64,000 nt of DNA, taken from positions 124,001-188,000 of the forward strand of contig NGBS01000871.1 of NCBI GenBank assembly GCA_002245135.1. Direction: 5' to 3'. The position numbers were made by a program, and so were the translations under genes. The notes under the pieces are model-generated. The model was given only the letters and a program-made list of their open reading frames with translations. It was not told where the DNA came from and made no database searches. This DNA is from Proteromonas lacertae. Lineage: Eukaryota. This document shows, in pieces, positions 1-64,000 of the stretch. Every line of letters begins with the position of its first letter. Positions within the stretch are counted from its first letter, which is position 1.

Positions 1-239
1 TCTTCAACAGTTAAATCTTTTGTTTCATTTCGTTGATTCTGTTCTGAACTGGTTGGTTCATATTCTACATTAGTAGTACTACCACTTTGCGCCTCTTCAG
101 TATTTTTATTTGCCTCTTGTTGAGGATTTAAATTCATATTCTCAACATCTGAGTTGTTAACTGGCTTTGTGGTGTCTAATGCATTCCCTTCGCTATTAGA
201 CAACGGTAATTCAACACTGCTATTATTTTCAATTGACAT
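1..239 (-). CDS. 5' part of an unknown protein gene, running off the window edge
   Basis: ATG at 239. Open frame MSIENNSSVELPLSNSEG... continues to position 1 with no stop; low-complexity N-terminus. Confidence 0.55.
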   Translation of the reverse strand, partial: MSIENNSSVELPLSNSEGNALDTTKPVNNSDVENMNLNPQQEANKNTEEAQSGSTTNVEYEPTSSEQNQRNETKDLTVE

Positions 240-970
240 TTAAATAATAGTGGTTGATGATTCAATTGTGTTTAGTTAACAATTTTTCGGTCAAAATTAA
301 CATTCCCCTAAATTACATTTTACTCACTCCATTTTTTCTTCTCTTTTAGATGTTGTATTCTGTTTATTATGTTGACATTGAGTTCAGTATACATTACTAA
401 TGCGCTTTATGCTGTTAATACGGTTATAAACATATACATACATTGAAATAATTAATAGGACAAGAAATTATATCATAATTCTATTTTCCAATCTTTTTAG
501 TATGATTTTATATATAATATTGTATTATTTCAGAAAATATTATAATTCACTAAATTTCTTAAATAAAACCAAAAACTACAAAATTGTATATATGATTAAA
601 GTTAAATAATTGAAAATTATTTATTAGTGAATGCAATTAATTTAGTACAGTAAAAAATAAGAATTAATGTCAAAATGTTTTATTTATTACAGTGGTTATT
701 ACAGTTAATCATATCATTAGCAATGAATTTTGAATGTTAATAGTTAGAAAAAAAGAAGAATGACAAAATTAGAAAATGTAAATTATGTAATTTTGGGGAT
801 TGTAAACTTACACGGAAAAAAGGTTATATTCAAAATAAATAAAAAATTTAACCGCCTTTTCCCTATTTAGCGCCATAGATATCATAATATTACTCTTCAA
901 AAAATGATGTGAATAATTATTGTTTTACATAAACAAGGAAATATTTAATGAAAAAAATAATTATTTTCTT

Positions 971-3869
971 TTAACCTCTCATTATATGACCTCCCATCAC
1001 TCCAGCTGGTCCTGAGCTTTGCATTATTGTTGTCATATATTCTGAATATGTATAAGCACCTCCTGGGAAATTAGCTTTATCTTCAACCAATCTATATCTG
1101 AATACCACATCCATACTACTATTTTCATATACAATAAATACTTTCTCATAAACAGATCGATTTTCTCTAATAGCATTCACTATATTATTAACTTTCATAC
1201 TAAATTCATCACTTTCATCACTACTTGGAAGTAAAAATAATTTTGAACAATCTATATTTTCCAGACTATCAATACCAACTAAACTTTTGATCATTTCACT
1301 ATTTGCATTCTTACCTATCCATATAAATATATTTAATACATCATCCAGCATGTAAATGCATTCACTATTCAATATTGTTGATGATAAATTGATTAATGAG
1401 GGGATTAGAATATTATTACTTGATTCAATTGAACTACCTAATGGTATTTCCATCTTTATTTCACCATCTTCACCAATGGGAACTTCTTCGCCAAAATTTG
1501 TACCAATTATATCATCAATTCTACGAAGATGAGGGTAATAGAATATCTTTGACTCTTCTATAGGTAAATTCCAACATTTATTGAGATAATAACTTCTTTC
1601 ATCAGGTTTTATATCATTCGAACCTCTGAATGTAATTGATTTTTGTGTAGACATCTATTATTTAATATAATATAATATATATACAATATATAATGGTAAT
1701 AATGATAATGCTTGATTCAATTGTAAATTATTACCTAACGCATTATTATTATTACCATTAGCAGTAATAGTTGCAGTATTGTTTGTAGAAAATGCACCAA
1801 CACTTGCACGATAACTCTTTATAATCTCAATACATATTTGTTGTAATTTAAATCTTGCTGTATCTAAACCTAATGTCAATACATTATTAATAGCTCTCTT
1901 TGATAAGACATTCATTAAACAATCAATATTAATAGAGTCAAAAGCTTCACTAATTACAGTAGTCATTTCTATAGATATGGTATGGCATCTAATTCTTCTA
2001 TTACCATCACTTGTTGTGTATAATAAACCACTTTGAACAGTGACAAAGTTATTCTGTATTACACTCTCACCATCTAACTCTAATTCTAATACAAATACAC
2101 TGTCACTGTGTACATTTGGTAAGCCAATCAAATCACTTGTTCGTTGTGCGCAATTACCATACCATTGGCTGATTCTTAATCCTTTAGAGACTCTCACTCT
2201 TAATACACCTTCCCAACCTGTTTCTCTAGTTAAATCATGTATTAAATCATAATAAAACTTCAATCCATCTAAGTTATAATCAAAATTAGGATAATAATAT
2301 AACTCACCACCTGTATTCTTAGGTAAATCAATGAGACTTGCAATATCTAAAAACATATTACCAAAACAATATAAATCAACACAAATATGTTTCTTCTGAC
2401 ACATATCAGCGAACTTTGTATAAAATGGTTCATTATTATTTAATAAGTTCCTTTCTTTATCAGTACCTAGTAATGTACTACTTTCACGATGTTTTAAAGC
2501 ACCTAATCCTTTCAATGGTAAGACACTTTGGAAGATTAGAATCTTTCCACCAACATTCTGTATTATGTTATAAGCAGCTTGAATTGCATTACCTAAACAT
2601 GAATCACCTATTCGAGTTTCACTAAAATTGGTGCTTAATTTACCTAATAGATCTGTTAATAGATCTTTACAATCATTTATATTCACTAATAAATCATCAG
2701 GGCAAGGTAAGAAATCATTATCTTCCGAGATCACTACAGACTATCATCTCAGCTTGTTTCATAGTTCGTTTCATATAGTAAAAATGTAAATGAGTGTCAT
2801 AGGTAATAATAGCAATCTGTGATCTTTCATTCCAATTGTTAGTTGGATAAGTATCAAGTAAATTCTTTATAGTAGTTGTTGCTAATTCTACCATTCGACT
2901 TGCTACTGCTGGATAAGTAACATCAATTAAAAACACATATACTGGTGCTTGAGGTGGACGCATCATGTATTCTGAAGTTGCAACGAATTCAACTTGTCCT
3001 TTTTGTAGTTCTGGATGTGTGTCAATATCAATTCTTTTACCAAATTCATCTAAATTACTATAATATGGAGTTGGAACATCGTTGAAGGTGGAACATAAAC
3101 TACATTTCCATCTACGACCATTATCTACAAACTGGTCGTATGGATTAATATAAGCTCGACAGGTTCGACATCTGGCTATAGGGATTGCACCGAAATTGAC
3201 GATTGGTATTTCTGAATCTTCAGTTTGTTCTGCTAATGGTCTTAATACTACAGATAGTGGAACTCTAAATTTTTGAAGTAATTCACCTGGTAAAAACTTG
3301 TTAATTGTAACATCCATATATCTAGGATCTGGTGCTAAGCTTGGATCTAGTGGTGCTCTAACTGAGTTTGGTACTGCTCTCATTCCTGGATAGGCTGTAC
3401 TAGATCCTTGAGACATCATTGCTGATGATTGCATTGTTGGGGATGTGGAGGACATTCCTCCATTATTAGGAATTTGGTAGAATGGAACAGTATCTCCTGA
3501 TATTCCACTTGTTGTAGGTGGAATTCCTTGACTTAATTGTTCTACCGTTGGTGGAGGAGGTAATACTGTTGTTGGAGGTGCAGTAGTACCATATCCAGGC
3601 GCATAGATACTAGCAGTAGATATAGGAGGAGGTTGAGCAAAATCTGTTGGTGGAGGAGGTACACCTCCCATAGGAGGTGCGAATCCTGTTGGTGGTGGTG
3701 GAAGTATGTTTGTAGATGGAGTTGCAGCAAATGTTGTTGGATAGGAAGAAAAAGGAGCAGTAGGATTCATAGAAGGCATGTTCATAGCACTTGATGAAGG
3801 TAAATTCATTGCTGGTTGAGAGGCAGTATTGATATTGCCTTTCTTTGAATTTTTAAACGGATTATTCAT
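971..3869 (-). CDS. SEC24: COPII coat subunit Sec24
   Basis: Pro-rich N-terminus; zinc finger RCRTCRAYINP...WKCSLC; trunk YVFLIDV; beta-sandwich RRIRCHT; gelsolin-like YMLDDVLNIFIWIG. 30-nt intron 1655-1684. One extra base near 2725 shifts the frame. Confidence 0.95.
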
Positions 3870-4049
3870 TCTTTAGTGTTGTGTTGATGTAACTCCTAAA
3901 TATATTGCAATATGCAAATTATATACTATTACGAAATAGATTTTGCTTTAATATTATCCCTAAGAGGGAGATGAAAAATTCTAAAAAACTTCTTAAATGT
4001 TGAGGCTTGAAAGCTCGAAAAATAAAATAGATTTCTTTTTGAAACAACA

Positions 4050-4883
4050 ATGTCAGCCAGCTTTATCCGTTATGCTGTTGTATCGAGACAGTATAGATTT
4101 TTGAATTATTATGTTTCACAGAGGGGTGATATTATCAGAGTGTGCATTACAAAGATCACCAGAACATGAAGGAATAGTTAGATCCCTATTACCAAAATTT
4201 CAAGCAGATCAATACAATGTGAAAAAGACATTCCATTATAATGCGTATAGCTTTAACAAATTTATTCGTAATAGTCAATATGATTTTCACACTTATTCAA
4301 AGGATAGATTACTTTTCGTTGCTTTAGCCGATCATTATGTTCCATTAAGAGTAGTTTATGCATTCTTAGAATCAATCGCTGATCAATTCGTCAATACATA
4401 TAGAGGAAGATTTGAATTTGCTGGACCTTATGGAATGAGAGAATTTGCATCAGTTATAACCAATGAATTAGTATATTATTCATAAATTATTTAATTTTGA
4501 ATAGAATCGATATAATGATCCACGAAGTGATGCTGTCACTCAAGTCATGTCTAAATTGGATGATGTGAAAGGAGTGATGGTGCAAAATATTGATCAAATT
4601 ATGCAAAATCACGAAAGATTAGATGTTGTGTTGAATAAATCAGAAAATCTTCAAGTAACTTCAAGAATATCATTTTTAAAAATAGAATTTTTAATTATTT
4701 ATCGTTCTTTAATTATATGATTTACCAGTTTAATAAGAATTCTGGAAATTTGAAATGTGAAATGATTAAACAAAAATGGAAGTTGATAGGCATTATATTA
4801 ATTATTCTTATTGTATGATTAATTATATTATTATATTATCTTAATAGATAATTATTATAATTATTATTGTTGCTACACAATAA
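4050..4883 (+). CDS. VAMP7: Longin R-SNARE, VAMP7-like
   Basis: Longin domain (IRYAVVSR...VVYAFLESI); SNARE motif KLDDVKGVMVQNIDQIMQNHERLDVVLNKSENL; C-terminal TM. Introns 4091-4121, 4245-4274, 4471-4504, 4667-4725 and one inside the TM-coding region. Confidence 0.88.
4667..4725 (+). other. AT-AC (minor spliceosome, U12-type) intron in VAMP7
   Basis: 5' end ATATCATTTT; branch-like TTCTTTAAT at 4705-4713; 3' end TTTAC. Removing it gives ENLQVTSRQFNK, which restores VAMP7 spacing. Confidence 0.75.
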
Positions 4884-4967
4884 TAATACAGTGGGAAATA
4901 ATTCTATTATACTATGATACTTTTTTTGTTATTATATTGCTGTTTTTACTTTTATTAAGCCATAATG

Positions 4968-5141
4968 AGATATTTTGAATATGATGATGAAGAAAAAGAA
5001 TTAAATTTGATTGATGATTTTAAAAGTCATGAGAGTGATATTAACTGTGTTAGATGGAATCCTGTAAAGACTAATATGTTGTGTAGTTGTAGCGATGATG
5101 AAAAAGTGAAAATATGGAAGGTTAGTGAAATTTTAGATTAA
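4968..5141 (+). pseudogene. Duplicated 3' fragment of CIAO1
   Basis: Encodes RYFEYDDEEKELNLIDDFKSHESDINCVRWNP...VSEILD*, matching the end of CIAO1 at 43267-43440. No 5' part present. Confidence 0.9.
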
Positions 5142-7278
5142 TAAGAAAACTATTCATTATTTATTCTATTTGTTCTTTTAAAGGGTTAATAATTTATGAG
5201 TAAATGAATATTATAACCTTTTTATGAAACGATATTTTTAACTGAAAGAAGTAAAAAGAATTTTAAAGAAAATAATCGAATTTTGTTGTTTTTCAAGATG
5301 TTCATTATAAATAAAACTGTTTTCAGTATAATACACAATATTCTTATTAATAGTTTTGGTTGTAGTAAGTGTTACTTTTATAAATGCTAAAGTTCCAGCT
5401 TTTGAAGGATTAAAAGTAAACACTCACACTTTTCCTACTGCAGTAATGACTAACACAGAATTGGCATATATTGAAGGTGTTTCATCAACAGAAGTTAAGA
5501 AGTTTGTATTTTCACTTACAAAAGCTACTGAAGATGAAACTTCAATAGATTATGCTGTAAATAATAAGATAAATGATGAAAAATCATTTTTTATGTTTTC
5601 TAACGAAGAAATTGAAAATGCAAACTCAAGTGGTAAAGAATGCAGTATAACAGAAAATAAAGAATACAAGTTGAGTGAATTACAAACAATGTGTGAAAGT
5701 CTGTATACTGAAATAAACACAAAAATCACTAAATTCAGTAAAACTATAAATGTTGAATATTATAGTAATTATTTTATATCAGTAATTAGTGCTGGTAAAA
5801 TAAATTCAATATCATTAGAAGCAGCTAATACCCTTATTAATATTGTTAAAGTAAATCCAACAACATATTCTGTAAAATCTCATTTCTTCAAAATATGTGA
5901 AATGAAAGGAATATTTATCAAGAATGATAAGATAATTTACTTTTTATATGAATCAGATTCAACTCATTTATCTTTGTCTGGCAATGTAGAAACTGATAAA
6001 GTTGTTAGTTGGGTTGATAAAACAGATTATAGTGAGATAAGAATAAAGAGATTGAGTAATGAATCAGAAATAATAACAAAGATATATTCATTATCAGCAA
6101 ATTCCAATATTGTTCATTATAAAGGAATATATGAAATAAGTGAAAGTGTATATATATTACCAATTGGAGAATCAATAAGTGAAGATGATATTTCAACAGA
6201 AATAACAACTCAATTAACAAACATTCAAAAAGAAATCAAAGATTCTTATAAACAGAAAATGAGAATGAGAAATCTTAATGAGAATAAACAACTTAAAGAA
6301 ATAAAGGCTAATACTGTAGATAGTTGGTTTTATGAAGATGTAACAAGTGATTATTATAAAGGATATTTCATTTGTGGTGAAGATTTTATATACATTGAAA
6401 AAACAAAATCAAATGATGCAAAAGTATTAGAAAAGATAATTCTTCAAAAGAAAATTGATTTAACAGCTCAATCACCTACTATAACAATCTCTGATACAAA
6501 TACTGAAATGAAAATCACTCTTAAAGAAACAGTTAAAAGTTGTGATGGAAAAACTGAATATAAAGTGTATATATTTATTTAATTGTATTCTAATAGAGAA
6601 ACAGTAAAACAATTATGTCCAACTGCTGATCCTAAATTGAAAGAAGTGATAATTGAATTTTCAAAAGCAGGAGATAATGTGAATATGATAATATTAAGTA
6701 ATACAAAGTATATGAAACAATCAACAATTCAAAGAAATACAGAATTATTGAGTTTGATTGGATTAGAAACAAATGCAATACCAATTGGTAAATACATAAG
6801 TCATGAAGAAACATATGTAAATGATTTTCATATTATTGAAGATCATTATTATAGAGTATTAAAAAGTGTAGAAATGGATTTAAGTGAAAGTGATAGAGAA
6901 ATAAAAGATTATATAAAAGTTGGAATGTCTATTAGAGAAAGAATAGTTATGAGTGAAAAAACTCAGCTTGGTGAATTATATTTCTTTATAATACCAAATT
7001 TAAATGATAAATATTTGATTCAAAGAACTGTAAGTGATTTTTATAAATATGACAGTGAATTTAATTCATATGATCAGTGATTTAAATGGAATAATGAGTG
7101 ATACAAATAACAAAGTAGATTTAATGATAAAAAGATTGACTGATTTTATGAAAAGCAATGATGATGATACAACAACAACAACAACAACAACAAGTGCTAC
7201 TGCAACACTAATGAATCAACAGAAACAACACCAGATTCAACATCTCAAACCACAATTCCAGATACTACAAAAGATGGA
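4968..7278 (+). repeat. Left arm of a ~2.3-kb inverted segmental duplication (partner 41132-43440)
   Basis: Near-identical to the reverse complement of 41132-43440. Antisense ORFs 5238..5423 and 42985..43170 are identical, as are 6632..6814 and 41594..41776. Confidence 0.95.
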
Positions 7279-7452
7279 TCAACTACAACATTAACTAATT
7301 ATTCAACTATATCTACAGATAGCAGTATTGACACAAATACTGATAGTGATGATGATATAAATACTCCAACTACTAAATTAGATGATAATAGTGGTTGTTT
7401 CTTATCATCTACTATCTTGTTCGTTATAATAATGATTATTTTGATAAATTAG
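5298..7452 (+). CDS. Predicted GPI-anchored surface protein, copy 1
   Basis: Signal peptide MFIINKTVFILVVVSVTFINA across intron 5326-5353; second intron 6567-6596. Ser/Thr stalk, then C-terminal DDNSG plus hydrophobic tail. Indels relative to copy 2: +1 at 7075 and -1 near 7209. Confidence 0.75.
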
Positions 7453-7531
7453 GATTTTAAATATTAAGATTTAGAAAGTTATGATGATTTTCTAAATGTA
7501 TAAAAACATTAACGAAAATAAATATAATTAT

Positions 7532-8490
7532 TTATTCTTCACTTCTTTCACTCTCTAATCTTTTCAAATACTCTTCACTGGTTAATAAATCTTTTTGAAT
7601 ATCTATTAATTCATTCAATTTTGGTTCAATAATAGCAATATATCCTTCATTATGTGGTTTATCGAATAACAAAGTTGGTTCTTTTGTTAGTTTGTTATTT
7701 AATTCTATTAAATACCCTCTTATACATCCATGCAATTTATATTTCTCGTTATTTTCACATGTTACCTCACACAATATTGAATGTGGGTCAATCCAATAAC
7801 CACCTTTCTTATTCTTACCAGAAACAGTATTATCACTTAAATCACGATTAGTACTCTATTTTCAATAAAATGAGACTATATATACTTGATAAGATATAGA
7901 AATTGGTTTTGATTTTTGTTTGAAAATTGTATGGCTTGGAGCTATTCCAATTACACATAATTTATTTGAATGAAAATAAATATATCTATTTCAATTATAT
8001 ATGTATATAGATAGATAAATATTAATTTTATACTGATCATTCCCTTTAATTCCTTGAAAATCCATTACATACATCGCATTATAATATCTTTCTACAACTG
8101 TATTTCGAAACTTGTTTTTGAAATTCCATATTTTATTCATCATCTCTACACTGTTCATCCAACCACTCAATGTTATTCTTTCTTCTGTTTGTTCTCTCAC
8201 TAATTTTCTATTTTCTTCTTCTGCTTCATCTTCAACTTTTCTTAAATCATTTCTATATGTATTTAATAGATTTATTGAATATATACCGACCATGAGCAAA
8301 TTTGCATTTGTCTCCATATCTACAAGATCCTTTCTGTTCAAATTCATAACATACTCTGGTTTTAGTGGCATCCTTCTATTAAATAGTCAAATACTTAACT
8401 GATACCTTTCTTCTCTTTCTAGACTGATTATCTTCATCTGTAGGAGTCTATAAAACATACTATTTCGATTAAACTTACTGATGTTGACAT
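7532..8490 (-). CDS. ABITRAM/Simiate (FAM206A)-like protein with an N-terminal CCCH zinc finger
   Basis: C-terminal YFHSNKLCVIGIAPSH...VSGKNKKGG...GCIRGYLIELN...EGYIAII. An upstream exon encodes CYEFEQKGSCRYGDKCKFAHG (8292-8351). Several ~30-nt introns. Confidence 0.8.
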
Positions 8491-8622
8491 TAATTTGTAT
8501 TTTGAATAATTCCTCAAACTATCTGTCAAACTAAACTACAGTTTCAAATTTTATTTTTTAATTTTTTTCAACAAGTAATATAAATCGTTGTAATAGAGTG
8601 TTAAATAACATTAATACAAACA

Positions 8623-11345
8623 ATGAATAGTCAATTGTTCTATGTATTTTTTTTTTCTATTGAAAATTTAGAGACCTCCTCCTCAAAACCTTCATAGTAC
8701 TCCGGCTTATATACAGTACAAGGTATGAAATTTAAATATACTATTAGAGGCAGGACTTACAGAGCTCCTACTCCACCAGTTCAAAGAAATTTTATCCCGT
8801 TGACTACATACTCCCAAAATCCTGCTCAGCGTTATGGAAATATGGTGACAATATATGGACAACCGATACAAAGGAAGTCAGAACAAATATAGAAATGTTA
8901 TGAGAGCTCAAAGGAGTAAGAGTGCAAGAGAATCTCAAATTGCGCCACAACAAGTACAAGCACAAATGCAACAACAGCCAGTAATTAATTTCTATCAAAA
9001 GAATCGTCCTCAATCTGCAACATCTCATGGTTCTCGTCTACCAAATGGCCAACAGAAAGAATATCAACGTCCCAATTCAACCAATGCAATATACAGAACA
9101 GTCCCACAAGAACATCAAAAAGTACAACAACATAATATACCAGAAACTAACCGTCTAGCTCCACAAGCATTGAAGCATACCAATTTAAAAGAACAAATAG
9201 AACAAATACGAAAGAAAAGAGAAAAAGAAAATTATGTATATATATATATTTATAATATTATATATATAGAGTATGACACATCGTCCTCCAAGTGCAGGTT
9301 TAGTAATGTATCCTCGAACAGCAGTAGCTGGTAAATATTCACAAGAGAATCAACGTCCTCAGAGCAGTATGGGTGTAAGTAATGCTGTTACCAATAATGT
9401 TTATCACCATCATCATGTGAATGATAAAGATATTATTGTGAACTGACGCTTCATCTTCCTCATCTTCTTCATCATGTTCTTCATATTCTACTTCTAATAA
9501 CAGTAATAATCTAAAACAACAACAGCAGGTGGTTAAGTATGTATATCCAGCTAAACAAGAATCATCACCAAGAGGTATTACTATTGCCAGTAGTAATAAG
9601 AATAACAAACCATTAATAGCAAAAGAACCAATACCTTCAACTACAACTACTGTTAATAACTAAAGAAGAAAAACCAACAATCAAAACTTCTTTACCAGCT
9701 AATAATAATAATAATCACAGCAATAATAATTCAATATTGACATCTGCTACACCAAATAGTACAATAGCCAGTAAAGCCAATGTTTCTAATATAACATCTA
9801 ATACATCCACACCAAATCGAGCTCAATCTGCACCACCAGCATCTTATAGTTCAAATACCAATTCAGCAGCATCAACACCAGCAGTTTCTACTAGAAAATC
9901 AGCTTCAACCACACCTAATAATATAAATCAAAGATCTAGAAGTGGTAGTAATGCAAGTACAAACAGTAATAATAATAATAATAATAAACCATCTTATGAA
10001 TCACATTCAGAATTAGCAAGAGGAAGAATAGAGAATTATACATTCGGTAAAGTGTTAGGACAAGGAAGTTATGGTAAAGTAAGTCAAGGAATTCACAATT
10101 TAACAGGTCAAACAGTAGCAATAAAAGTATATGAAAAACAGAAATTAAAGGATATTAGCCAATATCGAAGAATCAAACAAGAAATTGTAGTGATGGAACA
10201 TAGTAATTATCCATCTTTAATTAGGATATATGAACATTTTGAAACAAGTACTTGTGTTTATTTAATCATTGAATATTCAGGTGGTGGTAATTTGTGCCAA
10301 TATGTGAAAGATCGTCATAGACTTAGTGAGAATGAAGCAAGAGATTATTTCTATCAATTATGTAAAGGAATATCATATATGCATCATAAAAACATTATAC
10401 ATCGTGATATAAAACTAGAAAATATATTATTTGATGATAAATCAAAGAAACATATAAAATTAGGTGATTTTGGTTTTAGTATAAGAATGAGAGATTCTGA
10501 AAAACCATTAGCTGTATTTTGTGGTACGCCAACTTATATGGCACCAGAAATTGTACGAAGACAGAAATATAAAGGTAAGCCTGTGGATATATGGAGTATG
10601 GCTGTGTTATTATACAGTATGGTTATTGGTAGATTTCCATTTTCTGCCAAAAGCTTATCCAGAGTTATATAAAAAGTATATATATATATATATATATATA
10701 TTATTATTTTAAAATTTAATTATCAAAATAGAATTGCAGTTGGAAATATTGTTTTACCTGATACAATGTCTGGTACATTAAAAGATTTGTTAAGTAGGAT
10801 GTTTGTTGTAGATCCATCTAAAAGAATGACAATAGATGAAGTATTAAATCACGCTTGGGTAGCTTGTATTAATCCAGCAGGTAAATTAGAAAGACCATTA
10901 TATTTACCATCTGATAATCCAAATGAAGATATTATTACAATTGTACTGAATAAAATGGAAGAAAATGGATTTAATAGCAGTGAAGTGAAATTATCAATTT
11001 TGAATAAACAGAGGAATTATTTAAGTACTTGTTATTATTTATTTAAATGGCAAATGGGTTTAAAATCTCAGCCTAGAACCCCAAGAAGATCATCCAAGAC
11101 TAATTCTAGTCCGAAATAGTTATTCTTCTAATAGAATATCAAATACACAACAGGAAAGAAACAACAATACTCCACCTCAATTAAGATTATCAACTCCTAC
11201 TACAACAACAACAACGGTTAATGGAAATGATAATAAGAATAGTTCAACTCCATCATCAGGCGTAAAGCATCGAAGACCAAGCGTACATGGACCAGGTACT
11301 GAAGATGATGCTGAAGTGAGAGAAATTATTGATTTGTTAACTTAA
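8623..11345 (+). CDS. MARK/SNF1-related Ser/Thr kinase with a long low-complexity N-terminus
   Basis: GQGSYGKV, VAIK, HRDIKLEN, DFG and CGTPTYMAPE, followed by a UBA-like segment. Frameshift near 10650; start codon and 5' exons are approximate. Confidence 0.85.
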
Positions 11346-11544
11346 TTATAAAGAATAGTATTTATATACACTCCTTTTTCAAATTAATAATAATAATATA
11401 ATAAAAATAATAAATTTATATGAATAGATAATAATAATATAGAAATTTATGTAGATGTTTATCTAATTAACCCAAGAAATAATATATACAATAGAGAATT
11501 AATAAATTAATATATTCTCTATCCAAAATACAATAGAAAGCTTC

Positions 11545-11883
11545 TTAATTGCTCTTAATATCAGCTTTTTGATCGTGATATTCTTCTTTGGCTTGATCCT
11601 TCTTTTCTTTCATTTCAGCCTTCTTTGTATCCATCTTATCAGATACAATTTCCTATAAATAATTAAAATTTTGATTTAATTCTAAATACTTTTTTGTCTT
11701 GCATCTTTTCTTTAGCTCTGCCAGCTGCATCCTTTATTGATTCTTTAGCATGTTCCATTTTTTCTATAAAAAGTAATAAAACAACTAATACCTCCTACTT
11801 TCGCAGCCATTTCAGCAGCTTTATCTCCCATGGTTTCATTGCTAATTTATATGATATGATATGATAATATACTTTGATGACAT
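11545..11883 (-). CDS. Small LEA/hydrophilin-like protein (4 exons, missing from the ORF track)
   Basis: Three GT-AG introns join to give MSSNNETMGDKAAEMAAKVGEKMEHAKESIKDAAGRAKEKMQDKKEIVSDKMDTKKAEMKEKKDQAKEEYHDQKADIKSN*; rich in A/K/E/D. Confidence 0.7.
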
Positions 11884-12347
11884 GTTTTAAATAGATTAAA
11901 ATACTATTAAATAATGTAAGAAAAGCAAAACTAAAAGTTTTTTCTTACTTTCTTCACTTGGATAAGAAGCGAAGGATGAGATTAATTTTTGGAAATATAT
12001 TCACTGAAGCGAAGAAATTATATTTCTATTCCTTATTGTATCACACTATTCAATATAATCACTATTCTCAGCAACATTCTGCTAGAAAAATCCAGATACA
12101 TTTTCTATTACATAATACAATCTTTTCATTCACTATTTCCTTAAAATATGACACACACTCAATTTACCTATTTTCATTAATGTAACAACACTAACGTTAC
12201 GATAAAGACATATCTAAGATGATTAGTATATTTTATTCTATGATTTCTATTACATTTCAAGAAATATGAAGATTTTTAATGAATGGGTGAAAAATTTCAA
12301 CCATTTTTTTCATTGAAAATACCATAGTTATTCAAGTCAAGTAAATT

Positions 12348-13291
12348 ATGTTTTTCTTCATTCTTGTCGTTCCATTTATCTTTTTGATTGTATAACATGA
12401 GAATGGTATTTTAAATAGATAGTAGTTGTAATTAAAATGATTTATACAGTATATAATGCAAGAATTCTAAAAAATAAAAAAATGGATGACAAAGAATCAT
12501 CATTTTACAGTGTAAAAAAGCAGTATAAAGTTATTAATTGTAAAATATTTAGACAAAGGGTTAAATTTCCTTCACTGTTTGATTCATCCTCAATAGACAC
12601 TACTTTTGTTGTTGTAACTTCTAATTCACAGAATTTTATATCCAGAACTCTTGATGGGATTATTGATTATTGTGAAAAATTAAGAAAGAAAGAAAATTAT
12701 GATTGGGAAATAATTGTTGTTGATTGCAATAGTATAGATCATACCAAACAAATAATATTACAAAAATATAATAAAATTAGTTTAAGAGTAAGACTATGTG
12801 AATTGTCTCATAATTATGGAGTTGGATATGCAATGAAAGTAGGGATATTACAAAGTAGAGGTAAAAAGATAATAATAAGTGAAATAGATCCAAATATAAG
12901 ATACGAAGATACAGAATTCTTAGAAAGTGCTTTTGAAAAAGATGAAAATATGATATATTGCAGTTGTGATTACAATGTTGATAAAAAAGGATTTTCCTTA
13001 TTTAAATTGATAGTAAATAGACTATTTAAATTAAATATAGAAGATGTCAATAATAATAGCATGAAATTAATCAGTAGAGATAATTGTAGAAAGGTTATTA
13101 ATCAATTAAATGATTATAATAGTTGTTATGGAATAGAATTATTGTATTTGTGTAAAATGTATAATATTGAAATAAAAGAAGTGTATGTAAATTGTTTTGA
13201 TAGTCATATTCTACCACCTTCACCTTCATTTATTTCAAGATTGTTGGAAATATTGACAATCAGGCTTTGTTATTTATTTAAAATATGGTAA
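12348..13291 (+). CDS. ALG5-like GT2 glycosyltransferase, divergent
   Basis: N-terminal TM; WEIIVVD; NYGVGYAMKVGILQSRG; IELLYLC...IKEVYV; C-terminal IRLCYLFKIW typical of ALG5. Confidence 0.75.
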
Positions 13292-13436
13292 TAAATACTT
13301 AATATAATATAATTGTCTTTTGATTTTTATCTATCTTTTTAGCTTAATAAAAACAATTAAACATATGAAAAAATGATTAATTAGGTTATAAGTATATATA
13401 TATATGTATGTATAAATTATATCACTATTAATTACT

Positions 13437-14036
13437 CTATTCTAATTGTTCAGGTATTTCTGAAATTGTAGGTTGTATCTCTTGGTATGAAGATCTTCTT
13501 TCAATTAGTATGGTCAATTTTCTAGCAACCAGATGACAATAATACTAGATCACATTATTATTCTATATATTATACACATAATCCTAAAATTCCACCTGAA
13601 CTTAAGAAAATTATGAATAATAATCTTGAATTTGACGATCTAACAATATTAACTTGTTCAAAACTAAATATTATACTTTTCTACTAATATTTGATATGAC
13701 AAAACAATCAAAGAACAAAGTGCAATCAATGAAAAAGTAAAATTACTGGTTGAATACTAAAATATTAAATATAATTGTAATTAATACAATGTGCAATGAT
13801 AACATGCTTTGTTTAACAGCTCCAATAAATCCAGAAAAAGGAACAAGTATAAACACAACTACAAGGAAAATACAGAAGTTTAATGGTATTTCATATTTAG
13901 AGCCACTTGTTTTATTCCTCAAAACAAAATATAATGAAACCATTCCACATATCTACAAAACAATAACATTGTGATATACAAATTCGAAAAATGATAAAAT
14001 TTTAACTTGCATAATTTTAAGTTTGAATTTATCCAT
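13437..14036 (-). CDS. Small multi-pass membrane protein (tetraspanin-like GFIGAVKQS motif)
   Basis: Hydrophobic exons separated by short introns; ends ...EIPEQLE*. Exon model is approximate. Confidence 0.45.
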
Positions 14037-14241
14037 CAACAACTATACAGAATAGATTAAAAAAACAAAAAGAAATAAAACTTGGTCAACCGAAAAAACA
14101 ATTTTTGTTACAACATAAAAAACACCCACCTCTGTATTTCATCACAACATATCCAGCAAACATAATAAAAATAATAAAAAAATACTATATTAATATATAC
14201 ATCATTATTTTTTAATAAATTATTATAAATGATATTAATTC

Positions 14242-15526
14242 CTATTCATCTATCTTATCATGGGGACTAAAGTCATGATGATTTTCATTATAAGGTTTAA
14301 CTGTTACAGTCATCTTAGCAGATATACCAGATATTCTAGATTTATTAATCCCACTCAAATACCTAAAAGTAGAACCATTAGTAGGTGAATAATCATTATT
14401 AGTAGTACTTTCATTATAAGAGAAAGTAGAAGGGTGAACAGACCTGTCAGAGAAAGGGATATTCGCCATAGACTGTAATGCCCTTTGGCTAGTTGGTGTT
14501 AGAGGTATATTATCTTCTTGACTTGATTGGTCACTTACACTGTTATAATTTATATTCAACGGCTTAATGTTTCGAATTCCTACAAATCTTTCTTGTGCAG
14601 CTGGTTGTGTTGGCGTTGTTGGTATATTTTGATTCTGCCGCAATTCTTCAACACGATTTTTACCATGACTATGATGGTGATGATTTCTATTCTGATTTTT
14701 ATGAGGAACTTTTCCAATGTATTTTTGACATAGTTTAATTATCACTGTGTTTATTACTTCTTCACTATCTGAGAGTGGTGCATAGGAGTACTTGAATGGA
14801 TGAGGATATTTCAATATATACACTAAAAATCCATTTATACAAGACAAATTCGGAAATTTGTTATTATGACTTTGTTGATATTGTTTTATTTCATTGATTT
14901 TAGTTTTACGTTTTTCTATTACTTTACATACATGTTCACCTAAAAACTTTTGTCTAATTCTTTTTCGAAGTGAATTTACAGGTAAAAATAATTCTACAAG
15001 GATTGTATTGACTTTCATTATTTCTGGAAATACTAATAGGCCATCATGATCTCTATCAATTGCTTGGAATATTGTGTCTATTATATCGCTTGGTATATCA
15101 CTACCTATCACATTACAAAATGTGTGAAAATCTTTTCGACTTATTTGTTTATAGGGTGATATTCTGCATGCTGCAAAAATGACGGAAAATATGTATTTTG
15201 GTGGTAATAGAGAGAAAGAGACTATAAACCAGAAAAATTCATTAAAAGTGAGATCTGAGCCATAAATGGAACAAAGAAGAGTGATTAGACTTCTACTCTC
15301 ACCAATCATTTCTCTAAGAATATCTATGGGTAGATCATCTTCTAGCAATCTAAACAATAAATATATCATAAAAAATACTTTTGGCACTCCTTGTAATATA
15401 TGTTACTCATTATATCCACTTCTTTGTCGTTTACTACATAACGTAAAGAAATTCTATACGATATAGGTACTGAGCTAAAAGAAGTGAGTCAGATGATATA
15501 TTTGACTTCTCAATTTCTGTATCCAT
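14242..15526 (-). CDS. EF-hand protein with a disordered C-terminal tail
   Basis: EF loop DRDHDGLLVFPE, preceded by degenerate EF-like LTFNEF and ISRKDF. ATG at 15526; two short 5' introns. Confidence 0.7.
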
Positions 15527-15717
15527 TTAATGTCAACAGATTTAATCCCAACCAAATAGAATAATCATACAATCAAAAAAATATCGTTTTATTTTGAAAA
15601 AAAAAATTACCGTTTTTTAATTATCATCAAAATTACAATAAAACAGCAACACACAACAATATAAATAGTCAGATGTAAATTAAATAAATATTAAATAGAT
15701 AAAGCTGTTTATTATAT

Positions 15718-17677
15718 TCAATCGTTCCAAATCTTTTTAAATCTTATAAATTTATCATCTTTCTTATTTTCATCCTTCTTTTCTTCATTAGATTCCTTGT
15801 TTCTATTAAATTTGAATTTCTCTTTCTTTTCTTCATTTTCTGTCTTATCTCTATACCATTTAAATATTGGTTCTTTTTCTTCTTCTGGTTTTTGTTGTGA
15901 TTTTTTCTTTTCTTTTTCTTCATCATCATCATCATCTTTAGGACCTTTTATAATGTTATTTTCTACATTTCCTACTCCTGAAAAGTTATTTTTTTCTTTC
16001 ATATCATTATTAATGATTTCTTTTTCACTACTATCTCTACCAAATACAATTTCTTCATTCTCATGATTATCACTTTCTTTAACTTCTTCAATTATTATTG
16101 ATTCTTTCTTTTCTTCATTATTTACATTAAAATTATTACTTTCTTCCAGCAGTTTTGGTATAAACATCTGTTTAATTGGTTGAGAAACAACTTCATTTTT
16201 TTCATTTTCTTCCTTTTTAACCATTAAATTATTCTCAATTTTTTTATTTGTAACATTTAATATCACTTTATTATCTTCAATTAATACATTATTATTGTTT
16301 TGAACACTTTTATCTTTTCCACCATCATCTGTCAATACACCAGGTTGTATTATCATCTTCTTTGGTTTATCATTATTCATTCTCATTCTTCTTTTTCTAT
16401 TATTTAATCTACTATTATGGCTTAATATTGTAACAGGAGGTCGAGTATGTTGATGATGATTTGGATTATTGTGATGAGTGATTGAAGATGATATAGAATC
16501 ACTAATATTTGAATTTTGACTGATTCTTCTCCTTCTACTGCTAATGCTGCTATTGTTACTATGACTGCGATGATGATGATGATGATGATGATGATGTTGA
16601 TTGGTGTTATTTCTATTTAAAAAAATAATAAAAATAAAATAAAAATAATATTTATATACATATTAATAACACATTCATCAGGATTTCTACTTTCTTTATT
16701 ATTTCTTTTGAACGGATTTAATGAATTAATTATCGTATTTGTTGTAGGTAAGACATTATTATTACTATTTTCATTATTATTATTATTTCTTCTAAACATT
16801 TTAAAAATATCTTTTTTATTAGAAAAGAATTGAACAAGGAAATTTAATATAAATATTAATAATACACATCCACAATATATATACCACTATTAAAAAAAAA
16901 GAATTTATAATTATACACAATATGATTGATTATTATGCCTCAAATCATCCACAAACCTTTTATAATCAAGTGGATTAGGAAATTGGTTAAAATCAACACA
17001 AATTGAAATGAATAATATTATAACATAAGCTCCAATAAATGAGGTAGTAATCATTATGAATATTTTATTAATAAATTGACTGATTATTCCAAACAAAATT
17101 CCACCAATAAATAAAGCACAACCAAAATATATCTATTAATATTAATAAAAATAATAATTATATACATATGGATATTTTAAGTGTAGAAATACACCAATAC
17201 ATAGTGGATAAATATATCCAGCCAATAGTAATCCAAATGAAACTCCATATATAAATCTACAACCTCTTTTTATTCTACACATAAATAATCCTAATAATAT
17301 TCCAATTACAACTCCAACTGTTAATTCTGATGCTACTGCTATAGTATCTGACATTTTGAGTGGTATTAGTGCAAATAGTAACGTTCCACCTATTATTCCA
17401 ACAAATAATCCGTAAAAGAAAGCTAAGCAACTAAGATAGTAATATTAAGATATTGATATTCAAACCCTTAATAATTTATATCCAAGAAATCCGATCAATA
17501 AACCATATACAATTGCCACTATTGAGATAATTACATGATATTGATCTATATATCCAGTTACTAAGTAAGTTATGAGTTGAATATATCAAAACATTTTTTA
17601 TTGAACGGTAAATCATCCAAAAAATCAGCTTTGCAAAATGATTGATAGCCTAGTATAAAAAAGTATGCTACCAGCAT
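15718..17677 (-). CDS. TMEM198/TM7S3 (DUF4203)-like membrane protein with His-rich, charged tail
   Basis: Gly-rich TM helices (YGLLIGFLGYKLL; IITSFIGAY-type MITTSFIGAYVI); poly-His near 16570-16596; multiple short introns. Confidence 0.65.
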
Positions 17678-18163
17678 GTAATTCTTCTATTTATTTATTA
17701 TATTACAATTGCATACAGCCTTATATAAGAACAGCATTAGAAAAACAAAAAAAAGTGATTTGAGGATTATGATCGATTTTTGAACAACCTTTATGTGACC
17801 GTCACTTTTTTATCAATTATCTTGAATGTAATAGTAATAAATTTATGAAGAGTAACATAATCTAAACAAACCGATGAATAATCTCACCATTTACAGAATT
17901 TCTTAAAAATTGAACGTTATTTTAGAGTCATTCACATTAATACAATTGTGTATTTGTCAAGCAAAAAGTGAATATTGTAAAAAATACTTCTACATTGAAA
18001 TATATATCACATCACATAGACTTATCTATTAAAATTGTTGGATAAAACAAATTTTCGAGTTTTTCTCTTGAATTTACTCATCTCGTTTCATGTATAGTCC
18101 AGTTTTTTTGTACTAAGGGATTTTTTTTCTTGTTTTTCGATAACCACAATTGAAAATACACTC

Positions 18164-19031
18164 ATGATTTCAGCTAATCTTCAAGTGTGTTTGGGCAAGA
18201 AAATACTGCAGCCTGAAGATGCTAGTCCTTTCTGTCCTCTAGAAGATTTTATAAACCCCAAAGATTTAATATGCCATAATCATTCAGTCATTTGTGTAAA
18301 TAAAGAGAGAATAGTAAAAATTATATTGACTGATGTATGATGAACTGCTTTCTAATTTAACATAGGCAACTGATCTTCAAGATTTATTAGATCATCTTCA
18401 AGTGATTCCTCACTTCCTTAAAGTGGATATCTTGGAAACAGCTCCATTATTTGGCAGAAGAGTATATATACTACAGTTTTTATATCAAATTAGGCTTACA
18501 TTTTATTAGATGCATGTGAATCGGAAGTATTTGTAAAAGAAGTTCATGTATTATATCCAAATCTAACAGTAGAGCAAGTTCAACATGACTGTGAATACAG
18601 ACATTGTGAAAGAGATAAATCCTTCTGTATTGTTCCATATGAAATAGAATCAAGGGAATCATGTTCAATATACTGTTAATTCCAATCAAATGCTTCCATT
18701 ACAAATCAATTATGATAATATGAGAGAAGAAATTGGTGCTATTGTAACATATTATAACAACAGATTGTCAAACGGTTTATCTCTATCATTTATTCAGTAC
18801 CAAGATCTTTCTAATGAAATCTTTTATCTTATTAATAAAACAATGCAATTAAAATATCCAAATACTTTGTACAACATTGTTTTGTTGATACATGTGTTAT
18901 ATTTAAGAATTCCAAATGTGGCTATAAAGGAATCAACAGAAACAATCGATACACAACAGGTGTTGTGGATTAAGACTAGAATTAATTTGTTAAGATTTAT
19001 AAGTGATACATGTTTTACTAATCAGGAGTAA
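18164..19031 (+). CDS. Hypothetical protein
   Basis: ATG at 18164, GT-AG bounded exons, last ORF 18690-19031. No recognisable motif. Confidence 0.5.
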
Positions 19032-19147
19032 GAGTGATGTGTAAGAGTATTTTATTAAAACAAACAATTAAATGTATATAAATAATTTGTGAAAAATGAA
19101 TAACTTCATTTTAGTTTTATAATTATTTTTTTGTGTTTTTTTTTAAT

Positions 19148-20245
19148 TTATATCTTTTCGACACACCATAATAATGCACTTCTACTTCTTACATTATTCT
19201 TTATCTCTTCTTTAGTTGGATGTTGAGCAGTTCGAATTACTTTCATTACCTTTTTATCATAGCAATACTTTCTGAAATAACTCTTTATCATTTTTGCTTC
19301 TAAATCTTGAAATGATAGAATTACCATTCTTCCATTTTGTTCTAAATGTTCTGGAACAATTTCTAAGAAATGATTCAAACTATCCAATTCTTTATTCACT
19401 TCTATTCTTAATGATTGAAATAGCTTTGTTGCTGGATGTTTATGGTTTTTATATGGTAAAATAGTTGTAATTAAATTTGACAATTCAGCACACGTTTTTA
19501 TTTCATGATTCTATTGAATTATTAACAATAACAAAATAATATAGAAATACTCTTCTATAATCTACAATTGTAAATGATATATTTCTAGCATTTCTTTCGC
19601 TTTCACAACCATATTTTATCAATATATCTTTTATTTCTTCTTCAGAATACGTATTTACTATGTATTTGGCTGTTAATTTGTCATTGAAATTGTATCTCAT
19701 ATCTAGTGATGTAGTATTTGTGAAATTCAATCCTTTCATTTCATTAGATATTTGATGTGAACCAAAACCTAAATCTAACAAAATTCCATTTACTTTATTT
19801 GGCATTTCTATTATTATTGCAGAAATCAATATATTTAAATTATACTATTTATTTTCAATATATTATCAATATCTTTGTAATTTCCATTATAAAAAGAAAT
19901 GCGATTTAAATATTTTGATAAAATATTTTTGGATATTTCTATACTCTTTATATTAATTAACATATTAGTGTAATAAAATACATTTGGATCACGATCTATA
20001 CACAATAATCTACACGATAAATTTGTTTCTAATATCTTCTTAGAATGTCCTCCACATCCACAAGTAGCATCAATAAATATTGCATCTGAAGGAGATTTTT
20101 CGGTAATATATTGAATAACCTACGATTAAAAGATCTATTGCTATACTTCATTTAACATTACTGGAATATGCAAATTCGAAGTATTTCTATAGAATTGCAC
20201 TATTGTTGTGTAATAGAAAGGTTTTAAATGCTTTGAAAACATCAT
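19148..20245 (-). CDS. METTL15: Organellar small-subunit rRNA m4C methyltransferase (RsmH/METTL15)
   Basis: HIPVMLNE, IDATCGCGGHS, LLDLG, LDMRY, HPATKLFQSLRIEVNKEL and RSRSA; N-terminal presequence-like extension. Confidence 0.92.
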
Positions 20246-20270
20246 TTTTTTATAAAATTCATTTTTTCTT

Positions 20271-21061
20271 ATGGAAGTATTTGAAGTATACTCATTTTTA
20301 TGTTATATTATGCATAGGGGTGGTTAAAACCAGAGTTAGAAAAATTAGAAATTGATAGTGATGTATAATTGACTCATCTAAGTGTAGATTTACTGTAAAT
20401 ATATAACAAACATTTTAAAAGATACAGATATTCAATTGGAAGATAAAGAAACTTCATTGCTTGAATTATTGGGTGATCTAACAGAAAATGTATTTCAAAA
20501 CTCTATTGTAATGAATATTAATAGGATGTAAGTAATTTAATAAAAGAAATAATGTCAAAATCAGAATTATTGAAGGATAATAGTGAGATTACTTTAAAAG
20601 AAAAGAAGCGAAAAGAGTTAGAAGAAAGTGAAGCAAAACTAGAGGCAAAACTAGAAGCTGTGAAGAAAGAAGCTGAAGATATAAAAACTCAACCCAAATT
20701 GTATAAATCTAATAAATAATGATGATAGATCAACTGTGGAAAGATTAGAAAGAGAAAAATTTGTTACTCATTTCGGAGTACAGCAAATGGATATTGCAAA
20801 TGACGGGACAATTGTATTACATGAAGTATTTCTAATATTGTTTTTACATTCAAATAGTTTGATGAAGATAATGGTCCAATAATCCCTGTAAATGATAATA
20901 AGCAAAAAGTAAAAGAAGAAGAACAATCAAAGCGATTAAAAGCAAAAGAAGAGTATGAAAAAGAAATGGCAAGAATAAAAGCTCAAAAACAAGCAGAAAA
21001 GGAGAAGAAAGAGAAAGAAAAGAAGAGAACAGCTAAGAAGGAAAGGCAGCCAAGAGGATAA
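20271..21061 (+). CDS. CCDC43: CCDC43-like protein (missing from the ORF track)
   Basis: N-terminal FEGWLKPELEKLEID...YITNIL; C-terminal KEKEKKRTAKKERQPRG*; several short introns. Confidence 0.7.
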
Positions 21062-21163
21062 AAACACAAAAACAAATAAAAATTATAAATAGAAATAAAT
21101 AATAATAAAAAAACACACACAACCACAAGTTATTGATTCTTTTTATTTTTATTTGAATTGTTT

Positions 21164-21931
21164 TTATGTCTTTGCGTTAGTATTATTCTCTTTCAAAAAT
21201 GGATTGTTTAATAATTCATCTTGTAATATAGTTGGCTTTCCATGACCTGGATAAATCAATGTATTTATTGGAAGAGTTTTTAATTGAAGTAAAGAACGAA
21301 GTAACACTTTTTGACTATAGATATAGAAATTTAAACTATTAATAAATACTTTGAAAATCTAATATCAGTTCTACCAATTGTATGACAGAATAAACTATCT
21401 CCTGTGAATAAATAATTTTTATATAAGAAACAGCATCCACCAGGAGAATGACCAGGAGTATAGTAAACATCAATTCTTTCATTGCCGAATAGCAACTTTG
21501 TTTCTGGAGTGATATTCTCGTAATGTTTGATTTGTTCAATTTTTGGCATTCCAAGATAAGTTTTAATAGAATCCTATACTCTTTAATAATCTTTCATCTC
21601 CTTTATTGATATAACAACAAACATCAATTTCTTTCTGTATTGCACCAACTGCTCCAACATGATCAATATGACCATGAGTGCAGAGTATATATTGTAGTTT
21701 TGCTTTTCGTTCTTTAATAACAGCTAATAATTCTGAAGCATCATATCCAGGATCAATAAAAATAGCTAGATTAGTTATAAGATGAATAGCTTATATACCT
21801 TCATTGTGTTGATTCAACAATATATATGAGTTGTTTCTTAAAGGACCAGTACACAACGATATCAAATCATCATGTATTTGGTAATACTTTACTGCATATT
21901 TAAATGAGGTTTTGAAGTAATTAATTTTCAT
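21164..21931 (-). CDS. Metallo-beta-lactamase fold hydrolase (glyoxalase II/YcbL-like)
   Basis: IFIDPG, THGHIDHVGA, TPGHSPG, FTGDSLF, IGRTD, IYPGHG and NNPFL. Extra base near 21573. Confidence 0.88.
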
Positions 21932-22017
21932 ATTCAGAAAGAACAGAAAAGAAAAAGAAAATAAGTCAAGCTTTTTATCAAGTATGTAATTCTAGTTTTG
22001 TTTTGTTTCTCTCGTTT

Positions 22018-23675
22018 ATGAAACTTTATATGAATAGAGTTATTTGTTTATTAATCTATTTATATTTACTAATCTCTATAACATATTCATATCCAGATAT
22101 CGATTATTATAAAAACAATCCATACGAATACAACATATCCAATATTTATACTCCGTTATTATTATCACCTGGAACTTGGGTAAATGAAGGGCAGTATGAA
22201 TTAAAGGAACTGATAGACATTTGTGATGCTGGAGGTTCTTCACCTGTATATAGTAATTTTGGATTATTACCAGGACCAGTTAAACAAGGTTTATATGAAT
22301 TAATAGAAGTGATTCATGAAACTTCCAAAAATCTACTTCCAGCTCCTTCTAAGGATATAAAACCTATTAAGAGTGAAGCAGTAATTGAAAGGAACTTTAT
22401 CCAAAAGTTAATGTTGAAAGTATGTATTTAGTAGACATTAATTTATATTTGATATAGTTACCAGAAGAACCAGAGTTAGTATATGAGACTATAATAGGAA
22501 GAGGAAGTTTTGGTGAAGTATGGAAAGCATTCAGCAAAAAAGACAATCATATCGTCATATTGAAGAGATTATTCATCGAAAAAGGAGAAAAATATCATTT
22601 AAGTGGAAGAAGAGAAATTCACTTTGGTATATTATTAAAAGGTGAGAAATATATAACTCGATTTATTGATTATTTTACAGTAAGAAATGCAAATAAGAAT
22701 GATGAATTATGGTTGGTTTATGAGAATGAAGGATTATCTTTAAGATCGGTTATATATAATACAAATGATGATGGAATGCAAGTGCTATCTGTATATATCA
22801 TTATTTTTTAATTTTATTATTTTTATAGTCAATTTGGCATTCTCTTCGATCTTCTTTAACAGGTTATAATCTATTCAGATTAATTATATATAACGTTGTA
22901 AAAGCATTATATATCTGTCATAATAAATATAAAATATTATACAGAGATTTAAAACCTGATAATATTCTAATTAATATGAATATTTATCCAATAACAGTGA
23001 AATTATGTGATTTTGGAAGTGCTGTTGATGAATATACAATTGTTAATCATTTATATTCTCCTTTACCTAGTTTAGATGAAGAATCGGTAGATTATCAACC
23101 TCCTGAGGTATTGTTTCATAATGATGTAGTGTATGACTTGAAAAATCCATATGTATTATATTTAATTAATTAATGTTATTTTTTTCCATAGAGTTATGAT
23201 ATTTGGAGTTTAGGAATCACTATATTGGAAGTATTAATGAGTTTTATATATTATAATGAATAGATATATTTAGGTACTTCAAAAGTATTTGATATTGATG
23301 AAAGAACTAAGATTTTGATAAGAAGGAAATTACATACAAATGATGAGAAAATATTGAAACAAGCCTATATACTACATGGACTAAGAGAATACTGTATCTC
23401 ACCTGATAAAGAATTAGAGTGTAGTTATGCAGACATATATGTATATTATTGTTTATTGCTTTATTTAGAGAGCTACAAAAGCAAGAGATCCATTGAATCA
23501 TGGAATTGAAGATAGAAATCTGTTATCTCTACTCTCTCAGATATTGAAATGGAATAGTAGTGAAAGAATTACTAGTGAACAGATTCTGAAACATGTATAT
23601 ATGATTATTTATTTGTAACTATAGCCTTTTTTTAATATTTCACAATCTCTTACAGAAATTGCTTCTAAAGTGTAA
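22018..23675 (+). CDS. Ser/Thr kinase with an N-terminal signal peptide (At3g63330-like kinase domain)
   Basis: Hydrophobic leader RVICLLIYLYLLISITYS; GRGSFGEVWKA; LKRLFIEKG...LSGRREIHFG; YRDLKPDN; DFGSAVD; YQPPE; YDIWSLG. Confidence 0.8.
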
Positions 23676-23923
23676 GTATTATGATGCATCCTTTACTGTA
23701 TATACTAAGTACTATGTTTTTCTATGTTTGTTTGTAGGTTATCACTATCATAACTAATTTGTGTATTGTCATATTGTTTGACTATACTCAATCCATGAAT
23801 TAACACATATAGAGATAAACTCAATTTTAAAATTTGTTTTTTCCTTTTTGTAATATTTTATTAAAAATATTTTATCGTTACAAAATCGTTTGATTGTTTT
23901 TTTATATCATCTCTTGTAATTGG

Positions 23924-25612
23924 ATGAGTTCTATACCAACAAAATCATCAAAAATACTAGAGCTGTCACCACCTCAAGGACTACCTATTCGAGCAAAACA
24001 AGCTAATGCTCCTTATATGAACAGTCCTATACACTATGTTAAAAAGCCAAAAGGTATTATAAAGATGTCACCAATTGCTCAACCTAGTACACCCTTAAAA
24101 ACACCAAATTCCCTCACATCCTCAGTTTTCACATTTGATGTTTTAGAACAAAATAGTAAACAACTTCCTCACCTAGAAACACCAAAAAGACTTAAGAAAT
24201 GTATGTCTCAACCTTCTGCCTTTATGCCTGATCTAAACTCACCACTAATAACTCCCAAAAATGTTAAAAAGAAAATTCCACCTATTAAAAAACGAAAATC
24301 AACTTTACCAGAAAATCCTGAAGAAATCCAGAAATTAGCAACAGAAACAGAGACAAAGGAATTAAAAGAATTGTTAAACATATTAACTACTACTCTCTCA
24401 AATTATGAAGGTATATTTAAGTGTAGAATTGCAGGAGAGAGTGTAGAAACAACAATAAATGAAACAAAGAATGTCATTTCAATGTTGTGCATAAAAGTAA
24501 ATCAATTCAGCAGAATACTTGAAAGTGCTGAGATAATGTATAAAATGATTAATTTAGTATTTATTTACATATTTTTATTAATACTTATTTATAGATTATT
24601 GAAATATTCAATTCATTTTTACTTTCAGATAATATACCATTAAGCTTTCAAATATTATATAATGTATATATTAATAATTTGTTTTATATTTAATGTTATA
24701 TATAGACAACAATTCAATTATTACAATCAATATTAGATAATAAGATCTTCACAGAACCGATCATAAAATATCCACTTCCTTCAAAACTTACAGAAACTAT
24801 AATTTACCAACTAATAAAATCAGAAAGTAATTACATCATTACATTTGAAACATTTTTGAAGAAATTATTTATGAATTTTCCTAACTACAGAATAAAGATG
24901 GAAACCAATTTAATGAATATTTATTCTCTATTTATTGATGATAGTGATGAATTACCTGATTATATTGATAAACTATGGAATATTTCCATTATGGTTTTTG
25001 CTTATAGATATGGAAATGCTTTAGATGAAAATCAAGTGATTTTCTATAGATTATATTTATTGAAGTTACTTACTGTATATATAGAATATATATATCTAAT
25101 TAGAAGAAGAATATATATTTATATGATAAAGAGTATATAAAATTCGTAAATGAATTTTTGGATAAAGATGAAGAATGTAATTTATTAATGTGTAATTATA
25201 TATGTAAAATATATAAAAATGATAATTGGAAAAATGTATTTAATATATTATGTATTTATAATTTATATATATATAGGAAGATTTGCAGTTAAGACTATTA
25301 TATAGAAGTGCATTTAATTTAAACGATCATTATGTATTACCTTTCACGTTAGCATCAAAAATTGTAAAATTGTTGATGTATTCAATGAAAACCAATAAAA
25401 TCCAATTACATGATGATTATGTTCCATTTGTGAATGGATGGTTTATTATATATCTCGTTCCGTTATGTGATTTTGATACTACTTTGAAAGATCAGTTTGA
25501 TATGTATTGTTGTAATAAAGATGAATTGTATATATAATTATGTATTATATATTGTAGAGAGAATTACTCTGTTTCTTACAATGAGTTTGATTTTGACACT
25601 AAATGTAAATAG
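23924..25612 (+). CDS. Hypothetical protein: S/T-P-rich N-terminus, helical C-terminal region
   Basis: ORFs 23894, 24856 and 25283 linked by short GT-AG introns; TAG at 25610-25612. Confidence 0.6.
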
Positions 25613-25781
25613 TTTATTTATTCTTTCTGTATTTATTAATTTTGTGTATATTTTTTGTGATATAAATACATTTATAATCGTTTTAAGATGTTTTAACATG
25701 GAAAAAAACAATTAATATAAAACTAGCGAGTTTGTGTACATCAAGTCAAGCCTATCAAATCCATTTATCGTATTTATTTTT

Positions 25782-28700
25782 ATGAAATTCATACTACCTG
25801 TTCTAGCTATACTGAGTATAATTTATTTGCATTATTAAATTTCTACATAGGTATCGTAATAGCTGATAGTTGCACTATAAAGAAGGATTTAATCGAGTTA
25901 TCTACTCAAAGTTCTTCTAATATATCGATAGTAAATTGCGTGAACGAAATATCTTCTTGTATAATTAATCCCAGATTACCAAGTGCCTTAAAACTATCTT
26001 CGAATTGTGTAATAAGTGGCCAATCGAGTAAAACAGTAGAGAGACGAGAATTTGAAGTAAAATATGTCATACGATGGTATTGTATATAAAGAAAAAGTAG
26101 AATATAGTGATATATGGAATATTGAATAGTTGTAGTTATGGAGTTAGTTCCGATGGAATAATAATATCTGGAAGTAATGCCTTTACAATCTCTGCCCCTC
26201 GATGTAATTCTCCAATCAAAAGTTGTAGTTGTGGATGATTTACCATCTGGAGTAAAAATATCAGAAAATGGAACAATCTACACTGAAGGAGAGACAAGTG
26301 AATCTTCTAAAAGTAGTTATACAATCGTTTGTAGTGATGGATACTAAGTCCTGATTACTATTTCTTTACAATTAAGGAATAAAATCGAGTAGTGAATCAA
26401 AACCCCTTCAATATTTCCAATATCCAACAAATGATTTTGGCATTTTATGAAAATAGAGAAGCTTCAATAGCACCAACATATTTAGGTAATATAAAAAAAG
26501 GAGGTTGTAGTTATACATCAGGAAATAGCTTTTATGATGGAGTTACACTTGATCATGATACTTGTGTAATAAGTGGTAGAATTGGTGAAATTCCTAAACC
26601 AGCTGAATATACACAGCATTTTATTACAATAACTGTAATATCAGCTGATGATCTTAGTAAATGTACATATACAATGAATATTCGATATATTAGTGATAGT
26701 CATGGAAATTATCAACATGGTTGGTTAATCAAATTTTATCGATTTAAAACTGCTGATTGTGTTACTAAATATGTAGATCAAACAGGCAAAAAAGAATTAA
26801 TATATGTAGGAGTAAGAGATTATATAAATTACACTAAAGGTAGTAGTTTATGGCCCGAATATGGCTGGCATTTAGAAGAATATTCTTCATTAAGTTCAAT
26901 TGGATTTTATCATGAAAATAGTCCCAAAACATATTTTGGTTATAGTGGTGTAGTAGATGTATATCTAGGTATTAATAATCATTGGCCAGTTCCTGGTCTG
27001 CCAGATTATACCACCAATGCTGATTGTAGCCCACCATCCAAAACATTATATGGAACTCTATATGGTAAAGGTATAGTAGAAATGCATATGCATAGAGGAA
27101 ATGGAACAGATGATGAATTTAAATATCTAATAGAAGATTATACTAGTGATAAACTAGGTGAATTTATTGGTCCATCTACTGTATCTCATCAATATTTAGG
27201 ATTATTTGAATATTCTTTAATGAAAGCAATATATCCAGCTCATACTAAAATTCCAATTAATAAACCAATTTTACAAGCTTGGTTTAGAGTAGAACGTCCA
27301 ATTGACAGTTTTGAAATTGATCGAGAATTACCAATTGGATTAGAATTTGATCCTAGAACAGGATGTATAAGTGGATATAGTGATGAACTAACAGAATCTC
27401 AATATTATACAATAACATTAAGAGGAAGAGATAATTATAATAATGAAAATAAAAATGTTCCATTTGTATTTACATGTGAAATTGAGATAGAAATAGAAGA
27501 ATATATAAGTTCCGAAAATGAAATAGAATGTGATTCAACTAAAGTAGTTAGTGTAACAAATAAAGAAATAAGTCCAATTATTTGTAGAAGAAAAAGTGGA
27601 GGTAAAATATTATTTCATTCAACTGATTTACCATTAGGTATAAATATAAATGAAGATGGAATAATCAGTGGAACTCCATCAGAAGTAATATCTAATCATA
27701 TATCAACAATTTATGGATATACAATAAATGGAGTTAGTTCAATTGATATTCAATTTGAAATAAATGACTGTATAATTCCATCTGATTTAATGGAACTATC
27801 AATAAATCAAGCTTCGAATATATCAATAATCCGCTGTAAAAATGATATATCTTCTTGTATAATAACACCCAGATTACCAAATGGTTTAAAACTATCTTCG
27901 AATTGTATGATAAGTGGAGAATCAAGTCGAACTTTAGATCGAAAAGAATTTGAGCTAAAATATGTTTATAATGGAATTGTGAATAAAGAAAAAGTGAATA
28001 TAGTGATATATGGAATATTGAATAGTTGTAATTATGGAGTGAATAATGATGGAATAATAATATCTGGAAGTAATGCCTTTACAATCTCTGCTCCTCGATG
28101 TAATTCTCCAATCAAAAGTTGTAGTTGTGATGATTTACCATCTGGAGTAAAAATATCAGAAAATGGAACAATCTATACTGAAGGAGCAACAAGTGAATCT
28201 TCTAAAAGAAGTTATACAATCGTTTGTAGTGATGGAAGTCGAAGTGTGAATATTCCATTACAATTAAGTATAGATACAACCAAAAGTGGATCAAAACCCC
28301 TTCAATATTTCCAATATCCAACAAATGATTTTGGATTTTATGTTGGAAGACAAGCATCAATAAAACCAATTAGTTATTTAGGTGAAATAAAAAGTTGTTC
28401 ATCAAATCCATCATCATATGCAAGTGGTATTACATTTAATGATAATACTTGTGAGTTTAGTGGGAGTTTTAGTGGAAGTCATACTTATCAAAATGTTTCA
28501 GTAACTGCTGTATCTGCTAATGATCTTAGTTCATCTACATATACAATATATATTCGATATATTAGTGATAGTCATGGAAATTATCAACATGGTTGGTTAA
28601 TCAAATTTTATCGATTTAAAACTGCTAATTGTGTTACTAAATATGTAGATCAAACAGGCAAAAAAGAATTAATATATGTAGGAGTAAGAGATTATATAAA

Positions 28701-31700
28701 TTACACTAAAGGTAGTAGTTTATGGCCCGAATATGGCTGGCATTTAGAAGAATATTCTTCATTAAGTTCAATTGGATTTTATCATGGTCAACAAAGAACA
28801 TTTGTTGCTTATAGTGGTGCAGTAATTGTATATTTCGATTATCCAGGAAAATGGGAGGTTCCTGATTATAATGGTTATATTGGTAAGGATGATTGTAGTA
28901 TACCAAGTCATACTTTAGTTGGTACAGGATTTAATAATAGAGTAGAATTCCATCAATATAGAGGAAATGGAACAGATGATCAATTTAAATATTTAATGTG
29001 TATACCAGTTGGACAAGGATCTGCAGAAACAAATAATTATGTTGGTCCATCTACTGTATCTCATCAATATTTAGGATTATTTGAATATTCTTTAATGAAA
29101 GCAATATATCCAGCTCATACTAAAATTCCAATTAATAAACCAGTTTTACAAGCATGGATTACTGATAGTACTATTAATGGTTATGAAATCGATCGAGAAT
29201 TACCAATTGGATTAGAATTTGATCCTAGAACAGGATGTATAAGTGGATATAGTGATGAACTAACAGAATCTCAATATTATACAATAACAATAAAAGGAAA
29301 CAAAAAAAATTATGGTTCATATACAATGACATGTGAAATCGAGATAGGAATAGAAGAATATATAAGTTCCGAAAATGAAATAGAATGTGATTCAACTAAA
29401 GTAGTTAGTGTAACAAATAAAGAAATAAGTCCAATTATTTGTAGAAGAAAAAGTGGAGGTAAAATATTATTTCATTCAACTGATTTACCATTAGGTATAA
29501 ATATAAATGAAGATGGAATAATCAGTGGAACTCCATCAGAAGTAATATCTAATCATATATCAACAATTTATGGATATACAATAAATGGAGTTAGTTCAAT
29601 TGATATTCAATTTGAAATAAATGACTGTATAATTCCATCTGATTTAATGGAACTATCAATAAATCAAGCTTCGAATATATCAATAATCCGCTGTAAAAAT
29701 GATATATCTTCTTGTATAATAACACCCAGATTACCAAATGGTTTAAAACTATCTTCGAATTGTATGATAAGTGGAGAATCAAGTCGAACTTTAGATCGAA
29801 AAGAATTTGAGCTAAAATATGTTTATAATGGAATTGTGAATAAAGAAAAAGTGAATATAGTGATATATGGAATATTGAATAGTTGTAGTTATGGAGTGAA
29901 TGATGATGGAATAATAATATCTGGAAGTAATGCCTTTACAATCTCTGCTCCTCGATGTAATTCTCCAATCAAAAGTTGTCAGTTGTGATGATTTACCATC
30001 TGGAGTAAAAATATCAGAAAATGGAACAATCTATACTGAAGGAGCAACAATTGAATCATCTGAAAACATGAATTATACAATCGTTTGTAGTGATGGAAGT
30101 CGAAGTGTGAATATTCCATTAAAATTAAGTATAGATACAACCAAAAGTGGATCAAAACCCCTTCAATATTTCCAATATCCAACAAATGATTTTGGATTTT
30201 ATGTTGGAAGACAAGCATCAATAAAACCAATTAGTTATTTAGGTGAAATAAAAAGTTGTTCAGCAAATCCATCATCATATGCAAGTGGTATTACATTTAA
30301 TGATAATGACTTGTGAGTTTAGTGGGAGTTTAGTGAAGTCATACTGTATCAGATACTAATTACCAGTGACTGCTGTATCTGCTAATGATCTTAGTAAATG
30401 TACATATACAATGAATATTCGATATATTAGTGATAGTCATGGAAATTATCAACATGGTTGGTTAATCAAATTTTATCGATTTAAAACTGCTGATTGTGTT
30501 ACTAAATATGTAGATCAAACAGGCAAAAAAGAATTAATATATGTAGGAGTAAGAGATTATATAAATTACACTAAAGGTAGTAGTTTATGGCCCGAATATG
30601 GCTGGCATTTAGAAGAATATTCTTCATTAAGTTCAATTGGATTTTATCATGATAGTAGACCCAAAACATATTTTGGTTATAGTGGTTCAACAATTGTATA
30701 TTTTGGTAGTAATACATGGGCCAGCTCCAGGTTATAAACTTACCGAACGGAGCTGAATATGTTGGTAAAAAAGATTGTAGTATTCCAGATAATACATTAT
30801 ATGGAATTCTAAATGATAAAGGTCCAGTAGAAATGCATATGCATAGAGGAAATGGAACAGATGGTCAATTTCAATATTTTATTGATCGAACACCAGGAAC
30901 AACTCCAGCAAATGATTTTATTGATCCTACTATAGTAGCTCATCAATATTTAGGATTTTTTGAATATTCATTAATGAAAGCAATATATCCAGCTCATACT
31001 AAAATTCCTATTAATAAACCAGTTTTACAAGCATGGATTACTGCTAGTACTATTAATGGTTTTGAAATTGATCGAGAATTACCAATTGGATTAGAATTTG
31101 ATCCTAGAACAGGATGTATAAGTGGATATAGTGATGAACTAACAGAATCTCAATATTATATAATAACAATAAAGGGAAAATAAAAGGTGGTCCATATACA
31201 ATGACATGTGAAATCGAGATAGGAATAGAAGAATATATAAGTTCTGAAAATGAAATAGAATGTGATTCTAAAATATTAAGTGGAAGAATGGATAATGAAA
31301 TAAGTCCAGTGAAATGTGTAAATAAAAATGTAGGTAAAATATTATTTCATTCAACTGATTTACCATTAGGTATAAATATAAATGAAGATGGAATAATCAG
31401 TGGAACTCCATCAGAAGTAATATCTAATCACATATCAAGAATTTATGGATATACAATAAATGGAGTTAGTTCAATTCAGCTTAGATTTGATATTGATATT
31501 GCATGTCATTATAATTCATTTTACTTTAATTATACTATTGTTACTGCAGGAACATCATATACATTTATTCAAAACGATGAAATAATATATTCAACAAATA
31601 ACACAGATTCAGTAGAAGAAGAAAAAATGCTAGTAGTTTGTGCAACTTATGAAACAGATATAAGAATAATAATTAATAGTAATTCAATAATAGGAGGAAG

Positions 31701-34700
31701 ATTTGTATTTCGTCGAAATAAAGATTTAGTATTAGTATCAGGACAAGTAGAAGATTTAATCGATCAAAGAGAAATAATAATAAAGTTTCCAAAAGAAGAT
31801 GAAAAACCAATTCTTAATTACCCTGATATGACAAATTTGATAGTTGGATTTAAATATTATATTGGTCCAATAGTGATAAATGGAGGTTATACATTTGAAA
31901 TTGAAAATCCAAGTGATGATATAAAATTTGATAATAAAACAGGTGCTTTTTATGGAGAAATAACTAATGAATTTAATAGAACGTATATGGTAAAAGCAAC
32001 AAATTATAATGGAGAAAGTATTTTAACTCCAGTAACAATAATATCTTCAAGATGTAAAAATGAAAAACAATTATTCAAATTAAATGTAAATATTGGTGAA
32101 GCTGATAATGGAATTGCTTCTATTGAAATTAAAAGAAAGACTGATAGTACAACAGTATTTGCAGCTCATCAAATGATTGCAACAACATTTGAAAAATCAT
32201 TTTGTGAATTACAAGGAGATTATATTGCATTATATTCATTCACATCTGCTTCTACTATAACAATAGAATTAGAAGATGTAGATGTAACAACACTACTACT
32301 TCCAGGAATAGACTATGGTCAAGATTTCTTTGTTTATCGAGTATATACTGGCGAAAGTAATTGGTATTATACTTCAACATATCATGAAGATTGGATTAAT
32401 ATCACTAATTTTGATAATTCATGGAAAAATAAACCAATGGGTGAATTTGATGATGTGAATAGTATAGTGAGATATTATAAACATAACTTTACAGTTCCAA
32501 ATACTGATTTAAGCACAGCAATATTATTGAATCTTACTTATGCTGGAGGTATAGCAGTTTATATAAATAATTATTTTGTATATATTAATAATTTACCTGA
32601 TGAATATGGAAATAATACTCCATGTAGTTCAACTGCTGTTCAAACAATCCAAATTCCAATAGTTACTTCTTATTTCAAAAGAGATGGAAGTGATAATTAT
32701 ATTTCAATCGAATGTCATTTCCCAAATCAAGATATAAGACCAGATAATTTGAAAGTTAATATTCAATATATGGGAATAAATCAATGTTTGAATGCTCCTG
32801 CAGTTACTGAAGACAATATTGCTGATGTAAATATTACTGCATTTGTTGCACAAACTCAAGCTGTATCAGACAGTACACTTAAAGAATCTGTTTTTACTGG
32901 TGTTTATAGAACTGCAATATATAGTGATCATGAAGGTAAAGGTGGAGCATTCAATTATGATTATGGATCTTATAATGCTTATGAAAATGCTTGGTTTAAA
33001 TACATTTACAAATATCCGATAATGATTTCTAGATATTTATTTAGTGCAAATGGTTTACCATTAATTAATTATGCTGTAAGTTGGGATGTGTTAGGATCAA
33101 ATGATGATAAAACGTGGGATATATTACACTCTGTAAGAAGAACTGCTGAGTTACAGAATGAAGAAGATAGACCATATTATATTCCAAATTTAAAAGGACA
33201 ATATAAATATTATATGTTTAATATAACAGCAAGAGGTGATAATAAGGAAAGATTATCAAATGTATTTAGAACTGCAGGTATGTTACCATCAATGTGTAAT
33301 TATCCACAAACATGTGGTGATATTCCAATGGGAAGTGAAAGTTATTTCATGTGTCCTGAAGGTCAAGAATCTGATGAAAAAACGGCTACATCTGAACCAA
33401 TCAGGATAGTGGAACAATGTAAAAATTTGAAGGGTATTCCAACACTTCATGATGATGATTTACATACTCGTAATGGTTGTTCAAGAAAACATATAATATT
33501 CGATGCATCTAATAATCTAGTAACTGGTTATGTTGGAAGAGAAGTCCCAACATATAGATCATATTTATATGTTGATAGAACTACAAATACAACAATTACT
33601 TCTACTCCAGAATTACCTGAAGGAGTGAAAATAGATCAATTGAGTGGAAGAATATATGGTGTTGCTAATGAAGTTAGAAAAGAAACATCATATAAAATAA
33701 CTGTAACTAATAATAATTATCCTGATGAACAAAAAATAAAAGAAAGAACAATTAAATTAGCAATATTAACTCAATATTGTTTAGAAAAAGATATTTGGCC
33801 TAAAACTGAATTTAACCAAATAGCTTCATTAGAATGTGATGAAGGATGTCATGGAAATAAAACAAGAAGATGTGAAATAGTGAATGGCAATCCCGAATGG
33901 GGCGATGTTAATTATGAAGGATGTTCTTATCCACAATCAGTAATATATCCAAATACAACTACTCATTATTTAGATATCGGAATAATAAAACCTAAAGTTA
34001 TTTCAATGGAAGATAAGAATTTAACATTTGAAATAGTATCTGAAAATGAAATATCTCGATTATTAAAGATAAATGAAAGTAGTGGAGAAATAAGTGGAAA
34101 TATAACATTAAATATAACATCAAATGATTATGAAATATTGGTTAATGTAACAGGAAATCATACAATCACTACTTCATTTATACTAACGGTGGGTATAATA
34201 GTTCCAAATATTAGTTATAATAGAGAGATATATAAAGGAGCAAAAGGATTATATTTTGAAAGTGAAGTTGGAAATATTAATGCTTATCAACCAAAATTAT
34301 CAATATCTCCTGATCCATCATCTGTACATTCTGGATTATCATTTAATTCAAGTGATGGAAGAATATATGGAACTGTAAATACACTATTAAATGAATCATT
34401 AACAGTAACAGTAGAAAGTGGAGATTTACCTTCATCTTCATGTGAAATAAGAATATTGATAGAAGAATTTGAGTATATATTTGATGAGATTCATAAAACT
34501 GACAAAATCTCAATTTCTCCAAAAGGCGTTGCAGAAAATTCAAAATTCGAATTTAAAGATGAAGAAATAAAGAAAATATTAGAAAATATAAACATCTATT
34601 TAAATGAAAATAATGGAAAATTATATACTCGAGAAAATGAAGTTATAAAAGATATATTAAATGAAACTTCAATAACAATAATACAAACATTAAAAGGAGT

Positions 34701-37700
34701 ATCAATTGAAACAACATTCAATTTAACAATAACAAAATATACCTTCAATTATACAGATGTGAAAGATGCTTATCATAAATATGAATCACTAGAATTAATA
34801 CCAACAATAAAACATGAAAATGTAAAAGTATTTGAATTAATAGATAATATAAGCGAAACTTTAAAGAAACTAGGAATAGAATTAAATTCAAATACAGGTG
34901 TTATATCAAGTAATAGAATATTAGATATAGTAGAAAATCATACATTAATAATAAATGTAATTCAAAAACTGAAAGATGATAGAGAATTTGAAGCAGAAGT
35001 GATTCTTAATTTATATTATCCAAAACCACCAGAATTTATATATGATATGGATGAAATGTATTATTATAAAGAAAAAATCAATATATCTCCAAGTAACAAA
35101 AGTGAAAATTCAATATTCATAATTGATCCTCCAGAGATTGAAACTAAAATGAATGATATAGGAATAATATTCAATAAAACAAGTGGGTTAATTAGAAGCG
35201 ATAATATAACTGGATTTATGAATGAAACATTTATGATAATACAAAGTAATGAATATAAACCAGACAATACCAATTTTACAATGACTTTATTGGTTGTTTA
35301 TCCTGCTCCAACAAAATTGAAATATGGAAATGATAGTTATAGATTAATAGTGAGTGATATATTTGAAATCATACCAACAGAATGGGATAATAATGTAGAT
35401 GCAAAGTTTTATTATGAATCTGAAATAGATTTGGATGAATATAACATAACATTAAATAATGAAAATGGTATAATAAGTGGAACTCCCACTCTGAACCTGT
35501 CAGAGACTGAAATAATTATAATATTGAAGAATACAGCTGGAAATATTTCATTTACATTTTCTTTAACAATTGTTTATCCTCCATTAGATAGAATAACTTA
35601 TGATAAAAAAATGGAAGGAGAAGTAGCTGAATATTATGAATATAAACCCAATTATGCTCATCCAGATCCAACAATCAATTTTAATCTAAATGAAAGTGAT
35701 TTGAATGATATAATAAGTAGAAATTTGACATTTAATGAATCAAATGGTATAATTAGTGGAATTCCTTTGAATAGTTTATTTAAAGAAATAGTAATAAAAA
35801 TAACAAGTGATAATGAAAGAGAAGGAATTGAAAGAACAATTTATATATCAATCTATAAACTAGTAATTCCAACAATATATTATGAAAATTCAACAATGAA
35901 AGTTCATTTCAATTATTCATTCAGTTATAAACCAACTTCTTATGTAGGAAAATATGATAGTTTCTATGTGAATGAATCTGATGAGAAAATATTAGAAGAA
36001 TATAATATGATACTGAATAATAGAACAGGTGAAATCTCAGGTAAACCAATGAAATTAACTGATAAAAATGAAAATACAAATATAACAATTTATATAAAGA
36101 ATAAATTAGGAATAAATTCAACTGTTTTAAGAATCTTAGTAGTTTATGCACCACCAACAGTATTAGAATATCCTGTTAATTACTTGAAATTGTATATTGA
36201 TAAAGAGTTTGAATTAAAACCAAACAGAGTAGTAGGAGAACCAGATATAAAATTCAAAATAGAACCATCCCAAAATGAAACATATAATATCACAATTGAT
36301 GAGAATGATGGAAGAATGTATGGAACACCTATAGAAGTAACATATGATCCGATAGAAATATCATTAATAGTGTATAATGAAGAAGGTTATGTGAGTTTTA
36401 AATTGAATTTTACAATAGTCTATCCAGTTCCACTTGAATTTTCAAGTGATGAAGTATCTTTTGTATTTAATACAATTACTGAATTTGAAACAGAAGAAAT
36501 TAGAACAAAATATTCAGGAAGAGATATGAATATAAAATATGAATGTGATTTTGGAGTGAATGAATATAATTTAACATTTAATGAAACAAATGGAGTGATA
36601 AGTGGATTGATAGAAGATGTGAATACTTATAATTTCACAATATATGCTTCAAATTTGGAAGGAAGATCAAATGAATCAATTATAATAACAATTAGAATTA
36701 GACCAACTAAATGTAGTATATTAACATATTTACCATCAATTTATACATTTTATGAGTATGAAAGTAAAGTGAATATATCAAGTCCAACATCTGATACACT
36801 AATTGAATCATATGAAGTATTAGAAAAATCAAAATTTGAATCATATGGATTGAAATTGAATAAAACAAGTGGAGAAATCTATGGAATAAGTGGAAAAAGA
36901 ACAGAAGGAGAAAATTTCACAATTTATGGAATAAACGAAGATGGAAATTGTTCAACTGAAATAACCATAATCATAATAATTCATCCACCACCATTTTATG
37001 GATATGAGATTAATAATACAGTAATATTTGAAAGAACCAGAGAAAAACTTCCTTCAAAACCAATTATTAAAAATGATTATCCAACAGTGGAAGTAGATGG
37101 ATATGAATTGAATATAACTGATGAAGTGTTAGAAGAATATAATATAACATTCAATAATATAAGTGGTATATTTAGTGGAAAGAGTGAAAAGAATGGAATA
37201 ATATATGTAGAAGTAACAGCTTATAATTATATAGGAGAAACAAAACAGAATATAACTATCACAATAATTGATCCAATTCCTAATTTAATAAGATATAGTG
37301 AAGATTTGATAGATCGAAAGTTTTATGTAGGAAAAAATTATTCAATTGAACCATTAGAATATGATAGATCAATATTATATTTTGATATATCACCATTAGA
37401 TAAATTGGAAGAATATGGATTGATGTTTGATAATATGAGTGGAAGAATAAGTGGAAATATCTCATCTCCATTTGAATTAACAACATTCACAATATATGGG
37501 CATAATAATAATCCTCAGAATATTGCATTAGATTATAAATTAGAATTAATAGGCAAACATCCACCACCAATATATATAGAATATAATCCAAATTATCTAT
37601 CAGTAAATGTAAATGACACATTTAACTTTAACAAACCAACAGTAATTGGTAATTATACATCATTTGCAATGAATGAATTAGTTGAATTTGATAATGGAAC

Positions 37701-40700
37701 AATATTGTTCAATAATAAAACAGGTGAATTAAGTGGGTATTATTCATCTTACCATGAAATTTCAGTTGTATTAACAATATATGCATTGAATGATGAAGGA
37801 AATACTTCAACCAATGTTAGTATTCAAATATTATCACCTCCACCTACTTCTATTGTTTATAACCAGAGTGTTTATTATTGTATTCAATTATTATACTGTT
37901 ATATTCCTGAACCAACTGTAGGATATCAAGATCGAGTAGATGGTTATTTAGTGAATAAAACATTATCGGAATATGGATTAGATTTTAATGAAGATGATGG
38001 TTCAATGAATGGATTAATAAATAAGAAGTTTTTAGGTGATTTATATTTGAATATTACAGCTTATAATTTGAGAGGATCTTTATCAGCATTTATATTGATT
38101 AAAATAATAAGAAATAAACATGAAACTGTAACTCCAGCTCCAGTTCCAAGTATTGATCCTCCATCTCCACCACCATCTGATCCACTTGAAGAAGTGAATG
38201 ATATATTACAGATTGAAATAGAATTAAGAAGTAAAAATGAAAATCCAATGATATTACAAAGATTAATTTGTACTTCAAACACAACTGATTATTATTTACA
38301 ATTAATAAAAACAGATGAAAAATTACCTCCAATAAATTCAAACGAAGAAAACATACTTATAAATTATCCAATCAAAGAATATATAGGAATTCATTTACAG
38401 TTATTAGAGAAAGAAGGATTTCCATATTTATTGAATAAAATATTAGGAAATATGAAAAGGAAAACCAATTTGATATTAGCATCAACAAAAAGAGCAGAAA
38501 CACCATTAAGAATATTGCAATATGCCAAAGATTCCAAAGTATTTAGACTAGACATATCATTATATAAACAATCAAAACAGAGTGAAGAAAACAATAGAAA
38601 TAATAGATATTTGACAGAACTAGTAGAAGATGATGATTATAATTATAATTATATAAATAGGAATAGGAAAAGAAGTAGAAGAAGTGTATTAGAGAATAAT
38701 AATAATAATAAACATTATAGAGTTATAGAATTATATAGAATAAATAAATGTGGAATATTTGGTGACTTAATAAATGTGACAATGAGAAATATATATATTA
38801 GAATTTATGATACATTAGAAATCAGATGTAGTGGAACTTATGGTATATTAGCCAATACAGTAGTTAATTCAACATTAAAGAATATAAAAATCGAATTTTT
38901 CAATTCCAATACAAGGCATATTTATATATATAGTAATTCGGGTGATAAATTTGGATTATTATGTGGAAGTGCAATAAATTCAACATTTGAAGATGTTAGA
39001 ATAATAGGTGATTCATTAACAATAAGAACCAAATCAAATAATACAAATGAAAATGAGAATGGGAATGAAAATGATAATATAATACTTTCTTCAATGATAG
39101 GAGAATGTGATAATTGTTCAATCGAATATTCCTTTGTAGATTTATTATCATTGAGAATAATAAATGAAAATGGAAATGAGAATAATAAAGTGATATTTGG
39201 TGGAATATTTGGATTAGTAAAAAACGGAAATGTTTCAATGAATATAACATTCGCATTAATAAGAAAATCGTTATTAATAACAGCTCCAGAAATTAATGTT
39301 AATGGAATGAAAGTAATATATGGTGGTTTAGTTGGTTTAATAATGAGAAATACAAAAGTGAATATATATTCAAGTTGGTATAAGATGGTTTCAAATGGAA
39401 TCTATAGTAAAATATCAGATATGAGATTTGGCGGATTTGTTGGTTATTATGAAGATATTGATAATAGTTATATAAAGTTGAATGTTGAATATTCATATGT
39501 AAGATATATAGTGAAATATAGATATTTAAGTAATATTTATATTGGATTATTCTTTGGATTTGAAGATTCTGATAATAATAATAATAATATAGAATTAATA
39601 AATCAGAATAATTATGGATATTCATCTTATCCATTTATTTGTGATTCTAAATCATTCTATCTATTACCATTTGCCATAGAACCATCTAAACGATTACTTC
39701 AAGGCATAGATCCAGGTGAACCAAATCAATGGCCTTCATTCTGTGTTGATAATAATACATATTATGGTGATGGTATATATCATTCATGTTGTTATGATAT
39801 GGAATGTGATGAAAAATTGAAGTTATATAATTTCCAATATAGTAAAATATCTGGATTTTATACGAATTATGCTCCAGCTGAAACATCGGAAGGAATTCAT
39901 GATAAATCAACCTTATTTTTGAAAAGAAGAATGTTTTTATCTCCTTTTACAAGATTATCAAAAAGAAGAATAGTGACAGATAATTATAAGCATTCAAATG
40001 CATATTTAGGAATGGTGACAAGTTCAAATTGTCCATCGAATTGTAATAAGAATGGAAAATGTCTAAATGGCAAATGTGCATGTTATCCTGGTTATGGAAG
40101 TGCTGATTGTAGTTTAAGAACATGTCCATATGGAAAAGTGAATGGATTGAATGTTTATATGGAATGTTCCAATCAAGGAAAATGTAACACAGATAGTGGA
40201 ATGTGTGAATGTTTTGATGGATTTGAAGGAAGAGATTGTTCTAGAATGAGTTGTCCAAATCAATGTAGTAATCATGGAGTATGTCATGAAGTGAAAGATG
40301 TAGAATTAGTAGATGGAAAAATTATACCTCAGTTTACTCGAAGTTATAAAAAAATAGATGGAAAATTAGTTCAAGTTTGTATATGTGATGATGAATATGA
40401 AGGATATGATTGTAGTTTAAGGAAATGTCCAAGAGGATATTATGAAAGAAGTGATGATTGTGAATCATTCTCTCAAGATAAACAAACAATAATATTTAAC
40501 ATTACTTCAAATACCCCAAATTATGGTGAAGGTGATAAAATATTTTTGAGATATACAGATCCATTTGGAATGAAATGGTACACAAATGAAATAAGATACA
40601 ATGAAGTAGATGATTGGAAGAAAGAATTATATACATTGCCAAGTGGAATAATTAGTTTAGAAGATATAAGAATATCAAATGATGATTTAGAAGAAACTAA

Positions 40701-40977
40701 AATCGAAATAATCTATTCAAAGCATCAAACAGGAAGACAAATTCCAATAGAAATAATTGGAAGAAAAGAAATAAAAAATCATTTAGAAATATATAATTAT
40801 AAAAAAGTGAATGAATTATTAAATACAAAGAATGTGAAAGTAGAATCAATAATGGATGATATATTACCAGCTACAACTTGTAGTGATAATGGAATATGTA
40901 ATAGTAAGAGTGGATTATGTGAATGTTTTGAAGGATATGAAGGAAATGCTTGTGAAAGAAGAATGAATGACTTTTAA
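25782..40977 (+). CDS. Giant (~5,000 aa) secreted protein: Ig (He_PIG-like) and PA14-like repeats, F5/8C-like domain, Ig stalk, GLUG-like region, C-terminal mastigoneme module
   Basis: Signal peptide MKFILPVLAILSIVIA (intron 25816-25850); recurring LPxGLxxxxxGxISG motifs. ORFs 26392, 29930, 30366, 30716 and 31201 join through single-base indels, with the repeat copies showing the correct frame. Confidence 0.8.
25866..31476 (+). repeat. About three tandem intragenic units of ~1.86 kb (~619 aa)
   Basis: Identical antisense ORFs 27734..27925 and 29591..29782 give a period of 1857 nt. The block ISDSHGNYQHGWLIKFYRF...SSIGFYH occurs three times. Confidence 0.92.
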
Positions 40978-41059
40978 TTTATTAAATTCTATATAAAAAA
41001 CATAATTAATATTATTTTATAAAATGTGTATTAAAAAATAAAAAATAATCAATAAAATC

Positions 41060-43110
41060 CTAAAAAATTAATGAAATTATTGTTATAACAAGAATTAAAT
41101 TGATTGAACAAAAAAATCCATTATTATCTCCTCCATCTTTTGTAGTATCTGGAATTGTGGTTTGAGATGTTGAATCTGGTGCTGTTTCTGTTGATTCATT
41201 AAGCGTTGTAGCAGCGCTTGTTGTTGTTGTTGTTGTTATATCATCATCATTATCTTTCATAAAATCAGTCAATCTTTTTATCATTAAATCTACTTTGTTA
41301 TTTGTATCACTCATTATTCCATTTAAATCACTATCATATGAATTAAATTCACTGTCATATTTATAAAAATCACTTACAGTTCTTTGAATCAAATATTTAT
41401 CATTTAAATTTGGTATTATAAAGAAATATAATTCACCAAGCTGAGTTTTTTCACTCATAACTATTCTTTCTCTAATAGACATTCCAACTTTTATATAATC
41501 TTTTATTTCTTTATCACTTTCACTTAAATCCATTTCTACACTTTTTAATACTCATATAATAATGATCTTCAATAATATGAAAATCATTTACATATGTTTC
41601 TTCATGACTTATGTATTTACCAATTGGTATTGCATTTGTTTCTAATCCAATCAAACTCAATAATTCTGTATTTCTTTGAATTGTTGATTGTTTCATATAC
41701 TTTGTATTACTTAATATTATCATATTCACATTATCTCCTGCTTTTGAAAATTCAATTATCACTTCTTTCAATTTAGGATCAGCAGTTGGACATAATTGTT
41801 TTACTGTTTCTCTATTAGAATACAATTAAATAAATATATACACTTTATATTCAGTTTTTCCATCACAACTTTTAACTGTTTCTTTAAGAGTGATTTTCAT
41901 TTCACTATTTGTATCAGAGATTGCTATAGTAGGTGATTGAGCTGTTAAATCAATTTTCTTTTGAAGAATTATCTTTTCTAATACTTTTGCATCATTTGAT
42001 TTTGTTTTTTCAATGTATATAAAATCTTCACCACAAATGAAATATCCTTTATAATAATCACTTGTCACATCTTCATAAAACCAACTATCTACAGTATTAG
42101 CCTTTATTTCTTTAAGTTGTTTATTCTCATTAAGATTTCTCATTCTCATTTTCTGTTTATAAGAATCTTTGATTTCTTTTTGAATGTTTGTTAATTGAGT
42201 TGTTATTTCTGTTGAAATATCATCTTCACTTATTGATTCTCCAATTGGTAATATAAATACACTTTCACTTATTTCATATATTCCTTTATAATGAACAATA
42301 TTGGAATTTGCTGATAATGAATATATCTTTGTTATTATTTCTGATTCATCACTCAATCTCTTTATTCTTATCTCACTATAATCTGTTTTATCAACCCAAC
42401 TAACAACTTTATCAGTTTCTACATTACCAGACAAAGATAAATGAGTTGAATCTGATTCATATAAAAAGTAAATTATCTTATTATTCTTGATAAATATTCC
42501 TTTCATATCACATATTTTGAAGAAATGAGATTTTACAGAATATGTTGTTGGATTTACTTTAACAATATTAATAAGGGTATTAGCTGCTTCTAATGATATT
42601 GAATTTATTTTACCAGCACTAATTACTGATATGTAATAATTACTATAATATTCAACATTTATAGTTTTACTGAATTTAGTGATTTTTGTGTTTATTTCAG
42701 TATACAGACTTTCACACATTGTTTGTAATTTGCTCAACTTGTATTCTTTATTTTCTGTTATACTGCATTCTTTACCACTTGATTATGCATTTTCAATTTC
42801 TTCGTTAGAAAACATAAAAAATGATTTTTCATCATTTATCTTATTATTTACAGCATAATCTATTGAAGTTTCATCTTCAGTAGCTTTTGTAAGTGAAAAT
42901 ACAAACTTCTTAACTTCTGTTGATGAAACACCTTCAATATATGCCAATTCTGTGTTAGTCATTACTGCAGTAGGAAAAGTGTGAGTGTTTACTTTTAATC
43001 CTTCAAAAGCTGGAACTTTAGCATTTATAAAAGTAACACTTACTACAACCAAAACTATTAATAAGAATATTGTGTATTATACTGAAAACAGTTTTATTTA
43101 TAATGAACAT
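41060..43110 (-). CDS. Predicted GPI-anchored surface protein, copy 2
   Basis: Same gene as 5298-7452 but with the short tail GGDNNGFFCSINLILVITIISLIF*. In-frame TAA at 42783 (AAC in copy 1) and +1 near 41555. Confidence 0.72.
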
Positions 43111-43440
43111 CTTGAAAAACAACAAAATTCGATTATTTTCTTTAAAATTCTTTTTACTTCTTTCAGTTGAAAATATCGTTTCATAAAAAGGTTATAATAT
43201 TCATTTACTCATAAATTATTAACCCTTTAAAAGAACAAATAGAATAAATAATGAATAGTTTTCTTATTAATCTAAAATTTCACTAACCTTCCATATTTTC
43301 ACTTTTTCATCATCGCTACAACTACACAACATATTAGTCTTTACAGGATTCCATCTAACACAGTTAATATCACTCTCATGACTGTTAAAATCATCAATCA
43401 AATTTAATTCTTTTTCTTCATCATCATATTCAAAATATCT
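41132..43440 (-). repeat. Right arm of the inverted duplication (partner 4968-7278)
   Basis: Direct comparison puts the endpoints at 43440<->4968 and 41132<->7278. Confidence 0.95.
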
Positions 43441-44284
43441 AATAATATTATCTCTACAACCTGTTACTAATATATTCAAATCTTTATTATAGTTAATAGA
43501 ATACACAGTCATTGAATGTAAACCATTTAATAATTTCACATTTTCCCACCTATTTTTACTATTTAATTCCCATATTCCAATCACTCCATCACCATCACAT
43601 GAGTACATGAGATTATCATCATTAAAATCTATTTCCCAAACTGTAGTTTTATGACCAACGATTATTTGATTACAAATCCAATTATCATCGTATTCATTCC
43701 ACATTCTAATAGAATTATCATAGCTACAACTATATAGCACATTATTATGCCATTTTATAAACTTTATATCTTGTGTATGACCATCTAATATTGTTATACA
43801 ATCATATTCATTATCACTACTTCTTCCATATATAAATATTCGTTTATCTCTACCACAACTGGCAATATATTCTTCTGATTTGTTCCATGAGATTGATTTA
43901 ACTTCATTTTCATGACCATCTAATGTAGCTATTGTTTCCCACTCAAAATTAATTTTGGACCATACTAATACCTTGTTATCAAAACTACATGATGCTAAAA
44001 AACTATTCAAACAATATTAAGAAATGAAATACTTCCCAGAAGGTGACCATTCAACACATCTTATTGTTTTGGTATGTGCATCATCTATAATATCTTGCAA
44101 CAGCCACTCTTTATCGATCAAACGATATATTCTGACAGTCTTGTCTTCACCACAAGTTGCAAGTTGATTACCACTTGGATTCCATGATACATGCCTATTT
44201 CATAAAATATATGATGAATTATATGATAAAATACCACACAATTCCCTTATTATCTTCTAAACAAGCAATTTCATCAATTTTCAT
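43267..44284 (-). CDS. CIAO1: Cytosolic Fe-S assembly WD40 protein Cia1
   Basis: ATLDGHENEVKSISW, ILDGHTQDIKFIKWH, SCSYDNSIRMW and HESDINCVRWNP; two short introns. Confidence 0.9.
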
Positions 44285-44413
44285 TTCGGCTTGACAAAAA
44301 GTAATTCAAACCTATTTTCTTTTTTATTCTTAATTCTTCTTATAATCAAAAAACACACAACAAACATATAATAATAAAACTTATAATGAAAATCAATTAC
44401 AACAATTAATTAT

Positions 44414-47400
44414 CTATTGAGCCCAAGTAATGGTTATTTGCAAATTTGTATCATTGATTGTAGTTTCTTCAGTACTGATTAATTTACCTTGCAAATCACT
44501 AACTGGAGATGGGAAACTTTGTAATGATGAAGTGATTGTATCTTTCTGATTCTTCAAACATTCAACAATATTGTCTTTATCTTCACTAATTTCATAATAA
44601 ATATTAATTCTATCAGTATAATTCAAACCAGCAGATTTTCTCATCTTTTGTACTCTATTGACAAATTCTCTTCCAATATTTCTTTCAATTAAATCTTTAT
44701 CAACAGTTACATCAATCATTACTAATACAGATCCATCATCAGCTACAGCACTTTCGTATTTTTCTTTATCACCCATAAATTCTCTCATTACATGTAATTC
44801 ATTTTCTACTATTTCTTGTCCACATACTGTTATTTTATTCTCTTTCATATATTTCAATACTTCATCATGAGGAAGTTTTAATAATTCCATTTTAACATCT
44901 TTAAAGGCTTTTCCTAATCTCTTTCCTAATAGTTTATTATCAGGTTCTACTGATAATTTACACCATTTTTCTTCATCCTTATCAAATACAACTTCTCTAG
45001 CATTTAATTCTTCTTTCAAATAACCTTCTAAACTCTTCACATCTTCTAAATAGCCTTCATCACTAGTTACTACTCTTACACTAGCTACAGGCATCTTTAA
45101 ACTAATATTTCTCTTCTCTCTAGCACATCTTCCTAGTTCAATAACAGTAACTAAATGTTCCATTGATTGTCTAATCTTATCATTAGCACAACTTGCATAT
45201 TCATCACTTTTAGGTAACATTAAGTAATGAATAGAAGGACTTCTACCTAAACTATCAATTGGTAAAGAATCATTGTCTTTATCTGGATGATATAATCTTA
45301 ATTTTTGATAATAATATTCAGCTAAGAATGGAGTAAATGGAGCCATTAATAAACTCAAATTTAATAATGTTTCATATAACACACATAATGATAACATGCA
45401 ATGATCTAAACCTTCTATTCCCTTCAGTCTGTTTCTATTTAATCGAATATAGACATTAGTTAAAGAGTTAATAAATGATAATAACTTTGGAACAACTGTG
45501 TATAATCGATAAGCTTCCATCTCTTGTCTTACAAATTGTATTAAATCACATAATGAAGCCAATAACCAGCAGTCCATTACATTTTCACTCTTAATTGCAG
45601 TTTCTTTAGATGGTACAAATGTAACACCACTGTCTTTTTCTACTTTCTCTAAACATTGGAATAAGAATCTAAAAGCATTGTACCATGGCAATAATACATC
45701 TTTCACTACACCACTTAAGAAATCTTCATTAAACTTCAAGCATTCGGCTCGAACTACAGGTGAATTGATTAAATATAATCTTAAAGCATCAGCTCCAAAG
45801 CTATTAATCGTTACATCGACTGGTGGGTAATTATTTAATGATTTACTCATCTTCTTACCATCTTTAGCTAATACTAGGCCATTTACAATTAAATTCTTAA
45901 AAGCTGGTTTATCAAATAAAGCAGTAGATAATATCATTAAAGTATAAAACCAACCACGAGTTTGATCCAAACCTTCTGCTACAAAATCAGCTGGGAATCC
46001 TTCTTCAAATTTCTCTTTATTTTCAAATGGATAATGACATTGAGCATAAGGCATACTTCCACTCTCAAACCAACAGTCAAACACTTCAGGAATACGATGT
46101 AATTCACCTTTACCTTGTTTACTTGGTATCACTAAATCATCAATGTTTTCTCGATGTAAATCAGTAACTTTTTTACCTGTTAATTCTTCTAATTCTTTAA
46201 TAGATCCTGGTACTACGATTTCTTCACCATCTTCAGATGTCCATATTGGAATTGGAGTTCCCCAGTATCTATTTCTACTAATATTCCAGTCTCTTGCATC
46301 TTTTAACCAATTATGGAATCTCTTTTCTTTTACAAATGATGGAACCCAATAGGTCTTCATATTATTATCTAATAATCTTTCTTTAATACTAATTACATTA
46401 ACAAACCAACTATCAATAGCACGATAGATTAATGGTGTATCAGATCTCCAACAGTATGGATAACTATGGACTATTGTTCCTTTTTGTAATAATCTTCCTT
46501 CATTCTTTAATCTAGTCATAATCTCATCATCACAGGCTTTCACATGTTTGCCTTTATAATCAGGAACTTCATCAGTAAAACATCCATCTTTATCTAATGG
46601 ACAAACTATACCTCCTCCTTTCACAATAATTCCATTTTCCATACAAACTCTGTAATCATCTTCACCAAATCCTGGAGCACAATGAACGATACCTGTACCA
46701 CTATCATTAGTAACATACGTATCATTAATCACTTGGAATGCATTTGGCCAATCTTTGAAATAAGTGAATAAAGGTGTATATCTTTTACCTTTTAGATCCT
46801 TACCTTTCATCTTTTCTAATAACTCATAATCATCTTTGTTTTTATAATTTGGCTTTAACATCTTAGGATATAATTGACTTAATCTACATTCAGCTAATAT
46901 ATACTTCTTGTCAGTTTTAATATCTCTTATTTTCACATAATCAAAGTCAGGGTGTGTACATAATGCCAAGTTACTTGGTAAAGTCCAAGGTGTAGTAGTC
47001 CAAGCTAAAAATGCTACATCTGGTGACTCAACCATTGGGAATGTAATAACAATAGCTGGATCAGGAACATCTTTATAATTCAAACCAGCTTCAAAGTTAG
47101 ACAATGGAGTTGTGCATTGAGTTGAATATGGCATTACTCTGAAACCTTTGTAGATTAATCCTTTCTTGTATAATTGTTGGAAGACGTACCATTCACTTTC
47201 CATATACCAAGGCTCAAGGGTTCTGTAACCATGTTCGAAATCAATCCATCTTCCCATTCTGGTGACGATTACTTCCCATTCCTTGCAATATTTTGAGACG
47301 ATTCCTCTGCATTCTTCATTGTATTTACGAATACCCATTTTTTCAACATCTGCTGAACTTTTGATATCCAATATTTTATCTACAGCATATTCAACTGGTA

Positions 47401-47680
47401 ATCCATGTGTATCCCATCCAAATCGTCTTGCAACGTGATGACCTGTTTGATGTGCATATCTTGTAACAATATCTTTTATAGTTCCAGCTAAGATATGACC
47501 ATAATGGGGTAGACCTGTTGCAAATGGAGGTCCATCATAAAATGAATATTCTGGTCTGCCTTCAGAAAGTTTCAAAGATGTTTGAAAAGCATCAATTTCT
47601 TTCCAGTATTGAAGAATTTGCTCCTCTTCAGCAGTAAATGAAATTCTATCCTCTAATTTCTTGGAATTTAAAGGTTCCAT
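44414..47680 (-). CDS. IARS1: Isoleucyl-tRNA synthetase, cytosolic type, intronless
   Basis: DGPPFATGLPHYGH, WTTTPWTLP, GTGIVH, EGLDQTRGWF and KMSKS. Confidence 0.98.
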   Translation of the reverse strand: MEPLNSKKLEDRISFTAEEEQILQYWKEIDAFQTSLKLSEGRPEYSFYDGPPFATGLPHYGHILAGTIKDIVTRYAHQTGHHVARRFGWDTHGLPVEYAVDKILDIKSSADVEKMGIRKYNEECRGIVSKYCKEWEVIVTRMGRWIDFEHGYRTLEPWYMESEWYVFQQLYKKGLIYKGFRVMPYSTQCTTPLSNFEAGLNYKDVPDPAIVITFPMVESPDVAFLAWTTTPWTLPSNLALCTHPDFDYVKIRDIKTDKKYILAECRLSQLYPKMLKPNYKNKDDYELLEKMKGKDLKGKRYTPLFTYFKDWPNAFQVINDTYVTNDSGTGIVHCAPGFGEDDYRVCMENGIIVKGGGIVCPLDKDGCFTDEVPDYKGKHVKACDDEIMTRLKNEGRLLQKGTIVHSYPYCWRSDTPLIYRAIDSWFVNVISIKERLLDNNMKTYWVPSFVKEKRFHNWLKDARDWNISRNRYWGTPIPIWTSEDGEEIVVPGSIKELEELTGKKVTDLHRENIDDLVIPSKQGKGELHRIPEVFDCWFESGSMPYAQCHYPFENKEKFEEGFPADFVAEGLDQTRGWFYTLMILSTALFDKPAFKNLIVNGLVLAKDGKKMSKSLNNYPPVDVTINSFGADALRLYLINSPVVRAECLKFNEDFLSGVVKDVLLPWYNAFRFLFQCLEKVEKDSGVTFVPSKETAIKSENVMDCWLLASLCDLIQFVRQEMEAYRLYTVVPKLLSFINSLTNVYIRLNRNRLKGIEGLDHCMLSLCVLYETLLNLSLLMAPFTPFLAEYYYQKLRLYHPDKDNDSLPIDSLGRSPSIHYLMLPKSDEYASCANDKIRQSMEHLVTVIELGRCAREKRNISLKMPVASVRVVTSDEGYLEDVKSLEGYLKEELNAREVVFDKDEEKWCKLSVEPDNKLLGKRLGKAFKDVKMELLKLPHDEVLKYMKENKITVCGQEIVENELHVMREFMGDKEKYESAVADDGSVLVMIDVTVDKDLIERNIGREFVNRVQKMRKSAGLNYTDRINIYYEISEDKDNIVECLKNQKDTITSSLQSFPSPVSDLQGKLISTEETTINDTNLQITITWAQ

Positions 47681-47872
47681 TCAAATGCAAATTTTCTTAA
47701 TGACGAATTTGGTTACCGGAAAAGAGTATTTTCGCTCACACCCATTTCAAATTTTTTTATATAAAATCTGTTCCGTTAGATATCATTGCTAATTAGCAAT
47801 TATAAATACTCAGTTATATAGATACAATCCGTTAAATAGGTATTAAACCAGATCTTCATTGAACTACAAAAA

Positions 47873-50315
47873 ATGAGTTATACAAGCAGCAACATTGCTC
47901 AACTATCTCCCATTGAATACACTGTGGAGAATAACCAGGTAAGCGAAAGCACTGATCAAAATATGGATTACTACAATCAAGTTTTGTCTAATGAACCATT
48001 AGTTTCAAACGATAGTACACCAATAAAGAGAAAATGTACAGAAAGTGAAAAACTAAATCAATTTGTCATAAAAGAGAATGATATTTACAGATGCAATGTC
48101 AAAGGCTGTATATTATTCAATCCACAGAAATCATGGCATCGTTTAAAAACTCATTTATACGAATATCATGCTGATAAGTTAGTAGAAGCAGGTATAAACA
48201 TAGAAGATAAAGAACGAAAAGCAGATGATGTTAAACCAAGTCTTCGAAGAGGTCCACCATCTAAAAGATCACGATTACCGATGGATTATTTCAGAAATTT
48301 CTGTAAAAAGGATGAAGAAAGTGGAAAATATTCGTGCACTGTGCCAAACTGTAAAGATTTCCATCCACAAAAGTCAATTACTCGTTTAAAACGACACTTG
48401 GTTCAATGTCATGAAAGATATTTGATAGAGAATGGAATAAAAGAAGAAGCGATGAGGGAAATGAAAGAAAGTTTAAGAAATTCATTGGCAAAAGATGAAG
48501 ATGATGATAATAATAATAATACAACAGCAACTACTACAAATGGTAGATATAAAAAAGGGAAATATGCTGGTGTTGGTGCACCTTTAACAAAAATGTTATT
48601 AGCTTGTGATATGCCATTTAGATTGATTGATAATAATTATTTTATTGAATTTCTAAGAACTTCTACTAACAATAGTGATATATATTCAAGAACAATGAAA
48701 GAAAGAATTTTAGATTTTCATCTTTTAGATTGCTATAATATGATCAAATTGAAGCACAGTAAAATAATTGAAGCATCACAAGAAAATGGATTTATTTCAG
48801 TAAATATATTTGAATTGCCCTATGATCGAAAAGTCATTGTTTTGTTCTTTCATTCTAATTCATGTGGGAAGATTATGTTATGCTGTAAAAGTCAAATATG
48901 TGTGAGTTTAGAACCAAAGAAACTAGAAGATATAAGTATTTTTATTTGATATTATATTTATTTAATTTATTAAAATAGTTAAATATACAATAGAAGAGTG
49001 GAGTATGTCAGCTTCTAATCTTAAAGACAAAATCTGTGGCTATAGAATCAATAATATTAAATATTATAATACTCTATTAGAGAGTAGTAAAAACTTAGGA
49101 TTTAGATATTTGTTAGATGAAGAATTGATAGATAATAATATCAACAATAGTAATGTAAAAATATTACTTTCATCTCCATTTGTATTTAATGATTATGCAG
49201 GAATCTTAAAGAGAATTTTTACTTTATCAATTGGAGAAGGATCTTCTGCAATGTTTATGATTAATAATATAGTTAGAGATAAGACAAAATATGCTGAATT
49301 ATTACACAAGATTAATAAATACAGAACATTATTTAGACAAATGATCACTTCATTCAATTTATTGTATGATACTGTTGGATATTTAAAAGACCAAAAAGAA
49401 TGTAAGAAATTCCCAGAAATAAGTGTTTATAACCAATTAGATTTATGGTATGAAAGAATAGAAATATTATTGCGCTATAAAGAAGAAAGAAAAACAAGAA
49501 TTCAAATATTTAAGCAGTTATATGAAGGAAATGAATGTATGAATTATGAGATTGAAAAGTTCATAAATTCATTGGAATTATATGATGAAAACTTTTATGA
49601 GTTTTATAAACATATTTTGGATGTATTTAAGCCTTATCAAGAAATGATAATAAAGATGAATACAGATGTAAAATACGATTTATCTCATTTCTATGTTGAT
49701 TTGATTACATGTAGAAATAACAACTCCAATAAAAGGATCATGAATATGAATGATAGTTTTTATCTATTATTTGATGATATTTATTGTTATTATGAGTCTT
49801 ATTTTCAATATGATTATTTGACTTTAGCTTATTTACTTGATCCAACTATTATTGACCCAATTCAACAAATTGAAAGTAATAATTTAAAGATAAATGACAA
49901 TCCAATTGATTTAGTGGCAGATAGTATTAACATAAAGAAAATGATTAGTGATGAAAGAAATTTTAAAGGATTTCTAACTGAATTTGTTCGTAATAAAAAG
50001 GAGATTGTAATGGCGAATGGACATAGTGTTGAAGATAAAGCGTTGTGGTTTAAAAATGAGAGTAATGAATTATGTAAATTAGGAAATGTTCTTTTTTCAT
50101 ATAATATGAGTGAAGATTATAGAGAAAAGAATATATCGTTTGATTTTATAAATGATGATGAAAGATTTAAACAGAGTGAGTTTATAAATAAATATATGAT
50201 GTGTAAAGAGAATATTGAATTGATTGATATACTAGATGGAAAGCAATTGAATAACACTTATGATAAGATACCAGTACCTATACCTATACTAAATACAAGT
50301 AGTTATTCCGTATAA
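47873..50315 (+). CDS. hAT-transposase-derived (ZBED-like) protein with two BED-type zinc fingers
   Basis: CNVKGC...RLKTHLYEYH; CTVPNC...RLKRHLVQCH; DMPFRLIDNNYF; IEEWS; LAYLLDP; degenerate dimerisation segment ELCKLGNVLFS...REKNIS. Intron 48936-48978. Confidence 0.7.
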
Positions 50316-50424
50316 AATATGTTTAATAACGCAATTTATTATATTTTATTTTTGTTGTTTCTAAAAATAGATTCGTTTCGCCCAAAATTCATTTCTTTAT
50401 ATCTTCATAGTCATAGGATTTGAG

Positions 50425-51815
50425 ATGAATATAAAACTAAAAATTGATATGTTTCTTATATTTATCACAGTATTAGTGGATATAATATCCTGTTCATTCA
50501 TATTTCCATTATATCCATTTTATGCAGGAGATGCAAGTATTTTGATGTATTCAATTCTCTGTATATCCTATCCAACTGCTCAAATGATATGTATTACTTG
50601 TAGAATCTAATTGTAGGTTTAATTCCGTTTGGACTAGCTAGTGACAAGTTTGGAAGGAAGAAAGTACTACTCATTAGTCTATTTGGTTCAGCCTGTGGAT
50701 CAATTATGCAATGGCTCTCAGGTAATCTTAATTATTTAATTCTATTTCGTTTTATATCTGGTTTATTTGGAACATCAGTTGTATCATGTCAATCCTATGT
50801 AGTTGATTGTATAAGAGACGATGAAAAATCCAAGTATTTAAGTCAAATTATGGGATTTTCAACAATAGCCACAGGAATAGGTCCAATGATCAGTAGTGAA
50901 TTATATTCAATAGAAACACATTTACCATTTCTATTAAGTGGAATATTATATGGTATTTGTTTTATATTGATATTACTATTTTTAAATGAAAGTCCAAGGT
51001 TTGATGAAACTCGAGGAAGAAGAAGCAGTATTGATATATTACTCCATAAAAATGAATTAACAGATATAAATGAATATACAGATAATGAAAAAGTAATAAA
51101 AACTGAGAAAACTTCACCATCTATTGTATATTTTATAATTTCATTATATGATAATATAGTATTTAGTTGTATTTGTCGCTTTATTGGATGGTATTTGTTT
51201 GACTTGTATTGGTACTTTTATTAGTAAAAGATTAAAAGATGACTATACCGATAATGTCTTTGTTGTTTCGTATATTATATAATTTATTGTTTATACAATT
51301 GAAATAGTGGAATAATATCATTTGATTCATTCATCATCACTATATTTCAATTGTTCATATTTCCATATTTATCAAAAATACTATTTATTCCTCATATGAT
51401 GTTATTAGGATATAGTTTACAATGCCTTGGTTGGATATTTTTAACATTTAAGCAGTTTGCAATAATGTTATGTGGTTTGATATTTCATGTTTTAGGATAT
51501 GGTTTAACTGCTTCTAGTCCATCCGTAGTTGCATCTGTATTAATAATATTGTTTATATTTATTATATAGAATATTGCTACTTCAGAGATTCAAGGCAGAG
51601 TGTTAGGAAGTATAACAACATCAATGAGTTTAGCTCAAATATTAACACCATTGTTCTTTAGTCTTTTATATTCATTTCAACATACAATTCCATTTATTAC
51701 ATCAGGATGTTTGAGTTTATTAAATATAGTGTTAGTTTATTCAATTATTTATTTTACAAAGAATAATGAAAAGATGAAACAGATGGAAAATAAATGTTAT
51801 AATGTAAATAAATAA
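50425..51815 (+). CDS. MFS transporter (TetA/DHA1-like)
   Basis: Motif A GLASDKFGRKKVLL; RFISGLFG; GIGPMI; QGRVLG. Multiple TM exons. Confidence 0.88.
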
Positions 51816-51908
51816 TCAAAACATTTTTATTCTTCTTTTTTTCTTCATTCTTTTACAATACAAACAATTCAATTTAAAATAATATATAATTTAATAATAA
51901 CATTTTAA

Positions 51909-52926
51909 TTATATTTTTTGAGTATTACCAAATCCTTTAGGATGATCATCACACCAATCATCCCAAGCTGAATCTTTCTTCCTCGCTTTCTCAGTCAACT
52001 CTTCATCTTCTTCTAATCCCTGTTCTCTCACTTGTTTACCATTCATTACTTCACCTTTAGCCTCTTCTGCTTCTCTAGCTTCTCTATCTTTCATTGCCTG
52101 GATTTCAATATCTCCAAATTCTTCAATTGTCATTGTTGGTAAAATATGATCTGGTCGGAAAACTTCACCCATAAATTTTTCTTTGGTGATTGTCATATTT
52201 TCACTAATATGGAATAAATCAATTCCTTGATGTTGTGGTACGGGTTTCGGTGGTGGCGGAAGTGTTCCTTCTTCTGTCATTTTTTCAATGTGTTTCAAAA
52301 TTTCGATTTCTTGCTGAAACTGTTCCTAAATCATCCATACTTAATCTTACACTACTTTCGATCATTAATTTCATCTTTTCTCTGTATGTAGATTCATCAA
52401 TCCCTCCTTCTCCTAGATTTTTAAGTTGATTTTCTAATCTTTCAATTTCTTTTATTCTTTTTTCACATTCTTTTTCTTTTCTATATCTATTGATTTTTAT
52501 TTCTCTTTTCATTTCATCTGGAAGTTCGTGATGATCACTTTTGCTTACTATTTCCCATACTTTTTCATCCTCTTTACTCAACATTTCAATTTCTTGAACT
52601 TTATCTATGAATTGAGTTAACCTAGCTTCTGCTTCATATAAACATTTCAATCTATTTTGTGTTTTCTATTAGAATTATTAAAGAATAAATACTTTTTGAA
52701 GTAATCTACCTAAATAAAATGGTATTTGCAAGTATTTTAAATCTTCTGTATTGATATCATCAACTTCTTCATTCTTTGAAAAGGTTGACTCCTTTCTAAC
52801 AAGAGTTTCACACTCTTCTAATAAACTCATTGCTTTATCTACTTTTTCTTCTTCCTGCTTCTCTTCTACTTCATGAAACAACTTCATTGCCAAATCATAT
52901 GTATCGCTTAATGAGTCTGCTGACAT
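51909..52926 (-). CDS. IGBP1: PP2A regulator TAP42/alpha4 (IGBP1)
   Basis: FSKNEEVDDINTEDLKYL; REIKINRYR; VFRPDHILPTMTIEEF; WDDWCDDHPKGFGN. Extra T near 52318. Confidence 0.92.
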
Positions 52927-53027
52927 TTTAATGAAGAAAAGAAAAAGTGACTTTGTTCTCAAACACTTTACCTAGGCTTGAGATTAGAAGTGACTTTTTG
53001 ACGTTTTTTATTTTATAATTTAAAAAA

Positions 53028-53739
53028 ATGCCTAAGAAAGGAGGAGGTAAGAAGAAAAAGAAGCGTATTTTATAACAAGGTGATTTTATTTTATAGTTGG
53101 AATTGATGAAGGAGGCATAATGCCTGCAGAAGATAAATTTGTCTTAATGACCACAATAAATCAAGCCATGATGCAAACATTGGGTATTTAACAATATGAT
53201 TACAAAATAATAGGCTCTCGAAGTGTACATGCAAAAGATGCACTAGAAGAGGAAAAGAAATTAAATGTATGGATTTAAATTATTATATTGATATTAGATT
53301 GAATTAGAAGAAGCAATAAAAAGATATGAAGATGAAGAAAATAAATTAACAGAAATAACTTCAGATATGACAAGGCAACACAGATCAATGCAAGTATTTA
53401 ATTCACTTATTATATTATAAATAGGAAGGATTGCTAGATAAAATAAATGCATTAAACAGAATAATAACAGATTTAAAAGATCAACTAGAAAGTCAAAGAG
53501 TACAGTTAGAAAATACAAAGAGAGAGAAAGATCAAATAATAGCAGGAAAAGAAGCTGAAATAAATGAAATGAAAGTGAAGATGGAACAAATTGCTAATGA
53601 ATTTGCTGATATGTTGAAACAAGTGTTAGATAAAATGAGTGATAAAATAGAAGTTGTAGCGAGTAGTTGGGAGAGTGATACTGGAATACCTATTATTCGT
53701 AAGCTGGAGGAATTTTCAGCTGATAAATCAGTTAAATAG
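53028..53739 (+). CDS. CCDC153: CCDC153/DRC12-like coiled-coil protein (nexin-dynein regulatory complex)
   Basis: MPKKGGGKKKKK start; DMTRQHRSMQ; KEAEINEMKVKMEQIANEFADMLKQVLDKM; four short introns. Confidence 0.72.
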
Positions 53740-53860
53740 ATTAATTTTTTTTTTAATATTTTATTTGTATTATACTTTTTATTTCAACAAAAGGGTGTGT
53801 GATAAAAATAAATAAGTTATTATTATTAAACATACTGAGGAAAAATAATTATTTACTTTT

Positions 53861-54321
53861 TCATTCTGGTATATCTTCTTCATCATCTTCAATTTCAATA
53901 TCTTTATCATCTTCATACATTTCACCACCTTCCTTATTATCACCATCACAACTGGAACAACAACTATCTCTTTTCTTTTCTTCGATGAAATGCTCTAAAC
54001 ACATTGCACAAAGTTCTTCTTTTAATGCACAGGCATCACATATTTTATGATATGCACTTCTTACTGTTTTACATTGACACTTTGAACATACACCTGGAAC
54101 TGTTAATGGCTTGTATTTTCTGTATTTCTTCCTCCAAATCAACTTTTCTTTACATTTTGGACAAACTTCTATTTATAATATAATCATATTTTATCAATAC
54201 TTTCTATTGGCATCTTTAAAATTGTTTCAGTCTTTTTAGATTTTTTATTATGTCTAAAAGCAAATGTGTTTTGATGAGCAGGTGCTCTGTGTTTTTCACC
54301 TCCTCCTTTTCTTGTACTCAT
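53861..54321 (-). CDS. C9orf85/DUF2039 family zinc-binding protein
   Basis: AHQNTFAFRHNKKSKKT; CPKCKEKLIWRKKYRKYKPL; CSKC...AYHKICDACA. Confidence 0.85.
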
Positions 54322-54467
54322 TTCAGATTTTGACTGGTTATATAACTCAGAAAATGAGAAATGATATTTACGAAAAATATATTCGTTTCTTGAGTGATTT
54401 TTTCATTTTCATTTTTCTAATCAAATAAACATTTAAAAACTCATAATAATAAATGAAACTTTATTGG

Positions 54468-55480
54468 CTATTCACTTCTATTTCTTTTCTTTGATGGTGA
54501 TGTTTCTTCACTTACTCTTTTAACTGCCCCATCAAAGCCTGGATCTGCAAAATACTTAGCTTGAATCACAGAAGGAGCATTAGCCTTTTCATTAAACTCT
54601 GTCAAAGCTTGTTTTAATTCTGTATCATCAAATCTCTTAGTTGGATCCTTATTCAGCAAATGTTGCAAAATCACATTAACATAACTACTATAATGATTTT
54701 TAAGAGGTTCTGGTTCTCTATCAATAATACTAACAACTAAAGTTCCAATTGCTAAATCATTAAATGCATGAGAACCACTGAAAAATAAATACATTAAACA
54801 TCCAAAACTCCACAAATCAACATGATAATCATAACCTTCACTTTTCAATATTTCAGGTGCAATGAATCTACACGTACTTAAACTTGGTAAACACTTCGTT
54901 CCCATATATAAATTATTCTTACAATGATCAACTAATACATTTCTACCATCTCCTTGCATTAATATGTTAGTAGGCTTTAAATTTCCATGTACAATGCCTT
55001 GAGAATGAAGTTCTATCATTCCATCACAAATATCAAATAAACAATTAAATATATTGTAATGTTTGAAATGTTCTATGCAGTTCTCTTCATTTAAAGTAAA
55101 TGGATATATAGGCATTTTTAAAAAGATCATATTATCGTCTTTAAAAACATATGGTATGACCATTGCAATATGGTCGGCTTTTAATGTACAAGCTTTATAC
55201 TAATAAATATAGACCATTGTTTTAGATATACAAATGCTTCTATTGTGTCATTGGACAAACCATCAATTCTAATCACTTTTAAGACTGTATTTTCAGAGTC
55301 CTTTATCCCTCTAACTTCGAAAAGTTGGCTGTCACTATGGCTGCTTAACTCTTTTATCACCTAATCAAGTTTTACATCAGAAAGAGTATACTGTAAATTT
55401 CAATGACTCATCATATTTCGTCTATTGAATGTAAATTGAATACATACAAAATCAATTTCTTTAGAGGTGGAGGAAGTCAT
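54468..55480 (-). CDS. Protein kinase-like, probable pseudokinase
   Basis: HGNLKPTN in place of HRD and DHC in place of DFG; FIAPE and DLWSFG retained. 5' exons are approximate. Confidence 0.75.
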
Positions 55481-55597
55481 ATATTTTAAATCTTTAAAAA
55501 ACCTGTCAAATTTACACTTACTTTGTCAGTATATGTAATTAGTTTTTTCTCAACAAACAATGATATAAGCAAACAAATAACAATGAATATATACAAA

Positions 55598-56624
55598 TTA
55601 ATCATCGAAGCCGACATTTTGGGAGTTCTCATACAAGTATTGATGAAAAGGAACTAATTCTTCAGCAATTGGATGATTTTTGTTACTTAAACATGTTCCA
55701 TCATCTGCATGACATATACATGGTCCTCCAAATTCAAATGGTAGATTCTCTACATCAATTACCTTTATCAGTTCACTTCTATAATTATGCCTTAAAATCT
55801 GTATCTTTGATCTGGTTCTACTATCTACAAAGCCTTTTATCAGATTCCAAAACATGTAATAAGAAAATGGGACATTCACTAAATAAATCTTCTCCAAACA
55901 TTCAGGATAATAATTCTGTACCATATTCAACAACACTTTACAAAAATCAATCATATCCTTCGATAAAACTTGACTTACAGAAAAGCCATCTAAATTTGTA
56001 ACAACCAATATATTATTGATCTTTTCTAGATTAGTATTACCACCATCACCATTTCTGGTATTATAATGAGGCGGAAATACTTTACTCATATATTCTATCA
56101 ATTGTATAAACATAATAATTAATGTATAATCATCCAATTGTTTTCTTAATTCAATAAAATCAGATTTTCCTGGATGGAAATAGAATACAGGACGATTCTA
56201 TTATAAATATATAATAATAATATACTTCTTTATCAACTTTGTGTAATGCTAACTTCAAATGGCTTCCTAAAATAATCCAATCATTTGGTTTATATATTCT
56301 ATTAAAAATATGATCTATGTGATTTGTTTTCTCTCCATTTCAATGTATTTACTATCATTTCATATGCTTCCATTGTGTTCCAGTTTCTAGCTATTAGAAA
56401 TCTCTCTAAAGTTGAATCACTAATTAAAATGTATAATCAACTAATTAAAATAAATATATACATTCCCGTTTGTGCAATTATGATGTTATTAAAAGGCTCA
56501 CTATCGAGTATATCTTTGTTTTTCAATATTTGCTTTAACGTTATTAATGCAAAAGCTTTTTGGTTTGTGAGATGATCCTATTTATAAAAAATATATTCTG
56601 CATCTATACAAAATTATATTCCAT
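55598..56624 (-). CDS. Sec14/CRAL-TRIO lipid-binding protein
   Basis: RFLIARNW, HKVDKE-NRPV, QNYYPECLEKIYLVNVP, TRSKI and NLPFEFGG. Extra A near 56328. Confidence 0.9.
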
Positions 56625-56952
56625 TCTTTATTTTACTATTAGAATCCTTTGAATAATAATTCACTGAAATTATAACCTAAACACGACTTTGTTATTTTAA
56701 ACTTAAACTTTATTTATATTTTTTAAATCTATTTTATCAAATTAAGACAAACATTAAACAGCGACACAACCTCATCACCTATTTTCTTTAATCTTTCTAG
56801 ATATTCTACCAAAATTCGTTTAAAACATAATATATAATTCATAAATTTATATAAAATATTCAGATTTACATATTAGCCTTGGGTTATTGAGTTAAAACAA
56901 AAAATAAAGTTCAAGCTCTCAAGCTTTTTTATAAATCAGTTTTATTTCTTAA

Positions 56953-58381
<1,429 letters not shown>

Positions 58382-58522
58382 ATTTAATATAAAACAAATT
58401 TAATATATTTGTTCAGTCACTATAGAAATTGTTTTTTTCAAAATAGTTTTACAAGCCATAAGTTTGGAATTTTTATTTCTTTTTTATTCCGTTGTTTATT
58501 AACTTGTGGGAAATATAGTAGA

Positions 58523-60861
58523 ATGAGTGTTTTAAAATACTTATGTGTGTTTATATTATCAATTGAGCTTGTTTTTGCTAACTGTCCTTATGAGTGCAAG
58601 TATCTTTTCATTTTGATAATATTTGTAGGAATAATGGTATTTGTAAAGCTAGTACATGTGAATGTCTATCACCTTGGAGTGGACCTGATTGTTCTGTGAG
58701 TATTTTTTTTTACTAAATCTATCTGTACAATAGAATTATGTCCATTTGGTAGTGATTGGAATGGTAATCATACAAATTATGTTGAATGTTCAGGTAGAGG
58801 AAGATGTAATAGAGAAACTGGTGAATGTATCTGTGAAAAGAACTTCATTGGTCAATCATGTGATAAATTATCATGTCCATCAGTAACCTATCAAGACTGT
58901 AGTGGTCATGGTAAATGTCTATCAATGAAACAAAATGCAGAATTATATGTCCAAAATACCAAGTGTTTCGATGAAGATCCAAGTAAAGACCCAATAATAA
59001 TACCTTATTATGAAGATCCTATTAGTAGTTGGGATGCTAATCGAATACATGGTTGTAGATGTCAATCTGGTTGGAAAGGCTATGATTGTAGTATTCCTGA
59101 ATGTCCTTATGGTGCTGTGACTTATAAAAATCATGCACATTCGACTAGTTATTTCACAATTCCGAGAGAAAAAGATAATACTTTCTTAGCAACAACAAGA
59201 TCGTGGAAAATCACAATAAAAAATTGTCCTTATCGTACAGCCACTTTTTGTCCAATAGAAACATTCGACGTTTCTCCATTTATTAATTTAAAGAAATTGC
59301 AAGATATTATAAGTGCAAATGGAATAGTTAAAGATGTTATTATCAACAGTATCAATGAATTACCGATATTTAATACTCCAGGAAATGTTATTAGATTTAT
59401 ATTCGTTTCAGATCCAAATGCAGAAGTTATTCAAGTATCTGATAATGATAAGAATAAAATAAATTCAAAGTGTTTTGTTTCAAATATAAATAATAATAAT
59501 TATAAAAGTAAAAATCAAAAATTTCCACTATTATATACCATATTATCTCCAGCTGAAAAAGTATATTTAGAATGTAGTGGAATTGGTGAATGTATTGCAG
59601 GAAAATGTGTAAATTGTGACAATACTGAATCAACTACAAATCCTTACTTATTGAATGAAGATATAGAATACAACAGTAATAGCAATAGAATTAACAATTG
59701 TCAAGTATCATCAAATCAATATATCAAATTACATAAAAGTGATGAAAAGGATCTATGCATATGGGGTGAATATTTAATATATAATAATGATTCAGTTTCT
59801 GAACATAATTACTGTAAATGCAATCCTGATTATTATGGTAAAAGCTGTAATAAAGGAAAATGTAGTAAGTTTAAAGATCGATCATTTTTCGATAATCCAG
59901 TTGCAACTAATGAAGCACATATGCCGAATTCATGTAGTAATGAAGGTAATTGTAATGAATTAACTAATAATTGTATTTGTAGAAATGGATTTAGTGGTTT
60001 AACTTGCAATTTGATGAATTGTCCAATAGGAAGTAAGAATAAACAAACATGTTCGAATCATGGCTATTGTAGAACAATGTCTGAGTTATATAACATTACA
60101 GAAAACTCAAATTTCTTTTATTGGGATTTTACTTCAATCGGTAATTGTGATTGTGATGAAGGATATACTGGTTATAATTGTGAAGAAAGAAAATGTCCAA
60201 TTGGTCCAGATCCTTTAGAATGTGAAGATAATCAACATTCATTTTTCCCTCCTTATTTTGAAATACCTCCATTAAATTCATGGAATACATTGACATTTCA
60301 TTTTAATGGTTTAGATACACCTGCTATTACTAAAGAGACTTTATTATCTGATATATCAAAATATTTGAATGATATAGGAGTAAGAGGTCCATTTACTTAT
60401 AATCGAGTTGAAAGATATGAAGATAAAATCACATTAACAATAGCAGAAACATATAATGATAATATTCAAGTATCTAATTTGAAGGATAATAAAGAGAATT
60501 ATCAATATAATATCATCTATTTACATTCTGTATATTATTATTATTATTATATATTGATTAGTATTGTAATGAAGAATTGATACAGACGCAGTTAGTTCCA
60601 CATAAGAGTATATCTTTATTAACACTTACTAATGAACGTAATAATAACATTATTCTACATAAAGGAACTGTTAATTGTTATGAATGTTCAAAAAGAGGAA
60701 TTTGTGATAAAGAATCTGGAATATGTAAATGTATTAAACCATTTAGTAGTAGTAATGGTATTAACTTGAAAGGTATAACAGAAAGTGGTAATAGAGGTGA
60801 CTGTGGGTATTTTAACCCAATTGAGAACTTGGAGAAGCAAGATGTAAATGATGATTTGTAA
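58523..60861 (+). CDS. Secreted EGF-rich protein with two tandem mastigoneme-like modules
   Basis: Signal peptide; ECSGRGRCNRETGEC; WDANRIHGCRC...GYDCSIPECPYG; FFDNPVATNEAH; CPIGPDP; terminal ECSKRGICD...SSSNG...GNRGDCGY. Confidence 0.75.
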
Positions 60862-60981
60862 TTTAATAAATATAATAATTATTACTTATTATTATTTTTG
60901 AATTGTGTTTATATGTTGAAATAAAAGAAGAAATAGGATCAACAGAGTTTGTATAGACACTTTCAAATGTAAAACTCAGTT

Positions 60982-61053
60982 GGCTCTGTGGTGTAATGGT
61001 TAGCACATTGGACTTTGAATCCAATAATCCGAGTTCAAATCTCGGCAGGGCCT
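60982..61053 (+). tRNA. tRNA-Gln(UUG)
   Basis: Acceptor stem GGCTCTG/CAGGGCC; anticodon arm TTGGA-CTTTGAA-TCCAA with TTG at 61015-61017; T arm GTTCAAATC; downstream T-run terminator. Confidence 0.97.
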
Positions 61054-61124
61054 TATTTTTTCATTTTTTATATTTTTTAGTTTTGCGCATTAGAGATGAT
61101 ATTTGTTGTTTTATATTCGTTACA

Positions 61125-61298
61125 TTATTTTTAAAGGTGTATCAGCTAATTATGATATAAAATAGTTTATTAACACACCTTATTAAATATTAAATATTAA
61201 ATGATTTTATATGAAATAAAAAATGGAATGAATGTAAAGAAAACAAAGAAGCAGATGAATTAGCAAACAATGCGATGAATAGCAAAATCAAAGATTGA
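61125..61298 (+). pseudogene. Degraded RNase HI-like fragment
   Basis: YEIK(fs)W...ENKEADELANNAMN matches the RNase H C-terminal NxxADxLA motif; possible relic of KG[DS]QLI upstream. Confidence 0.4.
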
Positions 61299-61555
61299 AT
61301 GAGAAAGATAAAGAAATTATAATGAAGTTTCTCAAAAATCTAAAAGAATCGTGGTGTAAGGCAAGGTTATTCATTTTCATCTTATATTTTCTATCTGTGT
61401 ATGAATGATCTAATAGACAGCATAGCTAAATATACGAAATGTGTTAGTTCAAATAAGAAATTTTTAATGATATTATTTTAGAATCACAGCAAATATCTAT
61501 AACATATTTATTGAAACTATTTAGTCCATCGACAGATTTGTGCAATAATATATAT

Positions 61556-62173
61556 TGTTGTGCGCCGTTGAGCTAAATGCGCCGTTGAGCGTTAAGAAGA
61601 CTTTTTTCAATTCTAAAATAATAGTGTGTGGTTTGATGGCGAGTTATATGCAAATATAATCTTACTTTGTCATATAAGCTACATCTGTGGTATATATTTT
61701 TTTAAACTTAATCCCAACATATTGAAAACAATTATAATTTTAATTTTAATTTTTTTGCTTCAATCACTACTAGAGCTAAAAATACATTAGTTTAAGCAAT
61801 TAAATCACACATATTTAGATGTTAAGACACTTAAAAACGAAAAAATAAAAAATCTATTCAAGCCTCATTCAAGCCTGTTTTTTCAAAATAAATTTTACTC
61901 AGGTAAATGCAATAAGTAGATATTCCTTTTCTATTTAAAACCTTTATCCCGATGTCTACTATTGTTATAAGCTTTTAAAATAATATAAAAATAAAAAGTG
62001 TTTCCAGTACAGGAACCTAAGCATGACTATACGATATTAGGCCAACGTAACTATTTTGGAAAACAAAGTATTGATTAGTAATATTGAAGGGCCAGAGGTT
62101 ACGTTTATGATATTAGAATTGAAAAAAGTCTTCTTAACGCTCAACGGCGCATTTAGCTCAACGGCGCACAACA
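61556..62173. mobile_element. Non-autonomous TIR element (MITE-like), 618 bp, TGT...ACA ends
   Basis: Perfect 61-bp TIRs at 61556-61616 and 62113-62173, each containing TGCGCCGTTGAGC twice; TATAT on both flanks; no ORF inside. Confidence 0.88.
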
Positions 62174-62621
62174 TATATATATATATATATTCATAATTAT
62201 TTTACATAAATTATTTATAAACATTATGTTACATAAATTATTTTAAAAAAAGACTTAAAAGGCAGGCTTGAGTGATGCTTGAATCTTTTTTTTTCTTTTT
62301 TTTTAATATTATAACATCAAAATCAGTTTATTCTATTTATATTAGATAATGTATTCTAGACTATAGTAGTAACTGAAACATAAACTTAGAAAATATTAAA
62401 AATTTATCGCAGATGTTATGTTATAGGACAAACTCACTATATATATATTTGTAAATACCTCCTTATAACTAAGGAAAAATTATATTTTTAAATTCCTTTC
62501 GTTTGAAATAAACATTTTCTATATTTTAAAAATAATAATTCGTTTCATATAATATGAAACGTATATATTTTAAACAGTTATTTTTTTCTTTTTTAATTTT
62601 CTCATAATATAATCAATAATA

Positions 62622-64000
62622 ATGTCAGATAATGACGAATATGAAGATGGTAAAAGTACAAAAGATGATAGAAATGTAATATCAGTTCGTTCAGATGATG
62701 TTAAGAAAAATAGAGAAATGGTAGGTATGTTGGAGTTATACCCTCCTGTTGCTAAAGCAATACCAGAACCAGAACCACCCAAACAAGTTTTCAGAGTATA
62801 AATTGATTTTTTATGAAAATTAGCTGACAAGAAAGATAATAGATCCATGTGCAGAACCTGTCAAACCAATATGGCTTCCTAATTTAAATGATCGTAATTC
62901 CAGCTCAAATATAATGGCAGGAAAGAGATTTCGTCATACACCTTATTGGTTTAGAATGCACAAGAAATATAAAATTCAAGACAGTTTAATCCCAGCATTA
63001 GAAGTAACTCCAGAAATTATAAGCCCCAGAGGTAAAACTCAAAAACCACATCAACCAGATTATAAATGGTTAAATGCAGATCAAAAAGAAAAAAGTATAT
63101 AAAAATGATGTAACATTATTATTTACAATAGAATATCGAAATTATTTATCAGCAAGAGAGAATCAAAAAAGAAAATATCCTCAATTGAAATGGTTGAATA
63201 TCTCACCAAGATATAAAGAGGATCTACTACCAAGAGAGTTAAGTAAAAGTCCAATATCACGTCATACATATTGTCCAGATGAAACAAATGTATATTTATA
63301 GAAATATATTTTTATTTTTTTCAATTAAATAGGTTTCTCCTCCAAAATATTGTCGATATGTTCCAACTGGAGATTTTTATTATGACACTGAGCAGAGAGT
63401 AAGAAAGTATTTATATTCATATACATTATGTTATTATTTAGATTACCATTTTTACTATCAGAAGATGAAAGAAATTCACCTATTCAACCACCTTCACCAT
63501 TAGGAGATGAAATAAATAATATAAAGAAAGAAGGAAGGCAATATTACCCAATAAATAGAAGATTTCAATTACAACAACAGCAGTTAAAACAACAGCAGTA
63601 CAATGATAATGCTGATGATGAATATAGTGGTTCAGACAATGATGAAAATAATGAATATAAAGAGAAAGGAAATCTACAAATGTCTCCTTCACAGATGATT
63701 AAATATTTGCCAAAATCAAAAGATTATTATCTCAAAGATTATGAAGCAGATTTAAGAAAACAAAAACTGAAAGAAAAAATTGAAAGAGAAAGAAAATTGA
63801 GAGAAGAGAAAGAACAAAGACATAAAAATAATTATGAAGATAAAAATCGAAATGAAAATGATAATGAAAATTATGATTCAACAAGTTCAAAGAGTTTAAT
63901 ATCTGAAAATGAGATAGAAGATAAAGAAAGTATAAATGAAACAGTAATCACAAATGAAGAACCAAATAGTAGAAAAGTTGCAAATAATCAATATAACAGT
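62622..64000 (+). CDS. 5' part of an unknown multi-exon gene, truncated by the window end
   Basis: ATG at 62622 (MSDNDEYEDG...); exons linked by ~30-nt introns; charged, low-complexity 3' part. Confidence 0.55.

Follow-up and report, generated by a model that had tools for sequence, protein, structure and literature searches.

In the window analysed here, i.e., the whole 64,000-nucleotide stretch of Proteromonas lacertae DNA, a giant protein ends in a module that is, by its sequence, a complete tubular-mastigoneme subunit of the short OCM type. As far as sequence can tell, the fusion of this module to the giant protein is real, and it is made through a predicted β-helix and a linker that are kept together with the module in independent relatives. 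No mastigoneme fusion was found in the literature in a search that lay outside most subscription journals, and the architecture of a β-helix joined to a mastigoneme module looks undescribed.

The C-terminal mastigoneme module

The initial annotation had placed a complete tubular-mastigoneme module at the C-terminus, and this was borne out: the last 316 residues (positions 40027–40974) match the family profile from end to end, the middle domain included, and the motifs that had been quoted were located there, followed by the stop codon TAA at 40975–40977. The profile, built from nine sequences (the window's module and eight close relatives), aligned over its positions 9–332 of 334 to 9UFE_BA, a 366-aa chain that is an Ochromonas hair subunit (E 9e-49). 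When the module itself was compared with PDB sequences, the best six of 14 matches were the six 9UFE chains (E 4e-26 to 2e-18), and the single-sequence alignment to OCM6 crosses the non-EGF middle (query 44–220). An identity as generic tenascin or teneurin EGFs was rejected. Teneurin and tenascin share with the module the Pfam matches EGF_TEN and EGF_2, these EGF families being all that Pfam returned on the module; no other teneurin or tenascin domain was found in Pfam, the teneurin match is confined to profile positions 7–95, where only the first EGFs align (E 8e-13 versus 9e-49), and all six OCM chains rank above it in the profile search. The outcome that had been named as refuting, generic EGF or tenascin hits only, was thus absent, the match spanning the inter-EGF region.

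The module has four EGFs with 25 cysteines, keeps 29 of the 33 conserved Cys/Gly columns and is predicted with a mean pLDDT of 82. Fold searches returned the EGFs of integrin and Notch and weak matches to the middle domain (Z ≤7.2), with 9UFE unlisted and possibly outside the searched libraries, and a complex prediction with three copies of the module scored 0.02 against a mark of 0.32 and was given no weight. As had been seen before, no TM or GPI tail follows (the best 19-residue hydropathy near the C-terminus is 0.27, the highest anywhere in the open frame, P0001, being 1.54), which leaves the module as the one evident anchor.

Reading frame and 5′ repeat array

P0001 runs without a stop from the end of a repeat array to the stop codon of the module; shuffling the same DNA 200 times gave no frame longer than 115 aa. 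The claim of an uninterrupted ORF of about 5,000 aa with the Ig stalk held for the 3,279 codons that reach from the end of the array through the stalk to the module, whereas the span of ~5,050 codons from a putative start at 25782, through a 35-nt intron, to the module stop can be read only with 12 or more frame changes. All of these lie 5′ of 31186 and none in the 9.8 kb that follow the array. The breaks are clustered 1–2-base indels at ~26067–26385 and 29980–31186, in an array whose ~1.9-kb units are mutually 83–88% identical and which also holds a second open frame (26383–29988, 1,201 aa), and they adjoin stretches that are 99% identical to intact copies. Clustered indels of one or two bases beside near-identical copies are the pattern expected of an unpolished long-read consensus, and the 5′ breaks are probably errors of this kind.

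At the start of the 3,279-codon open frame no signal peptide was found. The hydropathy of the start at 25782 resembles that of other secreted starts, and this putative signal is separated from the open frame by the 12 or more breaks; the relative P0073 has an intact signal peptide-like start that shares one ORF with its module. Among the 71 ORFs scanned in the window, no flagellar genes were recognised.

Table 1. Features of the fusion gene and of the second mastigoneme-family gene in the window.
Feature	Position	Strand	Remark
Putative signal-peptide-like first exon (25782–25815) and GT-AG intron (25816–25850, 35 nt)	25782–25850	+	Read from sequence
Tandem array of about three ~1.9-kb units containing He_PIG Ig domains	25851–31186	+	
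Stop-free frame P0001, 3,279 codons	31138–40977	+	
Possible galactose-binding-like jelly-roll domain	32341–32775	+	No Pfam, NCBIfam or PDB-sequence match
Possible F5/8-type (CBM32-like) carbohydrate-binding domain	32905–33303	+	Weak match in two stretches to GH92 mannosidase 7NSN (E 0.013)
HRM-like four-cysteine domain after He_PIG repeat	33778–33933	+	Below the Pfam cut-off for HRM (E 0.019)
Stalk of 15 tandem ~94-aa Ig-like (He_PIG) repeats	33940–38130	+	Own HMM, aa 935–2331
Predicted right-handed β-helix, GLUG/IgA1-protease type	38500–39642	+	AlphaFold2 model
Basic motif RKRSRR (aa 2510–2515), within an insertion that follows the first β-helix rung	38665–38682	+	Possible cut site
Conserved linker from β-helix to module, with further KR/RxL motifs	39643–40026	+	Low model confidence
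Module: three N-terminal EGF-like domains	40027–40416	+	
Module: middle α/β domain	40417–40872	+	Without the usual GxD[PL]; extra cysteine
Module: terminal EGF-like domain and stop	40873–40977	+	Without TM or GPI-like tail
Second mastigoneme-family gene, stand-alone, two tandem modules	58523–60861	+	Signal-peptide-like start

Domains in front of the module

The module is preceded by 2,963 residues or more. The open frame encodes, in order, Ig repeats, two candidate sugar-binding domains, the He_PIG repeat with the HRM-like domain, the 15 Ig repeats, a Pro-rich stretch, the β-helix, the linker and the module. The module had been described as fused onto the Ig stalk; the fusion in one frame stands, but the Pro-rich stretch, the ~380-aa β-helix and the ~130-aa linker intervene. 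Pfam recognises He_PIG (PF05345) with E 6e-22, at 78.4 bits in P0001 and 117.6 bits in P0002 against a gathering cut-off of 24, and the stalk bears 63 N-glycosylation sequons in aa 900–2340. The HRM-like domain falls below the Pfam threshold, and the pair that it forms with He_PIG recurs in P0075 (pairwise E 3e-8). The label "lectin" fared less well: a check of the candidate domains for F5/8/CBM32 and PA14 gave the one weak PDB match listed in Table 1 and otherwise none, with no Pfam or meaningful NCBIfam match. The first of the two domains is one that we take to resemble a galactose-binding jelly-roll, and the F5/8 label of the second is likewise our assumption.

The β-helix had been missed in the initial annotation and is conserved in all long relatives. 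When the last 807 residues were modelled with AlphaFold2 (mean pLDDT 60.7), confidence was mostly 70–90 in the helix core and below 50 in the linker. The closest fold matches (VIA) are the streptococcal IgA1 protease (M26) 6XJA (Z 22.1, rmsd 3.9, 280 aligned) and Bacteroides BACOVA_03286, 3N6Z (Z 17.0, rmsd 5.0, 268 aligned), and other β-helices score Z 14 or less. What is shared with these proteins is the β-helix fold, at an identity of 12–15%; the GLUG-type label of this domain and of BACOVA_03286 is presumed. The β-helix region had no significant match among PDB sequences or in Pfam or NCBIfam. An IgA1-type (M26) metalloprotease was rejected: despite the fold, the 3,279 aa of P0001 hold no HExxH zinc-binding motif, and the protein is therefore not a metalloprotease. 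Basic or RxL-like motifs at the position of RKRSRR are also found in P0073, P0074 and P0075, and those of the linker include KRLLQ and KRR.

Conservation of the fusion in relatives

The Logan proteins P0073–P0075 head the search of longer proteins, and their clusters add four long members, i.e., seven proteins in three clusters. All seven are collinear with the last ~800 residues of the window's protein (29–37% identity, E 1e-95 to 1e-118), and the part before the module aligns to Logan relatives when taken alone (E 1e-27 to 2e-55). Three independent clusters conserve the protein sequence of the linker as far as the first EGF, which makes a misjoin, a possibility raised earlier, very unlikely; the join of β-helix, linker and module is kept in independent proteins. 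What stands in front of it varies. P0075 and P0197 have He_PIG and the HRM-like domain, whereas P0073 and P0195, complete at 1,089–1,091 aa with a signal-like start, have a Thr/Pro-rich, mucin-like front. The β-helix, linker and module are thus a conserved unit that carries different fronts, the Ig stalk among them. The in-frame methionines near the module carry no hydrophobic signal, and no in-frame signal peptide precedes it. A Blastocystis-type stop that polyadenylation would create ahead of the module was also considered and rejected, the gene having no plus-strand TGTTTGTT; a single TGTTGTT at 39787 forms two Cys codons within the conserved linker.

The family that combines β-helix and module is rare. 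The β-helix region matches seven of 205 fetched proteins, every one of which ends in the module, and phmmer against 1.84 billion representatives returned a single match, P0074 (E 5e-48). None of the 80 JGI metagenome loci kept (of 182 confirmed) matches the β-helix or the Ig stalk. A giant full-length fusion was sought among proteins of 1,803–5,739 aa with the last 740 residues as query, which gave six matches, EGF-only and covering 9–19% of the query, and thus no second giant fusion; the Logan relatives sit on contigs of 4–7 kb. No named Blastocystis protein was among the matches listed (69 of 69, the best 120 of 157, and 6 of 6) in searches that were word-based and hence weak on absence.

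Module clade and second fusion lineage

A FastTree phylogeny of 239 of the 246 extracted modules placed the window's module and 13 Logan sequences from five clusters (six of them short, likely partial proteins) in one clade with a support of 0.997. The same clade was obtained with IQ-TREE on 62 of the 239 modules (SH-aLRT 97), and a EukProt protein labelled INCI, which we take to stand for Incisomonas, adjoins it at 87. The clade is diverged. By a criterion derived here from the fetched homologues rather than a published one, GxD[PL] after the third EGF is found in 0 of 14 clade members versus 125 of 156 other pattern matches, a cysteine standing there in the clade; the first conserved Trp/His is mostly lost; and the cysteine count is odd (25) in both the window's module and P0073. 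Of the conserved columns other than Cys/Gly, the window's module keeps 23 of 36 (64%), compared with a median of 81% and a lower quartile of 69% in 223 others. The stand-alone gene in the window keeps 17 of 36 per module and is as diverged as the fusion module, so the divergence may be lineage-wide. Its product matches 9UFE with E 2e-22 to 4e-9, and two introns of 29 and 34 nt interrupt the gene, with a possible third near 60500–60570. The product is a candidate hair partner of the fusion protein.

Long fronts are the exception in the family, 144 of the 174 fetched proteins with a scored module (two window entries removed) having 60 or fewer residues before it. In a separate group, formed by P0014, P0150 and P0152, up to ~800 unrelated residues precede the module, with an amino-acid make-up that suggests GC-rich hosts. 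As this front is independent, long fronts have been added to the module at least twice. It closes, just before the module, in a conserved CGxTxHF[ST] stretch, which we take to be a self-cleavage motif.

Comparison with known proteins and systems

Known Mas proteins are described as having a signal peptide, three or four EGFs and no TM (PMC12223298), and are reported as absent from one non-flagellated pennate diatom. With Sig1/Ocm/PnMas (OCM1–6, 9UFE), the window's module shares the three N-terminal EGFs, the homologous middle, the terminal EGF and the lack of a TM, the closest 9UFE chains being the 366–368-aa BA and EA/OCM5. It differs from them in the extra cysteine in place of GxD[PL] and in ending a chain of 3,279 aa, likely ~5,050 aa. 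By homology the module is a member of the Mas family; the whole protein, with thousands of residues before the module, is not an ordinary one, since ordinary members stand alone at a few hundred residues and have the module close to the N-terminus. By analogy, bacterial fibrillar or pilus-displayed adhesins also have a long stalk of Ig repeats, with an anchor at one end and putative binding domains at the opposite one; in contrast to these, the anchor of the window's protein is a eukaryotic hair subunit, and its display on a fibre is presumptive.

Opalinata surface proteins with He_PIG and HRM-like domains share the tandem He_PIG repeats and the HRM-like domain, whereas the protein in the window ends in a β-helix and a mastigoneme module without a membrane anchor. 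Table S5 of PMC12129017 gives 57 members of the cadherin-like superfamily for Proteromonas and 31–123 for Blastocystis; 42 of the HRM superfamily for Proteromonas, 12–107 for Blastocystis and 0 for Cafeteria; and 246 EGF_2 proteins for Proteromonas, 24 for Cafeteria and 2–4 in each of eight Blastocystis, an organism described in the same paper as being without flagella or surface hairs. The GC content in its Table 1 is 27.0% for Proteromonas lacertae, 21.5–23.1% for tortoise Blastocystis and 39–55% for others. That of the 64-kb window is 27.15%, which fits Proteromonas, as do the domain counts and the second Mas gene; five further marker domains occur in both Proteromonas and Blastocystis and do not tell the two apart.

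Proposed mechanism and alternatives

The reading that we favour, at somewhat less than an even chance, is that a giant, likely secreted protein would be docked by its module as a minor subunit on tubular hairs, with the Ig stalk pointing outward as an adhesin. If the 5′ breaks are consensus errors, the protein would enter the ER via the signal at 25782, and in the ER the module might join a polymer built from ordinary Mas subunits, for instance the 58523–60861 product. The β-helix would serve as a stiff spacer for the cargo, and basic/RxL sites in its loops might be nicked, the front not being released. At ~4 nm per Ig repeat, the 15 repeats of the stalk would extend ~60 nm and could show the putative sugar-binding domains to mucus or bacteria. 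Proteromonas is described as carrying tubular, tripartite somatonemes on the body, made in ER cisternae (PMC11603286), and in secreted proteins of diatoms RXL is reported to be a protease motif (PMC5501833). In 9UFE, the module of OCM3 starts at residue 158, i.e., a solved subunit has an N-terminal extension. Counted in favour of docking on hairs were the stand-alone Mas gene in the window and the independent front of the second lineage; counted against it were the loss of GxD[PL], the 23 of 36 columns, the basic/RxL motifs between stalk and module, which could release the front, and the position of the signal beyond the 12 or more breaks.

In a broader and tentative form of the proposal, hairs may act as a modular display scaffold, on which the β-helix and mastigoneme platform of gut opalinatans would hang interchangeable cargo (the 5,000-residue Ig/lectin stalk or the mucin-like front) on somatonemes or hair-derived fibres, with a second lineage having done so independently; the fusions may then be lateral or terminal filaments of tripartite hairs. 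In Ochromonas, lateral filaments of two sizes are described as being added to the hairs in the Golgi (PMC2108286), and by analogy these may be a counterpart of the fusion protein.

The divergence of the module also suits an exapted anchor, in which it would work outside tubular hairs and tether or cross-link the protein within a surface coat, be it through self-association, its spare cysteine or a membrane partner. The absence of GxD[PL] throughout the clade and of the first Trp/His in most of it, the odd cysteine count, the long and separate clade, and the EGF_2 proteins kept in 8 of 8 hairless Blastocystis proteomes (PMC12129017) all point that way; however, the whole module is kept, middle domain included, the stand-alone gene has diverged equally and the matches listed name no Blastocystis protein, weak as this is as evidence of absence, so that we regard this reading as somewhat unlikely. 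Cleavage would lead to another outcome: in a polyprotein cut at the basic/RxL sites, the module, with or without the β-helix, would serve as a normal subunit of the hairs, and the Ig stalk would be a free secreted glycoprotein. RKRSRR with its counterparts in P0073–P0075, the linker motifs and the presumed self-cleavage motif of the independent fusion family speak for it. Yet, of the basic sites, the one conserved best comes after the first aligned β-helix rung in all four aligned sequences, in a stretch where the model has low confidence, and a cut there would likely not free the halves, favouring nicking over release, while the linker sites differ in place among the four; release of the stalk is accordingly judged unlikely.

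The remaining alternatives concern the gene rather than the protein. If the 5′ frameshifts were real, the window would hold a decaying or truncated copy that makes no secreted giant protein, with the family alive elsewhere, as the number of frame changes and the open frame that begins without a signal peptide might suggest; with the breaks confined to the near-identical array and clustered beside intact copies, and none in the following 9.8 kb, this is improbable. An artefact, either a misjoin or a separate small Mas gene that starts from the in-frame Met at 40012 and is in frame by chance, could appeal to that Met just before the module and to a 2.3-kb inverted duplication that starts 155 bp past the stop, but the linker conserved to the first EGF in three clusters, the methionines without a hydrophobic signal and a gene without the plus-strand polyadenylation motif leave it hardly credible.

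Significance

Tubular hairs, such as those of algae and water moulds, are a defining trait of stramenopiles. Their functions beyond thrust have been called enigmatic (PMC11412368), and whether the body hairs of Proteromonas share their origin with flagellar mastigonemes, and what their role is, are stated as open in PMC11603286. The window adds two mastigoneme-family genes, and its conserved fusion leads us to predict an adhesive role, with display on hairs as the inferred function. If true, docking on hairs would add a new mode of adhesin display, the eukaryotic equivalent of adhesins borne on pili. Should the Logan relatives prove to come from hairless Blastocystis, the module would work without hairs, as a hair subunit that outlived the loss of the hairs and was put to another use.

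Possible cargo in other mastigoneme proteins

The tubular-mastigoneme module (three EGFs, a middle domain and a terminal EGF) was also found attached to other sequences in database homologues outside the window. In an independent family, made up of P0014, P0150 and P0152, the module comes directly after a long N-terminal region whose last part is a CGxTxHF[ST] stretch, presumably a GPS/ZU5-like self-cleavage motif. In the two-module Mas proteins P0156, P0182 and P0169, extra domains (LDL-receptor class B repeats; an HMA-like match) are inserted between the modules, and these inserts are another sign that the module accepts cargo.

Surroundings of the giant gene

One copy of an inverted duplication starts 155 bp past the stop of the giant Ig-repeat gene, and each copy holds one gene, which had no Pfam match. 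The Cys/His motifs of two frames further downstream resemble a BED-finger or hAT-type transposase relic; these frames had no Pfam match at E 0.001. A shorter inverted repeat, near a tRNA-like sequence, flanks ~480 non-coding bases, with which it possibly constitutes a small non-autonomous element.

Other features of the window
Feature	Position	Strand	Remarks
2.3-kb inverted duplication	4962-7278 and 41132-43446		copies 98.5% identical
Two frames	47840-50315	+	Cys/His motifs
Stand-alone mastigoneme-family gene	58523-60861	+	signal-like start, then two tandem modules
tRNA-like sequence	about 60980-61050		
81-bp inverted repeat	61545-61623 and 62106-62186		arms 95% identical

A second mastigoneme-family gene

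The modules of the stand-alone gene have long branches in the tree of mastigoneme modules, and its product is a candidate subunit of the somatonemes, the tubular body hairs of Proteromonas. Table S5 of PMC12129017 gives 246 IPR013111 (EGF_2) proteins for Proteromonas, 24 for Cafeteria and 2-4 for Blastocystis, an excess that possibly reflects a large expansion of mastigoneme-like genes in Proteromonas.
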